Source: Chloroflexota bacterium (lineage in GTDB: Bacteria > Chloroflexota > Dehalococcoidia > Bin125). From it: DNA of 64,000 nucleotides. The position numbers and the translations under genes are program-made. The notes below the pieces were generated by a model that worked only from the letters and a program-made list of their open reading frames with translations, did not search any database and was not told the origin of the DNA. Where the stretch lies: NCBI GenBank assembly GCA_028874365.1, contig JAPPJZ010000047.1:4306-68305 (forward strand), given 5' to 3'. Positions 1-64,000 of the stretch are shown one piece after another (positions within the stretch are counted from its first letter, which is position 1; the number at the start of each line of letters is the position of its first letter).

Positions 1-20
1 GCGCTCCCCGTTGCGTATGA

Positions 21-41
21 GTCGTCGTCAGACTCGACGAC
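21..41 (-). terminator. 7-bp stem-loop just downstream of the esterase
   Basis: GTCGTCG-N7-CGACGAC; no U-tract, so terminator role is uncertain. Confidence 0.3.
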
Positions 42-52
42 ATGATTTGCTC

Positions 53-1591
<1,539 letters not shown>

Positions 1592-1681
1592 TGGTTGGTC
1601 CTTTCCCGACGTTTGGCGACGCTGTTTGGATTGGCGATAGCCTGCGCGGGCAGGCTGGCAGTCATGATAAGGCGGGGCGAC

Positions 1682-2713
1682 ATGGCAATCGGACAGGTCG
1701 GGCTGGGTCTGGATTTCTCCCTGGGAATGACGTTCGAGGACCAACAGACGCTGGCACGCGAGGCCGCCGATCTGGGTTATCAGTCGCTATGGACGCCAGA
1801 GGGCGCCGGTCTTGATTCGTTCCACCTCTGCGCGCTGCGCAACCAGGCCAGCGGGCTGGCGACCGGCATCGGCGTCTGCCCGATCTCATATCGGTCGCCG
1901 GTCGCGTTCGCAATGTCTGCGGGGACGGTGTCGGCGATGAGCGGCGGCAAGTTCTCGCTGGGGATCGGTTCGGGCGGCATCTACCGAGCAGATGCGCGAC
2001 GGCAACTGGGCTTGCCGCGCCGTTCAACGCTCGGCGTGATGCGTGAGTACACGGCGGCCGTGAGGGGGCTGCTGGCAGGTGAGTCGGTCAGCATCCAAGG
2101 CGAGGCGTTCCAGTACGACGGCGTGCAACTCGGATTCAGACCGCCGCCGACGCCTGTGTTGGTCGGCGCGTTGGGGCCGAAGATGATCCAGCTCGGCGCG
2201 GAGGTGGGCGATGGCGCGGTGCTCAACTGGTGCGATCCCGAGCGGGTGAGCTGGAGCCGCGATCGACTGAACGAAGGCGCGGCCAGGGCCGGCAAGCGAC
2301 CCGAGGACGTGCGGTTGGTCGAGTACATCCGCATCTGCGTCGACGACGATGTAGAGACAGCGCGGATGTCGTATGCGAAGTCGATGCTGGGCTACGCGCT
2401 CGGTCAAGAGGTGCCATCGGAGCGGTTGCGCAAGTTCGCCTACCGGGCTCATTTCGAGCGGATGGGCTTCACCGATGAGTTGGCGTCGCTCGACGACATG
2501 CGCCGCAGTGGGGCGTCCGCGGACGAGGTCGCAGCGGCCGCATCGGAGGAGTTGCTGACGAGGGTCGGCTACTACGGCAACGCCTCTGGAGCGAAGGCAG
2601 CATTCGAGGCACTGGCGGACGGTCTTGACACGGCAATCGTGCGTGTCGTCGCGGCCAAGCCGGGATTGGACGCGGTCCGGGCAGTCATGCGCGCATGCGC
2701 GCCGGATGGTTAG
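1682..2713 (+). CDS. Luciferase-like (LLM) flavin/F420-dependent oxidoreductase, 343 aa
   Basis: C-terminal part of ORF 1067..2713 from MAIGQVGLGL; GYQSLWTPE, GKFSLGIGSG, VLVGALGPKMIQLGAEVGDG are LLM-type motifs. Confidence 0.85.
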   Translation: MAIGQVGLGLDFSLGMTFEDQQTLAREAADLGYQSLWTPEGAGLDSFHLCALRNQASGLATGIGVCPISYRSPVAFAMSAGTVSAMSGGKFSLGIGSGGIYRADARRQLGLPRRSTLGVMREYTAAVRGLLAGESVSIQGEAFQYDGVQLGFRPPPTPVLVGALGPKMIQLGAEVGDGAVLNWCDPERVSWSRDRLNEGAARAGKRPEDVRLVEYIRICVDDDVETARMSYAKSMLGYALGQEVPSERLRKFAYRAHFERMGFTDELASLDDMRRSGASADEVAAAASEELLTRVGYYGNASGAKAAFEALADGLDTAIVRVVAAKPGLDAVRAVMRACAPDG

Positions 2714-3618
2714 GCGCTATCGCTTGACAGCTCAGACAGAGACTTGACGGCGTTGTCGACTAGCACCGGGTGTGTGCCGCGCGGCAGGTAGTAGGCGATC
2801 TGGATGACGGCGATCGACAGCGCCCAGGCGCGACCGCGTGCCCAGGTGTGCTGATCGATTTCTGCCGCATCGCGCAGTACTTCTCGAGCGTCGGGCGTCG
2901 CCCAACCCCAGGCGACATGCAACTCGGCGGCCGGATCGCCAGCTCCGGCCATGCCCCAGTCGATCACGGCGCTCAATCGGCCGTCCAAGGCGAGCATGTT
3001 GCCCGCATGGAGATCGAAATGGCACCAGCGCGGTGGTTGCTCGTACTCCGGGAGCCTCTGGGCGTCGTCCCAGATGCGCTCCAGCCGAGGGAGCTCGAGC
3101 AGATCGTCGAGCTGAGGCATTGCGGCCATCGCGCGCAACGCACGGCGCGTGAGGCCGTCGCGCGCGCAGAGCGGCAGCCCTCGCCCGCCGGTCTCCGGTC
3201 CGCTTCGCGGAGCGTCCGAGGCATCGATCCGGCGAAGCGCGAGCAGGAACTCTCCCAGCGTCGCGGCGGCGACCAAGGGGTCGGCGAGACGGTCGAGTGA
3301 CGCTTCTTCGCCATCGATCCAGTCCACCACTGACCAGACCCAGGGAAAGCCGGCTGCCGGCCGACCCTCGCCCAGGATGCGCGGGACGCGCAGCGGTAGA
3401 TGCGGCGCGATCCGAAGCAGCCAGTACTGCTCCTTGGAAATGTTCGGCACCGCGCGAGCGATCTGCGGCACGCGGACGCACATGTCATCGCCCAGGCGAA
3501 ACATGATGTTGTCTGTGCCGTCGGACGGGACCGGCCGCAGCGGCAACTCGGCCCACTGCGGAAACTGCGCTGCCAGGAGCCTGCGGACGAGGGCGTGATC
3601 GATCGGCTGATCGCTCAC
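2710..3618 (-). CDS. Aminoglycoside phosphotransferase (APH) family kinase
   Basis: GTDNIMFRLG, HFDLHAGNML (Brenner-like motif), VIDWG. Confidence 0.85.
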   Translation of the reverse strand: MSDQPIDHALVRRLLAAQFPQWAELPLRPVPSDGTDNIMFRLGDDMCVRVPQIARAVPNISKEQYWLLRIAPHLPLRVPRILGEGRPAAGFPWVWSVVDWIDGEEASLDRLADPLVAAATLGEFLLALRRIDASDAPRSGPETGGRGLPLCARDGLTRRALRAMAAMPQLDDLLELPRLERIWDDAQRLPEYEQPPRWCHFDLHAGNMLALDGRLSAVIDWGMAGAGDPAAELHVAWGWATPDAREVLRDAAEIDQHTWARGRAWALSIAVIQIAYYLPRGTHPVLVDNAVKSLSELSSDSA

Positions 3619-3649
3619 GGTGGACTCGTGGCCCGTTTACAGGACGCGA

Positions 3650-4621
3650 TCAGGCGCAGGCCTCGTCGTCTAGCGACCAGCGGTTGTATTCGGGGTCTGG
3701 CTGATCGGCGAGGGCGGCTCGGGCGTCGAGCCACATTTGCCGCCACCTCGAGGCGTCGTGGAGCACGGCGTCGGGGTCGCGTTGGCTGCGGGCGACGAAG
3801 CCAGGGAAGGCGTCGCGGCCGGTCGGCTGACCGGGCGGGTGATAGCGGAGGTCAAAGCTCCAGCGGATGCGCTCGCTCAGGTTGGGCAGTGCTGCGTGGA
3901 TCGTCTTGCGGTGCAGGAAGAGGCAGCCGCCGGCGGGCAGCGGCACGGCCCGCTCGGTGTTTTCGCCGGGCAGGATCGTGGAGGGGATGTTCAGGCCCTG
4001 CACGCCGCCGCAGTGGGTCAGCACTTCGCCCCGGTGGGAGCCGGGGATGACCCGCAGACAGCCGTTCTCGGCGTCGGTGTCCATCAGCGGGAACCAGACC
4101 GTGAGCATGTCGGTGTCGTCGGCCGAGGCGTTGACCACACCGGAGTCCTGGTGCCAGGGCGTGGCGCCGTAGATCACGTTGCCGTCGGCGTCGCGAGGCG
4201 CGATCGACTCGGGCACCTTGACCCGCACGTGTTGAACCGGATTCGAGTAGATCTCGGGACCGATGAAGCACTCGACCGTGTCGAGCAGGCTGGCGTTGGT
4301 CAGCGCGTCGAAGACGGCGGGGCCGGCCCAGAATGGCGTGTCTGCCTTGATCCCCTTCTGCGGCAGGGAGAAGTCGAAGTACTGGGCGTGAACCTTCTGC
4401 GACTCGACGTAGACCTTTGAGACTCGCTCTCCAAACGGCAAGCCTGAGTACGGGTCGGCGATGATGCCCTGAGCGTGGAGGTCATGGGCGAGCGTGTCGA
4501 GCACCTCGGCGTATTCGTCCATGACCGGATCGATCACTTCCTCGGGATCGAAGACCTCGTCGACGGCGAGGAACCCGAAGGTTTCGAAGTGGTCGAGCTG
4601 TTCGGCGGTCAGGGTCGGCAT
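3650..4621 (-). CDS. Phytanoyl-CoA dioxygenase (PhyH) family Fe(II)/2OG dioxygenase
   Basis: PWHQD, TVWFPL, NGCLRVIPGSH, distal H in IHAALPN, R in RWSFDLRY. Confidence 0.88.
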   Translation of the reverse strand: MPTLTAEQLDHFETFGFLAVDEVFDPEEVIDPVMDEYAEVLDTLAHDLHAQGIIADPYSGLPFGERVSKVYVESQKVHAQYFDFSLPQKGIKADTPFWAGPAVFDALTNASLLDTVECFIGPEIYSNPVQHVRVKVPESIAPRDADGNVIYGATPWHQDSGVVNASADDTDMLTVWFPLMDTDAENGCLRVIPGSHRGEVLTHCGGVQGLNIPSTILPGENTERAVPLPAGGCLFLHRKTIHAALPNLSERIRWSFDLRYHPPGQPTGRDAFPGFVARSQRDPDAVLHDASRWRQMWLDARAALADQPDPEYNRWSLDDEACA

Positions 4622-4682
4622 GGGCGCTCTCGCGACGTTCGCTGGCGTTCGGCGGTGTTCGGGCTTACCCGAAGCTTAACGG

Positions 4683-4725
4683 CTCCGAGCGGGGTGACGG
4701 ACGCGATGTCCGGCCCCGCTCGGAG
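4683..4725 (-). other. Two-tier stem-loop in the 3' UTR of SBP1
   Basis: Perfect 12-bp inverted repeat CTCCGAGCGGGG/CCCCGCTCGGAG enclosing GGAC-GCGAT-GTCC. Confidence 0.6.
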
Positions 4726-4748
4726 TTGGTCTCGTCCGGGTGGACGGC

Positions 4749-6692
4749 TTAGGTCTTGAGCTTCTGGATCGCGGTCAGGCTGCCCTCGCCGCGAAGCTCG
4801 GCCGGGCCGACCGGCCAGTTGATGCTGGCCGCCGTGGCCGACGCTGAGGAGACCTCGGTCAGGAAGATCCACGAGAAGTTGTCGTAGAAGGTGACGTAGA
4901 AGTCTTCGAGCAATGCGGCCCGTTCGCCCGGATCCATTGCCTGGTTCTGCGCGATGTACAGCTCCTGGATATCGGTCTCGGGGTAAACGGAGACGGCGTA
5001 GAAGCCTTCCTCGTTGATCTCGGAGCCGATCACGGTCTCCGGCTCGGCGATGCTGTTGGTGAAGAACCAGAACAGGCCGGGCTTCGAGAACGTGCGCACT
5101 TCGGCGAAGTACTCGCTGGAGAGGTACTCAACGATCTTGGTGCGGATACCGACCGCCTCGAGGTCTTCCTGAATGACCAAGGCCATGGTCGGCACGATGA
5201 CCTGGAAGTCGGTCACGATGTGCAGGTCGACATCGATGCCGTCCGGATAGCCGGCTTCAGCCAACAGAGCCTTGGCGCGCTCCGGGTCGTACCCGTGATA
5301 GCGCGACTCGAGTGCGTCCTTGGGGAAACCGATGGTGCCCTTGTAGGGACCGTATGACGGTTGCTCAGATCCGGTCAGCAGACCCTCGATGATCGCCTCG
5401 CGGTTGATGGCCAGGTTGGCCGCTTCGCGCACACGGATGTCGAGGAACGGGTTGGGTACGCCGTCGACCTCGGCCACCGACTCATGGGTGTTAAACATGA
5501 TGTGGTGGGTCGGATTACCGGCCGGCCCGTAGAGGATCTTGAAGTTCTCGTTGTCCTCGTAGGGGACGACGATGTCGGTCGGCAGGTTGTAGGCCACATC
5601 GACTTCGCCGGCCTCGATGCCCGCGAGCTGCGCGAGCGGCTCCGGGCGAATCTTCACGTCGAGGTCCTTGTACCACGGCAGTCGCGGCAGGACCAGGCCG
5701 TCGCGGCCGCGGCGGTACTGATCGTTTCGAGTCCAGTTGAAGCCGACATCTGGCGTGTGCGACTGGAAGACGAATGGACCGGTACCCATGGCCTGCTCGG
5801 TGTCGACGTAGCCGTCACCGTGCTCCTCGACGAACGCCTTGGACATGTGGCGCACGGCGCCGGACATGATCGATCCAGCCAGCGAGGCGTTCGGCGCCGG
5901 CGTCTCGACGCGGAAGGTCAGGTCGTCAACGACGCTGTAGCTGGCGAAGTTCCCCGTGCCGAATGTCCCCCGTGCGGTGCCCCATCCATTCGGATGATCG
6001 CTCGTCTCGCCGCCTGAGTGGTACTCGGCTTCCGACGCCACGCGTTGGAAGTTGAACTCGAGGTCGTGCGCCGTGTACTGAGAGCCGTCGTGGAACAGCG
6101 CGTCATCGGTGACGTGCATGATCAGGTTGGTCGGGTCGACGATTTCGATCGCCGCCACGAGGTTCGGCTCCAGCGCAGCGGTCTCCGGGTGGTTCGACAT
6201 GCCCGCCTCGAAGGTGCAGGCGCCGTTGATGTAGTTGGTCTGTGACCCGGAGCGCTGCGGGTCGAGGCCGGCCGTGTAGCGCGACGTGGCAACGTAGAGC
6301 GTCGCTTCGGTGTCGATCTCCGGCTCGGCCGCCTGCACGTCCTGTTGGGCCTGGTCGCGCTCGATCGCTTCGACCGTGCCTTCCTGGGCCTGCTCCTGCT
6401 GCTCGACCTGTTGGGCTTGCTGCTCAGCCTGCTGCTCGGCCTGCTCCTGCTGCATGGCCTGCTGCTGTTGCTGTTGCTGCTCCGGCTGCTCGGCCGCCGG
6501 TTGCGGCTGTTCCTGCTGCTGCTGCGGTTGCGCCTGGGCGACCGCCTGCTGCTGGTCGTCGTCATCGTCATCGCCACAGCCGACGAGCGCGAGACCGGCC
6601 GCACCGACACCGGCGCGCGAGCTTGCTCGCAGCAGGGCCCGGCGTGACAGGCGCCGGCGACTCATCCGAGTCCAGTAGTTTCGCTTGTGCAT
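4749..6692 (-). CDS. Family-5 ABC substrate-binding lipoprotein (Tat), paralog 1
   Basis: SRRALL twin-Arg, LVGC lipobox, D-run and Q/E/A linker, AMGTGPF, DIRVREAANLAINREAI, LAEAGYPDG. Confidence 0.92.
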   Translation of the reverse strand: MHKRNYWTRMSRRRLSRRALLRASSRAGVGAAGLALVGCGDDDDDDQQQAVAQAQPQQQQEQPQPAAEQPEQQQQQQQAMQQEQAEQQAEQQAQQVEQQEQAQEGTVEAIERDQAQQDVQAAEPEIDTEATLYVATSRYTAGLDPQRSGSQTNYINGACTFEAGMSNHPETAALEPNLVAAIEIVDPTNLIMHVTDDALFHDGSQYTAHDLEFNFQRVASEAEYHSGGETSDHPNGWGTARGTFGTGNFASYSVVDDLTFRVETPAPNASLAGSIMSGAVRHMSKAFVEEHGDGYVDTEQAMGTGPFVFQSHTPDVGFNWTRNDQYRRGRDGLVLPRLPWYKDLDVKIRPEPLAQLAGIEAGEVDVAYNLPTDIVVPYEDNENFKILYGPAGNPTHHIMFNTHESVAEVDGVPNPFLDIRVREAANLAINREAIIEGLLTGSEQPSYGPYKGTIGFPKDALESRYHGYDPERAKALLAEAGYPDGIDVDLHIVTDFQVIVPTMALVIQEDLEAVGIRTKIVEYLSSEYFAEVRTFSKPGLFWFFTNSIAEPETVIGSEINEEGFYAVSVYPETDIQELYIAQNQAMDPGERAALLEDFYVTFYDNFSWIFLTEVSSASATAASINWPVGPAELRGEGSLTAIQKLKT

Positions 6693-6866
6693 CTTCGCTC
6701 CTTCACAATGCGACGCACACGGACTCGCCGTCCGCGCACGTTCGGCAAAGTTTAGGCGATCACGAACTATTCGGTCTACGGCTTATGTCGCAAGCGCAGC
6801 GTCGACGGCCCCCGGGGGGTGGAGACCGCTCTCGGGCCCGCTGATCATGTCTCGTGCAGGCGGGTT

Positions 6867-6906
6867 GCGAGCGGAACTCAGGAGCGATCTCCCTCGTCCC
6901 GCTCGC
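6867..6906 (-). other. Two-tier stem-loop in the 3' UTR of SBP2
   Basis: GCGAGCGG/CCGCTCGC arms enclosing GGAG-CGAT-CTCC; same architecture as 4683..4725. Confidence 0.55.
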
Positions 6907-6930
6907 GTGCGCCTAGTCTGCGGCGGCCCG

Positions 6931-8880
6931 CTAGGCCGTCTTCAGCTTCTGGATCTTCGAGAGCGTGCCCTCGCCGCGCAACTCTGCTGGTCCGACCGGC
7001 CAGTTGATGTTCGCCGCCGTAATCGATGCCGCTGAGATCTCAGTGAGGAAGAGCCACGAGTAGTTGTCGTAGAACAGGGTGTAGAGCTGCTCGATCAAAT
7101 CCGCGCGCTCCGCAGGCACCATCGCCTGCTTCTGGGCGAGGTAGAGCTCGTGAATCTCGGTCTCGGGGTAGACCGACACCGAGTAGAACCCGGTCTCGCT
7201 GATCTCGGCGCCAATCACCGACTCCGGCTCCGCCGAGGCGTTGCTGAAGAAGTAGAACATGCCCGGCTTTGAGAATGTCCGCACCTCAGCGAAGTACTCC
7301 GAGCTGAGGTATTCGATGATCGTGGTGCGGATGCCGACCGCTTCCAAATCCTGCTGCACGATCAGCGCCATGGTCGGGACGATGACCTGGAAGTCGGTCA
7401 CGATGTGCAGATCGACGTCAATCCCGTCTGGGTAACCGGCCTCGGCGAGCAATTGCTTGGCTCGCTCCGGATCGTACGGGTGTTGGCGTGCACGCAACGC
7501 TTCGCCGGGGAAGCCGATCGTGCCCTTGTAGACGCCGTAGGACGGTTCCTCTACGCCGGTCAACAGACCTTCGATGATCGCCTGGCGGTTGATCGCGATG
7601 TTCGCGGCCTCTCGCACGCGGATGTCGAGGAAGGGGTTGGGTACGCCGTCGACCTCATCCACGGCGTCATGCGTGTTGAACATGATGTTGTGGGTGGGGT
7701 TGCCCGACGGTCCGTAGAGCACCTTGAACCGGGGATCGCCGTCGTACGGCGCGACCACGTCGGTGGGCAGGTTGTAGGCGGCGTCGATCTCGCCTGCTTC
7801 GATACCGGCGATCTGGGCCAGCGGTTCGGGGCGCAGCCGAACGTGCAGGTCCTTGTACCAGGCCAGGCGCGGCCCGGCGAGGGCGTCGCGATCCTTGTGA
7901 TACCCCTCGTAGCGGGTGTAGTTGAAGCCGACGTCGGGCAAGTGCTCCTGGAACACGAACGGCCCGGTCCCGACCGCCTCGACCGTGTCGACGTACTCGT
8001 CGCCGTTGGTCTCGACGAACTCCTTCGAGTGCTGTACGACGGCGCCGCCCGTGATCGACGCAACCAGCGAGGCATTCGGCGCCGGCGTCTCGACGGCAAT
8101 GGAGTAGTCGTCGATCAGGTTGTAGCTGGAGAAGTTCTCCGTGCCGAACGTCTGTCGGGCCGAGCCCCAGCCGTTCGGGTGATCGCTGGTCTCGCCGCCC
8201 TGGTGATACTCAGCCGCCGACGAGACACGTTCCCAGTTGAACTGCAGGTCGTGCGCCGTGTAGGGCGTGCCGGAATGGAAGTTGATACCCTGCGCCACGT
8301 GGAAGATCAGATTCGTCGGATCGATCAGCTCGACGGTCTCGACCAGATTGGGCTCGAGAGCTGCCGTTTCGGGGTGATTGTTCATCGCGGAGTCGAACAC
8401 CGTGGATGAGTTGACGTAGTTCGTCTGCGATCCGGAGCGCTGGCCGTCGAGTCCGGCGGTGTAGCGTCCGGTGGCCAGGTTGAGCGTCGCTTCGAGGTCG
8501 ATCTCGGGCTCGGCCGCTTCGACGTCTTGCTGCGCCTCTTCGCGCTCGATCGCCTCGACCGTTCCCTGCTGGGCCTGCTGTTCCTGCTGCTCGACCTGTT
8601 CGGCCTGTTGCTCAGCCTGCTGCTCGGCCTGCTCCTGTTGCATGGCCTGCTGCTGTTGCTGCTGTTGTTGCGGCTGTTCTGCAGCGGGCTGGGGTTGTGC
8701 TTGCTGCTGCTCCTGAGGTTGCGCCTGTACGACAGTCTGCTGCGCGTCGTCATCGTCGTCGCCGCAACCGACCAGCGCAATGCCGGCCGCGCCAACACCG
8801 GCGCGGGCTGAGGCACGCAACAGGGTTCGTCGCGACAGCCGTCGATGCCCCAATCGTTTCCAGTAGTTTCGTGTTGACAT
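6931..8880 (-). CDS. Family-5 ABC substrate-binding lipoprotein (Tat), paralog 2
   Basis: Same motifs as paralog 1 and highly similar sequence. Start reset to ATG 8880 (MSTRNYW) with GGAG upstream. Confidence 0.92.
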   Translation of the reverse strand: MSTRNYWKRLGHRRLSRRTLLRASARAGVGAAGIALVGCGDDDDDAQQTVVQAQPQEQQQAQPQPAAEQPQQQQQQQQAMQQEQAEQQAEQQAEQVEQQEQQAQQGTVEAIEREEAQQDVEAAEPEIDLEATLNLATGRYTAGLDGQRSGSQTNYVNSSTVFDSAMNNHPETAALEPNLVETVELIDPTNLIFHVAQGINFHSGTPYTAHDLQFNWERVSSAAEYHQGGETSDHPNGWGSARQTFGTENFSSYNLIDDYSIAVETPAPNASLVASITGGAVVQHSKEFVETNGDEYVDTVEAVGTGPFVFQEHLPDVGFNYTRYEGYHKDRDALAGPRLAWYKDLHVRLRPEPLAQIAGIEAGEIDAAYNLPTDVVAPYDGDPRFKVLYGPSGNPTHNIMFNTHDAVDEVDGVPNPFLDIRVREAANIAINRQAIIEGLLTGVEEPSYGVYKGTIGFPGEALRARQHPYDPERAKQLLAEAGYPDGIDVDLHIVTDFQVIVPTMALIVQQDLEAVGIRTTIIEYLSSEYFAEVRTFSKPGMFYFFSNASAEPESVIGAEISETGFYSVSVYPETEIHELYLAQKQAMVPAERADLIEQLYTLFYDNYSWLFLTEISAASITAANINWPVGPAELRGEGTLSKIQKLKTA

Positions 8881-8981
8881 CGCTCGTCTCCAAACCTGAC
8901 GGGTACGTCCCGCCAAAGATTGGCTCCGATCGTAAGAAGTCCCAGACGCCCTATTGGTACCCGTGATGACGTTCCGTTACG

Positions 8982-9881
8982 TCAACCGAGGTTGCGCAGG
9001 CGGGGATCGAGCAGGTCGCGCAGCCAGTCGCCGACGAGGTTGCCACTGAGCGCGACGAGCATGAGGGCGAGACCGGGCATCCACATCACCCACCAGGCCT
9101 GGGTCAGGTAGTTGCGCGCCTCGGTGATCATCCGGCCCCAGGTCGCCTGTTCAACGGGGGCGCCGACGCCGAGGAAGCTGAGCGAGGCCTCGGCCACGAT
9201 CACGACCGGCACTTGCAGGGTCATGATCACGACGATCGTGTTGAAGACGTTGGGCAGCAACTGCTTGCGCATGATCCAGAAGCCGCTGCCTCCTGCTGCC
9301 ATGGAGGCGATTACGAACTCGCGCTCCTTGAGCGAGAGCACCTCGGCGCGAACCAGACGCGCATATCCGGCCCAGGTCCAGAACAGGAGGATCAGCACCA
9401 CGTTCCAGATCGAAGCTCCCAGGGCGGCGCCGAGCAGGACGGCAAACACGATGGCCGGTAGCGCAAGCTGGACATCGACGTAGCGCATCAGAGCCTGACC
9501 CAGTTTGCCGCTGCGCCAGCCCGCGATCACCCCGACTGTGCTGCCGAAGAGCGCTGCACCGGGAACGACGATCGCGACCACAATCAGCGAGATGCGCGCG
9601 CCGTGGACGATGCGCGTCCAGATGTCGCGGCCGATGTGATCGGTCCCCAGCAAGCTCTCGCTGGTTCCGCCATCGAACACCGGACGGGCCAGCTTGTTGA
9701 GCACGTTGGTGTCGCCCGGGTCGCCAGGAGCGATGATGTCCGCGAAAATCCCGAAGACGAAGAACATCAGCATGATCGTCAGCGGAGGTACGAGCAGCAG
9801 TGAACGTCGGATGCGACGCGGTCGGCGTATTCGCCACCTGCTTCGCGTCTCAATCGCGGTGTCGGCAATCCGCTCGCTCAT
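8982..9881 (-). CDS. dppC: Peptide/nickel ABC permease, DppC/OppC-like
   Basis: LLGTDHIGRDIWTRIVHGARISL, EFVIASMAAG (EAA loop), LSFLGVG...WGRMI. Confidence 0.88.
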   Translation of the reverse strand: MSERIADTAIETRSRWRIRRPRRIRRSLLLVPPLTIMLMFFVFGIFADIIAPGDPGDTNVLNKLARPVFDGGTSESLLGTDHIGRDIWTRIVHGARISLIVVAIVVPGAALFGSTVGVIAGWRSGKLGQALMRYVDVQLALPAIVFAVLLGAALGASIWNVVLILLFWTWAGYARLVRAEVLSLKEREFVIASMAAGGSGFWIMRKQLLPNVFNTIVVIMTLQVPVVIVAEASLSFLGVGAPVEQATWGRMITEARNYLTQAWWVMWMPGLALMLVALSGNLVGDWLRDLLDPRLRNLG

Positions 9882-9883
9882 GA

Positions 9884-10819
9884 CTAGAGCTCCGCCGCCT
9901 GGATGCGCGGGTCGATGAATCGGTATGAGATATCGACCAGCAGGTTGCCCATGGCGATCGAGAAGGCGATCACGGCCACTCCGGCCTGCACCGTGGGGAA
10001 GTCATCCTTGAGAATCGATTCGATCATCAGCCGTCCCAGTCCCGGCCAGGAGAAGACGACCTCGATGATCACCGACCCGGCGATCAACGTGCCCAACTCC
10101 AGTCCAAGGATGGTCGCGACCGGGATCATCGCGTGACGCAGCGCGTGGCGAACGATCACGGTTCGCTCGTTCAGTCCCTTGGCCCGAGCTGTGCGGATGA
10201 AGTCGGTGTTCATCACGTCGATCATGCCTGAGCGGGTCAGCCGCATGAACCCGGCGGCAGAGAGCAGACCCAGCGAAACGGCCGGCAGCACCAGCGCGCG
10301 GAAGCCCTCCGCTCCAGCGGTTGGGAACCAGTCCACACGCACCGCGAGGAAAAAGATCAGCATCAATCCCAGCCAGAAGCTTGGCGTCGCCTGACCGAAG
10401 ACCGCGATCAGCCGGGCGAGCCAGTCATATGGGGAGCCGCGCGTCAGCGCAGCCAGGATGCCGAGTGGGATGCCCAGGCCGATGGCGACGACCAGCCCAG
10501 CCGCGGTGAGCTTGACCGTCGGCAGAATCTTGTCGGCGACGATATCGATGGCAGAGCCGGCCCGAATAAAGGAATAGCCCAGATCGCCTTGCACGGCATC
10601 CTTCAGGAAAATTCCGTACTGGGTATAGAGCGGCTTGTCGATGCCCAGGCGCTCGCGGACCTTCTCGTAGTCGGCCTCGGTCGTGTCGAAGGGAGGCAGC
10701 AACGCAGCCTCTGGGTTGCCGAAGATTCTCGCGACCACAAACACGATGGTGACCACGACCCAGATCACGAAGATCGTCTGAATCAAGCGGATCAGCAGCA
10801 GGCTGATGAATTGCATCAC
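9884..10819 (-). CDS. dppB: Peptide/nickel ABC permease, DppB/OppB-like
   Basis: LGIDKPLYTQY, DFIRTARAKGL, IIEVVFSWPGLGRL. Start GTG 10819 or ATG 10816. Confidence 0.88.
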   Translation of the reverse strand: MMQFISLLLIRLIQTIFVIWVVVTIVFVVARIFGNPEAALLPPFDTTEADYEKVRERLGIDKPLYTQYGIFLKDAVQGDLGYSFIRAGSAIDIVADKILPTVKLTAAGLVVAIGLGIPLGILAALTRGSPYDWLARLIAVFGQATPSFWLGLMLIFFLAVRVDWFPTAGAEGFRALVLPAVSLGLLSAAGFMRLTRSGMIDVMNTDFIRTARAKGLNERTVIVRHALRHAMIPVATILGLELGTLIAGSVIIEVVFSWPGLGRLMIESILKDDFPTVQAGVAVIAFSIAMGNLLVDISYRFIDPRIQAAEL

Positions 10820-10894
10820 TCACTCCGCGGCGCACGATCAGGCGAGCGTCGCTGTACGCGGCATTCTAGCCAGACGATATCTGTGTGTGCAGCC

Positions 10895-13800
10895 CTACCA
10901 GCTATCGATGTAGGGCCGTCTGCCTTCGCGGATCGGTTCGGAGTTGGGCACGGCGTCGAGCAGTCGCAGGATCCACTGGCGTGTCTCGGCCGGGTCGATC
11001 ACGTCGTCCGATTCGAGCACCGTGGCGGCGTTGAAGGCGTTGCCGCGCTCGTAGGCGTCGGCGACCATTTCCTCGTAGACGCGGGTTCGTTCTTCGAGGT
11101 CCTCAATCTGTTCGAGCTGCGCTCTCGCTCCCAGTTTGACACCGGCTTCGAGGTTCATGCCGCCGTACTCGGAGGTCGGCCAGCCAACGTTGAACAGGCC
11201 GGCCTCGGTGCTCCCGGCGAGCATCGCCAGCCCGCCGAGTCCGTAACACTTGCGCAGGGTGATCGTCATCTTCGGCGTGGTCAGGTTGGCCAGCGAGACG
11301 AAGACTCGGTGGCAGTGGCGGACGAGGGCGGTCTTCTCGACCTCTGGACCGACCATCATGCCGGGCGTGTCGACCAGCGTCAGCAGCGGGATGTTCCAGC
11401 AGTCGCAGATCTGCGCGAAGCGAGCCAGCTTGTCCGAGCCGTCGCTATCGACCGCGCCTCCGAGATGCATGTTGTTGTTGGCGATCACGCCAACCGGCCG
11501 ACCTTCAATCCGAATCAACGACGTCACGACGCCGATGCCGAACTCGGGTCGCAGTTCCAACACCGAGTCGTGGTCGGCCAACAGATCGATGACCTTGCGC
11601 ACGTCGTAGGTGCGCAACCGGTTCTCGGGAATGACGTGGCGCAAGAGCCGCTGATCCGGTGCGGTCCACTCCGCAAGCCGTCCCTGGAAGTAGGAGAGGT
11701 ACTTCTTCACCGCGGCCATCGCTTCCTCTTCGTCCTTGACGAAGATGTCTACGACGCCGTTCGGCACCTGCTGCGACATTGGGCCGAGTTCCTCGGGCAG
11801 GAACAGCCCCAGCCCGCCGCCCTCGATCACCGCCGGACCGCCCATGGCGATGTTGGAGCCCTCGGTCGCGACGATGATGTCGCACATGCCGAGCATCGAG
11901 GCGTTGCCGGCGAAGCAACGACCGGCAGTGATCGAGACCATGGGCACCTTCCCCGAGAGCTCAGCGAGCCGCTCGAACGTGCGAACGTTTCGCGCCGCGA
12001 CGCGGGTGTATGCCCAGTCGGAATCTCCCGAGCGGCCGCCTGCGCCTTCGGCGATGAAGACCAACGGTGTCAGCAGGCGATGTGCCGTCTCGACCATGCG
12101 GTCCGTTTTCTCGTGACCGCGGCCACCCTGGGTGCCGGCCCAGACCGTTTCGTCGTAGGAAATGATCGCTGTGCTGGCCACGTCGTTCTCAAACAGGTCA
12201 GCGTTGACCGTGCCGATCCCGCAGATCAGGCCGTCGGCCGGCGAGACCACCCGCAGTTCTTCCCATGATCGCTTGCGCCGTTGCGCCGCAACACCGAGCG
12301 GCATGTACTCATTCCAAGTCCCGCCCTCGACGAGCTGGGTGATGTTCTCGCGCGCGGTCCGCTTGCCCTTGGCGTGGCGCCTGGCGACCGGCCCCGGCCG
12401 GGCGTCGTCCAGCAACGCCTCGTGCAGGTCGATGTTGTGCTGCAGGTCGGGGCGGATGTAATCGAGGTCAATCTCACCCGAGCCGCCGTCGACGGCCGGA
12501 CCAACGTCGGCCGGCTCGATGAACACGAGCGGGTGACCCTCCCAGATGATGTCGCCGATCGAGACGGTGATCTCCTGGACGATTCCGCCGATATCGGCCT
12601 GGAGCACGTGCTCCATCTTCATCGCGTTCATGATGATCACGTCCTGGCCGGCGACCACGCTGTCCCCTTCACCAACGAGGATCTCAATGATCGTGCCCTG
12701 GATCGGTGCGCGCAGCGGCTCGGTGCCCGGCGGCCCGATGATCTCCGGCGCGGGGAACCCGGCGCGATCCTCTTCCAGCCCCCGGTTGACATCGAGCGAC
12801 GCCGCACCGGCGCCCTGGCGGAAAAAGTCGAGCGCGGCCAACGGGTCCGTGACCTGGTTCTCAACCTGGGCACCGGCCCAGGCCGACTGTCCTCCGGCGG
12901 ACGCGCCGTTGTCCGATGTCGCAGCCAGTTCGCCGATACGCTCGTCGATCCAGCGCGTGTGGACGTTGCCTGCGATGAACTCCGGATGACTCAGGATGTT
13001 GCGCAGGAACCCGATGTTCGAGTCCGGTCCCTCGAGTTGGAACTCGTCCAACGCCCGCTGAGCTCGACGAACGGCGTCGTTGAAGTTACCGCTCGGATGG
13101 CGGGTGACGACCTTGGCGATCAGGGAATCGAAGTTCGGATTGGCCGCATATCCGGCGTAGCCATAGGTGTCGACACGTACGCCGGGACCGGCGGGCGGAC
13201 GGAACGTGCGCAGCGCGCCAGCGGCCGGACGTACGTCGCCGTCTTCGCGCATCCGCTCGAGGTTGACCCGGGACTGGATGGCAAACCCGCGTAGCGCTGG
13301 CGGAGCGTCGATGCCCAGGTCGGCCAGGGCCGCGCCTTCGGCGATGCGAATCTGGCACTCGACCAGGTCCAGTCCGGCGACCTCTTCGGTCACGGTGTGT
13401 TCGACCTGCAGCCGCGCATTGGCCTCGATGAAGGCGAAGTCGTCGTTGGTGTCGGCGTCGACCAGAAACTCGAACGTGCCGAGATTGGAATAACCGCCGG
13501 CCGCAGCCAGTTCAACCGCGGCCGTGGTGATTCGCTCGCGCAGATCGTCGCTCAACGTCGGTGACGGCGCGATTTCGATCAGCTTCTGGTAACGGCGCTG
13601 GATCGTGCATTCACGCTCCCCGACATGGGTCACAGCGCCATGCTGGTCACCGACAATCTGCACCTCGATGTGTCGCGCCCGGGGAATGAATCGCTCGACG
13701 AAGAGAGCCCCATTGCCGAACGCCGCCTGAGCCTCGCGCGTGCAGCGTTCGAAGGCGTCCTCGATCTCGGACGATTCGTTGATCGCGCGCATCCCGCGCC

Positions 13801-14293
13801 CACCACCACCACCGATCGCCTTGATCACCATTGGTCGGCCGCCGAGCTGCTCGAAGAAGGCGCGAGCCCCGTCCAGGTCGACCGCGTGGTCCGTGCCGGT
13901 CAGGACCGGAACACTGCGCGCTCCGGCGAGCGTGCGAGCGCGGGCCTTGTCGCCGAACAGGGCCAGGGCGGCCGGAGACGGTCCAACGAACGTGATTCCC
14001 GCTTCTTCGCAGGCGCGAGCGAAGTCAGCGTTCTCGGCGAGGAAGCCGTAACCGGGGTGGATGGCGTCGCATTCGTGCTCTTGCGCACGTTCAATGATTT
14101 GGGCGATATCGAGGTAGGCCGCCGGTCCGATCCCCTCCAGTGCGATGACGGTGTCAGCGTGCCGAACGTGGTCAGATGCGCCATCGTCGGACGAGTGGAT
14201 CGCCGCCGTGGCAACTCCGAGTTCAGTTGCAGTCCGCAGGACGCGGACGGCAATTTCACCACGGTTGGCGACGAGCAGGCGTTGAATGGGCAT
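10895..14293 (-). CDS. Single-chain acyl-CoA carboxylase (biotin carboxylase + BCCP + carboxyltransferase), 1132 aa
   Basis: LVANRGEIA, IHPGYGFLAEN, ARLQVEH; biotin motif AMKM; CT motifs GTQG, EGAGGR and DTPGMMVGP. Confidence 0.92.
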   Translation of the reverse strand: MPIQRLLVANRGEIAVRVLRTATELGVATAAIHSSDDGASDHVRHADTVIALEGIGPAAYLDIAQIIERAQEHECDAIHPGYGFLAENADFARACEEAGITFVGPSPAALALFGDKARARTLAGARSVPVLTGTDHAVDLDGARAFFEQLGGRPMVIKAIGGGGGRGMRAINESSEIEDAFERCTREAQAAFGNGALFVERFIPRARHIEVQIVGDQHGAVTHVGERECTIQRRYQKLIEIAPSPTLSDDLRERITTAAVELAAAGGYSNLGTFEFLVDADTNDDFAFIEANARLQVEHTVTEEVAGLDLVECQIRIAEGAALADLGIDAPPALRGFAIQSRVNLERMREDGDVRPAAGALRTFRPPAGPGVRVDTYGYAGYAANPNFDSLIAKVVTRHPSGNFNDAVRRAQRALDEFQLEGPDSNIGFLRNILSHPEFIAGNVHTRWIDERIGELAATSDNGASAGGQSAWAGAQVENQVTDPLAALDFFRQGAGAASLDVNRGLEEDRAGFPAPEIIGPPGTEPLRAPIQGTIIEILVGEGDSVVAGQDVIIMNAMKMEHVLQADIGGIVQEITVSIGDIIWEGHPLVFIEPADVGPAVDGGSGEIDLDYIRPDLQHNIDLHEALLDDARPGPVARRHAKGKRTARENITQLVEGGTWNEYMPLGVAAQRRKRSWEELRVVSPADGLICGIGTVNADLFENDVASTAIISYDETVWAGTQGGRGHEKTDRMVETAHRLLTPLVFIAEGAGGRSGDSDWAYTRVAARNVRTFERLAELSGKVPMVSITAGRCFAGNASMLGMCDIIVATEGSNIAMGGPAVIEGGGLGLFLPEELGPMSQQVPNGVVDIFVKDEEEAMAAVKKYLSYFQGRLAEWTAPDQRLLRHVIPENRLRTYDVRKVIDLLADHDSVLELRPEFGIGVVTSLIRIEGRPVGVIANNNMHLGGAVDSDGSDKLARFAQICDCWNIPLLTLVDTPGMMVGPEVEKTALVRHCHRVFVSLANLTTPKMTITLRKCYGLGGLAMLAGSTEAGLFNVGWPTSEYGGMNLEAGVKLGARAQLEQIEDLEERTRVYEEMVADAYERGNAFNAATVLESDDVIDPAETRQWILRLLDAVPNSEPIREGRRPYIDSW

Positions 14294-14342
14294 GGTCAGA
14301 CCCTACGAACTGTGCATTTCCGGGACGGGACAAACGTGGACA

Positions 14343-15437
14343 TCAACCGCTGGCAACGGCGTCGGCGATCAGACTGCCCAGCGCTTCCGTACTGAGGGAA
14401 TCCTCGCCGTCGCCTGCGAGGTCAGCTGAACGATGACCGGCGGCGAGGGTGTCGATAACCGCCTCTTCGATCGTGCTCGCTTCGTTCTCAAGGCCGAGCG
14501 AGTAACGGAGCATCAGAGCAGCGCTGAGGATCATCGCCATCGGATTGGCGATCCCCTGGCCGGCGATGTCGGGCGCGGTGCCGTGGATCGGCTCATAGAG
14601 GCCCAGCGTCGAGCCGTCTTCGGATGCGCCAAGCGAAGCCGAGGGCAGCATGCCCATCGAACCGGCCAGCATTGACGCTTCGTCGGTCAGGATGTCGCCG
14701 AACATATTCTCGGTGACGATCACGTCGAAGTAGGACGGATGGCGAATCAGGTCCATCGCGCAGGCGTCGACGAGGCGGTGTTCCAGGGTGACGTCCGTAT
14801 AGTCCTTCGCGACTTCGTCGGCGATTTCGCGCCACATGCGAGAGGTATCGAGGATGTTGGCCTTATCAACCGAGGTCAGCAGCTTGCGTCGCGACCGAGC
14901 CGTCTCAAAGCCAAGCCGCACGATGCGCTCGACCTCGTGCTCGGAGTAGGCGAGCGTATCGACGGCCTTGCGCTGTCCGTCTTCCTCCCAACGACGCTGC
15001 GGCTCGCCGAAGTAGATGCCGCCGGTCAGTTCGCGCAGCACGACCATGTCAACGGCTTCGACGGTCTCACGCTTGAGCGGTGTGGCGTTGGCGAGGATCG
15101 GCAGCATCTTCACCGGTCGGATATTGGCGAACAGGCCGAGGCCCTTGCGCAGGCCGAGGATCGCCTGCTCCGGCCGAACCGACGCCTTGGGGTCGTCCCA
15201 TTTCGGCCCGCCGACGGCGCCAAACAGGACCGCGTCCTGTGCCTGGCACATGGCCAGCGTCTCGTCGCGCAGGGCGACGCCGTGCGCGTCGATCGACGCG
15301 CCGCCGACCAGGTCCTCGCTGTACTCGAAGGAGTGATCGAATCGGCCGCCAACTGCGTCGAGCACGCGAACCGCCTGCCCGATGACTTCGCCGCCGATTC
15401 CGTCACCGGGCAACAGGGCAATCCTGAAATGAGCCAT
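14343..15437 (-). CDS. leuB: 3-isopropylmalate dehydrogenase
   Basis: LPGDGIGGEV, FGAVGGPKWD, RELTGGIYFG, VDKANIL, ENMFGDILTD, YEPIHGTAPDIAG. Confidence 0.96.
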   Translation of the reverse strand: MAHFRIALLPGDGIGGEVIGQAVRVLDAVGGRFDHSFEYSEDLVGGASIDAHGVALRDETLAMCQAQDAVLFGAVGGPKWDDPKASVRPEQAILGLRKGLGLFANIRPVKMLPILANATPLKRETVEAVDMVVLRELTGGIYFGEPQRRWEEDGQRKAVDTLAYSEHEVERIVRLGFETARSRRKLLTSVDKANILDTSRMWREIADEVAKDYTDVTLEHRLVDACAMDLIRHPSYFDVIVTENMFGDILTDEASMLAGSMGMLPSASLGASEDGSTLGLYEPIHGTAPDIAGQGIANPMAMILSAALMLRYSLGLENEASTIEEAVIDTLAAGHRSADLAGDGEDSLSTEALGSLIADAVASG

Positions 15438-15449
15438 ACCTGTCAGTTC

Positions 15450-15656
15450 CTAATCGTCGCTGGAGCGCTCACCCGGAGCGCGTTCTGGAGACACTCAACA
15501 GCCTGGATCGCCGTAGTTGCCACAGCAGATCTGTCGCTCTGTCAGCCTATTCCACCAAATGGCGAGCACCCCGGTGACCAGTCGCCAACCGCTGCGGCCT
15601 TCGGCGCGCAGGTTGGCAATCGCGTCGAGGAATGAGGGTTTCGGGTGCTTTAGCAT
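15450..15656 (-). CDS. Small Cys-rich protein, copy 2; candidate selenoprotein (53 aa to UGA, 68 aa with UGA=Sec)
   Basis: Hand translation MLKHPKPSFLDAIANLRAEGRSGWRLVTGVLAIWWNRLTERQICCGNYGDPGC-[TGA 15497..15495]-VSPERAPGERSSDD-TAG. Not in the ORF track. Paralog of 15762..16013. Confidence 0.7.
15465..15481 (-). promoter_or_regulatory. Candidate bacterial SECIS hairpin (copy 2)
   Basis: mRNA GCGCUC-CGGGU-GAGCGC at +14..+30 after UGA. Confidence 0.6.
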
Positions 15657-15761
15657 CTGAACGCTCTCAGTTGCATCTATCGAACCGCCGAGGCCGCGGT
15701 GTTAGGCGTCAATCGCCACCCATCTTCAACCCGGGCCGCAAGATCGCCACTCCCGGAACCA

Positions 15762-16013
15762 TTAATGTCCATGATCGTGGTGGTGGTTGCGGCGGTGATC
15801 GTGATCGTGGTCTTCCGTCTCCATGCGCTCGGCCCGAGCGCGCTCACCGGACACTCAACAACCCGGGTCACCGTAGTTGCCGCAGCAGTTGTCGACATTC
15901 CGCAGCTTGATCAGATTGTTCTTGATCAGACCGTAGATGGCATGACGCCTACCGATCGATCGGCGCAGGTTGGTAATGGTGTCGCCAATGGTCGGCCTTG
16001 GATGCTGGGGCAT
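15762..16013 (-). CDS. Small Cys-rich protein, copy 1; candidate selenoprotein with His-rich tail (52 aa to UGA, 83 aa with UGA=Sec)
   Basis: MPQHPRPTIGDTITNLRRSIGRRHAIYGLIKNNLIKLRNVDNCCGNYGDPGC-[TGA 15857..15855]-VSGERARAERMETEDHDHDHRRNHHHDHGH-TAA. Confidence 0.7.
15825..15841 (-). promoter_or_regulatory. Candidate bacterial SECIS hairpin (copy 1)
   Basis: mRNA GCGCUC-GGGCC-GAGCGC at +14..+30 after UGA; possible lower stem GUGUCC/GGAGAC (5 of 6 pairs). Confidence 0.6.
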
Positions 16014-16077
16014 GGCATGCTTCTGTCCAGTGGGCCTGGTTCTTGATTGCAAACAGGATAGGGAGCTAGTGACTAAC

Positions 16078-16719
16078 TCAGCGCCAGACTCTCGTCAGGT
16101 CGACGATCAGGCCCTCGGCCACGTCTTCGCCGCTCAGCGAATCTGGACGCTCTAGTCGCTCTGGTTCGGAATCGCCCTGCCGATACACCCAGACTTCACC
16201 TTCCTCGGTGTAGACGTCGATCAACCAGCCGAGCCGAGCATCGGAGGCCATCCACTCCTGCATCTTCTCTTGCTGCTGTTGAGCGCTCTGCGATACCGAA
16301 CGCAACTCCACGATTAATTCAGGGCAGATTGGCCAAAAGCCTTCATCATCCGGCTTCGTGTTCTCGAGCAAGCTTCCACTCGCCCATGCCGCGTCGGGAG
16401 AGCGCACTGCGCTGTTGGGCAGTCGGAAGCCAGTACCTGAGTCGAAGACCTTACCGTCTTGAGTTTTGGCCCACCAAATGTACAACTGGCCGGATAGGTG
16501 AAGAGAGCGGCTGCCGCCGACAGAACCAGTTGGAACAGAAATTTCGAGCGCTCCTTCCGCGTTGCGCTCGAAGCGCCAGAAATCGTTGAGACCACTAATG
16601 GCCAACAGCAACTCGTCGGTGAGGAGGCCCGATGGAAACCGGACAACGAGGGGCCCGGCAGCGGCCTGGGAGTCAGGAGATCCTGTCGTCTGCTCAGTCT
16701 TGATTGCTGCCTGGACCAT
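16078..16719 (-). CDS. Uma2 family (DUF820) PD-(D/E)XK endonuclease-like protein
   Basis: RFERNAEGALEI, DSGTGFRLPNSAVRSPDAAW, CPELIVELRS, ARLGWLID. Confidence 0.9.
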   Translation of the reverse strand: MVQAAIKTEQTTGSPDSQAAAGPLVVRFPSGLLTDELLLAISGLNDFWRFERNAEGALEISVPTGSVGGSRSLHLSGQLYIWWAKTQDGKVFDSGTGFRLPNSAVRSPDAAWASGSLLENTKPDDEGFWPICPELIVELRSVSQSAQQQQEKMQEWMASDARLGWLIDVYTEEGEVWVYRQGDSEPERLERPDSLSGEDVAEGLIVDLTRVWR

Positions 16720-16728
16720 AGGTTGATC

Positions 16729-17319
16729 CTAGAGTGTTACCGGTTTGGTCGACGGTCGTTTGGACTCGTAGTCCGAAATGAGGTCGTCGTGCTCGAGGGT
16801 CAAGGAGATGTCATCAAGGCCGTTGAGCAGGCAGTGTTTGACGAACGGGGCGATGTCGAAGGACCGTACCCAGCCCCCGGGCGCGCTGACGGTCTGGTCT
16901 TCGAGGCTGACCGTGATCGGCGTGTTGGACTCCGACTCGACCATGCGCATCAGCTCTTCGACATCTGGCTGCGGAAGCTGGATCGTGAGTAGGCCCATCT
17001 TGGCCGAGTTATTGCGGAAGATGTCGGCGAACCCGGGTGCGATCACCGCTTTGACGCCCATCCCCTGAATTGCCCAGACGGCGTGTTCGCGGGAGGAGCC
17101 GCAGCCGAAGTTGGGGCCGGCGAGCATCACGCTGGCGCCCTGGTACTGCGGCTGGTTGGTGACGAAGTCGGGATCCTTGGCCCAGGCCTCGAACGCGAAC
17201 GGACCGTAGCCCGTCCGCTCAATCCGCTTGAGGTACTTGGCTGGAATGATCTGGTCGGTGTCGACGTCGGCGCGGTCGAGCGGCAATCCTGTACCGCTGA
17301 AGGTCGTGACGGGATCCAT
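16729..17319 (-). CDS. leuD: 3-isopropylmalate dehydratase small subunit
   Basis: DVDTDQIIPAKYLK, NFGCGSSREHA, FADIFRNN, LLNGLDDI. ATG 17319 has GGAG upstream. Confidence 0.96.
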   Translation of the reverse strand: MDPVTTFSGTGLPLDRADVDTDQIIPAKYLKRIERTGYGPFAFEAWAKDPDFVTNQPQYQGASVMLAGPNFGCGSSREHAVWAIQGMGVKAVIAPGFADIFRNNSAKMGLLTIQLPQPDVEELMRMVESESNTPITVSLEDQTVSAPGGWVRSFDIAPFVKHCLLNGLDDISLTLEHDDLISDYESKRPSTKPVTL

Positions 17320-17346
17320 GGACTGCTCCAATCGGTCTGGGGGATG

Positions 17347-17387
17347 CCCCCTCTGCCTTCGGCATCTCCCCCCCTGCGCGGGGGAGA
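17347..17387 (-). repeat. REP-like palindromic element family A, copy 1
   Basis: Minus strand TCTCCCCC-loop-GGGGGAGA-TGCCGAAGGCA-GAGGGGG; near-identical to 18284..18328 and 56221..56265. Confidence 0.85.
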
Positions 17388-17393
17388 AATGGA

Positions 17394-18281
17394 TTAGGCG
17401 AAGAATTCTTTGAGCGCGGCTTCTGTTCGGTCGGGCAGTTCCTCAGGCAGGAAATGGCCGCACGGCAGGCCGACGCCGGTGACGTCGGTCGCCCAACGAT
17501 GCCACGTCGCCATGAATCGGCCGCGGCGGTTCGGCTGGCGCGCCGCGCCCCAGATGACGAACAGCGGGCAAGTGATCTGCTTGCCTTCCGAACGGTCGGC
17601 GCGGTCCAGCCGCAGGTCGAAGCGAGCGCCAGAACGGTAGTCCTCGCACCAGCTTCGGACCGTTTCCGGATCGTTGGCGGCGGCCAGGTACTCGGCCATC
17701 GCAGCATCAGTGAAGACGGTCTGGTCGTCCTCGCCGGCCCACGATCCAAGCATCCGTTTGAGGAAGAAGTCTGGAGCGCCGTTGATCAGGGTTTCCGGCA
17801 GCGGCGCAGGTTGAGCGAGGAAGTACCAGTGGAATCCGCCCAGGCCGCCGGCGATGCCCATCTGCTCGAATTGCTCGGCGGTTGGAACGATGTCGAGCAA
17901 CGAGAGCCGCTCGACCCGTTCGGGATGGTCCAGCGCCAGTCGATAGGACACGCGGCCGCCACGGTCGTGACCCGCGAGTGAGAAGGAATCGAAGCCGAGG
18001 TCGGCCATCAGGTCGACCATGTAGCTCGCCATCGCGCGCTTCGAATACGCTTCGCCTCCGCCATCGCCGGGCGGCGAGTCGCTGGCGCCGTAGCCGAGCA
18101 GATCGGCAACGACGACCGTGTGCTCTTCTGCCAGACCGGGCGCGATCTTATGCCACATCGCGCCCGTCTGCGGATAGCCATGAAGCAGCAACAACGGCGA
18201 TCCCGAACCGCCCACGCGGGCGAAGATTGGGCCGGTCTTGTGCTCGCGGAATCCGGGGAACAGGGTCTCGGTGTCGGGCAT
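17394..18281 (-). CDS. Haloacetate/fluoroacetate dehalogenase-like alpha/beta hydrolase
   Basis: LLHGYPQT, GHDRGGRV (Asp nucleophile plus two Arg), LDIVPT, FHWYF, EDYR, GHFLPEE. Confidence 0.85.
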   Translation of the reverse strand: MPDTETLFPGFREHKTGPIFARVGGSGSPLLLLHGYPQTGAMWHKIAPGLAEEHTVVVADLLGYGASDSPPGDGGGEAYSKRAMASYMVDLMADLGFDSFSLAGHDRGGRVSYRLALDHPERVERLSLLDIVPTAEQFEQMGIAGGLGGFHWYFLAQPAPLPETLINGAPDFFLKRMLGSWAGEDDQTVFTDAAMAEYLAAANDPETVRSWCEDYRSGARFDLRLDRADRSEGKQITCPLFVIWGAARQPNRRGRFMATWHRWATDVTGVGLPCGHFLPEELPDRTEAALKEFFA

Positions 18282-18283
18282 GG

Positions 18284-18328
18284 CCCCCCTCTGCCTTCGG
18301 CATCTCCCCCCGCTGCGTGGGGGGGAGA
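18284..18328 (-). repeat. REP-like palindromic element family A, copy 2
   Basis: Same motif; ends 2 nt before the dehalogenase ATG. Confidence 0.85.
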
Positions 18329-18338
18329 GGAACTCTGG

Positions 18339-19088
18339 TTACAGCGCGACGGTGCCGCTGATCGCTGGCTGCAGAGGGTCGCAGATGTAGCGAATCTTGG
18401 GCAGCGTAATGTTGGCAGTCGTGTAGCTGGCAATGATTGGATACACGGGCCGCAAATCGGGGGCGTCCCAGAAGTTGCTGTCGAACGCGTCGATCTGGGC
18501 GGCGCCTCGGTCGGCGCGGCTCACCTCGAAGTCCGGGTCAACCTGCACAAGCCAGGGCTTCGTTTCACCGTCGCGTTCGACGTTCGCGACGTGCATCCCG
18601 GCCGTGTAGAGCAGGTCGCCGTTGCCGATCGGCACGGGGTCGACGAGCTGCGCCGAGAGCACGGCGACGTTGCCGTCATTGACCTCAATCGACTGCCGGT
18701 CGTAGCGCTCGCGCAGGACCGGTTCGCCGACGGTTATCGGGAAGCCCCAACGCTCTTCCAGAGCGGTCGCCGCAGCGCCTTCGGTGCATACGGCGCGGGT
18801 CGGCAGTCCGCGCGGCCGAACCGCGGCCCGGCAGCCGACGCGCACGGAGGCCAACGTGAACGCGCCCAGAGGGCCTTCATCGGCGCGTAGTCCGATTACA
18901 TGCATCGTGGGCGGAATCGTCGGATGCAGGGCCGGCGGCAGCAACTCGGCCATGACCGAGTCGTCGATCTCGTAGATAACCTGCAGCACCTTAACGTTCG
19001 GCAGGGTCAGCGCCTCGGTGTCGAGGTTCGGCATCGTCGGCGCATATCGAGTCAGTTGACCTGGGTCGGCGTTGCCATTGATTGGCAT
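18339..19088 (-). CDS. Acetoacetate decarboxylase-like (ADC superfamily) protein, 249 aa
   Basis: From MPINGNAD (ATG 19088, GAAAGG upstream); LLPPALHP and ERWGFP resemble ADC-family motifs. Confidence 0.65.
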   Translation of the reverse strand: MPINGNADPGQLTRYAPTMPNLDTEALTLPNVKVLQVIYEIDDSVMAELLPPALHPTIPPTMHVIGLRADEGPLGAFTLASVRVGCRAAVRPRGLPTRAVCTEGAAATALEERWGFPITVGEPVLRERYDRQSIEVNDGNVAVLSAQLVDPVPIGNGDLLYTAGMHVANVERDGETKPWLVQVDPDFEVSRADRGAAQIDAFDSNFWDAPDLRPVYPIIASYTTANITLPKIRYICDPLQPAISGTVAL

Positions 19089-19158
19089 TAGCGGCCTTTC
19101 ATTGCGACGTGTCGCGCCGCGCTGGAGTCGCGCTGGAGTCGCGCTTGCGTCTGCGGGG

Positions 19159-20310
19159 CTAGTCGCCGCCGGCAGCCGCAGACGCGGCGAGTTCGCGCGG
19201 CTCGGAGGTGGTCGCCGGCTTGTCGTCGACGAAGTGCGGCATGACCTCCTCGCCGAAGAGGCGCAGGCTGTCGAGCACCTCTTGCTGCGGGATCGTCTCC
19301 AGCGCGTTGAGCAGGAAATTGATCTGGTCAACGCCGCAGGACTCCCACTTCTTGATCTCTTCGACCAGCCGGTCGGGGTTGCCGATGCAGACGCCCTCGG
19401 GCGCGGACATGCCCTCGCCCGGATTCTGTGCGGCCTGCTGACGGGTCGCCGCGAGCAGACCGGGGTTCGGGTAGCTGCGCGTCGGGTGTACTTCGCGCAC
19501 CGGCAGGAGCTGAGCGGCCAGGTAGCCGAACGACCCGGTCAATCGGCTGCCGGTCTTGATCCCGGTCTCATTGTCGGGGTGGCAATAGAGGAAGTTGACC
19601 GTGGCGACGCGCTCGTTGACGAACAGTCCGGCCGGCTCGCAGTCGCGGATCCGGCTGCGGTATCGGTCAACCTTTTCCTCCTGCTCGGCGAAGCCGCCGA
19701 AGGTCAGGCCGAGCGAGCCCATGCCGCGCTCGGCCGCGTCGATCTCGGTGCCGGGCGAGGAGACGGCGACCCACATCGGCGGGTGCGGCTTCTGGTACGG
19801 CTTGGGCAGCACAGCGCGGGTCGGCATGCGGAAGGCGCGGCCCTCGTAGCCATAGCGCTCGTTGGTCCACATCTGCGGGATGGTGCGCGTGTACTCGTCC
19901 CAGGTTTCCTTGGTCTCGTCCGGGTTGGCGTCCATACCGCCCAGTTCGGTCCAGGTCGCCGAGCGTCCGGTGCCGAACTCGAGGCGCCCGTCGGAGAGGA
20001 TGTCGAGCACGGCCGCGCGCTCGGCGGCGCGGATCGGATGGTTGAACTGGGGCACGCAAACGACGATCCCGTGTCCCACGCGGATCTGCTTGGTCTGCAT
20101 CGCGCAGGCGGTCAGGAAGAGCTCGGGCGCGGAACAGTGCGAGTACTCCTCGAGGAAGTGGTGCTCGACGGCCCAGACCGAATGGAAGCCCATTTCATCC
20201 GCCACTCGCACCTGCTCAAGGCAACGGTGATACACCTCATGCTCAATGTCGTTCTCCCACGGTCGGGGAACGGAGATCTCGTAGAAGATGCCGAATTTCA
20301 TGGCGTCCAT
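19159..20310 (-). CDS. LLM class flavin-dependent oxidoreductase
   Basis: MKFGIFYE, VWAVEHHFLEEYS, HPIRAAERAAVLDILSDGRLEFGTGR, PKPYQKPHPP. Confidence 0.9.
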   Translation of the reverse strand: MDAMKFGIFYEISVPRPWENDIEHEVYHRCLEQVRVADEMGFHSVWAVEHHFLEEYSHCSAPELFLTACAMQTKQIRVGHGIVVCVPQFNHPIRAAERAAVLDILSDGRLEFGTGRSATWTELGGMDANPDETKETWDEYTRTIPQMWTNERYGYEGRAFRMPTRAVLPKPYQKPHPPMWVAVSSPGTEIDAAERGMGSLGLTFGGFAEQEEKVDRYRSRIRDCEPAGLFVNERVATVNFLYCHPDNETGIKTGSRLTGSFGYLAAQLLPVREVHPTRSYPNPGLLAATRQQAAQNPGEGMSAPEGVCIGNPDRLVEEIKKWESCGVDQINFLLNALETIPQQEVLDSLRLFGEEVMPHFVDDKPATTSEPRELAASAAAGGD

Positions 20311-20460
20311 CCTGTCAGGCGCTGGTTCAAAGGCGATGGTAGCGGACGGGGTCGCCGTGTCCGATCTGCTCGCTGCCGACCCGGGATGGGCACGGCAGCG
20401 TGGAAATTCCGGCTTGATTGGGCGGAAACGGCGCTGTGGGCTGGGAATTCGGGCGACTTC

Positions 20461-20500
20461 TGTCCGAATCTGTCCAGATTTGTCCAGATCTGGCTAGATG
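20461..20500. repeat. Four tandem 10-bp direct repeats
   Basis: TGTCCGAATC TGTCCAGATT TGTCCAGATC TGGCTAGATG. Confidence 0.6.
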
Positions 20501-20618
20501 ACGCTCGATTCGGTGAGTGTTAATCCGGGTGTGACCGGGTGATTCTGGAGAAGTCCAAGTGATGTGCGCGGTCATGATCAGGTCCCTCGGATGCGTGCCT
20601 GGTTATCGAGCGCAGCCG

Positions 20619-20647
20619 ATTGTATACGAACATGTCTTCGATGTTCG
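20619..20647 (-). promoter_or_regulatory. Candidate LexA (GAAC-N4-GTTC type) box next to a -10-like TACAAT
   Basis: CGAACATGTCTTCG (one mismatch) at 20627..20640; minus-strand TACAAT at 20624..20619; CGAACAT/ATGTTCG inverted repeat 20627..20647. Confidence 0.45.
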
Positions 20648-20688
20648 CGGAATCCTGGAACGGAGTGTCGTGAGAGACAGGCAACGGT

Positions 20689-21027
20689 TCAGGGCGATGA
20701 CGGAGTGTCCTGGCCGACCTCTGAGAAGTTGGTGATCGCCACTTCGCCTTCCGGAAACTCGGCGACGACCTTCAATCGACCCCCGACGGCCTCGATGTAA
20801 TGGCGCAAGCTGGACACGTAGACATCGGCCCGCTGTTCCATCTTGGCAACGGCAGGCTGGTTGACTTGCAGCCTTTCGGCCAAGTCCTGCTGGGTGAGTT
20901 CGCGCGCCCGGCGCAACTCGTGCAGACGCATTTCGCGCAGCAGTCGACTCTTCTCTTCGTCGATCCGCTTTCGTCTCTCCGGAGAGAAGTCCTTGGTCAG
21001 TTCGCTGAATGGTCGGTGGCCAGCCAT
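20689..21027 (-). CDS. XRE/HTH antitoxin (HigA-like)
   Basis: LHELRRARELTQQDLAERLQVNQPAVAKME HTH; ATG overlaps the toxin TGA (TGATG). Confidence 0.88.
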   Translation of the reverse strand: MAGHRPFSELTKDFSPERRKRIDEEKSRLLREMRLHELRRARELTQQDLAERLQVNQPAVAKMEQRADVYVSSLRHYIEAVGGRLKVVAEFPEGEVAITNFSEVGQDTPSSP

Positions 21028-21386
21028 CAAATCAGTCCTTCCTGTCGCAGCTCTCTCAGATAGTCGTCATAGAGCTTGTCGGCCAACGGCACAAACTCCT
21101 CGTAGAATCGGTCGTTGCCCGTCTTGTCTCCGCCAATCAGCAGAATCGATGTACGCCTAGGGTCGAACGCATAGAAGATCCGAATCGGGCTGCCGCCGCT
21201 CTGCACTCGCAACTCGCGCATGCCGCCGTGTCGCGAGGACCGAACGCTTGACGAATGCGGATACGGAAGATTCGGCCCCTGCTCCTCAATCAACTCAACC
21301 TTGGCTGTGACGCTCCCCTGTTGACGCTCAGAAAGTTGGAGCCACCAATGCTCGAACTCATCGGTGTACTCCACCTCCCATTCCAT
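21027..21386 (-). CDS. RelE/HigB-superfamily toxin (Gp49/DUF891-like)
   Basis: GPNLPYPH, MRELRVQ, IRIFYAFDPRRTSILLIGGDK; toxin precedes antitoxin. Confidence 0.88.
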   Translation of the reverse strand: MEWEVEYTDEFEHWWLQLSERQQGSVTAKVELIEEQGPNLPYPHSSSVRSSRHGGMRELRVQSGGSPIRIFYAFDPRRTSILLIGGDKTGNDRFYEEFVPLADKLYDDYLRELRQEGLI

Positions 21387-21529
21387 ACGTCGAGAGTATG
21401 CCGTTGATGGAATGAAGGCAAGCCTGCGACACGGGCGCGACCTCAGGCCGCGACCCCTCGGCCAACAGCAACTCCCCTTGCGCAGGCGACCGGTAACACC
21501 AGTGACAGCGGACGCCTCGGCTCTCGCGG

Positions 21530-24001
21530 CTAGGTCCGCTGGCCGAATTCTCGGCTGGTGTCGACGACGGCGATGGCGGCGATTCCCTCTTCGGACGACA
21601 TGACTTTGACGCCCTTCGAGGAGCGGCCGACCTGGCGGATCTGCTGGATCTCGGTGCGCAGGATCTTGCCTCCGGCGGAGATCACGACCAGCTCTTCGTC
21701 GCCGCGGACGACCGCCATCCCGACGACCGGACCGGTGTCGTCGGACACCTTGTGACCGATCATGCCCTTGCCGCCGCGACCCTTGGTCGAGTACTCAGAC
21801 TCAGACGTGCGCTTGCCGAACCCGCCGGCGGTCACGGTCAGGACCTCGGTATCGGGGTCGATGGTCTGCAATCCGATGAGCGCCCCGCGAACCGGGATGT
21901 TGATGCCTCGGACCCCGCCACTGATGCGTGAAGCCTCACGCAGAGAGTCGATCGCAAACCGGACGGTGCGGCCATCCGAGCCCGTAACGATCACGTCATC
22001 GCCTCTGTGGGCGAAGGTTGCCTCGACCAGTTCGTCGTCGTCGCGCAGGTTGAACGCGATCAAGCCACTGCGTCGGACGTTCAGATAGTGCCGCAGTTCA
22101 GTCTTCTTCACGTAGCCCTGTCGCGTGCCGAGGATGATGTAGTCGTCCTCGAACGATTCGACCGGGATGATCGTGGTCACGTGCTCGTTGAGCTGGAGGT
22201 CCACGACGTTGCGCACCGGCAGCCCTCGCCACTCCCGGGAGCGCGCCTCAACCTCGTGGGCCTGCAGACCGTAGACGCGACCGCGCGAGGTGAACATCAG
22301 CAGGTGGTCGTGGGTATCGCAAGCGATCAGGCGGTGCGGCGCCTCGACCGAGGTCGTACCGTTCTTGCGCTCGATCCCCTTGACGCCCTTGCCGCCTCGC
22401 CGCTGCGAACGGAACGCGTCGACCGGCTGTCGCTTGATGTAGCCGTGACGTGTGAGCGTGACGACCGACGACTGGTGCGGCACCAGGTCAGCCGGACTGA
22501 AGTTGTCGACCGACCGCTCGATCACGCGAGACTTGCGATCCTCGCCGTAGGTCTCGACCAGCTCGTCCATGTCCTCCGCGATCAAGCCGTCGATCAGCTT
22601 CGGGTTGGCGAGCAGACTTTCGAGGTATTCAATCGTTTCGCTCAGGTCGTCATACTCCTCCTGCAGCTTGGCGCGCTCGAGTTGCGCCAGACGCCGAAGT
22701 TGCATTTCCAGGACGGCCTGCGCCTGTCGCTGCGACAGATCGAACGGGTTCTCCTGCAGGCGGTCTCGCGCCGCCTCGGCCGACTCCGCGGCGCGAATCG
22801 CGGCAATGATCGCGTCGATGTCGTCAATCGCCTTGAGCAGGCCCTCGACGATGTGATGGCGTTCCTTCGCCTTCTCGAGTTCGAACTCGGTCCGCTTGGT
22901 AATGATGTTGCGGCGGTGCCGAATGTACTCCCGCAGCAGTTGATACAGCGTGAGTGTCCGCGGCTGGTTATCGACCAGGGCCACGAAGTTGCCGTTGTAC
23001 TGGGTCTGCAGCGCAGTCGACTTGTACAACTGCGCCAGAATCGTCTGGTAGTGGCCGTCGCGAGTCAGCTCCACCACCAGCCGCATCCCGTGACGGTCCG
23101 ACTCGTCGCGCAAGTCTCGGATGCCTTCGATCTTCTTGTCGCGGACCTGTGCGGCAATCTGCTCGATGATGCGCACCTTGTTGGTCTGGTACGGAATCTC
23201 GGTGAACACGATCTGCATGCGGTTGCCGGTCGAGGTCTCTTCGAGATGCTGCTGGGCTCGGACGGTGAATCCACCTCGACCGGTTCCATAGAGTCGGCGC
23301 AGGTCTTCGCGATTCTCGCCGGCGAAGATGTTGGCCGCTGTGGGGAAATCCGGTCCCTTGACGTGCTGAAGGATGTCCTCCAGCGTGGCCTCCTCGTTCT
23401 CCAGGATGGCCTTGACCGCCCCGGCGAGCTCGGCCAGGTTGTGCGGCGGAATGTCGCAGGCCATCGCCACAGCGATGCCGGTGGCCCCATTGAGTAGCAG
23501 ATTGGGGGCGCGGCCGGGCAGTACCGTTGGCTCGTTCAGCGATTCATCAAAGTTGGGTACGAAGTCGACCGTGTTCTTGTCGAGGTCGGCAAGCATCTCC
23601 TCGGCGATACGCGAGAGCCGCGCTTCCGTATAACGCATCGCGGCGGGGGGATCATTATCAATCGAACCAAAGTTACCCTGACCATCAACTAACGGATGAC
23701 GCAAGGAAAAGTCTTGCGCCATACGTACCATTGCGTCATATACGGGTTGATCAGAGTGTGGATGATACTTACCAAGTACTTCACCGACGATCCGTGCAGA
23801 CTTGCGATGCGGTTGATTGGCCCGCATGCCCAGATCGTCCATTGCATAGAGTATGCGGCGCTGTACAGGTTTAAGGCCGTCCCGCGCATCGGGCAACGCT
23901 CGGGATACGATGACGCTCATCGCGTAGTCGAGATAAGACGAACTCATCTCCTCGACGAGGGTACGCGTGGGCTGTTGTGGCGCTGTTTGCTCAGTAACCA
24001 A
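21530..24001 (-). CDS. gyrA: DNA gyrase subunit A
   Basis: [30 protein letters not shown] catalytic Tyr, GyrA-box QRRGGKG in the CTD; TTG start with GGAG. Confidence 0.96.
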
Positions 24002-24035
24002 GCGGGGCTCCGAGGGCTTTGTCTATTGCCTCACT

Positions 24036-24731
24036 CTAGCACAATTCGGCCATATTGTTGGGCTCAATGCGCCGATGTTCGGGGTCGCGCGGGACCACCT
24101 GCCAGCCCGCAGGAATTGGGTTCGGACGCACCTCTGAGTTGTCAATCTCCAGCTCAAATTGTTGTAGGCGCTGCTGGCTGTGCACGTCCAGCCATGTCGG
24201 CGATTCACCGTCACTCAGCAGCGAGTCGAACCACCATGCATAGAGCGTGGCCGGCGCCCGCCAACGGGACGAGATTCTGACCCTCGATGCCAGGTCACGA
24301 CCGCCGACCAGGGCGTAGCGAGAGCCCTCGGTCGACGAGATGATGTCGAGCTGTTCGGCAGTCAGCCACTGGATCCAGGTCAGGCAGACGGCGCCGGGAC
24401 GAGCAGCGAGGCTGACCGGCATGTAGCCCTTGCTGGACCGCACCGGGCAAAACGCGACATCGAAATCGCTGAGCAGCGCCGGGATCAGGGGCACGCCGTG
24501 CAGGTCGGCTTCGGTGCCGGCCAGCTTGTCGGAGAGTTGCCGCGGGTAACCGTTGCTGCCCACCGCGAGCAGCGCAGTTCGCCCCTGCGTGTTCACCGCG
24601 GAGGTCAACGCAAAGGATTTGCCTGCCCGATACAGCAGCGGATACCGGTTCCGGCGATTCCTCGCGTCGGGATAGAGCTGCGGCACGTCGGACAGGCTGG
24701 GCCAGGTGCGAACGTGGACAGGCGTCGTCAT
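24036..24731 (-). CDS. Hypothetical protein, possible gamma-glutamylcyclotransferase-like fold
   Basis: LLAVGSNGYPRQL resembles the GGCT AYGSN loop; start at MTTPVH is my choice. Confidence 0.45.
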   Translation of the reverse strand: MTTPVHVRTWPSLSDVPQLYPDARNRRNRYPLLYRAGKSFALTSAVNTQGRTALLAVGSNGYPRQLSDKLAGTEADLHGVPLIPALLSDFDVAFCPVRSSKGYMPVSLAARPGAVCLTWIQWLTAEQLDIISSTEGSRYALVGGRDLASRVRISSRWRAPATLYAWWFDSLLSDGESPTWLDVHSQQRLQQFELEIDNSEVRPNPIPAGWQVVPRDPEHRRIEPNNMAELC

Positions 24732-24815
24732 GCAGACACGGTACCCGCGCCGACTGTCGCTAGTCGGATTCGCAACTAGGCTCAGGAGGATCAGGATGAA
24801 GAGGAGGCCGGATCC

Positions 24816-25814
24816 ATGATGAGATATCGAAAGCTGGGGCGGACGGGACTGATGGTCTCGGAGATCGGTCTGGGCGGCGGCGGCATTGGGCATGTCTGGG
24901 GCGAGACGACGGACGAGGAGATCGGTGAAACGATTGCGCTGGCAATGCGCGAGGGGATCAACTTCTACGACGTCGCGCCGTCATACGGCGACGGCGCGGC
25001 CGAGCGAAACCTGGGACGGGCGCTGCTCGAAGCCCCGGAACACCGCGGCGAGCACATGCTGGTCGCCACCAAGGTGTCCCTGAGCGAGGACGATCTGGCC
25101 GACATCCCGGCCGCTGTCGAGCGCGGCATTCACGAGTCGCTCGAGCGACTGCGCCGAGAGCGGGTCGATGTCTTCCAGTTGCACAACACAATCACACCCC
25201 AGCGCGGCGTGTACCGCCGGTCGGTCGCGGTCGCCGATGCGATGCTCGCGGTCGAAACCCTGCATCGTCTCAAGCAGGACGGCCTCACGCGATTCGTGGG
25301 CATCACCGGCATGGGCGTCGCGAGCTCGGTGCGCGAAGTCGTCCGGGCGGGCGAACTCGACACCGTCCAGTGCTACTACAACCTGCTGAACGACTCGAAC
25401 GCCCGGCTGCTGCCGCAGGCGTCGTCGCTGCATGATCACGGTCAGCTGCTGTCCCTGGCGGCTGAGTTGGGGATCGGTGTGATCGGCATCCGCAATCTGG
25501 CTGCCGGCTCGCTGACCGATTCCATTGATCGGCCGGTCGTCGATGACACGCTGGTCGCGCTGGACTACCGCCGTGCTGAGTCTCTGCGCTTCCTCGAAGA
25601 GGACGGCACGCCGTTGTCCCAGTGGGCCGCGCGCTATGCGCTCGAGCAGCCGACGATCTCAACGGTCGTGCCGGGAGTGAAGAACGCAGCGGAGTTGTCC
25701 GACCAGATAGCAGCCGTGGACCTGCCGCCGCCGTCAGACGAGCAATTGGCTCGAATCGACGGACTGCGTGAGAATGATTTTGGCGTCCGAGAACCGGCTG
25801 ACCACGTGTTGTGA
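24816..25814 (+). CDS. Aldo/keto reductase
   Basis: YRKLGRTGLMVSEIGLG, NFYDVAPSYG, VATK, VDVFQLH, TVVPG; strong GAGGAGG RBS. Confidence 0.92.
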   Translation: MMRYRKLGRTGLMVSEIGLGGGGIGHVWGETTDEEIGETIALAMREGINFYDVAPSYGDGAAERNLGRALLEAPEHRGEHMLVATKVSLSEDDLADIPAAVERGIHESLERLRRERVDVFQLHNTITPQRGVYRRSVAVADAMLAVETLHRLKQDGLTRFVGITGMGVASSVREVVRAGELDTVQCYYNLLNDSNARLLPQASSLHDHGQLLSLAAELGIGVIGIRNLAAGSLTDSIDRPVVDDTLVALDYRRAESLRFLEEDGTPLSQWAARYALEQPTISTVVPGVKNAAELSDQIAAVDLPPPSDEQLARIDGLRENDFGVREPADHVL

Positions 25815-25907
25815 CGAGAGCAGGTCCGACGAGGGCGTCGTTTCACGGGAAACGGGCCAACGTCGGCATCGGTTGTAGCCTGATTGGACACATCGGAAGA
25901 GCGATTC

Positions 25908-26582
25908 GTGAACGACATCGAAATCCCGGACATCGTCATCCGGCGCCTGCCGCTCTATGCCCGAGAACTGGGCCTACTCGCGGGTGAGGACCGCGACTTC
26001 ATCTCTTCCCAGGAGTTGGGCACGCGCCTCGGTGTCACGCCGGCGCAGATCCGCAAGGATCTGTCGTACTTCGGACGGTTCGGCAAGCGCGGCCGCGGCT
26101 ATGAGGTGCTCGGCCTGCGCGACCGACTGCGCAGCATCCTGGGCCTGAACGGACGAGTCAAGGAGATGGTGCTCGTCGGCGTGGGGCAGTTGGGACGCGC
26201 GGTGCTCGGCTACGGCGGGTTTACCCGGGGTGGCTTCGAGGTCGTGCGCGTGTTCGACTCCGACCCGCAGCAGATTGGTCGAAAGATCGACAACCACCGC
26301 GTCGACGACGTAGCAACCCTCCCGCATTACCTGAAACGCACACGCGTGTCGATGGGCATCGTCGCCGTCCCGGCTGATGCGGCGCCGACCGTGATCAACA
26401 CACTCGTCGACGGCGGAGTGCGCGCGATCCTCAGTTACGCCCCGGTCTCAATGAGCGTGCCGCACGGGGTGCGATTGCGCCAGATCGACCCGGTGATGGA
26501 ACTCGAGAGCATGGCCTACTACCTCGAGGAACCGTTCGACGGCTACGTCGAAGACCACCAGGCCGATGCGGTCGCGAACTGA
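25908..26582 (+). CDS. rex: Redox-sensing transcriptional repressor Rex
   Basis: IRRLPLY, ISSQELG, AQIRKDLSYFGRFGKRGRGY, LVGVGQLG. Start GTG 25908 (alternative TTG 25884). Confidence 0.95.
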   Translation: MNDIEIPDIVIRRLPLYARELGLLAGEDRDFISSQELGTRLGVTPAQIRKDLSYFGRFGKRGRGYEVLGLRDRLRSILGLNGRVKEMVLVGVGQLGRAVLGYGGFTRGGFEVVRVFDSDPQQIGRKIDNHRVDDVATLPHYLKRTRVSMGIVAVPADAAPTVINTLVDGGVRAILSYAPVSMSVPHGVRLRQIDPVMELESMAYYLEEPFDGYVEDHQADAVAN

Positions 26583-26607
26583 GCACGTATCCCGGTGACC
26601 ACAGAAT

Positions 26608-27654
26608 TCAGCGGGCGTCGGCTCCGCTGAGCACGCTCTCCTGGGCAATCAGATTCGGCCCAACGATGTCGAGATTGTCGAGCGCTTCGGCGGCGCCGAG
26701 CGCGACCGCGTCCTCGGCGTTGTCGGCGATCGTGACCGGAATGCCGATCTGCTCTGCGAGATAAACATCGATCCCCTGCAGCCGAGCAGCCGCGCCGGTC
26801 AGCAGCATGCCTCGATCAATGATGTCGGCGGTCAGCTCGGGTGGCGTGCGCTCCAGGGTGCTGCGCGTGACCTCGACAAAGGTCTCCAGGACCTGCTGCA
26901 CCGAGGGAACCAGTTCATTCGCCGTAATCGCAACACTGCGGGGCATCCCGCTGGATTGATCGCGGCCCCTGACCTCAGCGCGGATCGGGTCGTCGATCGG
27001 GATGGCTGAGGCGGTCGAAAACTTCAGCTCTTCGGCGGTCGGCTCACCGATCACGAGGCTGTGACGACGTTTGACGTGCTCGGCGATCACTTCAGTGACG
27101 ACCTGTCCGCCAACCCGGGCCGACTCCCAGACGACGACTCCGTACATGGACAGCACGGCCGCTTCCGAACGTCCGGCGCCGAGGTTGCCGATCAACGCGC
27201 CGCGTGCGTCGCCCATCGGAACACCCGCGCCGATGGCGGCGGCGAGAGGATTGGCGATCAGGTGGGCCGGGCGTCTCCCACCTGCTTGTTCGGCCGCGTC
27301 GCGGACGGCGCGTTGCTCGACGTTGGTGACACCGGCGGGGGTGGCGATCATGACCTCGGGTCGGACCAGGTTGAAGCGCCCCACGACGAGCGACATGTAG
27401 TAACGCAGCAGCGCCTCGACGATGCGGTAATCGTCGATGACGCCCTCGCGCATTGGATTAATCACTGAAAGCGTTTCGGGCGCCCGTCCGACCATGTTGG
27501 CGGCATCGGAGCCGGCCGCCAACACCGCATTTTCCTGCGCAGAAAGGGTCACGACGGTTGGTTCGTCGATGACGATGCGGCCGCCGCGTCCTGGGACCGC
27601 GATGCGAAGTCTGGAGGTGCCGAGATCGATACCGAGTCGTTTGGTGAAGAGCAT
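26608..27654 (-). CDS. mreB: Rod shape-determining actin MreB/Mbl
   Basis: GIDLGT, INPMREGVIDD, NPLAAAIGAG, TPPELTADIIDRGMLLTG. Confidence 0.9.
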   Translation of the reverse strand: MLFTKRLGIDLGTSRLRIAVPGRGGRIVIDEPTVVTLSAQENAVLAAGSDAANMVGRAPETLSVINPMREGVIDDYRIVEALLRYYMSLVVGRFNLVRPEVMIATPAGVTNVEQRAVRDAAEQAGGRRPAHLIANPLAAAIGAGVPMGDARGALIGNLGAGRSEAAVLSMYGVVVWESARVGGQVVTEVIAEHVKRRHSLVIGEPTAEELKFSTASAIPIDDPIRAEVRGRDQSSGMPRSVAITANELVPSVQQVLETFVEVTRSTLERTPPELTADIIDRGMLLTGAAARLQGIDVYLAEQIGIPVTIADNAEDAVALGAAEALDNLDIVGPNLIAQESVLSGADAR

Positions 27655-27714
27655 GATCTCCGATTGATTCAATCGACGAAGTCAGCGTATCCGGAACGTC
27701 AGTGTATCGGCGGG

Positions 27715-28986
27715 TCAGACACGCTCAATGTCAGCACCCAGTGCGGCGAGCTGCGCCGGCAGGTCTGCGTAGCCCCGTGCGAGATGTCGCATCCCGTAGA
27801 CACGACTCTCACCCTCCGCGGCAAACGCAGCCACAATCAGCGCAGCGGTCGCGCGAATGTCGGTCCCGCGGACGACGGCTCCCGACAGGGCTGCCGGCCC
27901 GTTGATCGCCGAGACTGAGCCGCCCGCGACGATGTTCGCTCCGAGCTTGCGCAGCTCATTGAGGTGCTGCATGCGGTTCTCGAATACTCGTTCATGGACC
28001 ATCGACGTGCCGGCGGCCCCCGTCAGCAGGGCGGTGATCGGCGCCTGCAGGTCGGTCGCGAAGCCGGGATAGGGAAGCGCTTGCACGTTCGTCGCGGTCA
28101 GCGTGGCACCCGCATTGACGGTCAGCTCGAGTTCGTCATCGCCGCGTCGAACCTCGACCCCAATCTCGGCGAACTTCGAGAGCAGGGCTTCGAGGTGAGA
28201 CGGGCTCACTCCCGTCAGCCGCACGTCTCCCCTCGTGGCGGCGGCGGCGATCATCAGCGTGCCGGTTTCGATCCGATCGGGTATCAGCTCATGGACCACG
28301 CCGCTGAGCCGCTCAACACCGTCGACCGTGATCGTGTGGTGTCCGGCGCCCGAGATACGCGCGCCCATCGCGTTGAGCATGTCGGCCAGACAGCCGATCT
28401 CCGGCTCCATCGCCGCATTGACGATCCGCGTTCGACCGTTGGCCAAAACGGCCGCGAGCAACAGGTTCTCCGTGCCGAGCACGCTCGGGTAGTCCAGGAC
28501 GATCGTCGCGCCGCGTAAGCCCTCAGGAGCGTGCGCGATGGTACGCCCACCGACCGAATCGACCTGCGCGCCGAAGGCGCGGAATCCGGCCAGGTGGACA
28601 TCGAGTGGTCGTGCGCCGATCACGTCGCCACCGGGCGCGCCGCAACTGGCCTCGCCGGTCCTTGCAAGCATCGGTCCCATGACCAGGAACGACGCTCGCA
28701 ACGAAGCCGCCAGGTCGTCGGGCGGCGAACCGCCGCAGACGCCAAGGGGCCGAACAGCGACCTCGTTTTCCTGGAACTCCGCTTCGACGCCCAGCGTCTT
28801 GACGATTTCGATCAGCCGGTGGACATCCTCAATGTCGGGAACGCGCGTGATCCGAGAGGGCTCGTCGGACAGCAGCGCCGCGGCCAGACACGGGAGCGCA
28901 GCGTTCTTGGCGCCGTTGACGCGGATCTCGCCGGTCAGGCGTCGATGCCCCGCAATTCGAAGATATGGCTCGACGACAGCGCTCAT
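27715..28986 (-). CDS. murA: UDP-N-acetylglucosamine 1-carboxyvinyltransferase (Cys-to-Asp variant)
   Basis: GAKNAALP, RASFLVMGP, PGGDVIGARPLDVH, PDRIETGT, PYPGFATD, VFENR, TDIRA. Confidence 0.95.
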   Translation of the reverse strand: MSAVVEPYLRIAGHRRLTGEIRVNGAKNAALPCLAAALLSDEPSRITRVPDIEDVHRLIEIVKTLGVEAEFQENEVAVRPLGVCGGSPPDDLAASLRASFLVMGPMLARTGEASCGAPGGDVIGARPLDVHLAGFRAFGAQVDSVGGRTIAHAPEGLRGATIVLDYPSVLGTENLLLAAVLANGRTRIVNAAMEPEIGCLADMLNAMGARISGAGHHTITVDGVERLSGVVHELIPDRIETGTLMIAAAATRGDVRLTGVSPSHLEALLSKFAEIGVEVRRGDDELELTVNAGATLTATNVQALPYPGFATDLQAPITALLTGAAGTSMVHERVFENRMQHLNELRKLGANIVAGGSVSAINGPAALSGAVVRGTDIRATAALIVAAFAAEGESRVYGMRHLARGYADLPAQLAALGADIERV

Positions 28987-29023
28987 ATGGAGACTGTAGC
29001 CGTCCCTCAGGAGCGCAAGGGCC

Positions 29024-29467
29024 TTAGCCGGTAGGGCGGCTCATCTCGCGACCGCCGCCGCCTCGACGCCGGCGATGCTCCAGGACTCGCAGTCGCTGCA
29101 ACGAGCGGGCCAGCGCCGCCTGGGCGCGAGCGCGGTCGGCATCGGTGGCCTGTTCCAGGCGTTCAAGCGCACGCTGTCGCGCCGCTTCGGCCCGCTCAGC
29201 GTCGATTTCGCCACCGTGTTCGGCCGCATCGGCGAGCACGGTGACCTCGTCCGAGTGCACCTCAAGGAATCCACCGCCGATGTAGAACTCCTCCACGTCG
29301 TTGCCCGTCTTAACCCGAAGCTCGCCGGGGACCAGAGAAGTAATCAGCGGGGCGTGGTGAGGCAGAATGCCGAGTTCGCCGAGCGACCCGGGTGCGATGA
29401 CCTCGTCGACATCCTCCTGCCGCAGGAGTCGGCGTTCGCCGGTGATGATCTCGAGCGTGAGCGGCAT
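29024..29467 (-). CDS. atpC: ATP synthase F1 epsilon subunit
   Basis: GELGILPHHAPLIT, GGFLEV, operon position. Confidence 0.95.
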   Translation of the reverse strand: MPLTLEIITGERRLLRQEDVDEVIAPGSLGELGILPHHAPLITSLVPGELRVKTGNDVEEFYIGGGFLEVHSDEVTVLADAAEHGGEIDAERAEAARQRALERLEQATDADRARAQAALARSLQRLRVLEHRRRRGGGGREMSRPTG

Positions 29468-29499
29468 GGTGGCGTCCCCTCAGACGTCGTCATTCAAAC

Positions 29500-30933
<1,434 letters not shown>

Positions 30934-31611
30934 CTAGACCGCGCCCACCAGATTGGTGGACTGCCCTGACAGCCATGTCAGTTCGAATTGTGTCAGATCG
31001 TCGACCTGCCAGTCGGAGGCCAGGTCGAGGTGTTTGGTCAGTTCGCTGCGGACCAGCACCACCTTCATCCCCGCGGCGCGGGCGGACTCCACGCCTGCGG
31101 GCGCGTCCTCGACGGCGATGCAATCTTCGGGGTCGAATCCCAACTTCTCGGCCGCCCTGAGATAGATCTCCGGCGACGGCTTGCCCATCGCGACTTCATC
31201 GCCGGCGGTGGTCTGCTCGAAGTATTCGGCCAACCCGGCGCCCGACAGCGCGGCGTCCACCCACACTCGGTGCGACGAACTCGCCACGGCGATCGGCACA
31301 CCGGCGTCTTGTAGCTGCGCGGCCAGTTCGCGTGCCCCGCGAATCAGCGGCGCCCCGGCCAGGTACTGGTCGAGCACATCGGAGTTGTAGCGAGCTTCAA
31401 ACTGGTCGAACGGCATCGTAATCGGATAGCGCTCGCACAGGTCGTCCCAGGTGCTCGTCAGGGTCGTACCCAGGTAGCGGAAGTAGTCATCCAGCGGAAA
31501 CTCGACGCCCTGCTCTTCGAGGATCAGTCGCACGGCCTCGTAGTGCAGCGGCTCGGAGTCCAGCAGGACGCCGTCCATGTCGAAAATCACCGCTGTCGAC
31601 TGTTGCGCCAT
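30934..31611 (-). CDS. HAD-superfamily phosphatase (subfamily IA, beta-PGM/CbbY-like) inside the atp operon
   Basis: DMDGVLLDSE, ASSS, KPSPEIY, EDAPAG. Confidence 0.9.
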   Translation of the reverse strand: MAQQSTAVIFDMDGVLLDSEPLHYEAVRLILEEQGVEFPLDDYFRYLGTTLTSTWDDLCERYPITMPFDQFEARYNSDVLDQYLAGAPLIRGARELAAQLQDAGVPIAVASSSHRVWVDAALSGAGLAEYFEQTTAGDEVAMGKPSPEIYLRAAEKLGFDPEDCIAVEDAPAGVESARAAGMKVVLVRSELTKHLDLASDWQVDDLTQFELTWLSGQSTNLVGAV

Positions 31612-31614
31612 GAG

Positions 31615-32493
31615 CTAGCCCTTGAGCGCCTCGACGCCGCCGGTGATGTCCAGCAGCTCGGACGTAATCTGCTCCTGGCGGGCCTTGTTGTAGACGAGCG
31701 TGAGGTCGGCGATCATGTCGTTCGCCGCGTCGGTGGCGTTGCGCATCGCCACCATGCGGGCCGACTGCTCGGATGCGGCCGCCTCAAGCACGGCCTGGTA
31801 GACAAGCAGGTCGACGTAGCGCGGCAGCAGGTCGGCGAGAACCTCCTGCGGTGACGGCTCGAAGATGTACTGCGTCTCGCCCGACGACTCTTCGTCACTG
31901 GGCGGCGGTTCGACCGGCAGGATCGGCACGGTCACCGGAGTCTGCGTGACCGTGTTGACGAACGAGGCGTAGACCAGTAACACCTGGTCGACGTGACCCG
32001 CGGTGTAGTCGTCAATCGCGATGCGCGAGATCGGCTGCGTCTCGGCCAGGCCGGGGTAATCGCCGAGTTCCTGGAAGCTCGCCCGGAAGTTGATCCCGAA
32101 GCGCTGGAAGTAGTCGCCGCCCTTGCGGCCGACCGGAATCATCGAGATATCGCCGGAACCGCCGGCCTCGGGGCCGAGCACGATTTCGCCTGTGTGCCGC
32201 TCAAGGTTGGCGATCAGGCCGCCGCAGAGTCCGCGGTCAGGCGTGATCAGGATGACGGTCGTCTCGTTGATCTCGCGGCGCTCGAGCAGCGGGTGTGCGG
32301 TGTCCGGGTCGCCGGCGACACCGGAGAGGTGTCCAAGCACGGCCTGCATCTTTTCGGCGTAGGGGCGGGCCTGTAGCGCGCGGTCCTGGGCGCGGCGCAT
32401 CTTCGATGCCGCCACCAGCTGGATCGCGTTCGTGATCTTGGCCGTGTTCTCGACCGAGCGGATACGCCGTCGGATTTCGCGGGTGTTGGCCAT
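31615..32493 (-). CDS. atpG: ATP synthase F1 gamma subunit
   Basis: KITNAIQLVAASK, DRGLCGG, SEQSARMVAM, RQEQITSELLDI. Confidence 0.97.
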   Translation of the reverse strand: MANTREIRRRIRSVENTAKITNAIQLVAASKMRRAQDRALQARPYAEKMQAVLGHLSGVAGDPDTAHPLLERREINETTVILITPDRGLCGGLIANLERHTGEIVLGPEAGGSGDISMIPVGRKGGDYFQRFGINFRASFQELGDYPGLAETQPISRIAIDDYTAGHVDQVLLVYASFVNTVTQTPVTVPILPVEPPPSDEESSGETQYIFEPSPQEVLADLLPRYVDLLVYQAVLEAAASEQSARMVAMRNATDAANDMIADLTLVYNKARQEQITSELLDITGGVEALKG

Positions 32494-32549
32494 CGACCCT
32501 TACTACTCTCAGTTGTTCGCTGTTGCGCCCATAGTCCTCGCTGTCGGAC

Positions 32550-34076
<1,527 letters not shown>

Positions 34077-34098
34077 GATGCTGACTCCTTCGGTGTGG

Positions 34099-34638
34099 TT
34101 AACCCTGCGCGAGTGATCGGCGCATGCTGGACAATCGCGTGCGCACGGACCCGTCGATGATGCGGTCGCCAATCTGGACGACGGCGCCGCCAATGATCTG
34201 ACTGTCGACCGTTTCGCTGAGCGACACGGACTCGGCGTCGGTGTAACGCCGCACCGCCGCTTCCACCGCGGCGCGACCGTCGTCGGACAGCGGCACCGCG
34301 GTCGTCACAGTGGCCTCAGCGACGCCGCGGACGCTGTTTAATCGTCCCCGGAATGCGTCGATGATCTGCGGGGCCAGGTTGGCCCGGCGCTTGCGGACGA
34401 GCAGCTTGGCGAAGTTGCGCGCGTTGCTCTGCAAATCGGGCAACGCGTTGTCGAGGACCTGTTCCTTCTCGTCCTGCGAAACGCGGGTCGAGATCAGAAA
34501 GGCGTAGACCGTCGGCTCGCTGAAGAGCTGCGCGATATCACCCAGATCATCCAGCCAACGATCATGCGACGCCGTGTCGTGCGCAATGCCGAAGACGGCG
34601 TCGGCGTATCGTCGCGCGGCGGGATCGCTCTGCGGCAC
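34099..34638 (-). CDS. atpH: ATP synthase delta subunit
   Basis: [22 protein letters not shown]. Confidence 0.93.
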
Positions 34639-34657
34639 GCTGGACTCCTAGTTCTGC

Positions 34658-35158
34658 CTAATTCTGTTGGCCGTTGGACGATTCGGCCAGCACGTCCGCA
34701 ATCAAACGCTGGTGGTCATCGGCGTCGAGCGATTGTTCAATAACCCGCTCGGCCGCCGCAATTGCCATGCCGGCGAACTCGTTGCGCAGCTGCTGAACCG
34801 CCTGATCGCGTTCCTGCTCGATCTCTGAGCGGGCCCGCTCGATCAGTTGTTCAGCCTGGTCGACCGCGTTCTCGCGCGCTTCCGATTCGATCCGCTGCGC
34901 CAGCTCCTGGGCCTGGGCGACGAGGCGTTGCGCCTCCTCGCGGCCCTGCTGGATCTCGGCTCGAGCTTCGGCGCGCGATTCCTCGGCGGCTTCCTGCGCA
35001 CGCTCGGAGGCCGTCAGGCCTTCCTCGATGCGCTTGCGGCGCTCATCGAGCACGCGGCCGAGCGGCTTGTAGAGCAGGATGAACAGCAGCGCAAACAGGA
35101 TGCCGAAACTGACGAAATGCGTAATCAGTCCGGCGAGGTTGAGACCGAGTGCGTCCAT
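34658..35158 (-). CDS. atpF: ATP synthase F0 b subunit
   Basis: N-terminal TM, LYKPLGRVLDERR, coiled coil. Confidence 0.93.
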   Translation of the reverse strand: MDALGLNLAGLITHFVSFGILFALLFILLYKPLGRVLDERRKRIEEGLTASERAQEAAEESRAEARAEIQQGREEAQRLVAQAQELAQRIESEARENAVDQAEQLIERARSEIEQERDQAVQQLRNEFAGMAIAAAERVIEQSLDADDHQRLIADVLAESSNGQQN

Positions 35159-35212
35159 ACCGTCCTGCCAATCAGTCTTTCCGGTCTACCGACCCTGCTG
35201 GTCCTGCCAGCC

Positions 35213-35244
35213 GGCGCCGCGCGCTCAAGAGTGCGTGCGGCGCC
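35213..35244 (-). other. Stem-loop between atpE and atpF
   Basis: GGCGCCGC/GCGGCGCC arms with further inner pairing; possible mRNA-stability element. Confidence 0.4.
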
Positions 35245-35278
35245 GCTCGGATCGGTGTTGCCATCCGGTCGGTCCAAG

Positions 35279-35575
<297 letters not shown>

Positions 35576-35629
35576 TTATTCAGGCGGAAGCCCAACCGGT
35601 CGCCCGGGGTGGGGGTCCGCCGTCGTTCC

Positions 35630-37183
35630 TTAGTGTTCGGCCGCCTCGTCGTGGTGCTCGTCGTGATCGCCGACCGCGGTCGAAGCGAACACGAGCGTCA
35701 ACATGGCAAAGACGAACGCCTGGATGAAGCCGACGAATACTTCGAGACCGAAGAACACCGTCGGCACCACAAAGGCGACCAGGAACATCGAGATAAACAG
35801 CACCACCTCGCCGGCGAAGATGTTGCCAAACAGACGGAAGGTGAACGAGATCACGCGTCCGACCTCGGAGACAATCTCCAGCACTCCGACGAACACCCCC
35901 ATCGGTCCCTTGACGATTGCGTGCGAGCCGACGCCGATGTACTTGCCGAAGTTGGCCCCAACCCCCACCCCGCGCATGCCGAAGTACTGCACCGCGAGGA
36001 ACGACCAGAGCGCGAGCGCCAGCGGCAGGTTCACGTCTGACGCCAGAGCCCGGAAGATGGGGAAGATGTGGCCGACGGTCCCGGTCGTCTCGCCGGTCTC
36101 CTCGTCGACGTAGCCCTTCTCCTCCATCCGCAGGATGAAGCCAAGGTGCGCCGTGTTGACCGTGGTCGGTACGACCGCCGGCTCGAAGTCGCCGATCGCC
36201 GTCTCGCACTCGATCAGGCAGAGCTGCGCCACGCTGCCGTCCGCGGCTGGCTCAATCACGAGCGGTTCGCCAAACGCGTCGTAGGAAAAGTCGCGACTCT
36301 CGGCGAAGAGCGTACGTGGCGGAATGATCTTGAACCCGTCGCCGGAAAGAATCGGTCCCGTCGCTTTGACCAGTTCCGCGTCCCCGGCCACGATCGGCAG
36401 GTTGAAGACCATCGCGTACTCGAGTTCGTGGTGGCCTTCGTCGTGGATACCGGCCGCCTCGAGGCGGGTTTCGATCTCGTGGACCAGGTCCTCGGCCTTC
36501 GTGCCCTGGGGAATCGGGTTCGTCCAGAACTCGCTGCGGACAGCGAACTCGGTGTCGGTCAGGTGATGCTTGCGGATCTTGTGGATGATCTCGTCCGACT
36601 TGTCCTGCTTGTCGACCTTGAACGGAATCGGCTCGAAGAAGGCGTTGCCGAACGCGTCGTTGATCGCGTCGATCTCATGATCCGACAGGCTGCGCTCGCC
36701 GTGCTCAAGATCCTCGACCACCTCCATCACCGAGACTTCCATCTCGTGCAGATAGTGGTAGCGGTAGTTCTCGACCGGGCCGATCACGTTGTTCCAGGGG
36801 AACAGCGCAAACCAGTTGCCGATCAGCAGGAAGATGAAAATCGTGAAGACGAAGGGGAAGAACTTCTTCCCGTTGCGCTCGCCGCCGACCTGCTGGGCGA
36901 TGTTGAGGAAGGCCTCGTAGATCGCCTCGACCAGGTTCTGGAATCCCGACGGTACCAGCGCCTGCTCGACATCCTTGGTCCGCCGCCAGACGACGAACGC
37001 GGCGATCCCCAGCAGCACGATCACGACCCAGGCCGAGAGGATCGTGTTGGTGATCTCGTAGGAGCCGATCGAGACGACGGGCTCAGCGGCCAGAGCGATG
37101 ACCGGCGCGGGAGCGCGGACGACGAAGAAACCAAACACCGCGAACGCGAGCACCGCGAAGATGATCAGGCGTCTTCGGCTCAC
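35630..37183 (-). CDS. atpB: ATP synthase F0 a subunit with a ~235-aa insertion, 517 aa
   Basis: FQNLVE, NWFALFP, RALASDVN, SFTFRLFGNIFAGE, FIQAFVFAML; non-canonical block at about residues 137-370. Confidence 0.92.
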   Translation of the reverse strand: MSRRRLIIFAVLAFAVFGFFVVRAPAPVIALAAEPVVSIGSYEITNTILSAWVVIVLLGIAAFVVWRRTKDVEQALVPSGFQNLVEAIYEAFLNIAQQVGGERNGKKFFPFVFTIFIFLLIGNWFALFPWNNVIGPVENYRYHYLHEMEVSVMEVVEDLEHGERSLSDHEIDAINDAFGNAFFEPIPFKVDKQDKSDEIIHKIRKHHLTDTEFAVRSEFWTNPIPQGTKAEDLVHEIETRLEAAGIHDEGHHELEYAMVFNLPIVAGDAELVKATGPILSGDGFKIIPPRTLFAESRDFSYDAFGEPLVIEPAADGSVAQLCLIECETAIGDFEPAVVPTTVNTAHLGFILRMEEKGYVDEETGETTGTVGHIFPIFRALASDVNLPLALALWSFLAVQYFGMRGVGVGANFGKYIGVGSHAIVKGPMGVFVGVLEIVSEVGRVISFTFRLFGNIFAGEVVLFISMFLVAFVVPTVFFGLEVFVGFIQAFVFAMLTLVFASTAVGDHDEHHDEAAEH

Positions 37184-37467
37184 GCGCGCTCCTCCTCATC
37201 CTGTTCGTCGTCGGCCGGCGCGTCGTCGTTCGGAGGGCGCCGCTCTGCTTGTCGTTGCCGCGCTTGAGCGGCGAATAGGTCTTGCAACATCCGGTATCCG
37301 CCCCAGCCGGCAGTCGCCAGTCCGAGGGCGAGCCCGACGAGCGTGAGCGCGAATCCCGTGCCTAGCTCGTCGTCCAGCAGGACTCCGCCGACAACGCCCA
37401 GCACGATGCACGTGGCCACGTACCAGCCGATGCCCATGAGTTGCATGGCCGGCGGCCACTGTCTCAT
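37180..37467 (-). CDS. AtpZ/AtpI-family small membrane protein
   Basis: Two TM helices, GxxxGxLLD pattern, first gene of the atp operon. Confidence 0.85.
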   Translation of the reverse strand: MRQWPPAMQLMGIGWYVATCIVLGVVGGVLLDDELGTGFALTLVGLALGLATAGWGGYRMLQDLFAAQARQRQAERRPPNDDAPADDEQDEEERA

Positions 37468-37509
37468 GGAGGACTCCCCTGCTGGAGGTAAACCTCCTTG
37501 GCGGAAGCA

Positions 37510-37527
37510 ATGTGAAGGCTATCACAG
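37510..37527. promoter_or_regulatory. Candidate Rex operator upstream of the atp operon
   Basis: ATGTGAA-GGCT-ATCACAG matches TTGTGAA-N4-TTCACAA at 11 of 14 positions, about 40 nt before the first atp ATG. Confidence 0.55.
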
Positions 37528-37601
37528 GCTCCACTTGCGACAAGACACCGCCGCCACCGCCTGAACCGATTCCGAAGCCCGCGGATGTTGTGTAGTGCGG
37601 A

Positions 37602-38123
37602 TTACTCGAAGTCGTCCATGTCGAGCGACTCGATGAAATCGCGGAAGGCTGACATCTTCTCCAGCTCTTCCGGCTTCACCGGCTCCGGCCGGCCCTCCTC
37701 GTCGGTCGAGACCAGCCCTTCGTCGTCGAGCAACACCCCGGCCTGGTCAATCACCTCATCCTCAACAAAGATCGGCGCCTCCGCGCGCACGGCGAGCGCA
37801 ATGGCATCCGACGGACGCGAATCGATCTCCACCTGCTCGTTGTTCACGTCCAGGAACACCCGCGCGTAGTACGTGTCGTTGCGCACCTCGGTTACCACCA
37901 CCCGCGACACGCTCGCCCCGAGCTCCTGCATCACGTTCGTCATCAGATCGTGCGTCATCGGACGCTGCACCGAGACGTTCTGCAGACGAATCGCGATCGC
38001 ATCCGCCTCGGCCGCGCCGATGTAGATCGTCAGGTAGCGGTCGGCGTCCTTCTCCTTGAGCACCACCACACGGTTGTAGTTCATCAGGGAGACGCGAAGC
38101 GCTTCGATCGTGACTTCTTTCAT
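37602..38123 (-). CDS. Bifunctional nuclease (BFN/DUF151) family
   Basis: IYIGAAEADAI, RPMTHDL, IDSRPSDAIALA. Confidence 0.92.
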   Translation of the reverse strand: MKEVTIEALRVSLMNYNRVVVLKEKDADRYLTIYIGAAEADAIAIRLQNVSVQRPMTHDLMTNVMQELGASVSRVVVTEVRNDTYYARVFLDVNNEQVEIDSRPSDAIALAVRAEAPIFVEDEVIDQAGVLLDDEGLVSTDEEGRPEPVKPEELEKMSAFRDFIESLDMDDFE

Positions 38124-38234
38124 GTCGCGTTCCCCCTTCTACCTGCGCCGCTTCCAAGCGGTGCGCCGCCTGCCGTGTCAGATTAGCGTAGGCCGAGCAC
38201 GCGCCGAGCCAACCGTTCGCGCACGGCAAACTGT

Positions 38235-39569
38235 TCAGTCCGTCGACAACTCGGGCGGCGGACTCGTCGGCCCGCCGCGGCCGAGCCAGAGCGAGGCCAG
38301 CGTAAACACGAACAACCCTCCGCCGAGCAGGAACAGACCCTGTCGCACGCCCGCCGCGTCCGACACGCCGCCAACCAGCAGCAACGCCAGCATCGAGACC
38401 GCGTTGGCCAGCATCATCTGCGCCGAGAACAGCCGGCCGCGCATCTCCGGTGGCGAGCGCTCCTGCAGCAGCGTCTGCGCCGGCGCGTTCACCATCGCGT
38501 AGGCCAGACCCAGCGGAAACGCCATGATCAGCGTGGCGGCGAGCAACCAGTCCTGGGTCGAGCCGGTCGAGCGCAGGAAGTCCAGGACGCCAAACACCGT
38601 GACGATCACCGTGATCACCGCCAGCCCGAACGACGCCATGATGTTCATCGGGATGCGTTTCCCGATCCGCGGAACGAAGACCAGCGCGAGCAGCGCCCCC
38701 AGTCCCGTCGGCCAGAAGACGTACACCGCGTCCTCCTCCGCCCGGCCGAGCACGTCATGCACAAACTGCGGAACCAGCACGGCGAACATGAACAGCATCA
38801 TCACGCCGGAAATCAGCTGAATCAGCGCCAGCGCGGTCAGCCGGTCGCGCCAGACCAGGTCGCCCGCCGAGCGGATGTCGTGCAACGTCGTCGCGAACGC
38901 GGCCCGGATCTGCCCAAAGTCCTCCGATACGCGGTGCGGACTGCGGTCGAACGGCAGCAGCGCCGGCAGAAACCCGAGCAGCACAGCCGAGCAGATCAAG
39001 GCGACCGCGCTGACGATGTACGAAGCGTCGTAGCCGATCACCTTGAGCATGATCGGCGCCAGAATGACGAGCCCGATCAGCTGCGTCGACATGGTCGTGA
39101 ACTGAAACGCCGAGTTCGCCGAGAGCAGTTGTTGCCGCGCGACAAACCGCGGCAGCGCCGCCGCGCCCGCCGGTACCGCGAACTGCCCCGCCAGCGCCGT
39201 GCCAAACGCAACCGCATAGACCGCGCCGACCGAGACATTGTCCGCCAGCAACAGCAGCGCTGTGAGGCCGGCGCGAATGATCACGGCGACGATCATCACC
39301 CGCCGCTTGTCGAGCCGATCCAGCAACACCCCGGCAACCGCACCCGTGACCACCGGCGGCGCGGCCAGACAGATCACCAGCAGCGTCGAGGCGAACGGCG
39401 AACCGGTCTGTTCGAGCACCCAGATCAGCAGCACGAACTGGATCGCCGAGTTGATCGTCAGCTGAATCCCGGTCGCCGACCAGAGCGCCAGAAACGGCCG
39501 GTTACGGAACAGCGGACCGACCGCCGGCTCGGCAGTCGTCCCTGAGTCGGCGTCCGGCTCCGCAGTCAC
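38235..39569 (-). CDS. MFS transporter, 444 aa
   Basis: FRNRPFLALW, GVLLDRLDKRRVM motif A, about 12 TM; GTG start overlaps the pyrF TGA. Confidence 0.88.
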   Translation of the reverse strand: MTAEPDADSGTTAEPAVGPLFRNRPFLALWSATGIQLTINSAIQFVLLIWVLEQTGSPFASTLLVICLAAPPVVTGAVAGVLLDRLDKRRVMIVAVIIRAGLTALLLLADNVSVGAVYAVAFGTALAGQFAVPAGAAALPRFVARQQLLSANSAFQFTTMSTQLIGLVILAPIMLKVIGYDASYIVSAVALICSAVLLGFLPALLPFDRSPHRVSEDFGQIRAAFATTLHDIRSAGDLVWRDRLTALALIQLISGVMMLFMFAVLVPQFVHDVLGRAEEDAVYVFWPTGLGALLALVFVPRIGKRIPMNIMASFGLAVITVIVTVFGVLDFLRSTGSTQDWLLAATLIMAFPLGLAYAMVNAPAQTLLQERSPPEMRGRLFSAQMMLANAVSMLALLLVGGVSDAAGVRQGLFLLGGGLFVFTLASLWLGRGGPTSPPPELSTD

Positions 39570-40387
39570 GAAGCCGCACTCTTGGGATTCGCCGCATTCG
39601 CCGCGTCTCGCAGCTCTGCGGCGGCGGCCCGGATCTGGTCGGGCATTCCCGCATAGATGACCGAACGCGAGGCCGACACCAGCAATCCACGACCGCGCGC
39701 ATCGACGCCCGCTCCGACCGAGGCCTCGAGGTCGCCGCCCTGTGCGCCGATCCCCGGTAGCAGAATCGGCATCTCGGGACAGCGCGCCCTCACATCGGCC
39801 AACTCCTTCGGCCACGTCGCACCGACGACCAGCCCCAGATTCCGATGATGCGACTCGCCCCACTCGCGCGCCCTTTCGGCGACGCCGAGATACAGCGGCT
39901 CGCCATCGGCCATCGGCAGCGATTGCAGGTCGGACGCGCCGGGATTGGACGTGCGGCAGAGGGCGAACGCGCCGCGCTCAGGACGCTGCAGGAATGGCGC
40001 GACCGCATCGCCGCCCAGATATGGATTAATCGTCACCGCGTCGGCGTCGAACCAGTCGAATGCGCTCGAGGCGTACGCCTCGGCCGTATTGCCGATGTCG
40101 TTGCGCTTGGCGTCGAGGATGACCATCGCATCCGGCGCGAGCCTGCGAACCGTCGCGATCGTGTCCCTCAGCGCCTGCCAGCCCACATCCCCGGCCACCT
40201 CGTAGAAGGCCGATTGCGGCTTGAACGCGCAGACGAGGTCGGCGCACGCTTCGATCACTCGTGTATTGAACCGCAGAATCTCTTCCGGCAGCGTGCGCGC
40301 CGGCTGAGGATCGAGTCCAACGCAGATCAGGGAGTCGGCGGCGTCCATCGCCGAGACGAGGCGGTCGGCAAATGCTGAAGTCGCCAT
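39566..40387 (-). CDS. pyrF: Orotidine-5'-phosphate decarboxylase (type 2)
   Basis: ICVGLDP, AFKPQSAFY, LDAKRNDIGNT, RTSNPG, LLPGIGAQGG. Confidence 0.95.
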   Translation of the reverse strand: MATSAFADRLVSAMDAADSLICVGLDPQPARTLPEEILRFNTRVIEACADLVCAFKPQSAFYEVAGDVGWQALRDTIATVRRLAPDAMVILDAKRNDIGNTAEAYASSAFDWFDADAVTINPYLGGDAVAPFLQRPERGAFALCRTSNPGASDLQSLPMADGEPLYLGVAERAREWGESHHRNLGLVVGATWPKELADVRARCPEMPILLPGIGAQGGDLEASVGAGVDARGRGLLVSASRSVIYAGMPDQIRAAAAELRDAANAANPKSAAS

Positions 40388-40431
40388 GCTGCAAGGGTAT
40401 CCCCGACCCGGGCCCACCGTAGGCTGCAACG

Positions 40432-41205
40432 GTGTCAGATCCTCAACTTGACCGGCCTCCCGAGCTGGAGGTCTACATCCAGCCTCCACCTGCCAGCGCC
40501 CTGAACGGCGCGGCAGTCATCGTGCTCGACATCTTCCGCGCCACGACCGTGCACGCCGCTCTGTTCTCGGGCGGCGCCTCCGCCGTCTACCCGGTCGAGG
40601 ATTTCACTGCTGGCGTCGCCCTTCGCGACGCGGTGCCCGGCAGCCGATTGATCGGCGAGGTCGGAGCACTGCCACCTCCCGAAGCGGACTTCGGCAACTC
40701 GCCGACCGAGTTCGACGCGATGGACCTCACGGATTGGACGGTCGTACACGTGACCAGCAACGGCACCAGGGCCCTGGTCGGCGCGTCGCAGGCCGACTTC
40801 GTCCTCTCTGGCTGTCTGCGCAACATGTCCGCCGGCATTCGTCACGTGCTCGCGCAGCAAGCGCAGCGCGTGGCAATCGTCTGCAGCGGCGACCACGGCG
40901 GCACCGCGCCGTCGGTCGAAGACACGTTCGCGGCCGGAGCCCATGTCACCGCAATCAAGCGCATGGCGCCCGAGTCAGTCCTCAAGGGCGGCGCTCGCCT
41001 GGCGCTCAAGCTCTACCACGCCTACGGACGCTCGCCCTCGCGAGCCTTCGCCGATTCTCCGCACGGCGACCACCTGCAGAAGCTGGGATTTCAGGCCGAC
41101 TTCAAGTACGCCGGTGATATCGACGCGGATTCGACCGTGATCGAACTTGGCGCGGACGACTCAGGACGGCCCGTCCTTAAGCGCGTCCCAGCTCTGTTGC
41201 ATTGA
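40432..41205 (+). CDS. comB: 2-phosphosulfolactate phosphatase (ComB) family
   Basis: VLDIFRATT, FGNSPTE, TSNGT, GCLRN, VEDTFAAG. Confidence 0.85.
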   Translation: MSDPQLDRPPELEVYIQPPPASALNGAAVIVLDIFRATTVHAALFSGGASAVYPVEDFTAGVALRDAVPGSRLIGEVGALPPPEADFGNSPTEFDAMDLTDWTVVHVTSNGTRALVGASQADFVLSGCLRNMSAGIRHVLAQQAQRVAIVCSGDHGGTAPSVEDTFAAGAHVTAIKRMAPESVLKGGARLALKLYHAYGRSPSRAFADSPHGDHLQKLGFQADFKYAGDIDADSTVIELGADDSGRPVLKRVPALLH

Positions 41206-42624
41206 GTTCAACTCAGCCTGGCTCGGCTGCCGTCCGCCGTAGCGGAAGCTGCTGAACGCGCGCGAGATCCGCTTCGGCGTCGGGCTCTGGTAGACGCGCT
41301 CCAGCGCGTCGGCGAACTGCAGCGGCGTGCGATGAATCGCACGGATCTGACCCTTCGTCTCGGCATGTTCAAGCACATCGAAGTACAACTCCGCAATCGG
41401 AGCGTCGACCTCATGAACCTCTCGTGATCGCCGAAAACGCGAGCGAAGCCCGTCCAGGGCCGACAGGAGATCGCCCTTCAGGTCGGCCTCCGACCAGAGC
41501 GACTCGCGCAGCTCTTCGGTCTCCGACTGCCGCCTGAGGAATCGGCGGAAGAAATAGAAGGCCAGCAGCGCAAAGACCACGACCGCCACAATGCCACCGA
41601 ACACCCGCGAGACCACGATCCCCGCCGTCGGATCCGCCTCTTCGGTCGCTTCTTCCGGCTCCAGCTCCCTGCCGATGCCGCCCTCGGTAACTTCATTGGG
41701 AGGCACGATGTTCTCTGGATTGATCCACTCCCTCACCTGCTCCACGAGCCAGAACAGCGGCCAGAGGATGTAGGAGATCGCGGTAATGATCGCGCGCAGT
41801 ACGACCCCCAGGACATTGAGCACCGGCTCGACCGCCCCGGACCCGGCGATCAGTCCGACCAAGCCGGTCACGAGTAAGAGGAAGATCGCCACGCCGAGCA
41901 CGAGAGCAATCAGCGTCGCCGCGACCGATGCACCCGTCTGCGCAACGCCCAATCCCTGGACTTGGTCCGAGTTGGCGGCGTTCTTCAGCGCGATCGTGAT
42001 CAGTCCCGTCACCACCCAGACGATCGCCAGCGTGCGAACGTGATCCTCGATCCCCGCGTTGTCCGCCATAGGAAACGAGGCAACCAGCACGAACAGGCCG
42101 AACAGCGCGTAGTTGGAGAAGGATCGATCCATCAACGCGCTGCTGCCCAGCGCGACCCCGCGGAACCAGATCGGGATCAGCATCAGCGCTGCAAACAGCT
42201 GGTCGATCTCGCCCGCAATCACGGTCCCGTCTTCGAGCACCACCTGCTCGCGCCAGACCAGGCTGGACGGCCGTCCTAACTCCAGCACCCAGGACATGTT
42301 CCAGATCCGAGCGTCTTCCGACAGGTCGACCGAGCCGATGATCTGCAGCACGACCAGGGTGATCCCCAGCCCCCACCAGAAGCGCTGCTTCATGCTCAGC
42401 TCGCGGCTGCCGAGCCAGCGCGAGACGAGGAAGCCCAACGCCAGCGTCCCCCCGACCGCCCAGACCGAGAGCGTCTCCCCCGCGTCGTACGAGATCAGCC
42501 GCGGGATTAGCTTGGCCAGAAGGACCAACAGGACGGCCTCGCCGATCAACAGCGAGATCGTGTACGCCCACTCCATCCGCTCGCGGGAAGCGCCGCGCGT
42601 CAAGGCCTGTGCCGCAGCGCTCAC
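41161..42624 (-). CDS. Multi-TM protein with C-terminal DUF4129-like domain
   Basis: Many TM segments; TPLQFA...FRYG tail; follows the MoxR-DUF58 pair. Confidence 0.7.
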   Translation of the reverse strand: MSAAAQALTRGASRERMEWAYTISLLIGEAVLLVLLAKLIPRLISYDAGETLSVWAVGGTLALGFLVSRWLGSRELSMKQRFWWGLGITLVVLQIIGSVDLSEDARIWNMSWVLELGRPSSLVWREQVVLEDGTVIAGEIDQLFAALMLIPIWFRGVALGSSALMDRSFSNYALFGLFVLVASFPMADNAGIEDHVRTLAIVWVVTGLITIALKNAANSDQVQGLGVAQTGASVAATLIALVLGVAIFLLLVTGLVGLIAGSGAVEPVLNVLGVVLRAIITAISYILWPLFWLVEQVREWINPENIVPPNEVTEGGIGRELEPEEATEEADPTAGIVVSRVFGGIVAVVVFALLAFYFFRRFLRRQSETEELRESLWSEADLKGDLLSALDGLRSRFRRSREVHEVDAPIAELYFDVLEHAETKGQIRAIHRTPLQFADALERVYQSPTPKRISRAFSSFRYGGRQPSQAELNSMQQSWDALKDGPS

Positions 42625-44207
42625 GACTGACGGTCCGGTCTCGACCAGGGGCTATCCGGCTGCGCCGCCCCCGACGGCATGGACGACGGCATGGTTGACG
42701 GCACGGACGAAGGCGTGCTGGTTGCCAGTTCCGGTTCCCGGTCGAGCCGGTCGAGGGCGCCGTCCGCATCGTCCGCACCGACGAACGAGGGCAAATCGAC
42801 GTCCTCGACGGGGTCCGGCGGTCGCGCGGTGGCGTACAAACGGTCCGTCCGAGCCCACGGTCCGGCTTCGCCGACCCGCTCGTAGTGCAAGCCCTCCAGC
42901 GCGCTGCGAACGTCGTAGACGGGCGAATCGGCGAACCTCGCAGGCGGGTCCTCGATCCCGACGTAAATCAGCCCGATCTGTGCGCCGTGCCGCTTGAGCC
43001 GCAGCAAGGATGACTCCAAAGCCGGCGTCAGCACCGCCGTGACCAGCGCCAGCGTCGAGCCGTAGGTCAGCCGCTCCTCACTCAGCATCCGCTCGATCCT
43101 GACCAGGGTGAACACGTCCGCCATCGCCAGCGCTTCGAGAATCTTGGTCATCTGCCCCGGCGATCTGGACGCCGGCACGCGAATCGCCGTGTCGTGCCCG
43201 GGCCACGTGCAGTTGGCCAGTAGTCCGACCGGCACTCGGTCGTCGGCAAAGTCGTTCGCCAGCGACGCCGCGACCGAGACAGCGCGCTCGAAAATATCCC
43301 CGAAGAATCCCTGCCAGGCATGCGGCAGCGTCGAAACGTTGAGCGCGACCATCGCAATCAGGTCGCTGGACGGGTCGTAAACGCGCGACTGCAGTTCCTG
43401 CCGTCGCGCCGTCGCCTTCCAGTCCACCCGCTTGAGCGGGTCGCCGGGGCGGTAGTCGCGAATGGTCTGCAAACGGGTTGGGTCCTCAAACAACCTCTGA
43501 CCACCGCGCTGCTCTCCCTGCGGGCGCATCCTGGGCACGCCCAGGCGCTCGAGTGCGATTACCTCCGGGTACACCCAGAGCGTGTGCTCGGTCTCGTCGG
43601 TGCGCTCGCGACGATAGATCCCGAACAGGTCGCCCGACTTGAGGTCGATCCGCGCGAGCTGGAAGTGACCGCGGGTGATCAGCGGAATGTCGAATGACCA
43701 CGTCAGACGCTCGTACCAGCGCATCGACGTGCTGCGAACCACGACCCCTTCCTGCGGCGCCGACTCGTGCAGCCGGCTGAACGGCTGGTTGGACGGTTCG
43801 AGGATCTCCGGCAGGTTGATCCGAACCTGCAGCGCCGTCAGCGGAACGATCTTACGGTTCTCCAGGCGCAACGTCAGGCCCAGCGTCTCGCCGACGAAGG
43901 CGTGGGTCTGCGAAATCTCAACCTTCGAGATCAGTCGTTCGAGCGCGTAGCGGGTCCAGACCCAGGCGGCCCAGCCCGCGACCAGCACGGTCGCGGCGAC
44001 CAACGAGACGATGATCTCCCCCACCGCAATCCCCAGCAGCACCACGACCACCGTGATCGGCGCCCAGATGGCGCGCAGGATCCGGTTGTCGTGGCGGAAG
44101 CCCCATTTGCCCGCCGCGATCTTCTGCTCTTGTTCGTCGCGCCGCGTCTCCGCCTCGATCTCGGCAAGCAGACCGCCGCCAAGTCCCGCGCCGCCCAACA
44201 TCGACAT
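42621..44207 (-). CDS. DUF58 (VWA-like) MoxR partner
   Basis: RDYRPGDPLKRVDWKATAR, FERAVSVAASL. Confidence 0.88.
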   Translation of the reverse strand: MSMLGGAGLGGGLLAEIEAETRRDEQEQKIAAGKWGFRHDNRILRAIWAPITVVVVLLGIAVGEIIVSLVAATVLVAGWAAWVWTRYALERLISKVEISQTHAFVGETLGLTLRLENRKIVPLTALQVRINLPEILEPSNQPFSRLHESAPQEGVVVRSTSMRWYERLTWSFDIPLITRGHFQLARIDLKSGDLFGIYRRERTDETEHTLWVYPEVIALERLGVPRMRPQGEQRGGQRLFEDPTRLQTIRDYRPGDPLKRVDWKATARRQELQSRVYDPSSDLIAMVALNVSTLPHAWQGFFGDIFERAVSVAASLANDFADDRVPVGLLANCTWPGHDTAIRVPASRSPGQMTKILEALAMADVFTLVRIERMLSEERLTYGSTLALVTAVLTPALESSLLRLKRHGAQIGLIYVGIEDPPARFADSPVYDVRSALEGLHYERVGEAGPWARTDRLYATARPPDPVEDVDLPSFVGADDADGALDRLDREPELATSTPSSVPSTMPSSMPSGAAQPDSPWSRPDRQS

Positions 44208-44236
44208 GCTGGACTCCCTCGGTGTTGTGTTCGGGA

Positions 44237-45220
44237 CTAGCTGCCGGCGGCAGCGGCTTCGATCGGCACCGGCACGCGGCTGAGCATCTGCTCGAGCAGC
44301 GATTCCGGCGTCGACGAGCGCAGACGCGCGTCGGCCGAGAGCATCAACCGGTGCGGCAACACGACACGCGCCATTTCCTGCACGTCGTCGGGCAAAACGA
44401 AGTCCCGTCCGCGGATCGCGGCCAGCGAACGCGTCGTCCGCAACAGGGCCAGCGAAGCCCGCGGCGACGCGCCCAGCTCGAACGCCTTCTCTTCCCTGGA
44501 TGCCTGCACGATCGACACGATGTAGCCCCGCACCGCTTCACTGACCCGAACCTGCTCGACCGTCTTCACCATCTGTCGGAGCCGTTCCGATTCAACCACC
44601 GGATTGAGCTCCTCAAGCGGCTGAGCCCGCTCGAAGCGAAGCAGAATCTGGTCCTCTTCGGCCGCGTCCGGATAACCCATGCGCAGGCGCAGCAGGAAGC
44701 GGTCGAGCTGCGCCTCAGGCAACGGGAACGTGCCCTCGAGCTCGACCGGATTCTGCGTCGCGATCACGAGGAACGGACGCGGCATCGCCATCGTCTCGCC
44801 CTCGACCGTGAGCTGCCGCTCTTCCATCGCCTCCAGCAACGCCGCCTGCGTGCGCGGCGAAGCGCGGTTGATCTCGTCGGCCAACACGAGCTGGGCCAGC
44901 AAGGGGCCGGCTCGAAACTCGAACTCGCCGGACTTCTGGTTGTAAATGTTGACCCCGGTCACATCCGACGGCAGCAGGTCGGGCGTGAACTGGATCCGCC
45001 GGAACGAGCAGCCGATCGAGCGCGCGAACGACTTGGCCAGCATCGTCTTGCCCAGCCCGGGCACGTCGTCGAGCAGGATGTGTCCTTCGGAGAGGATCGC
45101 CGCCAGCGTGTAGTCCAACACTTGCTCGCGGCCCACGATCACGCGGCCCACGTTCTCGCGTACACGAGCTGCCACGTCGGCAACGTCGGAAAGGGTCGGG
45201 GGCAACCCGGAGGTAGTCAC
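44237..45220 (-). CDS. moxR: MoxR family AAA+ ATPase
   Basis: DVPGLGKT, RIQFTPDLLPSD, DEINRASPRTQ, ATQNP, LPEAQLDRF. Confidence 0.95.
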   Translation of the reverse strand: MTTSGLPPTLSDVADVAARVRENVGRVIVGREQVLDYTLAAILSEGHILLDDVPGLGKTMLAKSFARSIGCSFRRIQFTPDLLPSDVTGVNIYNQKSGEFEFRAGPLLAQLVLADEINRASPRTQAALLEAMEERQLTVEGETMAMPRPFLVIATQNPVELEGTFPLPEAQLDRFLLRLRMGYPDAAEEDQILLRFERAQPLEELNPVVESERLRQMVKTVEQVRVSEAVRGYIVSIVQASREEKAFELGASPRASLALLRTTRSLAAIRGRDFVLPDDVQEMARVVLPHRLMLSADARLRSSTPESLLEQMLSRVPVPIEAAAAGS

Positions 45221-45322
45221 CAGAGCAGCGTATCAGCAGGCTATTGGCCGTCCGCGTGCCGCTGGCGAGTACCATCTGACCGACGCGGGCACAGCGAACA
45301 ACCTCAGCGGAATGGGGGCGAA

Positions 45323-46588
45323 ATGCGGGCGGAAATCATCAGCATCGGCACCGAAATCCTGATGGGCGAAATCCTCGACACCAACGCCAACTTCATGGCT
45401 CAGCGCCTGCCCTCGATGGGCATAGATCTCTACTTCATGCACCAGATCGGCGACAACAGGGAACGCCTCGTCGAGCTGATCCAGACGGCCAGGCAACGTT
45501 CGGACGTGGTCATCCTCACCGGCGGTCTCGGCCCCACCGAGGACGACATCACCCGCGACGCCATCGCCGAATCGGTCGGCGAAGAGGCCTACGTCGTCCC
45601 CGAGCTCGAATCGCATCTGCGCAACTTCTTCGAGCGCCGCGGCGGACGCATGCCCGAGCAGAACGTCAAACAGGCGACGATCATCCCGTCCGGCGAATCG
45701 ATCCCCAACCCGCGCGGTACCGCCCCCGGTTGGTGGGTCGAGAAGGACGGCGCGATCATCGTCGCCATGCCCGGACCGCCCGCGGAGATGACCGGCATGT
45801 GGACCAACGACGTCGCTCCGCGCCTCAAGGCCCGATCCGACGGCACGGTGCTCATCTCTCGAACACTCAAGACCACGGGCCTCGGCGAGTCGATGCTCGA
45901 CGAACTCCTCGGCGACCTGCGCTTCGCCGAAGATCCGACCGTCGGCGTCTACCACAAGGCCGACGGAGTCCACGTGCGCCTCGCCTCCAAGGCGATGTAC
46001 GAGGACATCGCCCGAGACCGGATCAAGCCCGTCGAGCAGGAGATCCGCTCCATGCTCGGCGAAGCGATCTGGGGCGCCGATGACGACACCTTCCAGGAAG
46101 CGGTTGGCTCATTGCTCAAGGACCGTGGCCTGTCGATCGCCGTGATGGAGTCCTGCACCGGAGGCCTCCTGGCCAGCACGATCACCGACGTGCCCGGCGC
46201 CAGCTCCTACTTCCGCGGCGGCCTCGTTTCCTACACCGCCGAAGCGAAGATTCAGTACGGCGTCGACGCCTCCGTGATTGAAGAGCACGGCGTCGTCTCC
46301 AACGAGACCGCCACCGCCATGGCCGGCGCCGTCCGACGCCAGTTCAACGCCGACATCGGCGTCGGCATCACCGGCGTGGCCGGCCCCGAACCGCACGGCG
46401 GCCAGCCAGTCGGCGCCGTCTGCCTCGGTATCGAGACCCAGGATGAGAGCTACGCGACCGGCTACACCTTCGCCCAGACTCGCGCCGCCATCAAAGCCCG
46501 CGCGGTCACCTCCGCCCTCACCCTGATCCGCCGCGCCGCCCTCGGCGAGCTGATGACCGGCTCCTCAGGCGTCTACCGCCGCCTGTAG
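45323..46588 (+). CDS. cinA: CinA (MoCF domain plus NMN deamidase PncC domain), 421 aa
   Basis: IGTEILMGEILDTN, GGLGPTEDDIT, PGPPAEM, ESCTGG, GITGVAGP. Confidence 0.93.
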   Translation: MRAEIISIGTEILMGEILDTNANFMAQRLPSMGIDLYFMHQIGDNRERLVELIQTARQRSDVVILTGGLGPTEDDITRDAIAESVGEEAYVVPELESHLRNFFERRGGRMPEQNVKQATIIPSGESIPNPRGTAPGWWVEKDGAIIVAMPGPPAEMTGMWTNDVAPRLKARSDGTVLISRTLKTTGLGESMLDELLGDLRFAEDPTVGVYHKADGVHVRLASKAMYEDIARDRIKPVEQEIRSMLGEAIWGADDDTFQEAVGSLLKDRGLSIAVMESCTGGLLASTITDVPGASSYFRGGLVSYTAEAKIQYGVDASVIEEHGVVSNETATAMAGAVRRQFNADIGVGITGVAGPEPHGGQPVGAVCLGIETQDESYATGYTFAQTRAAIKARAVTSALTLIRRAALGELMTGSSGVYRRL

Positions 46589-46591
46589 GCC

Positions 46592-47098
46592 ATGAACGCG
46601 CTCGATCCTGATCGTCGGCAGCCGGCCCAGAGCGAAACAACGCTCAGCGTTGCTGCGTGGCACCTGCAGGTGTTGCTCTCGGCCCTTGCCAATCTCGACA
46701 CCAAGATTATGTTCGTGACGGCTCTCAATGTCGCTGGCTTGAGCGCGTTGATCGGTGTCACCGTCACAGCCAATCCGGTCAACTGGCTGTTCTGGCTCGG
46801 TCTCGTTGCCTCGGGCCTGGCCGTGCTGTTGGGTTTTGCTCGACTCTAGTCAGCGGAATCGGAACAGTTCCCATCTCCGATTGAGGCGTTCCGAACATCC
46901 GTAGCGGTAATGAACAGTGTGCCTTCTGAGCTTCAGGAGTCTCGAGAAAGGATTGAGAACTTCCATACCATTCAGGCAGCGAGCTACAAGCTCACTCAGG
47001 ATCTCCGACGACGACACTGGTTGTTGAGAGCCTTGATGCTCCTGAGCGCCCTATCGCTCACGATCGCCGCCGCTGCCACGGTCACAGCGTTGGCGTGA
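46592..47098 (+). pseudogene. 3-TM membrane protein interrupted by one in-frame TAG (46847..46849)
   Basis: ORFs 46592..46849 and 46910..47098 share a frame and the 20 intervening codons are open; 168 codons in total. Lower GC than the flanks. Confidence 0.65.
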
Positions 47099-47107
47099 CG
47101 TGAGGGG

Positions 47108-47248
47108 CTAGGTAACGGTCTTGCCAGGCTTTCCGTGGGTCGGTAGGGACGCGACGAATGTCTCGTACTCGGCGCGCATTTTGCTCGTCTCTCGACCGAA
47201 GGCGTACCACAGCACCACTTCCACCGCGTTCTTCAACCAGGCCTTCAT
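47108..47248 (-). CDS. Small hypothetical protein, 46 aa (not in ORF track)
   Basis: GGAGG 5 nt before ATG; MKAWLKNAVEVVLWYAFGRETSKMRAEYETFVASLPTHGKPGKTVT; starts 15 nt after the MBL stop. Confidence 0.5.
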   Translation of the reverse strand: MKAWLKNAVEVVLWYAFGRETSKMRAEYETFVASLPTHGKPGKTVT

Positions 47249-47263
47249 CTCGTCCTCCGATAC

Positions 47264-48295
47264 TTAGGGTAACCGAATCGCCAACAACCCATCGACATCC
47301 TCCTCAACCGCCTCACCGCTCACCACGAGCGCATCGATGTGACCCGTCACCTCCGCCAGAGCCTGCCACAACCGCCGATCCGGCAGCCGACTGAACATCG
47401 TCATCAATAGCTCATACGGCGTCCGCGGACCCTCGCCGAGCATCTCGCGCAGTTGACCCTGCCGCTTGCGATGATGGCGTCGCACCCGCTCAATCTCCTC
47501 CGCCACCTCGTCCGACGGCTCACGATGACCCGGGTACAGATGCTCCACATCGAGCGCCTCGATCCGATCGAGCGAGTCGGCGAACGCCGGCAGGCTGCGG
47601 AAGCGTTCCGGCGGCTCTGCCGAGATGTCCCAGTGCCAGCCCGGGTTGGAGTTCAGCCCCGGAATCACCTGATCCCCGCTAAACAGCGCCCCGGTCTCAG
47701 GCTCGAAGAAGACGCAGTTCCCCGGCGTGTGGCCCGGCGCCGAGACCAGGACGATCCTCCGATCGCCCAGCCGGATCTCGGCCCCGTCCGACAACTCCTC
47801 GTCGGCGCGGAAGGGCGTACCGCGAATCAAGCCCGGCCAGCGCTCGCGTCTGACGCCGCCGCCCGCGTTGTCTCCCGAGCGGTAAGCCCGGCGCATCTTC
47901 TCGCGCGCCTCAATGAAGCCCGTGATCCGCTCCTCCGGCACCCCGACCCGGCGCATGTGTTCAAACACGTACTGCGTCTGGTAACCGATGATGTTGCGCC
48001 CATGCAGGAACGACTGAGCCTCCAACTCCGAGGCCACAACCGATACGCCCCCCTCCTGCCAGCGAAACGCGAGCCCGCAGTGGTCGATATGAGCGTGCGT
48101 GATCGCGACGTATCTGACGTCGCCGATATGCAGACCGGCCGCGTCGAGCTGCGCCGCGAGCGCATCCCACGCACCGTCGTAATCGGGACCGGCATCGATC
48201 ATGATCACGCCGTCCGAGGTCGGCAGCGCGTAGGCCCAGTTATCCCCCAGCGCAATCGGCAGAACGCCGTGCTCCGTGATCATCGAGTCCGACAC
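47264..48295 (-). CDS. MBL-fold metallo-hydrolase
   Basis: THAHIDHCG, APGHTPG, FSGD, PGH. Confidence 0.9.
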   Translation of the reverse strand: MSDSMITEHGVLPIALGDNWAYALPTSDGVIMIDAGPDYDGAWDALAAQLDAAGLHIGDVRYVAITHAHIDHCGLAFRWQEGGVSVVASELEAQSFLHGRNIIGYQTQYVFEHMRRVGVPEERITGFIEAREKMRRAYRSGDNAGGGVRRERWPGLIRGTPFRADEELSDGAEIRLGDRRIVLVSAPGHTPGNCVFFEPETGALFSGDQVIPGLNSNPGWHWDISAEPPERFRSLPAFADSLDRIEALDVEHLYPGHREPSDEVAEEIERVRRHHRKRQGQLREMLGEGPRTPYELLMTMFSRLPDRRLWQALAEVTGHIDALVVSGEAVEEDVDGLLAIRLP

Positions 48296-48299
48296 CCGG

Positions 48300-49691
48300 T
48301 CAGGCCTGCGGCCGGTCGTTTTGCTCGGTTGGCGTCGGTGGCTCGTCTTCGGACTCGCTGCTGCGGGTCGTGGACTCCAGTCCCGGAATGTTCTTGATGC
48401 TGCCCACGATGTCGATGCCGGTCAGCGACTCGATCACCTCGGGAACCTGCGCCACTGTCCGCGTGATGTCGCGGGTCAGGTTGCTGGCGCCGGTCCCGCC
48501 GTCACCGCCACCGCCGAACATCACAATCCGGTCCGTGCGCGACAACGGCTGCGCGACCGCCTCGGCAACTGCCGGCAACGTCTCTAGCACCTGCTGCACA
48601 ACTGCAGCCTCGCCATATTGCTTCCAGGCTTCCGCCTTCAGCTGCATGGCGGCGGCTTCGGCAGCGCCCTTGGCCTCGATCGCTTCGGCCTCGGCCTGTC
48701 CGGTGAGGCGGATCACCTCGGCCTGCGCCTCGCCCTGACGGCGCGTCGCTTCGGCGTCGGCCGTCGCTTGCGCCACGACTGCGTTGCGCTCGCCCTCGGC
48801 CAGAGTCTCGATTCGGTAGCGTTCCGCCTCCGCTGGTTTGCGCACCGTCGCTTCCAACTCCCGCTCGCGGCGCTGGATCTCCTGTTCCTGCAACTCGATC
48901 TGCTTGGCGCGCTCAACGACATCGATCTCGACCTCTTCGCGACGGATCTCCTGCTGCGTCTTCGCTCGCTGTAGTTCATCGGCCAGCTCAGCCTCCGCTC
49001 GGCGCGCATTGACCTCCTGGTCATACGCCGCCTTCTGCACGTTGTAGCCGCGCTCCGACTCCGCAATTCGCGTCTCCGCCTCGAATGTCGCGGCCTCCTG
49101 TTCGCGCTTGGCTTCCGCCGAACGGATCCCGGCATCACGTTCTGCCTCAGCCTGACCGATCGTCGCATCACGACGGACCTCAGCCGTTCGTCGCACCCCG
49201 AGCGCATCGAGATAGCCGCCCGGATCCTTGATGTCGCGGATCGTGAACGACACAATCTCCAGACCCATGCCGGCCAGGTCCGGCGAGGCGACGGTGCGTA
49301 CCTGCGACGCGAACTTCTCCCGATCCTGGTAGATGTCCTCCATCGTCATCGTGCCCAGGATGGCTCGCTGGTGGCCCTCCAGCGTTTGCAGCGGCACATC
49401 CATGACCTCGATCTCGGTCTTGCCCAGGAACTGCTGTGCCGCCGTCCGGATCGCCTCCTCCGAGCGCGCCACCTTCACCTGCGCCACACCGTCCACCGAC
49501 ACCGCCACGCCTTCGCCCGTGTACACGTTCTCGGTCTTCACATGTAGCGTCATCACGCTCAACGGGAGCCGCTGCGATCGGTGAAATATCGGCATCACGA
49601 TCGTCCGCCCGCCGACCACAACTTTCGGCTGCTCGCCCCCTCCCGAGCGCACCAGCGCCTCGTTCGGTCCAACAGTTTGAATCACGCCCAT
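48300..49691 (-). CDS. Flotillin (SPFH) family protein
   Basis: GPNEALVRSG, LEGHQRAILGTM, EAE/AEA coiled-coil repeats. Confidence 0.93.
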   Translation of the reverse strand: MGVIQTVGPNEALVRSGGGEQPKVVVGGRTIVMPIFHRSQRLPLSVMTLHVKTENVYTGEGVAVSVDGVAQVKVARSEEAIRTAAQQFLGKTEIEVMDVPLQTLEGHQRAILGTMTMEDIYQDREKFASQVRTVASPDLAGMGLEIVSFTIRDIKDPGGYLDALGVRRTAEVRRDATIGQAEAERDAGIRSAEAKREQEAATFEAETRIAESERGYNVQKAAYDQEVNARRAEAELADELQRAKTQQEIRREEVEIDVVERAKQIELQEQEIQRRERELEATVRKPAEAERYRIETLAEGERNAVVAQATADAEATRRQGEAQAEVIRLTGQAEAEAIEAKGAAEAAAMQLKAEAWKQYGEAAVVQQVLETLPAVAEAVAQPLSRTDRIVMFGGGGDGGTGASNLTRDITRTVAQVPEVIESLTGIDIVGSIKNIPGLESTTRSSESEDEPPTPTEQNDRPQA

Positions 49692-49692
49692 G

Positions 49693-51111
49693 TCAGTCTT
49701 CCCTTCGTTGCCTGATCAAGTGTGCCAGCGAGAATCGCGTCAAGCGATCTCGCCACGAGCGTCCCGCCAACTCCGACGGGGCGTCTTCCGGGTCGACCAC
49801 CTTCAGGACGCCGCCGGCGTAGACGCCGGTCACGACGACCGGCTCGCCGGCGCCGATGTTGTCGCCTTCGGTCATCGCTGTGAATTGCTCCCCGTCGACG
49901 AGGATCTCACCGCTCGGATTGAGGATATCGACGACCGTACCCTGCTGAGCGATCAGCCGCCGCTCGTGCTCCGGGATGAACGCCTCGGACTTGCCGCCGC
50001 CTCGACCCAGGATCCAGAACACGGCGATCACGGACACCGTCACAGCTCCGAACAACGCCAGCACCCAGCGAGAAATCTCAAGCGGATCGTCGAGCGCCGT
50101 CGGCTCGGGGAAGATCTCGCCGAACAGCAGGAATCCGGCAAGCACCCAGCAGATGACGGCTCCGATCCCCGCCCAGCCGAAGCCGTCCAACTGCGACTCC
50201 AACAGCAACAGCAGAATCCCGGCCACCAGCAAGATGACGCCCGTGAAGTTGACCGGCAGCAGACCGATCCCGGCAAATCCCAGCACCAGCCCTAGCACGC
50301 CAAGCACACCGGGACCAAAGTTGCCGGGATCTCGGATCTCGTAGATCACCCCGTACGTACCCAGCAGGATCAGCGCATAGGTCACGTTCGGATTGGTCAG
50401 GATGTCGAGGAAGCGCTCGACCAGGGAACGTCCAAGCTCGTCGATCTGAGCGCCCGCGGTTCGCAGCGTGCGCGTGCCCGCCGTGGTCGCAATCGATGTC
50501 CCGTCGACCTTGTTGAGCAGCGAATCCAGGTCGACCACCACGTGGTCGATCACGTCGAGGGCAAGCGCCTCGTCGGCGGTGTATGCCTTGGCCTCGAGCA
50601 CCGTTCGTTCGATCGCCTCATAGTTGCGACCGCGCAGGCCGGCGATGCTGCGAATCAGCGCCGTGATGTCTTCGTCGACCTTCTTGCGCAGCGTGGACGG
50701 CAGATCCTCCCCAGTGCCCGTGACCGGCGCCGCGGCCCCGATGTTGGTCGCTGGCGCCATCGCGGCGATGTGCGTCGCGATCGTCACGATCGTCCCCGCC
50801 GAGGCCGCCTGCGCGCCCGACGGCCAGACGTACGCGACAGTTGGGACCGGCGAGTTCAATAACTGTTCGGCCAGATTGCGCATCGAACTGATCAGGCCGC
50901 CAGGAGTATCGATGCGAATGACAAGCGCCTCTGCACCGCGTGATTCGGCCTGGCCGATCACCCGCGAGAGATAGCGCTCGGTGATCGGCTCGATCGGTCC
51001 GTCAATATCCATGACCAGGACCAGTGGCGGCTCGTCTTCCTGTGCCACGGAGTCATGCGGCAGCGACAGTGCGAGCACGCCGAGCAGGACAACCGCCCAT
51101 AGCCAGCGCAC
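49693..51111 (-). CDS. nfeD: NfeD (long form: ClpP-like protease + TM + OB domain)
   Basis: IDTPGG, AASAG, NIGAAAPV, C-terminal OB domain; adjacent to flotillin. Confidence 0.9.
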   Translation of the reverse strand: MRWLWAVVLLGVLALSLPHDSVAQEDEPPLVLVMDIDGPIEPITERYLSRVIGQAESRGAEALVIRIDTPGGLISSMRNLAEQLLNSPVPTVAYVWPSGAQAASAGTIVTIATHIAAMAPATNIGAAAPVTGTGEDLPSTLRKKVDEDITALIRSIAGLRGRNYEAIERTVLEAKAYTADEALALDVIDHVVVDLDSLLNKVDGTSIATTAGTRTLRTAGAQIDELGRSLVERFLDILTNPNVTYALILLGTYGVIYEIRDPGNFGPGVLGVLGLVLGFAGIGLLPVNFTGVILLVAGILLLLLESQLDGFGWAGIGAVICWVLAGFLLFGEIFPEPTALDDPLEISRWVLALFGAVTVSVIAVFWILGRGGGKSEAFIPEHERRLIAQQGTVVDILNPSGEILVDGEQFTAMTEGDNIGAGEPVVVTGVYAGGVLKVVDPEDAPSELAGRSWRDRLTRFSLAHLIRQRRED

Positions 51112-51129
51112 AACCCACCGTCCGTTTCG

Positions 51130-52056
51130 TTAGCCGGTCTCAGCCCGGATCGCATCGTGGACGATCCCAAGCTGCTCGATCATGGCGTCGATCGAACGGG
51201 CTCCCGCAACAAAGATGCCGGTCACATTGACCGCGGCCCATCCGAAACCGGCCTCCTGCGCCCCCGCGGCGACCGCGGCGACATCGGCAGGCTGGGCCCA
51301 GAAATCGCGGGTTGAGGGATCGCCGGCGCGCGGTGGCATCGCGAGCTGGCACTGGAATCCGAGCGCATCAGGATCGCGTCCGGCTTTCTCCGCCTCGCTC
51401 TTGACCACGCCGATTGCTTCGACCGCTTCGTCGCCGAGCACTCCAGTGGCCATCCAGCCGTCTCCAAGCCGGCCGGTGCGCCGCAGGGCGGCCTTCGACA
51501 CCCCACCGATCCAGACGGGGATGTCTCGACCTTCGACGATCTGCAGCGGCTTCGGTTCCATCGCCATCGCCTTGGAGACGAAGTGATCGCCCTCGAAGTC
51601 GATTGAGGAGTCGGTCCAGCATGCCTTCATCAAGGCAATCGCTTCGTCCATCGCGGCCCCGCGCGTGTGGTAGTCCATGCCCAGGGCTTCGTACTCCGAA
51701 TCCTGCCAGCCAACGCCGACACCGACTCGGACACGTCCACCGGAGAGGGTGTCGAGCGTGCTGAACTGCTTGGCGACCAGAACCGGCTGCCGCTGCGGGA
51801 GGACAAGCACTTCGGTCCCCAGGCCTACACGCTCCGTCACGGCGGCGACGTAACCAAGCGTGATCAACGCCTCGAGAATCGGCATGTTCGACGGATACGG
51901 TCCCGACTCCCGGCCGGCCTGGGGATGACCCATCACGACGTGGTCGAACATGTCAATCTCGTCGTAGCCGATCTCTTCGATCGCCCGGGCCAGTCGCGAG
52001 ATCTCGGCCGGTCCGTTGCGGTGAACGACGGAGGGGAAGTCAACGGTCAGCTTCAT
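51130..52056 (-). CDS. LLM class, probably F420-dependent, oxidoreductase
   Basis: MFDHVVMG, LVAKQFSTLDTLSGGRVRVGVGVGW, PVWIGG, RLGDGW. Confidence 0.88.
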   Translation of the reverse strand: MKLTVDFPSVVHRNGPAEISRLARAIEEIGYDEIDMFDHVVMGHPQAGRESGPYPSNMPILEALITLGYVAAVTERVGLGTEVLVLPQRQPVLVAKQFSTLDTLSGGRVRVGVGVGWQDSEYEALGMDYHTRGAAMDEAIALMKACWTDSSIDFEGDHFVSKAMAMEPKPLQIVEGRDIPVWIGGVSKAALRRTGRLGDGWMATGVLGDEAVEAIGVVKSEAEKAGRDPDALGFQCQLAMPPRAGDPSTRDFWAQPADVAAVAAGAQEAGFGWAAVNVTGIFVAGARSIDAMIEQLGIVHDAIRAETG

Positions 52057-52184
52057 CTGAACAGCTCCCACGGTTCTAATGCAAAAGGCATCGGCGACGG
52101 GACGGTTGAGCCCGTCGTCCGGCGATTATGCTAACCGTGACCACAAGTCATCCAGAGCACCCTTCCAGAGCATCGGAGAACGCC

Positions 52185-52388
52185 ATGGCGGAAATCACGA
52201 TCAACGCGAACGGACCGATCCTGATCTCGACCGAAGGACTGACCCTGAAGGCGAATGATGGCTCGACGATCCCGAATCCCAAGGGGTCGATGGTCGCTCT
52301 CTGCCGCTGCGGTCAGTCCGACATGAAGCCCTTCTGCGACGGCTCCCACAAGGCCTGCGGCTTCGAGCACAACCCCTCAACGGCCTAG
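52185..52388 (+). CDS. CDGSH iron-sulfur domain protein, 67 aa
   Basis: LCRCGQSDMKPFCDGSH; GGAG before ATG 52185. Confidence 0.93.
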   Translation: MAEITINANGPILISTEGLTLKANDGSTIPNPKGSMVALCRCGQSDMKPFCDGSHKACGFEHNPSTA

Positions 52389-52427
52389 CTAAGTCCAATT
52401 GGCCTGCCCGCTCGATTGCGGAAGGCG

Positions 52428-52518
52428 CTCACCTTAGCCCTCTTCTCTGGCGAGAGGGAGTTGAGCACGACGAAACCTTCCGGTCCCCTCTCCCCCTGGG
52501 AGAGGGTTAGGGTGAGGG
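52428..52518. repeat. Inverted pair of REP-like elements, family B
   Basis: CTCACCTTAGCCCTCT...GAGAGGG (52428..52458) faces CCCTCTCCCCCTGGGAGAGGGTTAGGGTGAGGG (52486..52518). Confidence 0.75.
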
Positions 52519-52548
52519 CGTCGCCAAGACATCTCAGTGGACCCGGCC

Positions 52549-53757
52549 ATGTCTCCCAACCTCGTCCTCAACTGGCTGAACGAGTCGGTGATCGGCATCG
52601 AGGTCTGGCAATTCATCGGCCTCGGCGTGATGGCGGTGATCATCGTCATCCTGCGATTCGCGATCATCTTTGCGCTGAATCAGGCCATCACCAGGCGCAC
52701 CGCGCCTGAGCGGCACGAGTTCTGGCAGTTCGAACTCAAGCGCGTGCAGCGCCCGCTCCTGCTGCTGCTCGGCGCGGTGACGCTCGCCATCGGCTTCCCC
52801 GTCCTCGACTTCGATCCCGATGTCGAGAACGTGGTCGAGATCTTCTCCAACTTCGCATCGACCTTCGCCGGCGTGCTGTTCGGCTTCCGCCTGGTCGATG
52901 CAGCGGCCGATTACTGGCGGGAGATGGCGGCCGAAACCGACTCAAAGCTCGACGATCAACTGGTCCCGCTGGCGCGAACGTCTGGCAAGATCTTCGTCGG
53001 CGCGATCGGCGCCGTCTTCATCCTGCAGAACCTCGACGTCAACATCACCTCCCTGATCGCCGGTCTCGGACTCGGCGGCCTCGCCGTCGCTCTCGCGGCG
53101 CAGGACACGCTCAAGAACCTGCTCGGCGGCGCGACAATCCTCGCCGACAAACCGTTCCAGGTCGGCGACTGGGTGATCCTCGACGACATCGAAGGCACCG
53201 TCGAACAGGTCGGTTTCCGCTCCACCCGAATCCGCACCTTTGCCGACTCCCTGATCACCGTCCCCAACGCCCGAATGACCGACACCGCCGTCAACAACAT
53301 GGGCCAGCGCACCTGGCGCCGCTACTACACCACCGTCGGCATCGCCTATCACACAGACCCCGACCGCATCCAGGCCTTCGTCGAAGGCATCCGAGCGACC
53401 GTCCGCTCGAATCCGAACATGCGCCACGACTACTACATCGTCGAACTGCACAGCTTCGGCGACTCGGCCCTCAACATCATGGTCTACACCTTCATCGGCG
53501 CGTCGAACTGGAACGAAGAGCTGCGCACCCGGCACGTCTTCAACCTCGACATCATCCGTCTGGCCAACGAGCTCCAGGTTGAGTTCGCCTTCCCGACGCA
53601 GACCCTGCACCTCGCGAGCCGCGTCGAGGGCGCGCAGGAAATCCCCGACCTCCGCTCCCGCGAGAGCCTGGCCGAGACCGTCGACGACTTCGCGCCCGAC
53701 GGTGAGTCCGGACAACGCACCGACGACCCGATCACCCGGGGTTACGACAACGGCTGA
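52549..53757 (+). CDS. MscS family mechanosensitive channel
   Basis: AGLGLGGLAVALAAQDTLKN, PFQVGDW, VGFRSTRIR, VPN, EFAFPT. Alternative GTG start at 52537. Confidence 0.92.
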   Translation: MSPNLVLNWLNESVIGIEVWQFIGLGVMAVIIVILRFAIIFALNQAITRRTAPERHEFWQFELKRVQRPLLLLLGAVTLAIGFPVLDFDPDVENVVEIFSNFASTFAGVLFGFRLVDAAADYWREMAAETDSKLDDQLVPLARTSGKIFVGAIGAVFILQNLDVNITSLIAGLGLGGLAVALAAQDTLKNLLGGATILADKPFQVGDWVILDDIEGTVEQVGFRSTRIRTFADSLITVPNARMTDTAVNNMGQRTWRRYYTTVGIAYHTDPDRIQAFVEGIRATVRSNPNMRHDYYIVELHSFGDSALNIMVYTFIGASNWNEELRTRHVFNLDIIRLANELQVEFAFPTQTLHLASRVEGAQEIPDLRSRESLAETVDDFAPDGESGQRTDDPITRGYDNG

Positions 53758-53856
53758 GTCTCTCCCGTTGCGTCATCACCATTACCAAAGAGCGCCTGAC
53801 GATCTTCCTAGCCTCGCCGTGGCAGAGCGGTTCTGCGGGCGAAACGGAGGTCGACC

Positions 53857-55251
53857 ATGCTCGAACTTGCGGTCTTTCACAACGGCGCAGCGGACCTCCC
53901 GCTGACCACGACCCACGAAGGCGTGGTCGTCAACGACGGAGACCTCGAAGAGGTCCATGAGTCCGGCCGCCGAATCATCGCCAACCAGGTCCGTCAGGGC
54001 GTGCTCGCCGATCAGCTCGGCTTCAACTACTGGTTCATGACCGAGCACCACTTCCAGCCCGAGGGCGCAGAGCTCTCACCCGCCCCGCTCCAGACCGAAA
54101 CCGCAATCGCCGCGCTGACATCGCGCATCCGACTCGGCCAGATGGCCAACATCCTGCCCTGGTGGCACCCGATCCGCGTGGCCGAGTCCGCCGCCATGCT
54201 CGACGTGATGTCCGGCGGACGCCTCGAGTTCGGCGTCGGACGCGGATACCAACCCCGCGAAGCGGAGGTCCTCGGTGGAGCCATGGGCGCCACGATCCAG
54301 GACCAGGAGCGCAACCGCTCCTACTTCGAAGAGGCCTACGAGATCATCATGAAGGCCTGGACCGAACCGTCGTTCTCCTACCACGGCGAGTTCTACCGCG
54401 TCCCGCCCTCCTACACGAAGTGGAATCACAAGCAGACAATCGCCTACTTCGAGCAGGAGCGCACCAAGCACCCGGTCGACGACGTGCTCAACCTCGGCCC
54501 GCCCGACATGTACTCGATGGGCAGCCCGGTCCTCGCCTCGACCACCACCCTGCGCGAGATCTCGGTCATCCCCCAACCAGCGCAAAAGCCGCATCCGCAG
54601 GTCTGGCAACCGGTGACCTCGCCGCGCTCGATCGGCTGGGCGGCCGAGCGCGGTGTCAACTGCTTCACGGTGCCCGAACCCACCTCGCGGCTGGTCGGCA
54701 ACGTCGAGCGCTACTACGCCGATGCCGAGGCCGCCGGCTGGCCCGACCGACTCGATCGCGGACCCTTCAAGTTCGGCTGGGACTCCGAGAAGAAGCGCGG
54801 CTACGGCTGCTGCCGATACATCCACCTGCTCGATCCCGACAACCCCGACGCCGACATGGAACGCTTCAAACTCGGTCTCGAACTGCAGTGGGACTACTAC
54901 GGCCCGTTCGGCTTCGCCGCCGTGCTCGCCGACGCCGACGAAGACCCCTACCCGCTCGACATGCGCGTCACCGCCGACCTGCTGATCGACAAGCAGGTCG
55001 CCATCGTCGGAACCCCCGATCAGGTCGTCGAGCAGATCATGGCGGTCAAGGACGGCGTCGGCTACGAAGACTTCCTCTTCGCCACCTGGTTCGAGATCGG
55101 CGGCTACTCGCACGAAGAGGTCGAGCACCAGATGCGCTGGTTCGCCGCCGACTGCATGCCGCAACTCGCCGACGCTTGTGGCGGCATGGTCGTCAACCCA
55201 CCGGCCAACGCGGTCGCACCCGAGATCGCCGCCGCCGCGGCCGGCGACTGA
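53857..55251 (+). CDS. LLM class flavin-dependent oxidoreductase
   Basis: FMTEHHFQPEG, HPIRVAESAAMLDVMSGGRLEFGVGRG, PAQKPHP. Confidence 0.9.
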   Translation: MLELAVFHNGAADLPLTTTHEGVVVNDGDLEEVHESGRRIIANQVRQGVLADQLGFNYWFMTEHHFQPEGAELSPAPLQTETAIAALTSRIRLGQMANILPWWHPIRVAESAAMLDVMSGGRLEFGVGRGYQPREAEVLGGAMGATIQDQERNRSYFEEAYEIIMKAWTEPSFSYHGEFYRVPPSYTKWNHKQTIAYFEQERTKHPVDDVLNLGPPDMYSMGSPVLASTTTLREISVIPQPAQKPHPQVWQPVTSPRSIGWAAERGVNCFTVPEPTSRLVGNVERYYADAEAAGWPDRLDRGPFKFGWDSEKKRGYGCCRYIHLLDPDNPDADMERFKLGLELQWDYYGPFGFAAVLADADEDPYPLDMRVTADLLIDKQVAIVGTPDQVVEQIMAVKDGVGYEDFLFATWFEIGGYSHEEVEHQMRWFAADCMPQLADACGGMVVNPPANAVAPEIAAAAAGD

Positions 55252-55303
55252 CCTGCGCGGCTGAACAGCGCTCCATCACACAGATCCTGGAAAGGAAATC
55301 GAC

Positions 55304-56149
55304 ATGGGAATCAAGATCCACGGCATGCGACTCGGCGGCTTCCCCGTCCCCCTCGAGATGCTGTTCGACACCGGCGGCGCACGCACCACGCAGCGGCTCG
55401 ACGACGGCGACATCGTCGACGGCCTCTACCAGTGCCCATCGCTGTCCTACATCCTCGAGCACCCCGACGCCGGGCTGATCGCCTTCGAGACCGGCGTCTC
55501 GACCAACTGGAGCGAAGAGTGGCTCTCGGACTGGACCGACCTCGTCGACCTCTCCGCGATCACCCCCGAGGTCTGCATCGAGGAACAGCTCAAGACCAGG
55601 GGCTGGGGCCCGGAAGACATCGGCCACGTGATCCAGGGTCACCTGCACGCCGACCACGCCGGCGGCCTGCGTGTCTTCGAAGAGGCCGGAGCCAAAATCG
55701 TCGTCCACGAGGATGAGTGGCGGTACTGCGTCAGCAACATCGCCGACGCCGACGCCTTCTTCATCCGAGCCGACTGGAACTTCGTTTCCCGCGCGCCCCA
55801 GATGCTGGTCTACGGAGACCAGGAGATCTTCGAGGACGTCTGGACCATCTCGCTGCCCGGTCACACACCCGGCCAGATGGGACTCCTGGTCAGGCTCGAC
55901 TCGACCGGCTGGGTCTTCCTGACCTCCGACGCCATGTACTTCCACGACACCATCGGCGAACCGAACGCCACCTCCGTCGTCAACATGCTGCCCGAGGACT
56001 GGAACAACTCGATCGCCAAGATCGCCCAGATCGCCGCCGACCGAGACGCCTACCTGCTCCCCGGCCACGACCTCGTCGGCTCCCAGTACACCGAAGGCGT
56101 CGTCGAAGCCAAACGAATCGACTTCACCCCAGGCGCCGTCTACGAGTAA
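55304..56149 (+). CDS. N-acyl-homoserine lactonase (AiiA/AttM-like) MBL protein
   Basis: HLHADHAGG, PGHTPG, SDAMY, PGHD. Confidence 0.82.
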   Translation: MGIKIHGMRLGGFPVPLEMLFDTGGARTTQRLDDGDIVDGLYQCPSLSYILEHPDAGLIAFETGVSTNWSEEWLSDWTDLVDLSAITPEVCIEEQLKTRGWGPEDIGHVIQGHLHADHAGGLRVFEEAGAKIVVHEDEWRYCVSNIADADAFFIRADWNFVSRAPQMLVYGDQEIFEDVWTISLPGHTPGQMGLLVRLDSTGWVFLTSDAMYFHDTIGEPNATSVVNMLPEDWNNSIAKIAQIAADRDAYLLPGHDLVGSQYTEGVVEAKRIDFTPGAVYE

Positions 56150-56176
56150 AGCACCGGCCCCGCGCACTCGGTTCCT

Positions 56177-56265
56177 TTCTCCCCCCGCGCTGTCGGGGGA
56201 TACGCCGCCCTTGTTCCCTTTCTCCCCCCGCGCAAGCGGGGGGAGATGCCGAAGGCAGAGGGGGG
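56177..56265 (+). repeat. REP-like element family A, copy 3 (56221..56265) preceded by a degenerate partial copy
   Basis: TCTCCCCCCGCGCAAGCGGGGGGAGATGCCGAAGGCAGAGGGGGG; partial TTCTCCCCCCGCGC...GGGGGA at 56177..56200. Confidence 0.85.
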
Positions 56266-56418
56266 CACGTCAAACAACACCGCCACCGCTGCGTCTGGCG
56301 ATGCATACGACGTCCGTCGCTGCCCCCTCGTAGCGTCTCGTCCCGCTACTCGGGATGATGCCGACCACGTACCTACGAGTACGCTGCGCTCAACACACCC
56401 ACCTAGAGGAGCCCCACG

Positions 56419-57393
56419 ATGAAGAACATGCGCATCGGCGTTCACATCGCCCTGCAAAACATCCAGATGATGAACGCCCCCGCCCTAATCGACGGGATCG
56501 TCGCCGCCGACCGAGACGGACTCGACACCGCCTGGCTGACCGTCGGCGGACCCGCACCCGACCCGTTCGCCGTCTTCGTCGGCGCCGCCCTCTCAGGCGC
56601 GGAGCGGATCACCTTCGGCACCTCGATCGTGCCCACCTACCCACGCCACCCAATCTCCATGGTCCAGGGCGCCGCCTCCGTCGATCAGATGGCGCCGGGC
56701 CGCATGATCCTCGGCCTCGGTCCGTCCCACAAGCCGGCCATCGAAGGCACCTGGGGCATGCCCTTCCACAAGCCGCTCTCCCACCTGCGCGAATACGTCA
56801 CCATCTGCCGCGCGATGCTCGAAGAAGGTGAAGTCAACCACGAGGGCGAACTGATCACCGCCCGCGCCCAACTCCCCGGAGGCCCGACCCAGGTCCAGAC
56901 CATGATCTCCGCCCTGCGAGAGAAGGCCTGGTCGCTCAGCGGCGAAATCACCGCCGGCGGCATCTCCTGGATGTCGCCCTTGCCGTACATCCGCGATGTC
57001 GCCCTCCCCGCCCAGCAGGCGGGCGCCGACCTCGCCGGTCGCGACCGGCCGCAAATGGTCGTCCACACGCCCATCATCCTCAGCGAAGATCGGGACGCCA
57101 TCCGCGCCGCCGCCAAGCGGCAGTTCGGCTTCTACCAGCGCCTGCCCTACTACTCGCAGATGCTCCAGGACGCCGGCTACGACGAAGCCGCCGGCACCGA
57201 CTTCACCGACCGCATGGCCGACGCACTGATCATCTCCGGCTCCGAAGCCGAGGTCGGAGACCGAGTCCGAGCCATGCACGACGACTACGGTGTCGACGAA
57301 CTCCTCGCCGCCATCGTCGTCCTCGTCGACGACCCCGAATCCCACATCACCCGAACCCGAGCCTTCCTAGGAGAGCTCGCCCAGGCCGACTAA
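56419..57393 (+). CDS. LLM class, probably F420-dependent, oxidoreductase
   Basis: GTSIVPTYPRHP, GRMILGLGPSH, HLREYVTI. Confidence 0.88.
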   Translation: MKNMRIGVHIALQNIQMMNAPALIDGIVAADRDGLDTAWLTVGGPAPDPFAVFVGAALSGAERITFGTSIVPTYPRHPISMVQGAASVDQMAPGRMILGLGPSHKPAIEGTWGMPFHKPLSHLREYVTICRAMLEEGEVNHEGELITARAQLPGGPTQVQTMISALREKAWSLSGEITAGGISWMSPLPYIRDVALPAQQAGADLAGRDRPQMVVHTPIILSEDRDAIRAAAKRQFGFYQRLPYYSQMLQDAGYDEAAGTDFTDRMADALIISGSEAEVGDRVRAMHDDYGVDELLAAIVVLVDDPESHITRTRAFLGELAQAD

Positions 57394-58790
57394 GTCGCCC
57401 GCGGTTTCTGACCCTCCATCAACACGACCGGCGCGAGCCGGGCGGCAAACAGCGGACTGATCGCCGGACTCGGAGCGGTTCTCGGCTCGGACGGGACTGA
57501 TCGAGGCTCAGGTTCAGGCGGTCGTTCGCCGCCGAAACCGGCAATCGAGTAGGCCGCCGTCCCCGGCTCTGGCGGAATTCGCCGAGTCCGCGCCCGCGAC
57601 AGCGCCATCAGGATCGTCCCGGCCACCACCACCAGACCCACGATGTACAGCGTCTCCCGACCGCCGATCGCGTCCGCCACGATCCCCCACACCGGCGCCA
57701 GGATGCCCTGCAGCCCGAATGCCATGAACACCCAGCTGATCACCCGCCCGAAGTACTCGGGCCGAGTGTTCGTCATCATGATCGCCTGGTTCAGCAACAT
57801 CACAGCCGATCGCGCCCCGCCCGCGATCGCCGACACGATCAGCAGCACCGCATAGACCGGTGACCAGGCAGTCAACCAGATCCCGCCGGCCAGCGCCAGC
57901 GCCGAGAGGAAGAGCAGCGGCCAGGCCCAGCGTCCGCCGACCATCCCGGCCAGCATGATGTTGATCGGCAGCGCCGTCACCCCCCAGATCGTCCCGATGA
58001 TCAACGCCTCGCTCTCGGCCCGGCCGAATTCCTGGTCCAGAAGGCCGGGAACCAGCGTCTGCAGCGCGAAGCCGGTGACCACGATCAACGTCCAGAACAG
58101 CCACAGACTGCGCAGCTGCGGACGACTGGTCAGATAGCGCAGGCCGGCCGCCATTTCATTGGCCATCGGCTTGCGTTGCTCCGGCGGCGTCGCCCGACCG
58201 CTTCCGCTGATCATCAGCGTCAGCGGGATCACGATCACGAACGGCACCGCCACCAGCATGTACAGAATGCCCGAGTTGAGGCCCATCGAGACGACCAGGA
58301 TCGCAGCCAGCGCCGGCCCGATCACTGCCGCGATGTTGATCGACATGTTCTGCAACGCCACTGCATTCGGCAGCAGTCGCTGAGGCACCAGCTCCACCAC
58401 CCACGACTGTCGCGCCGGGCCCATCAAGGAGAACGTCCCGCCCATCAGGAAGGTCGAGCCGAACAGCAGCGGGATTGTGATGCTGTCGCTGACAATCAAA
58501 ATGCCGGTCGCGACGATGATCAAGCAGGGAATGATCTGGCTGCCCAGCACCAGCGGCTTCTTCTTGTACCGATCCGCGATCACCCCGCCGAACGGTCCCA
58601 GCGCGAGCTGCGCCACCATCCCGGCCTGGGCGAAGCCGGAGGCGGCATACGATCCCGTGATCTCGTAGGCAACGATCGGCACCAGGTAGAACGTGGTCAT
58701 GAAGGCCGTTGTGGCCATCAGCGACCCGACCCACAGCAGCCGGTAATCCCGCACCGCAAGCGAGGCAAAGGTGACCCGAAGTCGATTCAT
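57390..58790 (-). CDS. MFS transporter, tandem paralog 5
   Basis: GGVIADRYKKK motif A, GPARQSW, NTRPEYFGRV. Confidence 0.9.
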   Translation of the reverse strand: MNRLRVTFASLAVRDYRLLWVGSLMATTAFMTTFYLVPIVAYEITGSYAASGFAQAGMVAQLALGPFGGVIADRYKKKPLVLGSQIIPCLIIVATGILIVSDSITIPLLFGSTFLMGGTFSLMGPARQSWVVELVPQRLLPNAVALQNMSINIAAVIGPALAAILVVSMGLNSGILYMLVAVPFVIVIPLTLMISGSGRATPPEQRKPMANEMAAGLRYLTSRPQLRSLWLFWTLIVVTGFALQTLVPGLLDQEFGRAESEALIIGTIWGVTALPINIMLAGMVGGRWAWPLLFLSALALAGGIWLTAWSPVYAVLLIVSAIAGGARSAVMLLNQAIMMTNTRPEYFGRVISWVFMAFGLQGILAPVWGIVADAIGGRETLYIVGLVVVAGTILMALSRARTRRIPPEPGTAAYSIAGFGGERPPEPEPRSVPSEPRTAPSPAISPLFAARLAPVVLMEGQKPRAT

Positions 58791-58800
58791 TAGCCTCAGG

Positions 58801-60180
58801 CTAATCGCCGCCGGGCATCGCGAGCCTCGGCTTCTGTCCCTCCATCAGCACAATCGGCGCAACCCGAGCCGCGAACAGCGGGCTGTACGCCGGGCTCGGA
58901 GCAGTCCTGGGGTCGGATTCCGGCGGCGCAGCAGCCACCGATGCGGCGGGCGTACCGGCCTCCAGCGGCAGCCGCCGCGTCGTAATCCAGCCCAGGAACA
59001 TCAACGCCGTCGCCCCGACCACGATCACACCAACCAGGAACAGCGTCTCGCGACCCCCGATGATGTCCGCGATGATCCCCCAACCGGGCGCCGTGATCGA
59101 CTGCAGCCCGAACGCCATCAGCACGTACGCCATCACCCGACCGAAGTACTCCGGCTTCGTGTTCGACATCATGATCGCCTGGTTGACGAGCATCACCCCG
59201 GAGCGGCCCGCACCGGCCACCGCGCTCAGGATCAACACCAGCCCGTAAGTCGGCGCCCACGCCACCATCCACAGTCCGACCGCCATCAGGACCGCCGTCC
59301 CCAGCAACAGCGGCCAGGCCAGTCGTCCGCCGACCAGGCCCGCGAGCGGAACGTTGATCGCGAGCGCGGAAATCCCGAAGATCGCGTTGATCAGCACCGC
59401 TTCGTCGGACGAGCGCGAAAACTCCTGGTCGAGAATCCCCGGCATCAGCGTCTGGATCGCGAAACCGCAGATCACGATCACGAGCCAGAACACCCACAGG
59501 ATGCGCAGCCGAGGGTTTCGCCGCAGATAGTGGAACCCGTCTGCGAGTTCCCGCCGCGGCGATCGTCGCTCGACAACCTTCGGCATCGTGCGAGGCAACA
59601 AGTGGTTGAGCGGAACCACGATTAGGAAGACCAGCGAGATCCCCAGGTAAACCCCGCCGGCATTCACGTTGAATGCAACCACCGCAACCGACGCCAGCGT
59701 CGGTCCCAGCACCTGGGCAATGTTGATCCCCATCTGCTGAAGCGCGACCGCATTGGGCACCAGCCGTCCCGGTACCAGCTCCGCCACCCACGACTGCCGA
59801 GCCGGACCGGTGAGCGCAAACGTCGCGCCGCTGAGCAACGTTGAGGCAAACAGCAATGGAATCGTGATCAGGTCGGTGGCGATCAGCACACCAGTCCCAG
59901 CGATCACGAACAGGGTCGAGTACTGACCCATCAGCACGATCGGCTTCTTCGGGAACCGATCCGCCACCACGCCGCCGAGCGGCGTCAGGAACAGCATCCC
60001 CACGCCGTTGCCCATCGCGGCAAAGCCCGACGCCGCGTACGAACCGGTCAACTGATAGGCCACGATCGGAACCAGCACGAACGTCGTCATGAACGCCGTC
60101 GTCGCCAGCGTCGAAGCGATCCACTGACGTCGGAAGTTGGGCACCGCGAGCGCCGCGAAGGTGACGCTGAACCTGTTCAT
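58801..60180 (-). CDS. MFS transporter, tandem paralog 4
   Basis: GGVVADRFPKK, GPARQSW, NTKPEYFGRV. Confidence 0.9.
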   Translation of the reverse strand: MNRFSVTFAALAVPNFRRQWIASTLATTAFMTTFVLVPIVAYQLTGSYAASGFAAMGNGVGMLFLTPLGGVVADRFPKKPIVLMGQYSTLFVIAGTGVLIATDLITIPLLFASTLLSGATFALTGPARQSWVAELVPGRLVPNAVALQQMGINIAQVLGPTLASVAVVAFNVNAGGVYLGISLVFLIVVPLNHLLPRTMPKVVERRSPRRELADGFHYLRRNPRLRILWVFWLVIVICGFAIQTLMPGILDQEFSRSSDEAVLINAIFGISALAINVPLAGLVGGRLAWPLLLGTAVLMAVGLWMVAWAPTYGLVLILSAVAGAGRSGVMLVNQAIMMSNTKPEYFGRVMAYVLMAFGLQSITAPGWGIIADIIGGRETLFLVGVIVVGATALMFLGWITTRRLPLEAGTPAASVAAAPPESDPRTAPSPAYSPLFAARVAPIVLMEGQKPRLAMPGGD

Positions 60181-60189
60181 CGCTCGAGC

Positions 60190-61554
60190 CTAGTCGCCGC
60201 CCGCGACGGGCGTCGCCCGCCGTTTCTGCTCGCCCATCCGCGCAACCGGCGCAAGTCGCGCGGCAAACGCCGGACTCCGCCCGGATCGAGCCGACCGCTC
60301 AGTCGGCCCCGCTGCCGCGAGTGCGGCCGGCGTGCCGACCTCGAGCGGCATCCGTCGAGTCCGCCGCCAGGCGACAATGAGCAACCCGGTTGCGGCCAGC
60401 ACGATCATCCCCACCAGGAACATCGTTTCGCGCCCGCCGATCGCGTCGGCGCTAATCCCCCAGATCGGACCAAGCAGCGACTGCGCTGCAAACCCGAGCA
60501 CAACGAACGACATCACCCGCCCGAAGAACTCCGGTCGAGAGTTCGTCATGATCAGAGCCTGGTTGACCAGCAACACGCCCGTCGACGCGATGCCGACCAG
60601 GATCGCCAGCAGCATCATCGCGAAAAACGAAGGCGCCAGCCCGGCGAAGAAGAACACCAGCGCCAGCAGCCCCCCAAACGCGATCAGCAGCGGCCACGCG
60701 CGAGGTCCCGAGACCATCCCGGCCAACGGCACATTGGCAATCAGCGAGACCACGCCCACGATCAGGTAGAGCAGAAAAATGTCGCTCGCCGGCACACCGA
60801 AGTTGCGCTCGATGTAACCGGGCAGCAGCACCTGAGCCGCGAACCGGCAGATCGACACCACCATCCAGAAGCTCCACAGAATGCGCAGCCGAGGACTGCC
60901 CATCAGATACCTGAAGCCGGATGTCAGTTCGCCGACCACCGATCGTCGTGCTGCGGCGTCGCTCGCCCGAGCGTTCGGCAGCCACGTCGTGAGCGGCAGC
61001 GCCACCAGGAAGAATCCCGCCACCAGGAAGTACACCTGGCCCGACCCGAATGCAAAGACCAGCAACAGCACCGATCCCAACATCGGACCAATCACCAGCG
61101 CCAGGTTCTGAGCCACCTGCAGCAGCCCGACTCCGCCGCCCATCAACGATCGCGGGACCAACTCGCTCATCCACGCTTGCCGAGCCGGACCCATCAACGC
61201 GAAGCCAACGCCCATCAACAGGCTCGAAACAAACAGCATCCAGATCGTGATCAGCCCGCTCACCACCAGGATCCCGGTACCCAGGATCAACAAACCAGGG
61301 ATGATTTGGCCAACCAGAACGAGCGGCTTCTTCGCATACCGATCCGCGATCACACCGCCGATCGGTCCCAGCAGCAACATCGAGAGACCGCTGCCCATCT
61401 GCGCGATGCCGGACGCCGTATAGGACTCCGTGATCTCATACGCCACGATCGGCACCAGCAGGAAGCTGGTCATGAACGCCGTGGTGGAGAACAGCGTCCC
61501 GCCCCAGAGCAATCGGTAGTTCCGCGACCCGAACGCGGCGAACGTCCCCCGCAT
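60190..61554 (-). CDS. MFS transporter, tandem paralog 3, 454 aa
   Basis: Start reset to MRGTFAAFG (ATG overlaps the upstream TGA); GGVIADRYAKK, NSRPEFFGRV. Confidence 0.9.
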   Translation of the reverse strand: MRGTFAAFGSRNYRLLWGGTLFSTTAFMTSFLLVPIVAYEITESYTASGIAQMGSGLSMLLLGPIGGVIADRYAKKPLVLVGQIIPGLLILGTGILVVSGLITIWMLFVSSLLMGVGFALMGPARQAWMSELVPRSLMGGGVGLLQVAQNLALVIGPMLGSVLLLVFAFGSGQVYFLVAGFFLVALPLTTWLPNARASDAAARRSVVGELTSGFRYLMGSPRLRILWSFWMVVSICRFAAQVLLPGYIERNFGVPASDIFLLYLIVGVVSLIANVPLAGMVSGPRAWPLLIAFGGLLALVFFFAGLAPSFFAMMLLAILVGIASTGVLLVNQALIMTNSRPEFFGRVMSFVVLGFAAQSLLGPIWGISADAIGGRETMFLVGMIVLAATGLLIVAWRRTRRMPLEVGTPAALAAAGPTERSARSGRSPAFAARLAPVARMGEQKRRATPVAGGD

Positions 61555-62972
61555 CAGTCGCCGCCGGCCGCGAATCGCCCCAGTTCCCCATCCCCCGCCG
61601 ACGGCTTCTGCGCCCCCATCAACACGACCGGCGCCACCTGCGCCGCGAACGCAGGAACCGGCTGACGCGTCACTCGCGGACTCGACGCCCGCGCCCGTTC
61701 CGGCTCCTGATCGGCCGCAGCCGTGCCAACCTCGAGCGGCAGATGCCGCGTCCGCAGCCAACCCACGGTCGTAAACACCGTCGCCACCAGCGCCACCACC
61801 CCGACCGCGATCAGCGCCTCGCGACCGCCCAGCCACTCCGCCAGCCCGCCCCACACAGGCGCCATCACCGACTGCATCCCGTAGCCCAGCATGATGAACG
61901 ACATCACCCGGCCGAAATACTCGGCCCGCGAGTTTGTCATCATCAGCGACATGTTGATCAACATCACCCCCGACGTCGCCGCGCCCACCGGCAGAGCCAG
62001 CAGGATCAACGTCTCGAACGTCGGCGCGATCGCAAACGCCCACAACGTCACCGAAGACGCCAGCCCGAAGATCAGCAGCAGCGGCCAGGCAAACCGACCG
62101 CTCATCAACCCCGCCAGCGGAATGCTGATCAGTACCGAGGAAATGCCGAACGGCAGGAAGACGATGAACGCCTCCTGAGCCGACCGCCCAAACTCCCGAT
62201 CCATGATCCCCGGCGTCAGCGCGTTCACCGAGAACCCGCAAACGACAATCACCATCCAGTACAGCCACAGCAGACGCAGCCGTCGGTTCGATCGCAGGTA
62301 CGCAAACCCGTGGATCAGATCCCCGAACGCCGAGCGCCGCGGCTGATCGCCCTCCTGCCCCGGCGGCCGCGTTCGCGGCAGCATCGTCGTCAGCGGAACG
62401 ACGATCAGGAAGAACCCCGCCACCGACAGGTACAGCGCCCCCGACGACACCCCGAAGAACACCGCGATCGAACCCAGCATCGGCCCCAACACCCGCGCGA
62501 TGTTCTGCGACATCTGCTGCAGCGCCACCCCGTTGCCCAGCAGCCGGCGCGGGATCAACTCACCCAACCACGCCTGACGCGCCGGACCCATCAACGCAAA
62601 CCCGAAGCCCATCAGCAACGTCGCCAGGAACAAGAGCGGGATCGTGATCACGCCCGTCACGATCATGATCCCCGTAGCCACGATCAGCAGCGCCGGGAAT
62701 ATCTGACCCGCCAGCACCAGCGGCTTCTTCGGATACCGATCCGCGATCACCCCGCCCAGCGGGCCCAGGAAGAACATCGACAGGCCGCTGCCCATCTGCG
62801 CCAGCGTCGACAGCGCGTACGAGCCCGTGATCTCATACCCGACGATCGGCACCAGCAGGAACGTCGTCATGAACGCCGTCGTCGAGAGCAGCGAGCCGCC
62901 CCACAGCAGCCGGTAGTTGCGGTGTCCGAAGGACTCGAAGGCGCCGCCGAAGCGGCCCGACGTTCGGTTCAT
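61554..62972 (-). CDS. MFS transporter, tandem paralog 2
   Basis: GGVIADRYPKK, GPARQAW, NSRAEYFGRV. Confidence 0.9.
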   Translation of the reverse strand: MNRTSGRFGGAFESFGHRNYRLLWGGSLLSTTAFMTTFLLVPIVGYEITGSYALSTLAQMGSGLSMFFLGPLGGVIADRYPKKPLVLAGQIFPALLIVATGIMIVTGVITIPLLFLATLLMGFGFALMGPARQAWLGELIPRRLLGNGVALQQMSQNIARVLGPMLGSIAVFFGVSSGALYLSVAGFFLIVVPLTTMLPRTRPPGQEGDQPRRSAFGDLIHGFAYLRSNRRLRLLWLYWMVIVVCGFSVNALTPGIMDREFGRSAQEAFIVFLPFGISSVLISIPLAGLMSGRFAWPLLLIFGLASSVTLWAFAIAPTFETLILLALPVGAATSGVMLINMSLMMTNSRAEYFGRVMSFIMLGYGMQSVMAPVWGGLAEWLGGREALIAVGVVALVATVFTTVGWLRTRHLPLEVGTAAADQEPERARASSPRVTRQPVPAFAAQVAPVVLMGAQKPSAGDGELGRFAAGGD

Positions 62973-64000
62973 CGCCGAACCTTCTGTGGATCCATCAGCG
63001 CGACCGGCGCGAGCTGCGAGGCGAACGTCGTCTGCGGCTCGAGCCCGTTTGCCGAACCAGCCTCAGCCGGCCCCGGACGCTGCACCAGGGTCCCCACTCG
63101 GCGTCCCATGCTGGCCGCCGCGGTCCCCGCTTCCAGTGGCAGGTTGCGCGTCCGCAGCCAGCCGAACAGCATGATCACCGTCGCCCCCGCCGCGATCACC
63201 CCAATCAACGCCATCGTCTCCGGACCGCCGATCGCGTCCGCGATCCCGCCCCACACCGGACCAAACAGCGCCTGGAATCCAAACGCCATCATCGCAAACG
63301 ACATCACCCGGCCGAAGTAGGCCGGCTTCGTATTCGCCATCATCAACGACTGGTTGACCAGCATCGTCCCCGACCGCCCAGCCCCGATGAACGCGCCCAG
63401 GATCAGGAACATGCCATAGCTTGGCGCAATCGCCACCACCCAGAAGCCGACCGCCATCACCACACCCATGATCATCAGCAGCGGCCACGCCCATCGCCCC
63501 GAGACCGCCCCGGCCAGCAGCACGTTGATCACCAGCGACGACACCCCGAAGATCAGGAAGGTCGGTCCGACATCCGTCGGCGCCCGGCCAAACTCCTGCG
63601 CCAGCACGCCCGGCAGCAGTGTCTGAAATCCCCAGCCGCAGGCCACGATCAACGAGAAGTAAACCCACAGGTGCCGCAGCCGGGGGTTGCCCCGCAGATA
63701 GCGCAGCCCTTCGAGCAGTTCGACTCGCAGAGCGCGCCGCTCTTCGACCGGCTTGGCCGGCCCCTCGGTGCGGATCGAGGCCGTCAATGGCACCACGATG
63801 GCGAAGAACGAAGCGACGATCAGGAAGAGAATCCCCGTGTTAGGTCCCTCGAGCACGATGAAGACCGCGAAGACCGCGATCAGCGTCGGTCCGAGCACCT
63901 GTCCGGTGTTCATCGACATCTGCTGCAATGCGACGGCGTTCGGCAGCAACCGCCGAGGCACGATGTACCCGGTCCAGGCCTGCCGCGACGGACCCATCAG
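62969..64000 (-). CDS. MFS transporter, tandem paralog 1 (5' end outside the window)
   Basis: GPSRQAW, NTKPAYFGRV, same C-tail motif. Confidence 0.88.
   Translation of the reverse strand: MMGPSRQAWTGYIVPRRLLPNAVALQQMSMNTGQVLGPTLIAVFAVFIVLEGPNTGILFLIVASFFAIVVPLTASIRTEGPAKPVEERRALRVELLEGLRYLRGNPRLRHLWVYFSLIVACGWGFQTLLPGVLAQEFGRAPTDVGPTFLIFGVSSLVINVLLAGAVSGRWAWPLLMIMGVVMAVGFWVVAIAPSYGMFLILGAFIGAGRSGTMLVNQSLMMANTKPAYFGRVMSFAMMAFGFQALFGPVWGGIADAIGGPETMALIGVIAAGATVIMLFGWLRTRNLPLEAGTAAASMGRRVGTLVQRPGPAEAGSANGLEPQTTFASQLAPVALMDPQKVRR

What the first reader, a model, noticed from the sequence alone, without database searches (positions are those of the whole stretch)
36074..36775. ATP synthase subunit a carries a ~235-aa His/acid-rich inserted domain with a CxxxC
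Seen: AtpB is 517 aa versus the usual ~250-300. Between NWFALFPWNNVIG and FPIFRALASDVN lies a soluble block with about 13 His, many Asp/Glu and CLIEC; the C-terminus is also DHDEHHDEAAEH. The frame is intact and the essential Arg motif (FRLFGN) is present. It lacks intein termini. Inference from E. coli topology: an extracytoplasmic loop near the proton entry half-channel, possibly a proton antenna, metal/redox sensor or oligomerisation domain.
Basis: partly seen in the sequence, partly recalled or inferred. Interest (0 to 1): 0.75.

Follow-up and report, generated by a model that had tools for sequence, protein, structure and literature searches.

The report
Large outer domain in ATP synthase subunit a
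The membrane subunit a of this bacterium's ATP synthase carries a real, conserved, folded 238-residue acidic domain on the outside of the cell, next to where protons enter; it occurs only in a group of mostly sponge-associated Dehalococcoidia and resembles no solved structure.

Summary
atpB (window 35630-37183, minus strand) encodes 517 aa. Residues 136-373 are a soluble insert with 13 His, 48 Asp/Glu and one CLIEC. It is not an artefact: 51 species-representative Dehalococcoidia/Chloroflexota genomes, including complete chromosomes, carry it (50 as one intact ORF), and over 100 protein clusters carry it at full length. dN/dS is 0.05-0.22, like the membrane core. AlphaFold predicts a confident two-lobed fold: six helices, then an alpha/beta lobe. 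Neither PDB nor viral structure libraries match it, and an exhaustive sequence search finds it only inside AtpB.

It lies in the outward-facing aH3-aH4 linker. This is the site of the published 31-residue "unique insertion" of Chloroflexus aurantiacus subunit a, at the mouth of the proton inlet.

Strong acidity (net -21 to -39), three His (143, 346, 372) and cysteines in even numbers are conserved. His-richness (3-19) and CxxxC spacing (also Cx7C, or none) are not. The C-terminal His/acid tail also occurs in Chloroflexus and mycobacterial subunits a.

My best guess is a built-in proton-collecting surface (about 0.35). A scaffold, sensor or neutral passenger role remains open. It is a new variant of a known kind.

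The parts
35630..37183 (-). atpB, F-type ATP synthase subunit a, 517 aa with a GTG start. It overlaps the stop of the upstream atpI-like gene by 4 nt.
   Evidence: ORF list. PF00119 E 8.5e-41. Best PDB hit is C. aurantiacus subunit a, E 1e-42.
36779..37183 (-). N-terminal membrane part, residues 1-135 (aH1 to aH3), ending in the clade-typical NWF(A/G)LFPWNN
   Evidence: Aligns to C. aurantiacus a residues 6-136. Hydropathy. Invariant N123, W124, F125, L127, F128, P129, W130, N131 and N132 across the family.
36065..36778 (-). The inserted extracytoplasmic domain, residues 136-373 (238 aa, net charge -31)
   Evidence: dN/dS 0.05-0.22. AF2 pLDDT is 81-95 over most of it, 78 for residues 271-280 and about 55 for 281-300.
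36389..36766 (-). Helical lobe, residues 140-265: six predicted helices, 8.7% His, 22% Asp+Glu. It is the more variable lobe and carries the indel hot spots after residues 163, 190 and 246.
   Evidence: AF2 secondary structure with pLDDT 89-95. Composition. Mean pairwise identity 0.53 and indel positions.
36065..36388 (-). Alpha/beta lobe, residues 266-373: strands 273-280, 298-302, 308-312, 318-323 and 368-373, and helix 342-355. It contains the most conserved motifs: GPILSGxGFKIIPPR, DFSYD, TVNTAHxG, VGH.
   Evidence: Conservation. dN/dS 0.04-0.11. Shares the G-x-hydrophobic...GG...(I/V)P hairpin with the shorter insert class (hhalign P 1.2e-5).
36206..36220 (-). Cys pair C322/C326 (CLIEC), a probable disulfide
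   Evidence: C322 is at least 90% conserved. The partner lies at +4 or +8. Cys counts per insert are always 0, 2 or 4.
36755..36757 (-). H143, a conserved His at the N-terminal stem of the insert, just outside aH3
   Evidence: At least 90% conserved. The shorter-insert class has a His cluster at the aligned position.
36068..36070 (-). H372, a conserved His at the C-terminal stem (VGH|IFPIFR), just before aH4
   Evidence: At least 90% conserved. It lies in the segment that aligns with C. aurantiacus EEIHDTCAAQGK, which holds the inlet residues His170 and Asp171.
36146..36148 (-). H346 in the near-invariant TVNTAH(L/I)G motif
35669..36064 (-). C-terminal membrane part, residues 374-505 (aH4 to aH6), with R450 (35834-35836), E436, E459 and E481
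   Evidence: Aligns to C. aurantiacus a residues 167-310. These residues are invariant in 102 sequences. R450, E459 and E436 correspond by residue counting in that alignment to Ca R249, E258 and E235; the E481/Ca E280 match is presumed.
35633..35668 (-). C-terminal His/acid tail DHDEHHDEAAEH. It is not part of the insert and is also found in other lineages.
   Evidence: The same kind of tail occurs in C. aurantiacus and mycobacterial chains.
29024..38123 (-). Operon context: BFN-domain gene, atpI-like, atpB, atpE, atpF, atpH, atpA, atpG, HAD hydrolase, atpD, atpC
   Evidence: Pfam. ORFs; the atpC (epsilon) name at 29024-29467 rests on operon position and the ORF listing only, with no family search run on it. 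The same order occurs in relatives.

Best explanation
Anatomy (confidence about 0.9). Subunit a of this F1Fo ATP synthase has a lineage-specific, independently folded, two-lobed domain of 222-259 residues in the loop that joins helices aH3 and aH4 on the outer face of the membrane. The enzyme is H+-coupled: the c subunit lacks the Na+-binding Gln/Ser/Thr residues (my reading of the sequence). The chain leaves the membrane after NWFxLFPWNN and forms a short strand. It then builds an acidic six-helix lobe (variable, His-rich in this species), followed by a more conserved alpha/beta lobe stapled by one disulfide. It re-enters the membrane through VGH-IFPxFR. The catalytic core is unchanged: R450, E436, E459 and E481 are invariant. 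The domain therefore sits over the mouth of the proton-entry half-channel.

A related class of subunits a (370-417 aa) has a shorter insert of roughly 85-125 residues at the same site. It shares the stem His cluster and one beta-hairpin motif, which suggests stepwise growth with the helical lobe nested into an older alpha/beta insert.

Mechanism (inferred, confidence about 0.35). The domain acts as a proton-collecting and proton-retaining surface. It is a dense carboxylate field with a few His, and it raises local proton availability. It hands protons through the conserved stem histidines H143 and H372 into the inlet channel (E459, E481). This would help a single-membrane bacterium in mildly alkaline seawater or sponge tissue to drive ATP synthesis. 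A practical consequence is that a loop this long probably needs Sec-dependent export during biogenesis.
For: Reality and conservation. 51 species-representative genomes carry the insert, 50 as one intact ORF. More than 100 full-length 90%-identity clusters of 502-544 aa exist. dN/dS is 0.05-0.22 for the insert against 0.03-0.16 for the core. GC3 is the same as in the core.

Fold. AF2 with 102 sequences gives pLDDT 89-95 for residues 140-270 and 82-94 for 300-370.

Location. The alignment to C. aurantiacus subunit a breaks exactly at its periplasmic aH3-aH4 linker insertion (PMC12002316). Cys counts are always even, with an extra sub-insert bringing its own Cys pair. There is no hydrophobic segment.

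Antenna idea. Net charge is -21 to -39 in every member, although His content and sequence vary. At -13 per 100 residues the insert is more acidic than any of 44 other proteins in the window, whose median is -4.4. H143 and H372 are conserved at the two stems. In the solved Chloroflexus enzyme the inlet channel starts at His170/Asp171 of the equivalent segment. Acidic outer-surface segments acting as an 'H+ capacitor' feeding the a-subunit inlet have been proposed for alkaliphilic Bacillaceae (PMC12457358).

Stepwise origin. Alignment. hhalign gives 23 columns, P 1.2e-5, probability 81%. The operon is the same, including the HAD gene.
Against: I could not measure how close the domain or its His and carboxylates come to the channel mouth, or whether C322 and C326 are within disulfide distance. 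The organism's whole proteome is acidic, so part of the charge is background. His content is not conserved (3-19). Seawater is only mildly alkaline, and most marine single-membrane bacteria manage without such a domain. The helical lobe evolves fastest and has many indels. That pattern suits an exposed surface or binding domain as well as a charge cloud. Homology between the short-insert and long-insert classes rests on one 23-column match.
Confidence: 0.4

Rival explanations
1. The domain is a structural or docking ectodomain. It makes protein-protein contacts outside the membrane. Possible partners are the cell envelope or S-layer, a second ATP synthase (oligomerisation), a respiratory complex, or the outer face of the c-ring or b subunits. 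Its effect would be stabilisation or positioning of Fo rather than proton handling.
For: It is a confidently folded two-lobed domain, not a charge-rich disordered tail. The conserved alpha/beta lobe carries near-invariant surface-type motifs such as TVNTAHxG, DFSYD and IIPPR. The helical lobe has lineage-specific loops, indels and nested repeats, as exposed interaction surfaces often do. The precedent of extra lumenal or periplasmic elements shaping ATP synthase assemblies in mitochondria comes from my own knowledge and was not tested here.
Against: No partner gene co-occurs in the conserved neighbourhood; the operon is otherwise standard apart from the HAD gene. No known interaction domain was detected by Pfam, PDB sequence profile or Foldseek. 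The universally conserved strong negative charge is not explained by docking alone.
Confidence: 0.25
2. The domain is a neutral passenger. It grew by accretion at a permissive surface loop (constructive neutral evolution). It is now maintained only because it must fold and must not disturb the channel, and it contributes no function of its own.
For: The same loop holds inserts of about 31 residues (Chloroflexus), about 85-125 residues, 222-259 residues, and up to about 320 residues with a nested EAAAER repeat. This shows the site tolerates almost anything. The helical lobe is relatively relaxed, with dN/dS up to 0.34.
Against: dN/dS of the alpha/beta lobe (0.04-0.11) is as low as that of the proton-translocating core. 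The domain is retained in all 51 species down to about 35-40% identity, with no secondary loss seen. Exporting about 240 acidic residues for every subunit a is costly.
Confidence: 0.15
3. The domain is a regulatory sensor. The Cys pair would act as a redox switch, or the histidines as a metal or pH sensor, gating proton entry according to outside conditions.
For: In this species there are 13 His and a CxxxC. The domain sits at the inlet. Redox control through a disulfide in an inserted segment is known for the chloroplast gamma subunit (cited in PMC12002316).
Against: Cys spacing varies (CxxxC or Cx7C), and the pair is absent in the most divergent members, which keep the domain. His number varies from 3 to 19, with only three conserved positions. 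In C. aurantiacus, reducing the periplasmic disulfide with DTT did not change activity or integrity. No known metal-binding or sensor domain was detected.
Confidence: 0.1
4. The insert is an artefact or a mobile element: a misassembly, an intein, an inserted gene fragment, or a split gene.
For: In several relatives the gene is called in two or three pieces. Short-read scaffolds have N-runs inside the insert.
Against: The pieces are explained by scaffold gaps (10 or 100 N) and by indel errors in long-read contigs whose names indicate about 2-9x coverage. The ORF is intact in 50 of 51 species-representative genomes, many of them complete chromosomes. There are no intein termini or Hint domain. 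Codon composition matches the core, and selection is purifying.
Confidence: 0.01

Closest known systems
Chloroflexus aurantiacus F1Fo subunit a (PDB 9itj and related entries; PMC12002316, 2025), with its 'unique insertion' His142-Thr172 in the aH3-aH4 linker
   Same: Same phylum and best PDB match (E 1e-42; Foldseek E 1.5e-6). The insertion point is identical, between ...GNWFGL(L/F)P... and ...(L/I)FRAxAxDxN.... The location is periplasmic, at the start of the inlet half-channel. There is a His just before aH4. An N-terminal extra transmembrane helix and a C-terminal HDE-type tail are shared.
   Different: The insert is 238 residues instead of 31. It is predicted as a folded two-lobed domain, whereas the Chloroflexus loop is largely disordered. 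There is no stem-to-stem disulfide like Cys135-Cys173; the Cys pair here is internal to the alpha/beta lobe. The delta subunit here is full length, not shortened as in Chloroflexus. The two-stalk, two-a-subunit architecture is therefore not implied.
Intermediate-length subunits a (370-417 aa, e.g. P0139-P0148) from uncultured relatives
   Same: The insertion site is the same. There is a His-rich segment right after aH3 and a shared hairpin motif (hhalign P 1.2e-5). The one contig examined (P0145, L059) has the same operon, including the HAD gene between atpG and atpD.
   Different: The insert is only about 85-125 residues and lacks the six-helix lobe. Its taxonomy was not determined.
Canonical bacterial subunits a (E. 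coli, Bacillus PS3, mycobacteria, chloroplast)
   Same: PF00119 core, essential Arg, half-channel glutamates and operon position.
   Different: They are 177-312 aa long with a short aH3-aH4 loop and no ectodomain.
Proposed 'H+ capacitor' acidic segments of membrane-bound cytochromes c in obligately alkaliphilic Bacillaceae (PMC12457358), and proton-collecting antennae of other proton-translocating proteins (the latter from my own knowledge)
   Same: They work alike in concept: an acidic outer-surface protein segment near the a-subunit inlet that concentrates protons in a single-membrane cell.
   Different: There is no sequence or structural relationship. In those cases the segment belongs to another protein and the idea itself is hypothetical. 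Here the domain is fused into subunit a.

Membership tests
F-type ATP synthase subunit a (Pfam PF00119, ATP-synt_A) | Match to the family profile above the curated cut-off | tested here: met
   140.6 bits against a cut-off of 33.9, in two stretches flanking the insert.
F-type ATP synthase subunit a (Pfam PF00119, ATP-synt_A) | Essential Arg in aH5, and the acidic residues of the inlet and outlet half-channels | tested here: met
   R450, E436, E459 and E481 are invariant in 102 sequences. R450, E436 and E459 correspond by residue counting to C. aurantiacus R249, E235 and E258, and E481 presumably to E280.
F-type ATP synthase subunit a (Pfam PF00119, ATP-synt_A) | Position in an atp operon next to atpI and atpE | tested here: met
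   atpI-like, atpB, atpE, atpF, atpH, atpA, atpG, HAD, atpD, atpC.
Chloroflexus-type aH3-aH4 linker insertion | Insertion at the same position of the aH3-aH4 periplasmic linker | tested here: met
   Query residues 3-138 align to Ca 6-136, and 361-511 to Ca 167-310. The published insertion is His142-Thr172.
Chloroflexus-type aH3-aH4 linker insertion | Short (about 31 aa), largely disordered loop closed by a stem disulfide (Cys135-Cys173) | tested here: not met
   The insert is 238 aa and confidently folded. There is no Cys at either stem; the only Cys are 322 and 326.
Chloroflexus-type aH3-aH4 linker insertion | His/Asp at the channel mouth just before aH4 | tested here: inconclusive
   H372 is at least 90% conserved and lies in the aligned segment. 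Residue-level equivalence to His170/Asp171 cannot be fixed without a structure.
Chloroflexus-type two-stalk, two-a-subunit F1Fo | Delta subunit with an N-terminal domain shortened by about 20 residues | tested here: not met
   The window's delta (179 aa) aligns over residues 6-176 to Bacillus PS3 delta 5-176. It aligns to C. aurantiacus delta (157 aa) only over residues 67-176.
Intein | N-terminal Cys/Ser, C-terminal His-Asn followed by Cys/Ser/Thr, and a Hint domain | tested here: not met
   The insert starts PVEN and ends VGH|IFP. There is no Hint or intein Pfam hit.
CxxC/CxxxC redox or metal-binding motif | Conserved Cys spacing across homologues | tested here: not met
   The spacing is +4 or +8, and the pair is absent in 5 of the 52 aligned sequences.
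His-rich metal-binding domain | Conserved His cluster | tested here: not met
   There are 3-19 His per insert. Only H143, H346 and H372 are conserved, and they are far apart in sequence.
Any known structural domain (PDB, BFVD, Pfam) | Significant sequence or fold match of residues 136-373 | tested here: not met
   Pfam found none. The PDB sequence-profile search gave nothing better than E about 0.09 for the insert. Foldseek against PDB returned only subunits a below E 0.5. BFVD gave nothing below E 0.1. Caveat: the query was the full-length model, and AlphaFold DB was not available.

The most novel reading that the evidence does not exclude
A previously undescribed protein fold has been fused into the stator of a rotary ATP synthase as a proton-harvesting ectodomain. 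If so, a group of uncultured sponge-associated Dehalococcoidia solved the problem of feeding protons to Fo, without a periplasm and at alkaline pH, by building the antenna into subunit a itself. The graded series of insert sizes at one loop (31, about 100, about 240 and about 320 residues) would record how it evolved.
Probability: 0.25. Interest if true: 0.8.

Novelty: new variant of a known kind. Interest (0 to 1): 0.62.

Why it matters
Subunit a is among the most conserved membrane proteins. Its outer loops are normally a few residues long, and all solved bacterial structures have a bare inlet. A conserved, folded domain of about 240 residues sitting on the proton inlet would be the largest known elaboration of bacterial Fo on the outer side.

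That is a long-standing question in alkaliphile and marine bioenergetics. It also extends the 2025 finding that Chloroflexota ATP synthases are architecturally unusual.

There are practical points too. NCBI annotation labels some of these proteins 'hypothetical'. Gene callers split the gene on draft assemblies. The domain is also a sequence marker for a clade of sponge symbionts.

Tried and rejected
(1) The first word-indexed search with the insert alone returned only 9 fragmentary proteins, which suggested a split or decaying gene. I rejected this. The fragments come from scaffold gaps and from indel errors in low-coverage long-read contigs. A profile search then found more than 100 intact full-length clusters.

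(2) The exhaustive HMMER search of 1.84 billion representatives with the insert found no stand-alone or differently embedded homologue. The one non-AtpB hit, P0016, is a low-complexity repeat protein.

(3) The first AF2 model used 19 sequences and was too poor for fold search.

The final model is therefore full length, and Foldseek could not be run on the isolated domain.

(5) The PDB sequence-profile search and the BFVD search gave nothing.

(6) An internal duplication in the helical lobe (the AF..PIP motif occurs twice) scores only P 0.01, probability 4%. It is not claimed.

(7) The alignment of all 11 insert fragments was too divergent for the genome scan, so I repeated it with 3 sequences.

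(8) Rfam found nothing in the window.

(9) Five literature searches found no description of this domain.

(10) I considered Na+ coupling and rejected it from the c-subunit sequence, which lacks the Gln/Ser/Thr of the Na+ site. This is my reading, not a tool result.
Full report
OBSERVATION

The minus-strand ORF 35630-37183 encodes a 517-residue protein. Pfam recognises it as ATP synthase subunit a (PF00119, 140.6 bits) in two stretches separated by a long unmatched block. NWFALFPWNNVIG ends at residue 135 and FPIFRALASDVN begins at 374. The block between them is 238 residues (window 36065-36778). It contains 13 His, 48 Asp+Glu, 17 Lys+Arg and two Cys in CLIEC, and it has no hydrophobic segment of transmembrane strength. 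FRLFGN (R450) and the tail GDHDEHHDEAAEH are present. Solved subunits a are 177-312 residues long.

IS IT REAL?

A first search with the insert returned only nine short proteins that looked like halves of a split or frameshifted gene. I fetched their contigs to find out why.
- The NCBI MAG contig L001 has a 10-N scaffold gap inside the insert.
- Two other short-read scaffolds (L003, L004) have 100-N gaps there.
- The remaining contigs (L002, L005-L007) have names typical of long-read assemblies, most tagged with about 2-9x coverage, and show scattered frame changes.

A scan of one genome per GTDB species found 51 loci. All are Dehalococcoidia/Chloroflexota MAGs, and many are complete chromosomes. 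In each the whole query segment, residues 118-389 (the insert plus 18 and 16 flanking membrane residues), is matched in a single frame. In 50 of the 51 the complete gene is one intact ORF of 502-539 residues, and one (L052) has a frameshift.

A profile search then recovered more than 100 full-length 90%-identity clusters of 502-544 residues. NCBI labels them 'F0F1 ATP synthase subunit A' or 'hypothetical protein' of Chloroflexota bacteria. Many bin names point to sponge hosts, such as IRC, RHO, COS, SB0664 and PNGco. Bin125 is from Aplysina aerophoba.

Nei-Gojobori dN/dS between the window and 13 relatives is 0.05-0.22 for the insert and 0.03-0.16 for the membrane core. The C-terminal part of the insert (0.04-0.11) is as constrained as the core. 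The N-terminal part is looser (0.06-0.34). GC3 of the insert (0.85-0.89) equals that of the core. The insert is therefore an old, selected part of the protein. It is not an assembly artefact, a spacer or an intein: there are no intein termini and no Hint domain.

WHERE IT SITS

The best solved relative is subunit a of Chloroflexus aurantiacus (9itj_T, E 1e-42). Window residues 3-138 align to its residues 6-136, and residues 361-511 to its residues 167-310. [quoted passage not shown] That linker is on the periplasmic surface. [quoted passage not shown]

The window's insert is thus a nearly eight-fold larger occupant of the same site, at the mouth of the proton inlet. An outside location is independently supported by the cysteines. 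Across 52 sequences the insert has 0, 2 or 4 Cys, never an odd number. A 20-residue sub-insert found in six species brings its own pair.

The channel residues are intact. R450, E436, E459 and E481 are invariant in 102 sequences. The first three correspond by residue counting in the alignment to Chloroflexus R249, E235 and E258; E481 presumably matches E280.

WHAT IT LOOKS LIKE

With a 102-sequence alignment AlphaFold2 gives a confident fold for the insert, more confident than for the membrane part.
- A short strand at 137-139 leads out of the membrane.
- Six helices follow (140-160, 168-181, 190-204, 210-221, 230-243, 253-261), with pLDDT 89-95.
- An alpha/beta lobe comes next (strands 273-280, 298-302, 308-312, 318-323; helix 342-355; strand 368-373), with pLDDT 82-94.
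- One weak loop lies at 281-297.

Foldseek against the PDB returns only ATP synthase subunits a below E 0.5, the best being Chloroflexus at 1.5e-6. BFVD returns nothing. A sequence profile of the insert finds nothing in the PDB. An exhaustive HMMER search of 1.84 billion representative proteins finds the domain only inside AtpB. Two caveats apply. AlphaFold DB was not available.

WHAT IS AND IS NOT CONSERVED

Invariant or near-invariant positions include H143-Y144-L145, R164, N175, F178, I186, I200, V215-R216, F219, P223, R240-L241, N261, P263, G276, the IIPPR and DFSYD segments, C322, T341-x-N343-T344-A345-H346-x-G348, G357 and V370-G371-H372.

Net charge is strongly negative in every member (-21 to -39). 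The His count varies from 3 to 19, almost all of it in the helical lobe (2-16 there, 1-3 in the alpha/beta lobe). The Cys pair is CxxxC in one subclade and Cx7C in another. It is absent in the most divergent group, which nevertheless keeps the domain.

The insert is more acidic (-13 per 100 residues) than any of 44 other proteins encoded in the window. However, the whole proteome is acidic, with a median of -4.4 and a minimum of -11.6.

The C-terminal His/acid tail is also present in Chloroflexus (GHDEEH) and mycobacterial (EEEHH, DHEDH) subunits a. By homology it is cytoplasmic, so it is a separate feature that also occurs outside this clade.

HOW IT MAY HAVE ARISEN

The profile search also returned subunits a of 370-417 residues. 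At the same site these carry an insert of about 85-125 residues. It begins with a His-rich helix (for example REHVHHEAEAHPD) and contains a hairpin GW(V/I)M..GG...VP(L/M)F. They lack the six-helix lobe.

Profile-profile comparison of the two insert classes, with the membrane flanks removed, aligns this hairpin with GPILSGDGFKIIPPR of the large insert. The match covers 23 columns, with P 1.2e-5 and probability 81%. One such gene lies in the same operon, including an unusual HAD-hydrolase gene between atpG and atpD.

At the other extreme, variants of 595-601 residues have an extra EAAAER-type repeat nested in the loop after RLEAAG. The site therefore shows a graded series of about 31, about 100, about 240 and about 320 residues. 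This is consistent with stepwise accretion, the helical lobe being nested into an older alpha/beta insert. The evidence is suggestive rather than proven.

MECHANISM

Shown:
- a folded, selected, acidic, extracytoplasmic domain at the inlet of an otherwise canonical subunit a (the H+ coupling is my own reading of the c-subunit sequence, not a tool result);
- conserved His at both stems (H143, H372).

Inferred: the domain acts as a proton-collecting and proton-retaining surface that feeds the inlet. I prefer this reading for four reasons.
- The one global property conserved across 35-100% identity is the dense negative charge.
- The conserved His sit where the chain enters and leaves the membrane.
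- The equivalent Chloroflexus segment supplies the first residues of the inlet path.
- Chloroflexota have a single membrane (my own knowledge), so they cannot rely on a periplasm to hold protons in seawater, which is mildly alkaline.

A conceptually similar 'H+ capacitor' has been proposed for acidic outer segments of cytochromes c in alkaliphilic Bacillaceae (PMC12457358). I put this mechanism at about 0.35.

Rivals:
- a docking or scaffold ectodomain (0.25);
- a neutral passenger at a permissive loop (0.15);
- a redox or metal sensor (0.1), weakened by the variable Cys spacing and His count and by the DTT-insensitivity of the Chloroflexus enzyme;
- an artefact (about 0.01).

The delta subunit here is full length. 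It aligns over residues 6-176 to Bacillus PS3 delta, whereas the shortened Chloroflexus delta aligns only from residue 67. The two-stalk, two-a-subunit architecture of Chloroflexus therefore need not apply.

COMPARISON AND NOVELTY

The protein is a member of the subunit a family; all defining features tested were met. It shares the insertion site with the Chloroflexus insertion but fails that insertion's other features: length, disorder, stem disulfide and short delta. It is not an intein, and it is not a conserved CxxxC or His-cluster metal site.

I found no paper describing this domain. I rate it a new variant of a known kind. It is a canonical rotary ATP synthase stator subunit carrying a large lineage-restricted ectodomain, with no match in the structure libraries I could search. 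Interest is 0.62. It is surprising for a protein this conserved, and it makes the proton-antenna question testable. However, the function is unproven and the host organisms are uncultured.

Noticed in passing
window 30934-31611 (-); also L001 14747-15424, L003 7974-8660, L059 10513-11176: A HAD-family hydrolase gene (PF00702/PF13419) sits inside the atp operon between atpG and atpD. It is conserved in relatives with both the long and the shorter subunit-a insert. No reason for a phosphatase-like gene there is apparent.
   Followed up: partly
window 34099-34638 (-): The delta (OSCP) subunit is full length. It aligns end to end with Bacillus PS3 delta. C. aurantiacus delta aligns only from residue 67. 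The claim that a shortened delta N-domain is common to Chloroflexi therefore does not extend to this Dehalococcoidia lineage.
   Followed up: partly
L001 9937-9946; L003 3064-3163; L004 3993-4092: Three independent short-read scaffolds break (N-runs) inside the helical lobe of the insert, at residues about 168-256. This is the fastest-evolving, indel-rich part. It may reflect strain-level heterogeneity in sponge metagenomes.
   Followed up: no
P0088, P0089, P0097 (595-601 aa); L024, L027, L029, L030, L032 and L036 around locus position 4130: Further nested additions occur within the insert. One is a low-complexity EAAAER-type repeat of about 85 residues after RLEAAG. The other is a 20-residue loop bounded by its own Cys pair after residue 163.
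   Followed up: partly
P0011 (535 aa), P0134 (554 aa): Chimeric proteins join SecA-like or other domains to the C-terminal half of this AtpB, on contigs of about 2.6 kb. They are most likely misassemblies.
   Followed up: no
window 37180-37183: The GTG start of atpB overlaps the stop of the atpI-like gene (PF09527) by 4 nt, which suggests translational coupling. GTG is the start codon in most relatives.
   Followed up: no
window 37602-38123 (-): A very acidic bifunctional-nuclease-domain gene (PF02577) lies immediately upstream of atpI. It is syntenic in all relatives examined (L001-L007).
   Followed up: no
window residues 173-189 and 213-226 of AtpB (about 36506-36667): The motif A(x)F...(N/E)PIP occurs twice in the helical lobe, hinting at an internal duplication. 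Profile-profile support is weak (P 0.01, probability 4%).
   Followed up: yes
whole window: Nearly all soluble proteins encoded in the window are acidic, with a median net charge of -4.4 per 100 residues. No Rfam family reaches its threshold anywhere in the 64 kb.
   Followed up: partly
L052 (CAXXRD010000001.1) near locus 3647-3750: One species-representative genome has a frameshift near the 5' end of atpB. It is either a sequencing error or a pseudogene and was not resolved.
   Followed up: no
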